The notes under the pieces: generated by a model
The model's input: only the letters and a program-made list of their open reading frames with translations
Told to the model about the DNA's origin: nothing
The model's database searches: none
In this document: positions 1 to 26,044 of the stretch, one piece after another
How the letters are laid out: the number at the start of each line of letters is the position of its first letter
Numbering within the stretch: the stretch's first letter is position 1
Source: Alphaproteobacteria bacterium
Lineage (GTDB): Bacteria; Pseudomonadota; Alphaproteobacteria; DSM-16000; Inquilinaceae
NCBI GenBank assembly: GCA_036445335.1
Contig: JAZFQW010000020.1
Location: 1 to 26,044 of the forward strand
Direction: 5' to 3'
DNA length: 26,044 nucleotides
Position numbers and translations under genes: made by a program

Positions 1-219
1 ACCCATTTGACCGGGTTCCCTTGTCCGCTCGTCAGGCGCGGTTCGCGCCGCGTTGCCTGCGCACCGCAAGCGGAGCGCACCGCGGCGAGCGGACAAGGGA
101 ACCCGGCCTGCGGTGGCGCGCGGCGGCCCGCCGGGTGCGTTGCGCTCCGCTTGCGGTGCGCAGGCACCGCGGCGCGAACCGCGCCTGACGAGCGGACAAG
201 GGAACCCGGTCAAATGGGT
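1..219. repeat. Long nested palindromic element (MITE/REP-mosaic-like); left end may be cut by the window edge
   Basis: 1-79 is the reverse complement of 141-219 with one mismatch (53/167). The 21-mer CGAGCGGACAAGGGAACCCGG occurs at 86-106 and 189-209, and inverted at 11-31. Internal hairpins at 35-49 and 59-78. Confidence 0.9.
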
Positions 220-235
220 CACTATCAGCGATCCT

Positions 236-244
236 TGGTATAAG
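236..244 (+). promoter_or_regulatory. Candidate extended -10 element (TGGTATAAG) for lolC/E-lolD
   Basis: TGn + TATAAG in an AT-richer patch 78 nt upstream of the lolC/E ATG; no good -35. Confidence 0.3.
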
Positions 245-321
245 GCAATAAAGTCGCCACAAATGCCGTCATTCTGGCGGTGTCCGGCGGGCGTCGAAAA
301 CCACACGAGATCTGCATCGCC

Positions 322-1558
322 ATGTTCAGCCCATTCGAACGATGGGTCGCGTTCCGCTATCTGCGGGCACGGCGCCGCGAGGGTTTCATCTCGATCATCG
401 CCGGCTTCTCGCTGGGCGGTATCGGGCTGGGCGTCGCCGCGCTGATCATCGTCATGTCGGTCATGAACGGTTTCCGGCAGGAACTGATCGGCACGGTGCT
501 GGGGGTCAGCGGCCATCTCGCCGTCTACGGCCACGGCGGCCGGCTCGAACAGTACGACGACCTGGCCGAGCGGCTACGCGCGCTGGACGATGTCCTGCTG
601 GTCGCCCCGACCGTCGACGGCGAGGCGCTGGTCACCTATGGCGGTTCGTCCACGCCGGCGGCGGTGCGCGGTGTGCGGCCGGAGGATTTCCTAACCCGGC
701 CGTCGGTGGCCGACGATCTGCGGATCCGCGATCCGGCGGACTTCGGCGGCACCGAGGTGATCGCGATCGGCAGCCGCATGGCGCAGCGGCTCGGCGTCGA
801 TATCGGTGACGAGCTGACCCTGATCGTACCGCAGGTCAACGCTACCGCCTTCGGCAGCGTCCCCAGGATGCGCGCCTACCAGATCGCGGCGATCTTCGAC
901 GTCGGATTCTTCGAGTACGACAACCGATTCATATACATGCCGCTGGAGGCCGCGCAGATCCTGTACCGCAAGCGCGAGCAGGTGACCAAGCTGGAGATCT
1001 TCGTGGACGATCTCAACGATCTCGACGGGGCGCGGTCGGCGATACCGCCGGTGATCGCCGGGGCGGGCTGGCTGTGGGACTGGCAAAGCTCGAATTCCAG
1101 CCTGTTCACCGCGCTGCAGGTCGAGCGCAACGTGATGTTCGTGATCCTGACGCTGGTCATCCTGGTGGCGGCGTTCAACATCATCTCGGGCCTGGTGATG
1201 CTGGTGAAGGACAAGGGCCACGACATCGCCATCCTGCGGACTATGGGGGCGACCCGCGGCATGGTGCTGCGGATATTCCTGTTGACCGGCACCTCGATCG
1301 GCCTGGTCGGTACCCTGGCCGGGCTGGCGCTGGCGCTGGCGTTCGTGGAGAACATCGAGACGATCCGGCAGTGGCTGCAGTCGCTGACTGGCACGACGCT
1401 GTTCGACCCGGAGATCTATTTCCTCAGCCAACTGCCGGCCGAACTCGACTGGGGCGAGGTCGCCGCGGTCCTGGCCATTTCGATGGGCCTGTCGGTCAGT
1501 GCGACGATCTACCCGTCCTGGCGGGCCGCCCGGCTCGATCCGGTGGAGGCGCTGCGCT

Positions 1559-1566
<8 letters not shown>
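322..1566 (+). CDS. lolE: Lipoprotein-releasing ABC transporter permease, LolC/E family (single-copy, LolF-like)
   Basis: Starts MFSPFERWVAFRYLRARRREGFISII; has ERNVMF-ILTLVILVAAFNIISGLVMLVKDK-DIAILRTMGA; ends PSWRAARLDPVEALRYE; directly upstream of lolD. ATG 322 preferred over GTG 280. Confidence 0.93.
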
Positions 1567-2257
<691 letters not shown>

Positions 2258-2281
2258 CTCCGAACGGTCGGTTCGTCCCCG

Positions 2282-2290
2282 TAATCCACA
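2282..2290 (+). promoter_or_regulatory. Possible DnaA box upstream of dnaE
   Basis: TAATCCACA, one mismatch from TTATCCACA, in the 108-bp lolD-dnaE spacer. Confidence 0.3.
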
Positions 2291-2365
2291 GCCGATGGCG
2301 GCGCTTTGCTGCTGACGCCGCGTGTCCACCCTGACATGATCGCGCGGCCGGTTCGAAGGCACGCC

Positions 2366-5845
<3,480 letters not shown>

Positions 5846-5847
5846 TC

Positions 5848-5908
5848 CTGGCCCGCATCTCTCACACTGGCCGCGCAGACCGCGGCCAGTGTGAGAGATG
5901 CGGGCTAG
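5848..5908. repeat. Perfect palindrome (25-bp arms, 5-nt loop), dispersed repeat copy 1; could also act as a 3' stem-loop of dnaE
   Basis: GCCCGCATCTCTCACACTGGCCGCG (5851-5875) / CAGAC / exact reverse complement (5881-5905), extendable by 3 pairs including one G-T; no U-tract; partial copy at 25967-26004. Confidence 0.9.
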
Positions 5909-5938
5909 CCGATCGCGGGAGGGCGAATGGGCACGGCG

Positions 5939-5967
5939 CTTGCCAAAACCGTTCGGGCGGGCTATCT
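5939..5967 (+). promoter_or_regulatory. Sigma70-type promoter of rpsB-tsf
   Basis: CTTGCC-N17-CTATCT; each hexamer is one mismatch from the rhizobial consensus CTTGAC-N17-CTATAT. Confidence 0.65.
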
Positions 5968-5982
5968 ACCCGCCGTCGATTG

Positions 5983-6100
5983 ACAACACACACGCGGGCA
6001 TCGCGGTCTGCCCCGAAACGGCGGGTCGCTCCGGTGTCTGTCTGCGTTTCCGGCCTCGGCCGGAGCTCAGGCCGACGAACGCCCGCGGCGGACCAACCGG
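5983..6100 (+). promoter_or_regulatory. rpsB 5' leader (t44/rpsB-leader-like S2 autoregulatory RNA)
   Basis: ACAACACACACG (5983-5994), then basal stem CGCGGGC 5993-5999 / GCCCGCG 6081-6087, then GCGGACCAACC. This is the layout I recall for the E. coli rpsB leader. Inner hairpins 6003-6029 and 6056-6075. Confidence 0.65.
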
Positions 6101-6114
6101 AAAAGGACCGACCG

Positions 6115-7212
6115 ATGGCGACACCGACGTTTACCATGCGCCAGCTTCTGGAGAGCGGCGTGCATTTCGGCCACCACACCAGGCGCTGGAACCCCAAGAT
6201 GGACCAGTACATCTTCGGGATCCGGAACGGCGTCCACATCATCGACTTGCAACAGACGGTGCCCATGCTGCACCGCGCGCTCGACGCGGCGCGCGAAGTG
6301 GTCGCCAGCGGCGGCCGCGTGCTGTTCGTCGGCACCAAGCGGCAGGCGCAGGACAAGATCGCCGACGGCGCCAAGCGTTGCGGCCAGTATTTCGTCAACC
6401 ATCGCTGGCTCGGCGGTATGCTGACCAACTGGAAGACCATCTCGCGGTCGATCAAGCGGCTGAAGGAGATGGACGAGTTGCTGTCGGCGTCGGAATCGGG
6501 GCTGACCAAGAAGGAGATGCTGGGCCTGACCCGCGAGCGCGACAAGCTGGACAGGGCGCTGGGCGGCATCCGCGACATGGGCGGACTGCCCGACATCCTG
6601 TTCATTGTCGACACCAACAAAGAGGCGATCGCCATCCTCGAGGCGCGCAAGCTCGGCATCCCGGTAATCGCGATAATCGACAGCAATTCCGATCCGGACG
6701 GCATCGCGTACCCGATCCCGGGCAACGACGATGCGCTGCGGGCGATCGCGCTGTATTGCGAGCTGATGGCGTCGTCGGTGCTGTCTGGCATCGAGGCGGA
6801 GATGATCGCCTCAGGCTCCGACATCGGCGAAAGCGAGGCGCCGGCCGGAGAGACGCTGCCGGCGGAAAGCGCAGGGGACCCTGAGGCCACGGCCGAGGTG
6901 ACGCCGGCGGCGGACGCGGAGGCGAAGCCGGCGGCGGACGACGAGACGACGTCGGCGGCGGACGACGAGACGATGCCGGCGGCGGACGCCGAGGCGACGC
7001 CGGCGGCGGACGACGAGACGACGCCTGCGGCGGACGACGAGACGATGGCGGCGGCGGACGCCGAGGCGACGCCGGCGAAGGACGACGAGGCGACGCCGGC
7101 GAAGGACGACGAGGCGACGCTTGCGGACGACGAGGCGGCGCCTGCGGCCGACGGCGAGCCGAGCGACGCTGCGGCCGCCGATCTGGCGGCGCGGCCGGCC
7201 GCCACCGGCTGA
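6115..7212 (+). CDS. rpsB: 30S ribosomal protein S2 with long acidic C-terminal extension
   Basis: [46 protein letters not shown]; ATG 6115 after AAAAGGA; about 130 extra Ala/Asp/Glu-rich residues. Confidence 0.97.
6901..7161 (+). repeat. In-frame 24-bp tandem repeat (about 11 units) with 72-bp higher-order period
   Basis: [24 protein letters not shown] / [24 protein letters not shown] / [24 protein letters not shown] / [15 protein letters not shown]. Confidence 0.92.
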
Positions 7213-7235
7213 CGCCACAATTTCACCTTGTGGCG
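7213..7235 (+). other. 8-bp stem-loop directly after the rpsB stop
   Basis: CGCCACAA-TTTCACC-TTGTGGCG; no U-tract, so not called a terminator. Confidence 0.5.
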
Positions 7236-7305
7236 GCACCGCTGCCGCCCGAATCGGATACTATTGCAGTCGCGTGAGCCGCGCTGCAGGGGCGACGAGG
7301 ACGAC

Positions 7306-8232
7306 ATGTTGGAAATAACCGCTGCGCTGGTCAAAGAGCTTCGCGACAAGACCAGCGCCGGCATGATGGATTGCAAGAAGGCGCTGGTGGAAAGCGACGG
7401 CGACCTGAATGCCGCCACCGACTGGCTGCGCAAGAAGGGTATCGCTGCGGCGACCAAGAAGTCCGGGCGCACTGCCTCGCAGGGGCTCGTCGGCGTCGCC
7501 GTGGCGGGCAGGATGGGTGCCATCGTCGAGGTCAATTCCGAGACCGACTTCGTCCCCCTCAACCCGGAATTCCAACGCTTCGTAACCACGCTTGCCGGTG
7601 TGGCGCTGGAGCTCGGCGGTGACGTCGAGACGCTCAGGGCGGCGTCCTATCCCGGCACCGGCCAGGCAGTCGCCGACGAGCTGACCGACCTGATCGCCAA
7701 GATCCGCGAGAATATGACGCTTCGTCGCGCCGGCAGGCTGGAGGTCGGCGCCGGTGTGGTGGCGCGCTATGTGCACGGCCCAGTGGCGACCGACCTCGGG
7801 AAGATCGGTGTGCTGGTGGCGCTCGAGTCCCCCGGCGACGCAGCCAAGCTGGAGGCGCTGGGCAAACAATTGGCGATGCACGTCGCCGCGGCGCGGCCCG
7901 AGGTGGTCTCCGTCGATCAGGTCGATCCGGCGGCGCTCGACCACGAGCGCGCGGTGCTGGCCGAGCAAGCCCGCGTCGGCGGCAAGCCGGAAGACATCGT
8001 CCAGAAGATCGTCGAGGGGCGGCTGCGCAAATACTACGAGGACGTGGTTCTGCTGGAGCAGGTCTGGGTGATCGACGGCGAGAGCCGGGTCAATCAGGCG
8101 ATCGAGGTGGCGGCAACGGAGATCGGCGCGCCGATCGCGGTCGCCGGGTTCATCCGCTTTGCGCTGGGAGAGGGCGTTGATTCGCAGCCGACCGATTTCG
8201 CCGCCGAGGTCGCCGCGACCCTGGCGGACTGA
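7306..8232 (+). CDS. tsf: Elongation factor Ts
   Basis: [43 protein letters not shown]; ATG 7306 after GAGGA. Confidence 0.96.
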
Positions 8233-8286
8233 CGGCGGCCGCGGCGCCGCGACCGTGAGCGCGCCGCTGTGACCGTGGAGGAAACG

Positions 8287-9012
8287 ATGTCGTCCGCGTC
8301 GCTCTATCATCGGGTCCTGCTGAAGATTTCGGGCGAGGCGCTGATGGGCGGCCGGAAATACGGCATCGATCCCGAGACCGTCGACCGTATTGCAGGCGAG
8401 GTGGCACAGGTCGCGGCGCTGGGCGCCCAGGTCTGCCTGGTGGTCGGCGCCGGCAACATATTTCGCGGCATGGCCGGCGCCGCCAACGGCATGGAGCGCA
8501 CGACCGCCGACTATATGGGCATGCTGGCCACGGTAATGAACGCCCTGGCGTTGCAGGCCGCGTGCGAGAAGGCGGGCTTGCACACCAGAGTGCAATCGGC
8601 GATCCCGATGGACACCGTCTGCGAGCCCTACATCCGCCGCCGTGCGGTACGGCACATGGAAAAGGGCAGGGTGGTCATCTTCGCCGCTGGTTCCGGCAAC
8701 CCGTTCTTCACCACCGACACCGCGGCGGCGCTGCGTGCGTCGGAGATGGAATGTGATGCACTGCTGAAGGGCACCAAAGTGGACGGCGTCTACACCGCCG
8801 ATCCGCGGGAAGTCCCGGACGCCAAGCGCTACGAACGGTTGACCTACCTGCAGGTGCTGTCAAACGATCTGCGCGTGATGGACCACTCGGCGATTTCGCT
8901 GGCGCGCGAAAACAGCATACCGATATTGGTGTTTTCGATCCTCAAGGCCGGGGCCTTCGCAGAGGCCGTCACCGGTCGTGGGCAACACACGATCATAAGC
9001 GAGGAGGACTGA
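8287..9012 (+). CDS. pyrH: UMP kinase
   Basis: [39 protein letters not shown]; ATG 8287 after GGAGGA. Confidence 0.96.
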
Positions 9013-9014
9013 CC

Positions 9015-9572
9015 ATGGCCGCCCTCGATATGAAGGACCTGAACCGGCGCATGGACGGCGCGGTCAGCGTCCTGGGCAGCGAATTCGCCGGATTGCGTAC
9101 CGGCCGGGCGTCGCCCAGCCTGCTCGAGCCGATCACCGTGGAGGCCTATGGCACGCAGATGCCGCTGCCCCAGGTCGGCACGATCGGCGTGCCGGAGCCG
9201 CGCATGCTGACCGTTCAGGTCTGGGACAACGGCCTGGTCAAGGCGGTGGAAAGGGCGATTCTGGAGTCCGGGTTGGGGCTGAACCCGCAGCCCGACGGGG
9301 CGCTTATCCGGGTGCCGATCCCCGAGCTCAACGAAGAGCGTCGGCGCGAGCTGACCAAGATCGCCGGCAAATACACCGAACAGGCCCGCGTCGCCGTGCG
9401 CAACGTCCGCCGCGACGGCATGGACACGCTGAAGCATATGGAGAAGGACGGCGAAATATCCCAGGACGAGCACAAATCGTCGGCCACCGAGATCCAGGAG
9501 ATGACCGACGCCCATGTCGCGCGCATCGACGAAGCGCTGGCCGCTAAAGAAGAAGAAATCATGCAGGTTTGA
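9015..9572 (+). CDS. frr: Ribosome recycling factor
   Basis: [29 protein letters not shown] terminus; synteny after pyrH. Confidence 0.96.
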
Positions 9573-9581
9573 CCGCCGCTC

Positions 9582-10313
9582 ATGCCCGGCATTATTTCCG
9601 AACCCCCGCCGCTGCCGCCAACCCATATCGCGATTATCATGGATGGCAACGGCCGATGGGCACGCGCCCGCGGTCTGCCGCGAACCCTGGGCCATCACCG
9701 CGGCGTCGAGGCGGTCCGGCGCGCCGTGGAGTCGGCGGTCGAGCTGGGCATCGGCCACCTCACCCTGTTCGGGTTCTCCACCGAGAACTGGAGTCGGCCC
9801 GAGGACGAGGTGAGCGAGCTGATGGGGCTGCTGCGCAAGTATCTGCGCAGCGAAATCGCCGAGCTACACAAGAACGGCGTGCGGCTGCGGGTGATCGGCG
9901 ATCGCACGCGCCTGGCGCCCGATATCATCGATCTGATCGGCAATGCCGAGACCCTGACCCGCGGCAACCACACCCTGCACCTGACCGTGGCCTTGAGCTA
10001 TGGCGCGCGCCAGGAGATCACCGCGGCCGCGCGGCAGCTGGCCGAGGAGGTGCGCAATGGTGTGCTGGCGCTCTCGGATCTGGACCTGGACGCCGTTTCG
10101 GCCCGGTTGTTCACCCGCGAACTGCCGGACCCGGACCTGATCATCCGGACCAGCGGCGAGAAACGCATCAGCAATTTCCTGTTGTGGCAGGCCGCCTATG
10201 CCGAACTCGTTTTCGTCGACACCCTATGGCCGGACTTCGACCGCGCCGACCTGGAGCGGGCGATCGGTGAGTATCAACGGCGCGAACGACGCTATGGCGT
10301 CTCTGTCGGCTGA
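9582..10313 (+). CDS. uppS: Undecaprenyl diphosphate synthase (cis-prenyltransferase)
   Basis: HIAIIMDGNGRWA, FSTENWSRP, PDPDLIIRTSGEKRISNFLLWQ, RERRYG. Confidence 0.95.
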   Translation: MPGIISEPPPLPPTHIAIIMDGNGRWARARGLPRTLGHHRGVEAVRRAVESAVELGIGHLTLFGFSTENWSRPEDEVSELMGLLRKYLRSEIAELHKNGVRLRVIGDRTRLAPDIIDLIGNAETLTRGNHTLHLTVALSYGARQEITAAARQLAEEVRNGVLALSDLDLDAVSARLFTRELPDPDLIIRTSGEKRISNFLLWQAAYAELVFVDTLWPDFDRADLERAIGEYQRRERRYGVSVG

Positions 10314-11121
10314 CAGCCCGCCAGGCAACCTGCTCGTTCGCACCCTGTCCGCACTGGTCCTGGGGCCGCTGGTCATCGCGGTCATCTATCTCGGCGGCGC
10401 CGCGTTCGCGCTGCTGCTGGCGGCGACGGGGTTCGTCGCACTGCGCGAGTGGTTCCATTTGGTTGGTGCCGGCGGCCGGGACATCGTGCTGGAGTTGTCG
10501 TTCGGCGCGCTGGTGGCAACGCTGGTCGTGGTCGTGGCCGCCGGCGTCGTCGACGCACTGGTCGTCCTGGCGGCGCTGGCGGCGGCACTGGCCGCCGTGG
10601 TCTCGGGCGCGGGGTACGCCAATCGCGGCATGGTCGCGCTGGGACTGCCCTATATCGGGCTGCCGGTCGCGGTGCTGTTGTGGCTTCGTGGCCAGCCCGA
10701 GGCCGGGTTCGGTATGGTGCTGTGGCTCTTCCTGATCGTCTGGGCGACCGATATCGGCGGATATGCCGCCGGGCGGACGATCGGTGGACCGAAACTGGCG
10801 CCGGTGATCAGCCCAAAGAAGACCTGGGCCGGGCTGGCCGGGGCGGTCGCCGCGGCGGCGCTGATCGGTGGCATCGCCGCCGCGGTCCTCGGCGCCGCGT
10901 CGCCGCTCTGGGCGGCGGCACTGGCGGCCGCCCTGGCCGTCGTCGCTCAAATGGGCGACCTGGCGGAGTCCGCGGTCAAGCGCCGCTTCCACGCCAAGGA
11001 CAGCGGCGCGCTGATTCCCGGTCACGGTGGCATTCTCGACCGGATCGACGGGTTGCTGGCGGCGGCGCCGATGCTGGCGCTGTTCCACGCGACCCTGGGG
11101 GGTGCGATCGGATGGTGGTGA
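10294..11121 (+). CDS. cdsA: Phosphatidate cytidylyltransferase
   Basis: Hydrophobic; WATDIGGY, ISPKKTWAG, KRRFHAKDSGALIPGHGGILDRIDG; ATG 10294 overlaps the uppS end. Confidence 0.95.
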   Translation: MASLSADSPPGNLLVRTLSALVLGPLVIAVIYLGGAAFALLLAATGFVALREWFHLVGAGGRDIVLELSFGALVATLVVVVAAGVVDALVVLAALAAALAAVVSGAGYANRGMVALGLPYIGLPVAVLLWLRGQPEAGFGMVLWLFLIVWATDIGGYAAGRTIGGPKLAPVISPKKTWAGLAGAVAAAALIGGIAAAVLGAASPLWAAALAAALAVVAQMGDLAESAVKRRFHAKDSGALIPGHGGILDRIDGLLAAAPMLALFHATLGGAIGWW

Positions 11122-11354
11122 ACGTGATTGAACCGCCGCCGCGCCGAGTGACCCTACTGGGGTCCACCGGGTCGGTCGGCGGCAACACCGTCGACTTGGT
11201 CAAACGGGTGCCTGTGCGGTTCACGGTCGAGGCGCCGACGGTGCACCGCAACGTCTACCGAGTGGCGCGAATACCCTTAGGGCCCCTGGAAAGCCTGGCC
11301 CAGGTACACGACATAGACAGCGAGGCCCGACGGTGCGCGATCAGTCTTCTGTAA
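11112..11354 (+). pseudogene. dxr: Internally deleted relic of 1-deoxy-D-xylulose 5-phosphate reductoisomerase
   Basis: 80 codons at the canonical cdsA-dxr-rseP position. RRVTLLGSTGSVGGNTVDLV..P.RFTVEA matches the Dxr NADPH-binding N-terminus (GSTGS at 11160-11174). LESLAQVHDIDSEARRCA resembles the Dxr C-terminal helix. Full-length Dxr is about 390-400 aa. Confidence 0.85.
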
Positions 11355-11407
11355 AGCAATTCGTGGTAAAAGCGAACCGGCCCGAACAACCCATACAAGG
11401 ATAATCC

Positions 11408-12535
11408 ATGGCGTTTCTCGATGCTATCTGGACCTACGTCGTCCCCTTCCTGGTCGTCCTGACGGTGTTGGTCTTCGTGCACGAGCTGGGCCACTATCTG
11501 GTGGCGCGGCGCAATGGAGTGCGGGTGGAGGTCTTCTCGATCGGGTTCGGGCGGGAGCTGTTCGGGTTCACCGACCGGGCCGGGACCCGCTGGAAATTCA
11601 GCGCCATCCCACTCGGCGGGTACGTCAAGATGTTCGGCGACGCCAACGCCGCGTCGATGCCCGGTGACGAGCTGCCGGGACTGACCGAGGACGAAAAGGC
11701 GGAATCGTTCCACCACAAGCGCCTCGGCCAGCGTGTCGCCATCGTCGCCGCCGGACCGATCGCGAATTTCCTGTTCGCGATGGTCGCGCTGGCATTCCTG
11801 TTCGCCACGGCGGGTCATCCGTTCGACCCGCCGCCATGGGTGGGTGCCGTCACGCCGGGCAGCCCGGCCGAGGCGGCCGGGATCCTGCCGGGGGACACGA
11901 TCGTGGCCATCGACGGCCAGCCGGTCGGGCGGTTCGGCGATCTGGTCGGGCTGGTGCAGTCCGGCGACGGCGCTCCGATATCCGTCGACCTGCGTCACGA
12001 CGGAACCACCGTGACGTTGACGTTGACCCCGCAGATGACCACGGTCACCAATGCCGACGGCGTGGACGTCCAGGTGCCGCGGATCGGTGTCGTCGTCGAT
12101 AGCGGACCTTACGGATTGCTGCGCTCGGTCCGTCTCGGCGTCACCGAGACGGTGTGGTGGACGGCGTTCACGCTGCGGACGCTGGGTGAGATCATCGTCG
12201 GCGATCGCGGCAGAGAAGATCTCGGCGGACCGATCATGATCGCCCAGATTTCCGGCCAAGTGGCGCAAATCGGGTGGGTCGCCACGGTGTGGTTCATGGC
12301 GGTCCTGTCGATCAATCTCGGTCTGATCAACCTGTTCCCCGTGCCGATGCTGGATGGCGGGCACCTGCTGTACTATGCCGCCGAGGCGGTACGTGGCCGG
12401 CCGCTCGGCGAGCGCGCGCAAGAATATGGTTTTCGCATTGGGCTGGTTTTGGTATTAACGCTAATGGTGTTCGCCACTTGGAACGATCTTGAGCGACTGC
12501 AGGTCGTTGCCTTCCTAAAAGAGCTGATCTTTTAA
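11408..12535 (+). CDS. rseP: RIP metalloprotease RseP (site-2 protease, one PDZ domain)
   Basis: VHELGH zinc motif, AIPLGGYVKM, AAGPIANF, NLFPVPMLDGGH. Confidence 0.95.
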   Translation: MAFLDAIWTYVVPFLVVLTVLVFVHELGHYLVARRNGVRVEVFSIGFGRELFGFTDRAGTRWKFSAIPLGGYVKMFGDANAASMPGDELPGLTEDEKAESFHHKRLGQRVAIVAAGPIANFLFAMVALAFLFATAGHPFDPPPWVGAVTPGSPAEAAGILPGDTIVAIDGQPVGRFGDLVGLVQSGDGAPISVDLRHDGTTVTLTLTPQMTTVTNADGVDVQVPRIGVVVDSGPYGLLRSVRLGVTETVWWTAFTLRTLGEIIVGDRGREDLGGPIMIAQISGQVAQIGWVATVWFMAVLSINLGLINLFPVPMLDGGHLLYYAAEAVRGRPLGERAQEYGFRIGLVLVLTLMVFATWNDLERLQVVAFLKELIF

Positions 12536-12563
12536 TCATGGGCGGGGCTGCCCGGGGGATGAC

Positions 12564-14858
12564 TTGCGGCACTTCACGTGGCGATGGGGGCGCGTCGGAG
12601 CGTCGATTTGGATTTCGTTCCTGATACTATTGGCGCCGACGGCGACCATTGCCCAGACGCCTGCCGGCGATGTCATCCAGACCATAATCGTTGAAGGCGT
12701 CCAGCGGATCGAACCGGCCACGGTGCGCTCGTACCTGACGATCCGCGCCGGCGACCCGTTCGATCAGGAGGAGATCGACGACTCGCTGAAGAGCCTGTTC
12801 GCCACCGGACTGTTCGCGGATGTCGTGCTGCGCCGGCAGGGGTCCGCCCTGGTCATCTCGGTGGTCGAAAACCCGATCATCAATCGCATCGCGTTCGAGG
12901 GCAATCGGCGGATCGACGACGAAGTCCTGCAGGCCGAAGTGCAGTTGCGCCCGCGTGTGGTCTATACCCGCACCCGCGTTCAGAACGATGTCGCTCGCAT
13001 CCTCGAGGTGTACCGTCGCAGCGGCCGTTTCGCGGCGACCGTCGAACCCAAGGTGATCCAGCTCGAGCAGAACCGTGTCGACCTGATCTTCGAAGTCGAC
13101 GAAGGGCCGTCGACCGGAATCCAGCGGATAAGCTTTATCGGCAACCGGGCGTTCAGTGACTCCAGTCTGCGCGGCGAGATTCAGACCGAGGAAACTCGCT
13201 TTTACGACTTTCTAAGCGCCAACGACACCTACGACCCGGACCGCCTGGCGTTCGATCGCGAACTGCTGCGGCGGTTCTATTTGAAGGAGGGCTATGCCGA
13301 CTTTCGCGTCGTGTCCGCCGTGGCGGAGCTGACGCCCGACCGAGAGAAGTTCTTCATCACCTTCACGATCGAGGAGGGCGAGCGGTACCGGTTCGGCACC
13401 ATCGACATTACGTCGCGGCTCCCGGAACTGGACGTCGGCACGCTGTTCGCCGAGGTCACAAGCGAAGAGGGCGACTGGTACTCCAGTGAAGTCGTGGAGG
13501 AGACTATCGCCAACCTGACCAACGCCGTCGCCGACCGGCAGTACGCCTTCGTCGACGTCCGCCCCGCGGTCACGCGGTCGCGCGAGGAGCGGCTGATCAA
13601 CCTCACCTACGAGATCAACGAGGGCCCGCGGGTGTTCGTCGAGCGGATCGATGTCACCGGCAACGTCCGGACCGTCGACCGGGTCATACGGCGAGAGATG
13701 CAGCTGGTCGAGGGCGATCCGTTCAACGCGTCGAACCTGCGCCGGTCGGAGGCCCGGATCAACAATCTCGGCTTCTTCGAGCGGGTCGAGGTGTCCCAGC
13801 AGCTCGGCTCGACGCCCGACCAGACGGTCATCGTCGTCGACGTGGATGAACGGTCGACCGGCGAGCTGTCGCTGGGCGCGGGGTTCTCCACCACCGAGGG
13901 CGCTCTGGCCAATATCAGCCTGCGCGAGCGCAATCTGCTCGGCCGCGGCCAGGACCTGCGAATTTCGGCAACCGTCAGCGGCACGACCACCCAATTCGAC
14001 CTCAGCTTCACCGAACCCTATTTCCTGGAGAAGGATCTGTCGGCGGGTGTTGACCTGTTTGCGATCACGACCGACAACCAGGATGAAAGCTCGTTCGACG
14101 AATCGTCCATCGGATTCGGCTTTCGCGTCGGCTATCCACTCACCGACCGGTTGCGCCAGACGCTGCGGTATCAGTTGGAGAACCGTGAGATCGAGAACGT
14201 GGGGAGCGATGCCTCGCGGTTCATCCGGGAACAGGAGGGCGAGACTCTCACATCGCTGGTCGGACAACGGCTCGTGTATGACCGGCTCGACAGCCGGATC
14301 AATCCCAGCGAGGGCTTTCTGCTGGAGCTAAGCAACGACCTGGCCGGATTGGGCGGAGATGCCCAATACTTGCAAACCACCGCCGGCGGCAGCATCTTTT
14401 TCCCGTTGTTTGGCGAAACGGTGCTGACGGTCAGCACGGAGGGCGGCTATATCTTCGGCTTCGACGAGGATGTCAGGATCAACGACCGCTTCTTCATCGG
14501 CGGCAACCGGATGCGCGGTTTCGAACGTTCGGGCATCGGCCCGCGCGATGCCGACACCGACGACGCACTGGGCGGGAACGTCTTTGCGCTCGGCACCATC
14601 GAGCTTGCGTTTCCGCTGGGCCTGCCGGAGGAGTTCGGCATACGCGGCCGCGCCTTCACCGATGTCGGGACCCTGTTCGACGTCGATGCCGACGGGCCGG
14701 AGGTGCTGGACGAGGCGTCGCCGCGCGTGTCGGTCGGTGTGGGGCTGTCCTGGACGTCGCCGCTCGGGCCGATCCGCATCGACCTGGGGTTCCCTGTCGT
14801 CAGCGAGGACTTCGACAAGGAAGAAGTGTTCCGCTTCAGTTTCGGCACGAGCTTCTGA
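12564..14858 (+). CDS. bamA: Outer membrane protein assembly factor BamA
   Basis: TTG start gives a signal peptide ending TATIA-Q; POTRA-type repeats, VIRREM, RMRGF lid-lock motif, terminal FRFSFGTSF. Exact start less certain. Confidence 0.94.
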   Translation: MRHFTWRWGRVGASIWISFLILLAPTATIAQTPAGDVIQTIIVEGVQRIEPATVRSYLTIRAGDPFDQEEIDDSLKSLFATGLFADVVLRRQGSALVISVVENPIINRIAFEGNRRIDDEVLQAEVQLRPRVVYTRTRVQNDVARILEVYRRSGRFAATVEPKVIQLEQNRVDLIFEVDEGPSTGIQRISFIGNRAFSDSSLRGEIQTEETRFYDFLSANDTYDPDRLAFDRELLRRFYLKEGYADFRVVSAVAELTPDREKFFITFTIEEGERYRFGTIDITSRLPELDVGTLFAEVTSEEGDWYSSEVVEETIANLTNAVADRQYAFVDVRPAVTRSREERLINLTYEINEGPRVFVERIDVTGNVRTVDRVIRREMQLVEGDPFNASNLRRSEARINNLGFFERVEVSQQLGSTPDQTVIVVDVDERSTGELSLGAGFSTTEGALANISLRERNLLGRGQDLRISATVSGTTTQFDLSFTEPYFLEKDLSAGVDLFAITTDNQDESSFDESSIGFGFRVGYPLTDRLRQTLRYQLENREIENVGSDASRFIREQEGETLTSLVGQRLVYDRLDSRINPSEGFLLELSNDLAGLGGDAQYLQTTAGGSIFFPLFGETVLTVSTEGGYIFGFDEDVRINDRFFIGGNRMRGFERSGIGPRDADTDDALGGNVFALGTIELAFPLGLPEEFGIRGRAFTDVGTLFDVDADGPEVLDEASPRVSVGVGLSWTSPLGPIRIDLGFPVVSEDFDKEEVFRFSFGTSF

Positions 14859-14861
14859 ACG

Positions 14862-15419
14862 ATGACATGTCGGCGGTTCGCGATCGCGGCTGTGGCCGCC
14901 ATTTTGGCACTGCATCCGGCGTTGCGGTCCGTAGCCGCGGACCCGCAGCCGCCGGTGATCATCGTCGTCGATTTTCAGAAGATCGTGCGCGAATCGGCCG
15001 CGGCCGCCGCGGTTCAGGCGCAGATCGACGAGCTGCGCAACGCCTATCAGGAGGAGTTCGGCGTGATCGAGGACGAACTTCGCGGCATCGAGTCACAGCT
15101 CACCGAACTGCGCGCCACGGTGACCGACGACGAGTTCGTGCAGCGCCGGCGTGACTTCGAGCTGCAGGTGACCGAGGCCCAGCGCCGGGCGCAGTATCGT
15201 CGCGCGGCGATGGACCGGGCGCTCGACGACGCCATGGATCGCGTTCAGGAGACGCTGTTGGAGGTGATCGAGGGGATCGCCGAGCAGCAAGGCGCCAACC
15301 TGGTCATCAACCGCACCCAACTGGTCCTCGCCAACCAGGCCCTGGACTTCACCACCGAGGCACTGGCCGAGTTGAATCAGCAGCTGCCCTTCGTCAATGT
15401 CGTGGTTCCGGAACAATAG
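14862..15419 (+). CDS. skp: OmpH/Skp family periplasmic chaperone
   Basis: Signal peptide, [10 protein letters not shown]-terminal strand, long coiled coil, [11 protein letters not shown] terminus; lies between bamA and lpxD. Confidence 0.85.
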
Positions 15420-15445
15420 GCGCCGGGGAGCGGAAGGGGTACCCG

Positions 15446-16468
15446 ATGACCGACCCGAGATTCTTCAATAACGCGGGGCCGTTTTCGCTCGCCGCGCTGG
15501 CCGAGCTTTCCGGCGCCGAGCTGGCGGCCGCCGCCGACGGCGATCGCATGATCGTCGATGTCGCGCCGCTGGACGGCGCCGGACCCGATCAGCTGAGCTT
15601 CCTGGACAACAATAAGTATCTCGACGCCTTCGTGGCCTGCCGGGCAGGCGCCTGCGTCGTCTCGCCGGCGCTGGCCGGCCGCGCTCCGGCCGCCATGGCG
15701 CTGCTGCTGAACGACGCGCCCTATAAGGCCTATGCCAGAATCGCCCGCGCCTTCTACCCGCCGTCCGCGACCGGTGCCCGGCGCGGGGACCACGTCAGCG
15801 TCGACCCCACCGCGACGATCGCCGACGATGTCGAGATCAGCGCCGGTGCGGTGGTGGCGGCGCGGGCGGAGATCGGCGCGCGCAGCCGGATCGGCCCCAA
15901 CGCGGTGATCGGCGAGGGCGTCGTGCTGGGCGAGGACACCACGGTCGGCGCGTGCGCGTCGCTCAGCCACTGTCTGGTCGGCGACCGGGTCAGGATATTC
16001 CCCGGCGTGCGGATCGGTCAGGACGGGTTCGGCTATGCCATGGATCCGGCCGGACATGTCCCGGTGCCGCAGCTCGGCCGCGTGATCATCGAGGATGACG
16101 TCGAGATCGGCGCCAATTCGGCGATCGATCGCGGGGCCGGCCCGGACACCGTGCTGAGGCGCGGGTGCGTGATTGATAATTTGGTGCAGATCGGGCACAA
16201 CGTCGAAATTGGGGCCGGGTCTGTCATTGTTTCGCAAACCGGCATATCCGGGAGCACCAAGCTGGGAAAGCTGGTCGTGTTGGCCGGTCAGTCGGGACTT
16301 ACAGGACATCTAAACATCGGCGACGGCGCCAGGGTGGGCGCCCAGTCAGGGGTCATGCGGGATGTTCCGCCGGGCGAAGACGTCATTGGCTCGCCCGCCA
16401 TGCCGAGCCGACAATATTGGCGGCGCTACGCCAGGCTAGCGAGGCTGAGTGCGGGGAAGGGCGAATAG
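15446..16468 (+). CDS. lpxD: UDP-3-O-(3-hydroxyacyl)glucosamine N-acyltransferase
   Basis: MTDPRFF start, LSFLDN, hexapeptide repeats, [17 protein letters not shown]. Confidence 0.95.
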
Positions 16469-16471
16469 ACT

Positions 16472-16939
16472 ATGGACGTGACACCGACCGGCGAGGTGGT
16501 CGCCGAACTCGATATCCTGCGCGTCATGGAGCTGATACCGCACCGCTATCCGCTGCTGATGGTCGATCGCGTGCTGGATCTGGTGCCCAACGTCAGCGCC
16601 ACGGGGATTAAGAACGTCACTATCAACGAGGCCGTCTTCCAAGGGCACTTTCCGCGGCGGCCGGTGATGCCGGGTGTACTGATCGTCGAATCGATGGCGC
16701 AGACTGCGGCAGTCCTGGTCGTGCACACGCTGGGCGAGCGGGCCCACGGAAAGCTGGTCTATTTCATGTCGATCGACCACGCGCGGTTTCGCCGCCCCAT
16801 CACCCCGGGCGACAGCATGCGGGTCTATGTGAGCAAATTGCACAAGCGGCGAAACGTCTGGAAATTCGCGGGCGAGGCGAGGGTCGACGACAAGCTGTGC
16901 GCCGACGCGACCTTTGCCGCGATGATCATGGATCAATAA
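16472..16939 (+). CDS. fabZ: 3-hydroxyacyl-ACP dehydratase
   Basis: IPHRYPLLMVDRV, KNVTINE, FQGHFP, PGVLIVESMAQ. Confidence 0.96.
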   Translation: MDVTPTGEVVAELDILRVMELIPHRYPLLMVDRVLDLVPNVSATGIKNVTINEAVFQGHFPRRPVMPGVLIVESMAQTAAVLVVHTLGERAHGKLVYFMSIDHARFRRPITPGDSMRVYVSKLHKRRNVWKFAGEARVDDKLCADATFAAMIMDQ

Positions 16940-17742
16940 TGGCTGCATCCATCCATCCGACGGCGGTGGTCGACCCGGCGGCGACGCTGGGCGACGGCGT
17001 GGCGATCGGTCCGCTCAGCGTGGTCGGGCCAAACGTTGAGCTTGGCGATGGCGTCACCCTCCATTCGCACGTGGTGGTCGAGGGCCGTTCGCGCATCGGC
17101 GACGGCACGACGATCTTCCCCTTCGCCTCGGTCGGGCACATCCCGCAGGACCTGAAATTCGGCGGCGAGACATCGCGGCTGTTGGTCGGCAAGGGCTGCA
17201 CGATCCGCGAGCACGTCACCATGTCGCCGGGCACCAAGGGCGGCGGCATGGTCACCAGGGTCGGCGACCACTGCCTGTTCATGGTCGGTGCCCATGTGGC
17301 GCACGATTGCATCATCGGCAACCACGTCATCCTGGTGAACAGCGCCACCTTGGGTGGCCATGTCGAGATCGGCGACCACGCCTTCCTGGGCGGTCTGTGC
17401 GCGGTCCAGCAATTCGTCCGGATCGGCGAACATTCCTTCGTCGGCGGCATGACGGGCGTCGAGCAGGACGTCATCCCGTACGGCATGGTGGTCGGGGAAC
17501 GCGGCCATCTCTGCGGACTCAACCTGCGCGGACTGAGGCGGCGCGGCTTCGAGCGAAGCGATATCAATGCGATGAGAAGCGCATACCGGACATTGTTCGG
17601 CGGCGAGGGCGAGATGGCCGAGCGCATAGAAGCGGTGGCGGCGGAATTTGGCGAATCCGGCCCGGTCGGCCAGCTGATCGGATTCCTGCGCGACACCAGC
17701 GGCCGCAGCGTGCTCAAGCCCAAGCTGGCAGACGCGGCGTGA
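16939..17742 (+). CDS. lpxA: Acyl-ACP--UDP-N-acetylglucosamine O-acyltransferase
   Basis: IHPTAVVD, PQDLKF, HVAHDC, hexapeptide repeats; TAATG overlap with fabZ. Confidence 0.96.
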   Translation: MAASIHPTAVVDPAATLGDGVAIGPLSVVGPNVELGDGVTLHSHVVVEGRSRIGDGTTIFPFASVGHIPQDLKFGGETSRLLVGKGCTIREHVTMSPGTKGGGMVTRVGDHCLFMVGAHVAHDCIIGNHVILVNSATLGGHVEIGDHAFLGGLCAVQQFVRIGEHSFVGGMTGVEQDVIPYGMVVGERGHLCGLNLRGLRRRGFERSDINAMRSAYRTLFGGEGEMAERIEAVAAEFGESGPVGQLIGFLRDTSGRSVLKPKLADAA

Positions 17743-18605
17743 TCGATCCCGCGACGACGCCGGCGGCCGTGGAGCGATCCGCACGGAATGCCAAGTTGGG
17801 CATTCTGGCTGGCGGCGGACCGCTGCCGCGCAAACTGGCGAGGACCTGCCTGGAGTCCGGCCGCGACGTCTTCATGATTGCCTTCACCGGCCATACCGAC
17901 ATAGCGACTCCCGAAGGCGTGCCCCATGTATGGGTGCGCCTGGGCGCGGTCGGCAAGGCCATTGACCGTCTCCGCCGCGAGGGCGTATCGGACCTCTGCA
18001 TGATCGGGCTGGTGCGCCGGCCGTCGCTTCGCGAACTGATGCCCGATGCGCGCGGCACCAGGCTGGCGGCGCGAGTCGGGCTCAACGCCCGGGGCGACGA
18101 CTCGGTGTTGCAGGCTTTGAACCGCGCACTTGCGGACGAGGGGTTCCGCGTGGTCGGAGTGCATGAACTGCTGGACGATCTGCTGGCCAGGCCCGGTCTA
18201 CTGAGCGAACGGGCGCCGGATCGGCAGGATCACACCGACATCGCCAGGGCGCTGGACGTCGCGCGCGCGATCGGCGCGCTCGATGTCGGCCAGGGCGCGG
18301 TCGTGCAGCAAGGCGTGGTGTTGGCCGTCGAGGCGGCGGAAGGGACAGATGCCATGCTCGACCGCTGCGCCGGACTGCGCCGGGACGGCGGTGGCGGCGT
18401 GCTGGTGAAGGTACGGAAGCCGCAGCAGGACAACCGTGTCGATCTTCCGACGATCGGTGTCACGACCGTCGAGCGGGCGGCCGCCGCCGGTCTGAGCGGG
18501 ATCGCCGTCGAGGCGGGTGGCGCGCTGATCCATGACTCCGCCGCGGTTGCCGAGACGGCCAACCGGCTCGGTCTGTTCGTCCTGTGCTTCGAAATCGCCA
18601 GCTGA
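17739..18605 (+). CDS. lpxI: UDP-2,3-diacylglucosamine pyrophosphatase LpxI family
   Basis: LGILAGGGPLP, DVGQGAVV, LAVEAAEGTD, KPQQDNRVDLPTIG; between lpxA and lpxB; GTGA overlap with the lpxA stop. Confidence 0.9.
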   Translation: MIDPATTPAAVERSARNAKLGILAGGGPLPRKLARTCLESGRDVFMIAFTGHTDIATPEGVPHVWVRLGAVGKAIDRLRREGVSDLCMIGLVRRPSLRELMPDARGTRLAARVGLNARGDDSVLQALNRALADEGFRVVGVHELLDDLLARPGLLSERAPDRQDHTDIARALDVARAIGALDVGQGAVVQQGVVLAVEAAEGTDAMLDRCAGLRRDGGGGVLVKVRKPQQDNRVDLPTIGVTTVERAAAAGLSGIAVEAGGALIHDSAAVAETANRLGLFVLCFEIAS

Positions 18606-18606
18606 C

Positions 18607-19764
18607 GTGACCGATCCCGTCATTTTCCTGGTTGCGGGCGAGCCGTCCGGCGACCTGATCGGGGCCCGGCTGATGAAGGCGCTGAAACAGCGGACCGGCG
18701 GTTCCGTGCGGTTCGCCGGCGTCGGCGGCGAGCGCATGGAGGAGGAGGGGCTGACCAGCCTGTTTCCGATGGCGGAGCTGACCGTCATGGGGCTCGCCGA
18801 GGTCGTGCCGAAACTGTTCCGTATCCTCGGCCGGTTGCGCCAGACGGCCCGGGCGGCGACGGCGATCGCTCCCCAGGCGGTGGTCACCATCGACGCGCCG
18901 GGGTTCAGCCTTCGCCTGGACCGCAGGCTGGCCGGCCAGGGGATCCCTTTGATCCACTTCGTGGCGCCGCAGGTCTGGGCCTGGAATCCGGGCCGAGCCG
19001 GCAAGATCGCCCGGTATCTCGACCACCTCCTGGTGCTTCTCCCGTTCGAACCGCCGTATTTCGAGCGCGAAGGGCTGGCCTGCACGTTCACCGGCCATCC
19101 TATCGTCGAAAACGGCGCCAGCCGCGGCAATGGCGAGCGCTTTCGCGCCGCCCACGGGATCGCCGGCGACACCCCGCTGCTGTGCGTGCTGCCGGGCAGC
19201 CGGAAGGCCGAAGTGCGCCGACTGATGCCGATTTTCGCCCAGACAGTGGCGCGTCTGGCGGCCGACCGGCCGGGGCTGAGGGTCGTCGTGCCGACGCTGC
19301 CTTCGGTGGCCGGCCAAGTCCGCAGCGCCGCCCGGGATTGGCCGGCGCCGGCCGTCGTCATCGTCGGCGATCGCGAGAAATACGATGCCTTCGACGCCTG
19401 TCAGGCCGGCCTGGCGGCGTCGGGGACGATCACGTTGGAACTGGCGTTGGCCGGGCTGCCGACGGTGATCGCCTACAAAGTAAATCCCTTGACCGGCTGG
19501 ATTGGCCGCCGACTGTTGACCGTTCGGTATTTCAACCTCGTCAACCTCATTCTCGACCGGTCCGTCATTCCGGAGTTCATCCAGGGCGATTGCCGGGCGG
19601 ACCTGTTGCAGGCGGCCGTCGGTCAGTTGCTGGACGATCCGGCGGCGGCCGAGGCCCAGCGTCGCGCCGCGACGGAGGTGACCCGGCAGATCGGCCTCGG
19701 AGGACCGTCGCCCAGCGTGCGCGCCGCCGACGCCGTGCTGCGCGTAATCGCTGAGAAGGCGTGA
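18607..19764 (+). CDS. lpxB: Lipid-A-disaccharide synthase
   Basis: FLVAGEPSGD, VMGLAEV, IDAPGF, APQVWAW, LPGSR, ASGTITLE; GTG 18607. Confidence 0.95.
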   Translation: MTDPVIFLVAGEPSGDLIGARLMKALKQRTGGSVRFAGVGGERMEEEGLTSLFPMAELTVMGLAEVVPKLFRILGRLRQTARAATAIAPQAVVTIDAPGFSLRLDRRLAGQGIPLIHFVAPQVWAWNPGRAGKIARYLDHLLVLLPFEPPYFEREGLACTFTGHPIVENGASRGNGERFRAAHGIAGDTPLLCVLPGSRKAEVRRLMPIFAQTVARLAADRPGLRVVVPTLPSVAGQVRSAARDWPAPAVVIVGDREKYDAFDACQAGLAASGTITLELALAGLPTVIAYKVNPLTGWIGRRLLTVRYFNLVNLILDRSVIPEFIQGDCRADLLQAAVGQLLDDPAAAEAQRRAATEVTRQIGLGGPSPSVRAADAVLRVIAEKA

Positions 19765-19796
19765 CCACAGTCCGCGACAGGGGTGAGAATTGCGGG

Positions 19797-20000
19797 TTAA
19801 CCCAGCAGGGCGAGGCCCGCGGCGATGACCGCCACCACCAGAACAATCGCCAGCGGCCGGCGCCAGGGAGCAGTGAACCGGGAGATGTTGTCGTTGACGG
19901 CCGGCGGTACCGGACGGGTCTTTGGTTGCCCGGCAAATCGGCCCGTGACGCGGGTGTGGCGGCCCGATCTGGCCGCCGGTCGGTGGTTGCCGTTAGCCAC
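19797..20000 (-). CDS. Candidate small single-pass membrane protein (67 aa)
   Basis: Ends in [23 protein letters not shown] with mostly G/C-ending codons; GTG overlaps the gltA stop by 8 nt; fills the lpxB-gltA gap. No family recognised. Confidence 0.35.
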
Positions 20001-21324
20001 GCTGGTCCAGCGGCACGTAGGGCCGCATGCGCTCGCCGCGATAGCGTTGTCGCGGCCGGCCGATCTTCTGCACCGGGTCCTCGATCATTTCCTTCCACTG
20101 CGCGATCCAGCCGACGGTGCGGGCCAGCGCGAACAGGACGGTGAACATGCTGGACGGAAAGCCCATCGCGCGCAGGATGATGCCGGAATAGAAGTCGACA
20201 TTGGGATAGAGCTTCTTTTCGACGAAATAGTCGTCCTCCAGGGCGATGCGCTCCAGTTCCATCGCCAGGTCCAAGAGCGGCTCGTCCTCGATCCCCAGCT
20301 CCTCCAACACTTCGTAGCAGGTCTTGCGCATCACCTTGGCGCGCGGGTCGTAGTTCTTGTAGACCCGGTGGCCGAAGCCCATCAGGCGGAACGGATCGTC
20401 GTGGTCCTTCGCCCGTTTGACGTAATCCGCGACCCGGTCCTTCGAGCCGATCTCGTTCAGCATGTTCAGCACCGCCTCGTTGGCGCCTCCGTGGGCGGGG
20501 CCCCACAGCGAGGCGATGCCAGCGGCGATGCAGGCGAACGGGTTGGCTCCGGACGACCCTGCCAGGCGCACCGTCGAGGTCGACGCGTTCTGCTCGTGAT
20601 CGGCGTGCAGGATGAAGATGCGGTCCATCGCCCGCGCCAGGACCGGATTGATCTGGTACTCCTCGGCCGGCACCGCGAATGTCATGTTGAGGAAGTTGGC
20701 GGCGTAATCCAGATCGTTGCGCGGACACACGAAGGGCTGGCCGATCGAATATTTGTACGCCATGGCTGCGATGGTCGGCATCTTGGCGATCAACCGGTGC
20801 GAGGCGATCACCCGCTGCACCGGGTCGTGGATGTCGGTGCTGTCGTGGTAGAACGACGACAGCGCCCCAACCACGCCGACCATGATCGCCATCGGATGGG
20901 CGTCGCGGCGGAACCCGCGGTAGAACTGGTTGAGCTGTTCATGGACCATCGTGTGCAACGTGATGGTCTTCACAAATTTCTCATGCTGCTCTGCATCGGG
21001 CAGGTCGCCGTGCAACAGCAGATAGCAAACCTCCATGAAATCGCTGTGTTCGGCCAGATCGTCGATGGCATAGCCGCGATGCAGCAGCACCCCGGCATCG
21101 CCGTCGATGTAGGTGATCCGGCTGTCGCACGACGCGGTCGAGGTGTAGCCCGGATCGTAAGTGAACATGCCGGTCTCGGTGTACAGCTGGCGAATGTCGA
21201 GGACGCGGGGACCCTCGGTTCCGCCGAGCACAGAGAACGTATAGCTCTTGCCGGTCGCGTTATCGGTCAGGGTGACCGTGTTGGTCGCCGCCTCGGCCGA
21301 CGCGATGGGCTGTTGCTGGGGCAT
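19993..21324 (-). CDS. gltA: Citrate synthase (type II)
   Basis: [59 protein letters not shown]; ATG 21324 after GAGGA. Confidence 0.97.
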
Positions 21325-21401
21325 ATTCCGTTGTCCTCGCTGCCGTTTATTTGTGTGGCCGGGCCAGGTTCGGCCCGGGTCCATGTCGCGGTCATGCCGT
21401 C

Positions 21402-21430
21402 AGGATACTTGGCGGGCCGGCCAAGATCAA
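21402..21430 (-). promoter_or_regulatory. Sigma70-type promoter of gltA
   Basis: On the minus strand TTGATC-N17-TATCCT, ending 77 nt before the gltA ATG. Confidence 0.65.
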
Positions 21431-21500
21431 CGCAGCCGGCTGTCGCGGCATCGCCTACGCATGCCGCGCGCGGACCGGAGTCGGCGTCCGCCAGCGGCCG

Positions 21501-22907
21501 TCAGCGCCGCGCGGCCGCGTCCTCCAGCCGGCCCAGCGCCTCGTCCCGGCCCAGCACCGCCGCCACCTCGAAGATCCCCGGCGACACCGTCGAACCGGTC
21601 AGTGCCGCGCGCAGGGGCTGGGCGACCTTTCCGAGCCTGAGGCCACCATCGTCGGCGAAGCCACGCGCCGCCTCGTCCAGCGCCGGCTCGGTCCAAGTCG
21701 GCAGGGCGGCGAACCGGTCGGTCAGGGCGACCAGCATGGTGCGCGTCTCGTCGGTCAGCAGACGCGCCGCCTTCTCGGTCAGCGGCAGGGGCCGTCGGCG
21801 GCAATAAAACGCAGCGTTTTCCGCAAGTTCGTTCAACGTTTTCGCGCGTTGCTTTAGCCCATTCATCCCGGCCGACAGGATCTCCAGGTCGTTGTCCCGC
21901 AGCGGCCGCTGCAGCGCCTCGGCGATGCGCGGCGCGACCACCGCCACCAGGTCGCGGTCGGCCGCCTCGCGCATGTAGACGCCGTTCACGTTTTTCAGCT
22001 TGGCCGGGTCCAGCCGCGCCGCGCTCTTGCCGATCCCGTCCAGGTCGAACCACGCGATCGCCTGGTCGGTGCCGATGATCTCGTCGTCGCCGTGCCCCCA
22101 GCCGAGCCGCAGCAGGTAATTGCGCAGCGCCGCCGGCAGATAGCCCATGTCGCGGTAGGCCTCGATTCCCGGCGCGCCGTGGCGCTTCGACAGCTTGGCG
22201 CCGTCAGGGCCGTGGATCAGCGGAATGTGCGCGAACACCGGCGGCGCCGCGCCCAGGGCCAGGAACAGCTGGGTCTGGCGGAACGCGTTGGTCAGATGGT
22301 CGTCGCCGCGGATCACGTGGGTGATGCGCATGTCGATGTCGTCGGCCACCACCGAAAGCATGTAGGTCGGAGTACCGTCGGCGCGCAGCAACACCATGTC
22401 GTCGAGCTGGTCGTTGCGCACCGTGACCTCGCCCTGTACCCGGTCGGCGATGGTGGTGAGGCCGGTCTGCGGCGCCCTGAAGCGGACCACCGGCGGGATG
22501 TCCGACGGCGCGTCGGCGGGGTCGCGGTCGCGCCAGCGCGCGTCATAGCGCGGCGCCTGTCCTTCGCGCCGGGCGCGTTGTCGCATCTCCGCCAAGTCCT
22601 CCGGCGTGCAATAGCAGTGATAGGCCTTGCCGTCGGCCAGCAGTCGCTTGGCCAGATCGGCGTGGCGCGCGCGCCTTGCGAACAGCGACACCGGCTCGCC
22701 GTCCCAATCGAGCCCGAGCCAGGCGAGGCCGTCGATGATGGCGCGCACGGCGTCGTCGGTCGACCGCGCCCGGTCGGTGTCCTCGATGCGGAGCACGAAG
22801 TGGCCGCCGTGATGGCGGGCGAACAGCCAGTTGAACAGCGCCGTGCGCGCGCCGCCAATATGCAAGTAGCCGGTCGGCGAGGGAGCAAAGCGGGTCGTGA
22901 CGGTCAT
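21501..22907 (-). CDS. gltX: Glutamate--tRNA ligase
   Basis: [14 protein letters not shown] (HIGH), [21 protein letters not shown] (KMSKS-like), QPLRAALTG. Confidence 0.96.
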
Positions 22908-22994
22908 GGTCGAATGCTGCAGCGGGGGTGGGTAGAGTAAGGGAGCGGTTCCATAGCACAACGGGTCGCCGCATGCATCTCGCGCCGCGCCGCC

Positions 22995-25111
22995 ATGGCT
23001 GAACGCGCCGTCGACGCCGGGCCCGACCGCCGGGTCAACGGCCTGACGCGGCTGCTGGAGGCGTGCGCCGCGCCGCTGGCGGGCGAGCGCGAGCGCTGGC
23101 CGCTGTGGCTGCCGGCCGCCGGCGGCGTCGGCATCGCGCTCTATTTCGGCCTGGCGGCGGAGCCGCCCTGGTGGGCCGGCCCCGCCGCCGCGGCGGCCGC
23201 CCTGGCCGCCGCCCTTGTCATGCGCCGACGGCCGGTCGCGCCGGTCCTGGCGGTCGGCCTGCTGGCGGCGGCGATCGGCTTTGCCGCCGCCCAGGCGCGC
23301 ACTGCCAGGGTCGCCGCGCCGATGCTGGACCGTCCCATCGGCCCGGTCTGGGTGACCGGGCGCGTCGTTGCGCAGGACGTGCTGCCGGAAGGCGTGCGGA
23401 TCGTCCTCGCCGATCCGGAGATCGGCCGGTATGCCGACGGCCCCGTGCCAGACCGCGTCAGGGTCCGGCTGAAGCGCGATGCGATGCCCTTGCCAACCGG
23501 CGCCGGTGTCGGGGTGCTGGCCATGCTCAACCCGCCGAGCGGTCCGGCCGCGCCCGGCGCGTTCGACTTCCGCCGCCATGCCTTCTTCGGCGGGATCGGC
23601 GCGATCGGCTTCGCCGTCGGCGACGCGCGCGTGCTGACGCCGCCCGGGCGCGGCGGCGCCGGCCTGTGGCTCGAGGCGCTGCGCCAGGGCATCGCGGCCC
23701 GGGTGGCGGCGCATCTGTCCGGCGACCGGGCGGCGATCGCGGCGGCGCTACTGACCGGCGAGCGCGGCGCCATTAGGGCATCGGTGTACGAGTCCATCCG
23801 CGACGCCGGTCTGGCCCACCTGCTGGCGATCTCGGGCCTGCATCTGGGCCTAGTCGCCGGCTTGGTGTTCTTCGCTGTGCGCGCCGCGCTGGCGCTCTCG
23901 CCGGCGCTCGCGCTCAACCGGCCGATCAAGAAATGGGCGGCCGTGGCGGCGCTGGTCGGCGCTTTCTTCTACATGATGATCGTCGGCGCCACCGTGCCGA
24001 CCCAGCGTGCCTTCCTCATGACCGGACTGGTCCTGGTCGCGGTCCTCTGGTCGACCGCACGGCGATATCGATGCGGCTGGTCGCCTGGGCCGCGGCGGCG
24101 GTGCTGGCGATCGCGCCGGACAGCATGCTGGGACCCAGCTTCCAGATGTCGTTCGCGGCGGTGATCGCGCTGGTCGCCGCCTACGAGGCGGCGCGACCAC
24201 GGCTGGCCGAATGGCGCCAGGGGGCCGGCTGGGGCGGCTTGCTGCTGTTGTACCTGGCCGGTGTGCTGCTGACCACGGCGGTCGCCTCGGCGGCGACGGC
24301 GCCATTCGCGCTTTACCACTTCCAGCGGCTGGCGAGCTATGGCCTGGCTGCCAATCTGGCGGCGGTGCCGCTGACCGCGTTCTGGATCATGCCGTGGGGG
24401 CTGGTGGCCTATCTGCTGATGCCGTTCGGCCTGGAGGGCCTGGCGCTGACGCCGATGGGGTGGGGCGTTGCCGTGCTGCTGTGGATCGCGCGGCTGGCTG
24501 CCGACATGCCGGGCGCCGCCCTGCTGGTCCCGGCGATGCCAGCCTGGGGGCTGGCGGTGGTCGCGGCCGGCGGCCTGTGGCTGTGCCTGTGGCAGCGGCG
24601 CTGGCGCCTGCTCGGTGTGGCGGCGATCGCCGTCGGGCTGACGAGCATCGCCGCCGCCCCGCGCCCCGACATCCTGATCAACCACACCGGCAGCCTGATG
24701 GCGGTGCGCGACGCGGATGGCGGGCTTGCCGTCTCGTCGAACCGACGCGACCGCTTCGTCCGCGACATGTGGCTGCGCCGCGACGGCCAGGCCGTCGCCG
24801 CGGCGTGGCCGCGGGAAGGCGCCAGCGCCGACGGACGGCTGATGTGCGATCCGCTGGGGTGCCTGTATCGGCGCGACGGACACACCGTCGCCCTGGTCCG
24901 CGACCCGCGGGCGCTGGCGGAAGACTGCGCCGTCGCCGACGTGGTGGTGGCCAGCGTCCCGGTGCCGTGGTTCTGTCCCGCCGGCACGGTGGTCGACCGG
25001 TTCGACGTCTGGCGCCACGGCGCCCACGCGTTGACCTTCACCCGCCGCGGCGTCGTAGTCGACAGCGTCGGCCGGTCCAACGGCGACCGGCCATGGACGC
25101 TGACGCGATAG
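22995..25111 (+). pseudogene. comEC: ComEC/Rec2 DNA-uptake channel, split by a frameshift at about 24045-24049 (true lesion or sequence error)
   Basis: Frame 1 (22995-24164) has the N-terminal OB-type region, PGAFDF and HLLAISGLH..PTQRAFLM. The reading continues in another frame as VDRTAISMR..GPSFQMSFAA..HFQR..ANLAAVP to TAG 25111. Confidence 0.88.
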
Positions 25112-25137
25112 GGCGCGCCCGTCCGTCGGTCGATCTC

Positions 25138-25857
25138 CTACCCGTAGCGCCGGATCAGGCCGACCAGACGGCCCTGGACCTGCACTCGGTCGGGGCCGAA
25201 GATGCGGGTCTCGTAGGCCGCGTTGGCGGGCTCCAGCGCCACAGTCGCGCCCTTCTTGCGCAGGCGCTTCAAGGTGACCTCCTGGTTGTCGACCAGCGCG
25301 ACGACGATCGACCCGTTGTCCGCCACGTCGCATTTGCGGATGATCACGGTGTCGCCGTCAAAGATGCCGGCGTCGGCCATGCTGTCGCCGTCGACCTCCA
25401 GGGCGTAATGGTCGCCCTTGCCGAGCAGGTTGGCCGGCACGTTGGCGAAGGTCGAATGATCGCGCAACGCCTCGATCGGCGTGCCGGCGGCGATCCGGCC
25501 ATAGAGCGGCAGATGCACCGCCTCCGCCTCGCTGTCCTCGGCGACCGGCCGGCCGGACAGCGCGGCGCTGAAATCGCCTTTGATGACGGTCGGGGCGAAA
25601 CTGCCGTCGCCCTTGCGCGGCGTGGCATCCGCGCCCGTCACCCCGTCGGGCAACCGCAGGACCTCCAGCGCGCGCGCCCGGTGCGGCAGCCGGCGGATGA
25701 ATCCGCGCTCCTCCAGCCCGGTGATCAGCCGGTGGATCCCCGACTTCGACCGCAGGCCCAGCGCCTCCTTCATCTCGTCGAACGACGGCGACACGCCGCC
25801 CTTCGACAGTCGGCGGTTGATGAAAAGCAAGAGCTCTTGTTGCTTCCTGGTCAGCAT
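25138..25857 (-). CDS. lexA: SOS repressor LexA
   Basis: [30 protein letters not shown], cleavage site IAAG, catalytic GDSM and TLKR; ATG 25857 after GAGGA. Confidence 0.97.
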
Positions 25858-25912
25858 GATTGTCCTCAGCGGTACACGACGACGCGCCACAGTGGCTCTG
25901 CCGAGTCGCGAC

Positions 25913-25942
25913 AAACTACCTAGAACAAAACACAAACGTCAA
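25913..25942 (-). promoter_or_regulatory. Sigma70-type promoter of lexA
   Basis: On the minus strand TTGACG (25942-25937)-N18-TAGTTT (25918-25913). Confidence 0.6.
25923..25937. promoter_or_regulatory. LexA (SOS) box 1, imperfect, in the promoter spacer
   Basis: GAAC-AAAACAC-AAAC, one mismatch from the alphaproteobacterial GAAC-N7-GAAC. Confidence 0.7.
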
Positions 25943-25949
25943 GATAGTT

Positions 25950-25964
25950 GTTCTGTTTTGGTTC
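25950..25964. promoter_or_regulatory. LexA (SOS) box 2, perfect
   Basis: GTTC-TGTTTTG-GTTC, the alphaproteobacterial GTTC-N7-GTTC consensus, just upstream of the lexA -35. Confidence 0.85.
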
Positions 25965-25966
25965 TT

Positions 25967-26004
25967 TAGCCCGCACTTCTCACACTGGCCACGGTCTGCG
26001 CGGC
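25967..26004 (-). repeat. Truncated second copy of the post-dnaE palindrome
   Basis: TAGCCCGCACTTCTCACACTGGCCACGGTCTGCGCGGC matches the reverse complement of 5870-5907 at 35 of 38 positions. Confidence 0.88.
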
Positions 26005-26044
26005 GCTGTCGCGCCGACAGGGCAGGAACGCAGCGCGGCGCGAT

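Follow-up and report, generated by a model that had tools for sequence, protein, structure and literature searches.

A collapsed native dxr between cdsA and rseP in an alphaproteobacterial genome and a full-length, hopanoid-linked dxr as its probable replacement

In 18 of 18 family relatives, dxr immediately precedes rseP. At the corresponding position, the metagenome-assembled genome (MAG) studied here carries an open reading frame (ORF) of only 80 codons, and this raises the question of what the ORF is and whether its host has to live without Dxr. A sequence-only reading of the locus had taken the ORF for the decayed remains of dxr and proposed that the entry step of the MEP pathway is missing from its usual locus and is supplied by a relocated dxr or bypassed by another route. 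The window, i.e. the whole stretch of DNA that was analysed (26,044 nucleotides), is one entire contig (C20) of the MAG (G000), a short-read metagenome assembly of 561 contigs and ~3.0 Mb with 92% completeness and 1.8% contamination.

The remnant at the cdsA-rseP position

The gene order around the ORF, as assigned with Pfam, is pyrH, frr, uppS, cdsA, the 80-codon ORF, rseP and bamA. On the plus strand, an intact uppS at 9582..10313 (Prenyltransf, 282 bits) is followed by an intact cdsA at 10198..11121 (CTP_transf_1, 197 bits), the real start of which may be ~70 bp further in. The ORF itself spans 11112..11354 (+); it starts with an ATG in a 10-bp overlap with the cdsA stop and ends with a TAA at 11352-11354. 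The M50 protease gene rseP, with a PDZ domain (11408..12535, +), starts 53 bp 3' of the ORF, and bamA, with Omp85 and POTRA domains (12564..14858, +), comes next in the conserved string. No promoter-like or terminator-like sites were found within 10900-11600.

Translation of the ORF gives 80 amino acids and a stop, and the ORF is the collapsed remnant of the native dxr of this lineage (hereafter, the relic). Residues 13-54 match positions 1-42 of the 129 positions of the Pfam DXP_reductoisom profile at 33.9 bits (cut-off 21.7), and the NCBIfam Dxr models match over the same profile stretch only, at 27-31 bits against cut-offs of 316-515. The Pfam search gave no match to the central catalytic domain PF08436. 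Set against the definition of a DXR-I (TIGR00243, or PF02670 together with PF08436 and PF13288), the relic has an incomplete N-domain, lacks PF08436 and stays at a sub-equivalog score. When it was aligned as a fragment against 20 Dxr proteins in MAFFT, the relic jumped from column 44 to column 358, leaving out columns 45-357 of Dxr. The N-terminal piece (residues 10-52; 11139..11267, +) comprises the beginning of the NADPH-binding Rossmann domain, including the GSTGSVG motif, and is identical to the 20 aligned Dxr proteins at 21-30 of 43 positions (23-30 for the family members). The C-terminal piece (residues 53-80; 11268..11351, +) corresponds in the alignment to the 28 C-terminal residues of Dxr, which form its last helix. 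It shares its stop position with the Dxr of two family relatives, G001 and G017, and 16 of 28 residues are identical to each of them; only 8 of 28 are identical in the MAFFT alignment to the Dxr encoded on another contig of the MAG, C183, which is described below. BLASTP on the relic recovered the same two pieces. The N-plus-C structure that had been read from the sequence is therefore upheld, with the difference that the profile models match the N-terminus only and the C-terminus is seen by MAFFT and BLASTP, not by HMM.

The DNA comparison delimits the deletion. Relic nucleotides 23-155 match the 5' end and nucleotides 173-227 the 3' end of the dxr genes of relatives with 70-76% identity. The alignments break off at relic nucleotides 143-155 and restart at nucleotides 173-175, which defines a junction zone at 11255..11285 (+); the junction earlier placed near 11265-11280 falls within it. 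Compared with the dxr of G001, about 927 bp (~309 codons) are missing, in frame, in agreement with the loss of ~0.9-1 kb that had been estimated, and 71 recognisable dxr codons are kept. The substitution in the VEALT motif pointed out before is also real: the Leu is invariant in 20 of 20 aligned homologues and the relic has Pro (VEAPT). The many A/T-ending codons, which had been taken as a further sign of drift, do not hold up as such, in that the GC3 of the relic (0.80) is not significantly low against 0.85 +/- 0.05 in neighbouring 80-codon windows (19th percentile), and low GC3 is confined to the last 28 codons (0.68).

The source is a short-read metagenome assembly, in which the assembler could have collapsed an existing full-length dxr. 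However, two Logan contigs from two different, independent studies cross the relic gap-free, namely X1 (447 bp, 11102-11548, 13 mismatches) and X2 (267 bp, 11117-11383, 9 mismatches), with the same junction and different SNPs. A protein search restricted to similar lengths yielded five more 80-aa relic alleles with at least 90% identity; the three that were looked up come from three other assemblies, with cdsA before and rseP after the relic where the contig extends. An exact-pattern search of JGI metagenome contigs gave no match to a full-length native dxr allele. The spanning contigs and the further alleles indicate that the deletion is older than the divergence of these strains and no artefact of one assembly, and we ruled out an assembly collapse, to which we assign virtually no chance. 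Together with the relaxed constraint described next, this bears out the earlier preference for old decay. Separately, another truncated Dxr, from a different lineage, was noted on an ENA contig of 578 bp: P0124 (109 aa) has ~48 N-terminal residues with GSTGS, after which the sequence is unrelated. This may be another relic, of independent origin, or the contig may be a chimera.

Strain differences in the relic are nonsynonymous to synonymous at 10:3, compared with 4:9 in cdsA (Fisher p = 0.047, in a small test of 13 + 13 differences), and the first Gly of the GSTGS motif varies among alleles, being G, W or R. An excess of amino-acid-changing differences over the neighbouring gene, as is looked for in a pseudogene, is thus found in the relic, in a small sample. 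As judged from these allele comparisons, the relic is under relaxed constraint, evolves like a pseudogene and is predicted to be non-functional. It is conceivable that the 80-aa ORF has instead been retained for a purpose, either as a spacer whose translation is coupled to cdsA and which shields rseP-bamA from polarity, or as a small protein that has gained a new role. The overlap of its ATG with the cdsA stop and the lack of a terminator in the region would suit such a purpose, and all eight allele readings (some possibly of the same allele) are exactly 80 codons long and free of stops and frameshifts. Against this stands the 10:3 excess of amino-acid over silent changes, which extends to the motif glycine. 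Furthermore, by a rough estimate, the substitutions are so few that the chance of one stop or more is only about one in two, and the open frame consequently carries little weight; 80-codon open frames are also common in DNA of 68% GC. The intact 80-codon frame in all known alleles fits a pseudogene of such age, and we consider retention for a purpose very unlikely.

A full-length dxr next to dxs and hopanoid genes

A search of the whole MAG with the Dxr N-domain gave one further match, on contig C183. The protein (P0002) has the three Pfam domains of Dxr (PF02670, 124 bits; PF08436, 131 bits; PF13288, 150 bits) and lies above the NCBIfam equivalog cut-offs (TIGR00243, 450.5 vs 315.7 bits; NF009114, 465.9 vs 461). 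By these matches, it is an ordinary full-length DXR-I and the predicted working copy. Its gene is immediately upstream of dxs, the only dxs of the MAG, and ispD, ispG and ispH are present as well, so that the MEP pathway, as far as gene content shows it, is otherwise complete and isoprenoid synthesis is predicted to be intact. The proposal of a missing MEP entry step falls with this result, an ordinary full-length dxr elsewhere in the genome being the very finding that its author had named as decisive against it. The genome-wide search that had been suggested also returned a DRL-family homologue, on contig C209, and no HMG-CoA reductase, and the bypasses put forward (DRL, mevalonate, import or an undescribed route) lose their ground together with the gap that they were to fill. 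In particular, a mevalonate bypass was rejected on the result that no HMG-CoA reductase was found in the 92%-complete MAG.

The C209 gene (3372-4748, L115), which lies beside a HerA-like helicase gene at 458-2158 (-), encodes an oxidoreductase of the DRL/DXR-II family. It matches PF21135 (DRL_cat) at 202.8 bits and Brucella DRL (3UPY) at E = 6e-59 over residues 9-440, its full length, and is a member of the DRL superfamily by both domain and full-length similarity. In Brucella numbering, the residues diagnostic of DXR-II are Gly121, Thr229 and His250, and DLO proteins have Ala or Ser at 121 and Pro, Ser or Ala at 229 (PMC3847144). Read from the 3UPY alignment, the C209 protein has Ala121, Ser229 and Ser250, i.e. 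it departs from DXR-II at all three residues and shows, at the level of the alignment, the pattern of the uncharacterised DLO families. The same homologue occurs in 9 of 20 family relatives, each of which also has a canonical dxr, and it therefore does not qualify as a specific substitute. A DRL bypass was ruled out on these two grounds. Replacement of DXR-I by DXR-II (DRL) has been described in Brucella and other bacteria (PMC3847144). The MAG resembles that replacement in having lost the canonical dxr and retained the remainder of the MEP pathway, and in carrying a DRL-family gene, but the substitute here is an ordinary DXR-I homologue.

Whether the C183 copy can serve the relic-bearing organism depends on whether C183 belongs to its genome. 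A mis-binned foreign contig would mean that the dxr and dxs of the relic's host lie outside the assembled part, or that the host uses another route such as the C209 homologue. Contamination of the MAG is estimated at 1.8%, the GC content of C183 is 72.2% compared with 69.0% overall, its Dxr and Dxs are slightly nearer to Kiloniellaceae than to the family, and a DRL_cat homologue is present; the tetranucleotide distance of C183, at the 89th percentile among MAG contigs of its size, carries no weight either way. Nevertheless, C183 starts with a 168-bp, 89%-identity copy of a ~230-bp interspersed repeat that is specific to this genome: 22 long copies, often at contig ends, lie on 21 MAG contigs, C183 and 20 others, and 834 kb of loci from other genomes, the sister hopanoid clusters among them, contained none. 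Both regions also occur in the same sequencing runs (nine common to both lists; X1 at 0.57 and 0.58), and the assembly GCA_044240405.1 contains a relic allele (P0123) together with P0003, a Dxr that shares 90% identity or more with the C183 protein and whose gene is followed by dxs. Moreover, without C183 the MAG lacks both dxs and dxr yet keeps the later MEP steps, and mis-binning would need both genes to fall into the missing ~8% while a contaminant supplied exactly those two. The C209 protein offers little help here, having DLO-type residues at 121, 229 and 250 and being shared with relatives that have a normal dxr. Mis-binning of C183 is in our view highly improbable. Equally improbable is the further reading that the relic's host makes MEP through the DLO-type C209 homologue or an unknown enzyme; if C183 were foreign and the C209 protein active, this would be a new reductoisomerase function for the clade of DXR-II-like oxidoreductases. 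As for the repeat itself (C183:1-213 and C215:1-230, loci L015 and L116), its copies are 80-100% identical and have internal inverted symmetry, and the assembly is probably so fragmented in large part because of it.

The C183 dxr is placed among hopanoid genes. A fused hpnC-hpnD and hpnB lie on one strand of C183, and dxr and dxs on the other, divergent from hpnB. A further contig, C215, carries hpnE, shc (squalene-hopene cyclase) and hpnG, and the only ispH is at the end of this string (C215 and C179, L116). HpnC, HpnD, HpnB, HpnE, the squalene-hopene cyclase and HpnG of C183 and C215 are all above their equivalog cut-offs. From the gene order and the repeat shared by both contig starts, we infer that C183 and C215 are physically joined. 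An apparent second ispH relic on C215 was discarded: C215 and C179 share a 127-bp overlap, and the fragment is the single ispH cut at the contig end. In the MAG, dxs, dxr and ispH, each present once, are thus all around hopanoid genes; a complete genome from this family has dxs, dxr and hpnB megabases apart.

MEP genes such as ispH, dxs and ispG sit within hpn clusters in some hopanoid producers. The arrangement here is similar, with dxr and dxs adjoining hpnB and hpnCD, and ispH adjoining hpnE, shc and hpnG; unlike extra paralogues embedded in hpn clusters, however, dxs, dxr and ispH are sole copies. In the sister loci L107-L110, dxr, ispH and a polyprenyl synthase gene are inside hpn clusters, and dxr is convergent with hpnBCD there, while it is divergent in the MAG. 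We also observed that the fused hpnC-hpnD on C183 (L015:210-1919, -) is a 569-aa ORF with both NCBIfam equivalogs above cut-off, and that hpnC and hpnD are two separate genes in L107, L109 and L110. Another small contig, C228 (2582 bp, GC 73.7%), has a second SQS_PSY gene pair only 44% identical to the HpnC part of C183; this pair may represent an additional set of squalene or phytoene synthases, unless C228 is a foreign contig.

Origin of the C183 copy and loss of the native dxr

The relic and the C183 copy differ in their affinities. The relic is closest to family Dxr proteins (63%, 61% and 61% identity) and is 49% identical to the C183 Dxr; with this value and only 8 of 28 C-terminal residues in common, the two were ruled out as recent duplicates. 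Six window genes are all nearer to the family than to Kiloniellaceae, and the order is reversed for the C183 Dxr (67-70% vs up to 77%). In the maximum-likelihood tree, the C183 Dxr falls into a Kiloniellales-type clade (94/90), nearest to P0010/P0045 and P0033/P0042/P0120, and it shares signatures with Kiloniellales-type Dxr that are absent from the relic and the family. Where the contexts of its nearest relatives could be read, dxr lies beside hpnB, hpnC, hpnD and hpnN, and on one 17-kb contig among them ispH and a polyprenyl synthase gene are also beside it; in other alphaproteobacteria from sediment, the clade of the C183 copy is thus associated with hopanoid clusters. One of these genomes, G038, has only the hopanoid-linked dxr copy and a clean 150-bp cdsA-rseP junction. 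No convincing second dxr was found in any of 18-20 family relatives. On these comparisons, the C183 dxr was most likely acquired horizontally and would represent a xenologous displacement.

The same copy could have arisen without any transfer, by duplication of the native dxr within the lineage to a place beside dxs and the hopanoid genes, followed by deletion of the old copy. A tree that forces the C183 Dxr into one group with the family clade is not rejected by the AU test (p = 0.061; p = 0.23 with a smaller set), and the C183 Dxs and HpnB are at distances typical of the family; Dxs, HpnB and HpnCD of C183 show similar distances to the family and to the putative donors, so that they neither discriminate between the two origins nor point to transfer of a whole block. 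With these AU values, horizontal acquisition is favoured, not established. On the other hand, the best tree puts the C183 copy outside the family, with hopanoid-linked dxr genes of other lineages, and the Kiloniellales-type signatures are found in this copy while the relic and the family are without them. The relic, moreover, is nearer to family Dxr and no nearer to the C183 copy than to any other Dxr, and none of the 18-20 relatives has a second dxr. We regard relocation by duplication as unlikely, although less so than the other alternatives considered here. The reading that we hold to be probable, with good confidence, is that the relic is the deleted, vertically inherited native dxr and that it was replaced by the hopanoid-linked dxr of C183, most likely of horizontal origin.

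As to how the replacement came about, we infer the following order of events. The second dxr would have arrived first, probably by transfer with or near hopanoid genes. Linked to these genes, it would have rendered the native copy redundant, and the native copy then decayed. A single in-frame deletion of ~927 bp took most of the NADPH domain, all of the catalytic domain and most of the C-terminal domain, leaving the first ~52 and the last 28 codons fused, and would then have become fixed. Such a deletion was presumably tolerated because a complete second dxr was already present. An in-frame deletion that leaves a start overlapping the cdsA stop and brings in no terminator may have been favoured at this site, as ribosomes and polymerase could run on into the essential rseP-bamA; the horizontal origin, the order of events and this advantage are all reconstructed from the present state of the genome. 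With ~3.0 Mb at 92% completeness, the MAG compares with 3.0-7 Mb for family relatives (4.1-7 Mb when at least 96% complete). The MAG lineage looks reduced and rearranged, which fits the loss of a redundant dxr. In a reading milder than that of a new reductoisomerase function, but likewise improbable, the hopanoid-linked dxr would be a mobile isoprenoid-supply module that has repeatedly displaced the housekeeping dxr across alphaproteobacterial orders.

Recurrent loss of dxr upstream of rseP and its meaning

Loss of dxr at the cdsA-rseP position is recurrent: the gene is absent upstream of rseP in 12 of 80 rseP loci from species genomes, mostly labelled Stellaceae. In 11 of the 12, cdsA is directly followed by rseP with no relic, and in the twelfth (L045) the contig ends just upstream of rseP. 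The dxr-less loci are L020, L023, L026, L038, L042, L045, L051, L062, L064, L069, L083 and L096. The MAG is like this Stellaceae subset and G038 in that the canonical dxr position is empty, but where these show no trace of the gene, 71 dxr codons are still readable in the MAG. This still-legible remnant is the sole special feature of its locus.

Displacement of a gene by a xenologue or paralogue, with a pseudogene remnant left in place, is a general and well-described mode of bacterial genome evolution. The present case follows it in that a second homologous copy elsewhere takes over and the resident copy decays where it stands. It differs from the general case in the tidy in-frame fusion of N- and C-terminal ends within an essential gene string, fixed across several strains, and this fixation makes the intermediate state directly visible. 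The finding is accordingly an ordinary gene replacement caught midway and not new biochemistry.

For the organism, this removes a false lead, as it is not missing Dxr. For annotation, it serves as a warning that proteins of 80 aa called 'DXP reductoisomerase' in these MAGs are relics. In addition, the hopanoid linkage of the C183 copy is a modest piece of evidence on how MEP genes come to be joined to terpenoid clusters, and the locus as a whole offers a clean natural example of the replacement of an essential gene, in which the dead native copy can still be read in place.
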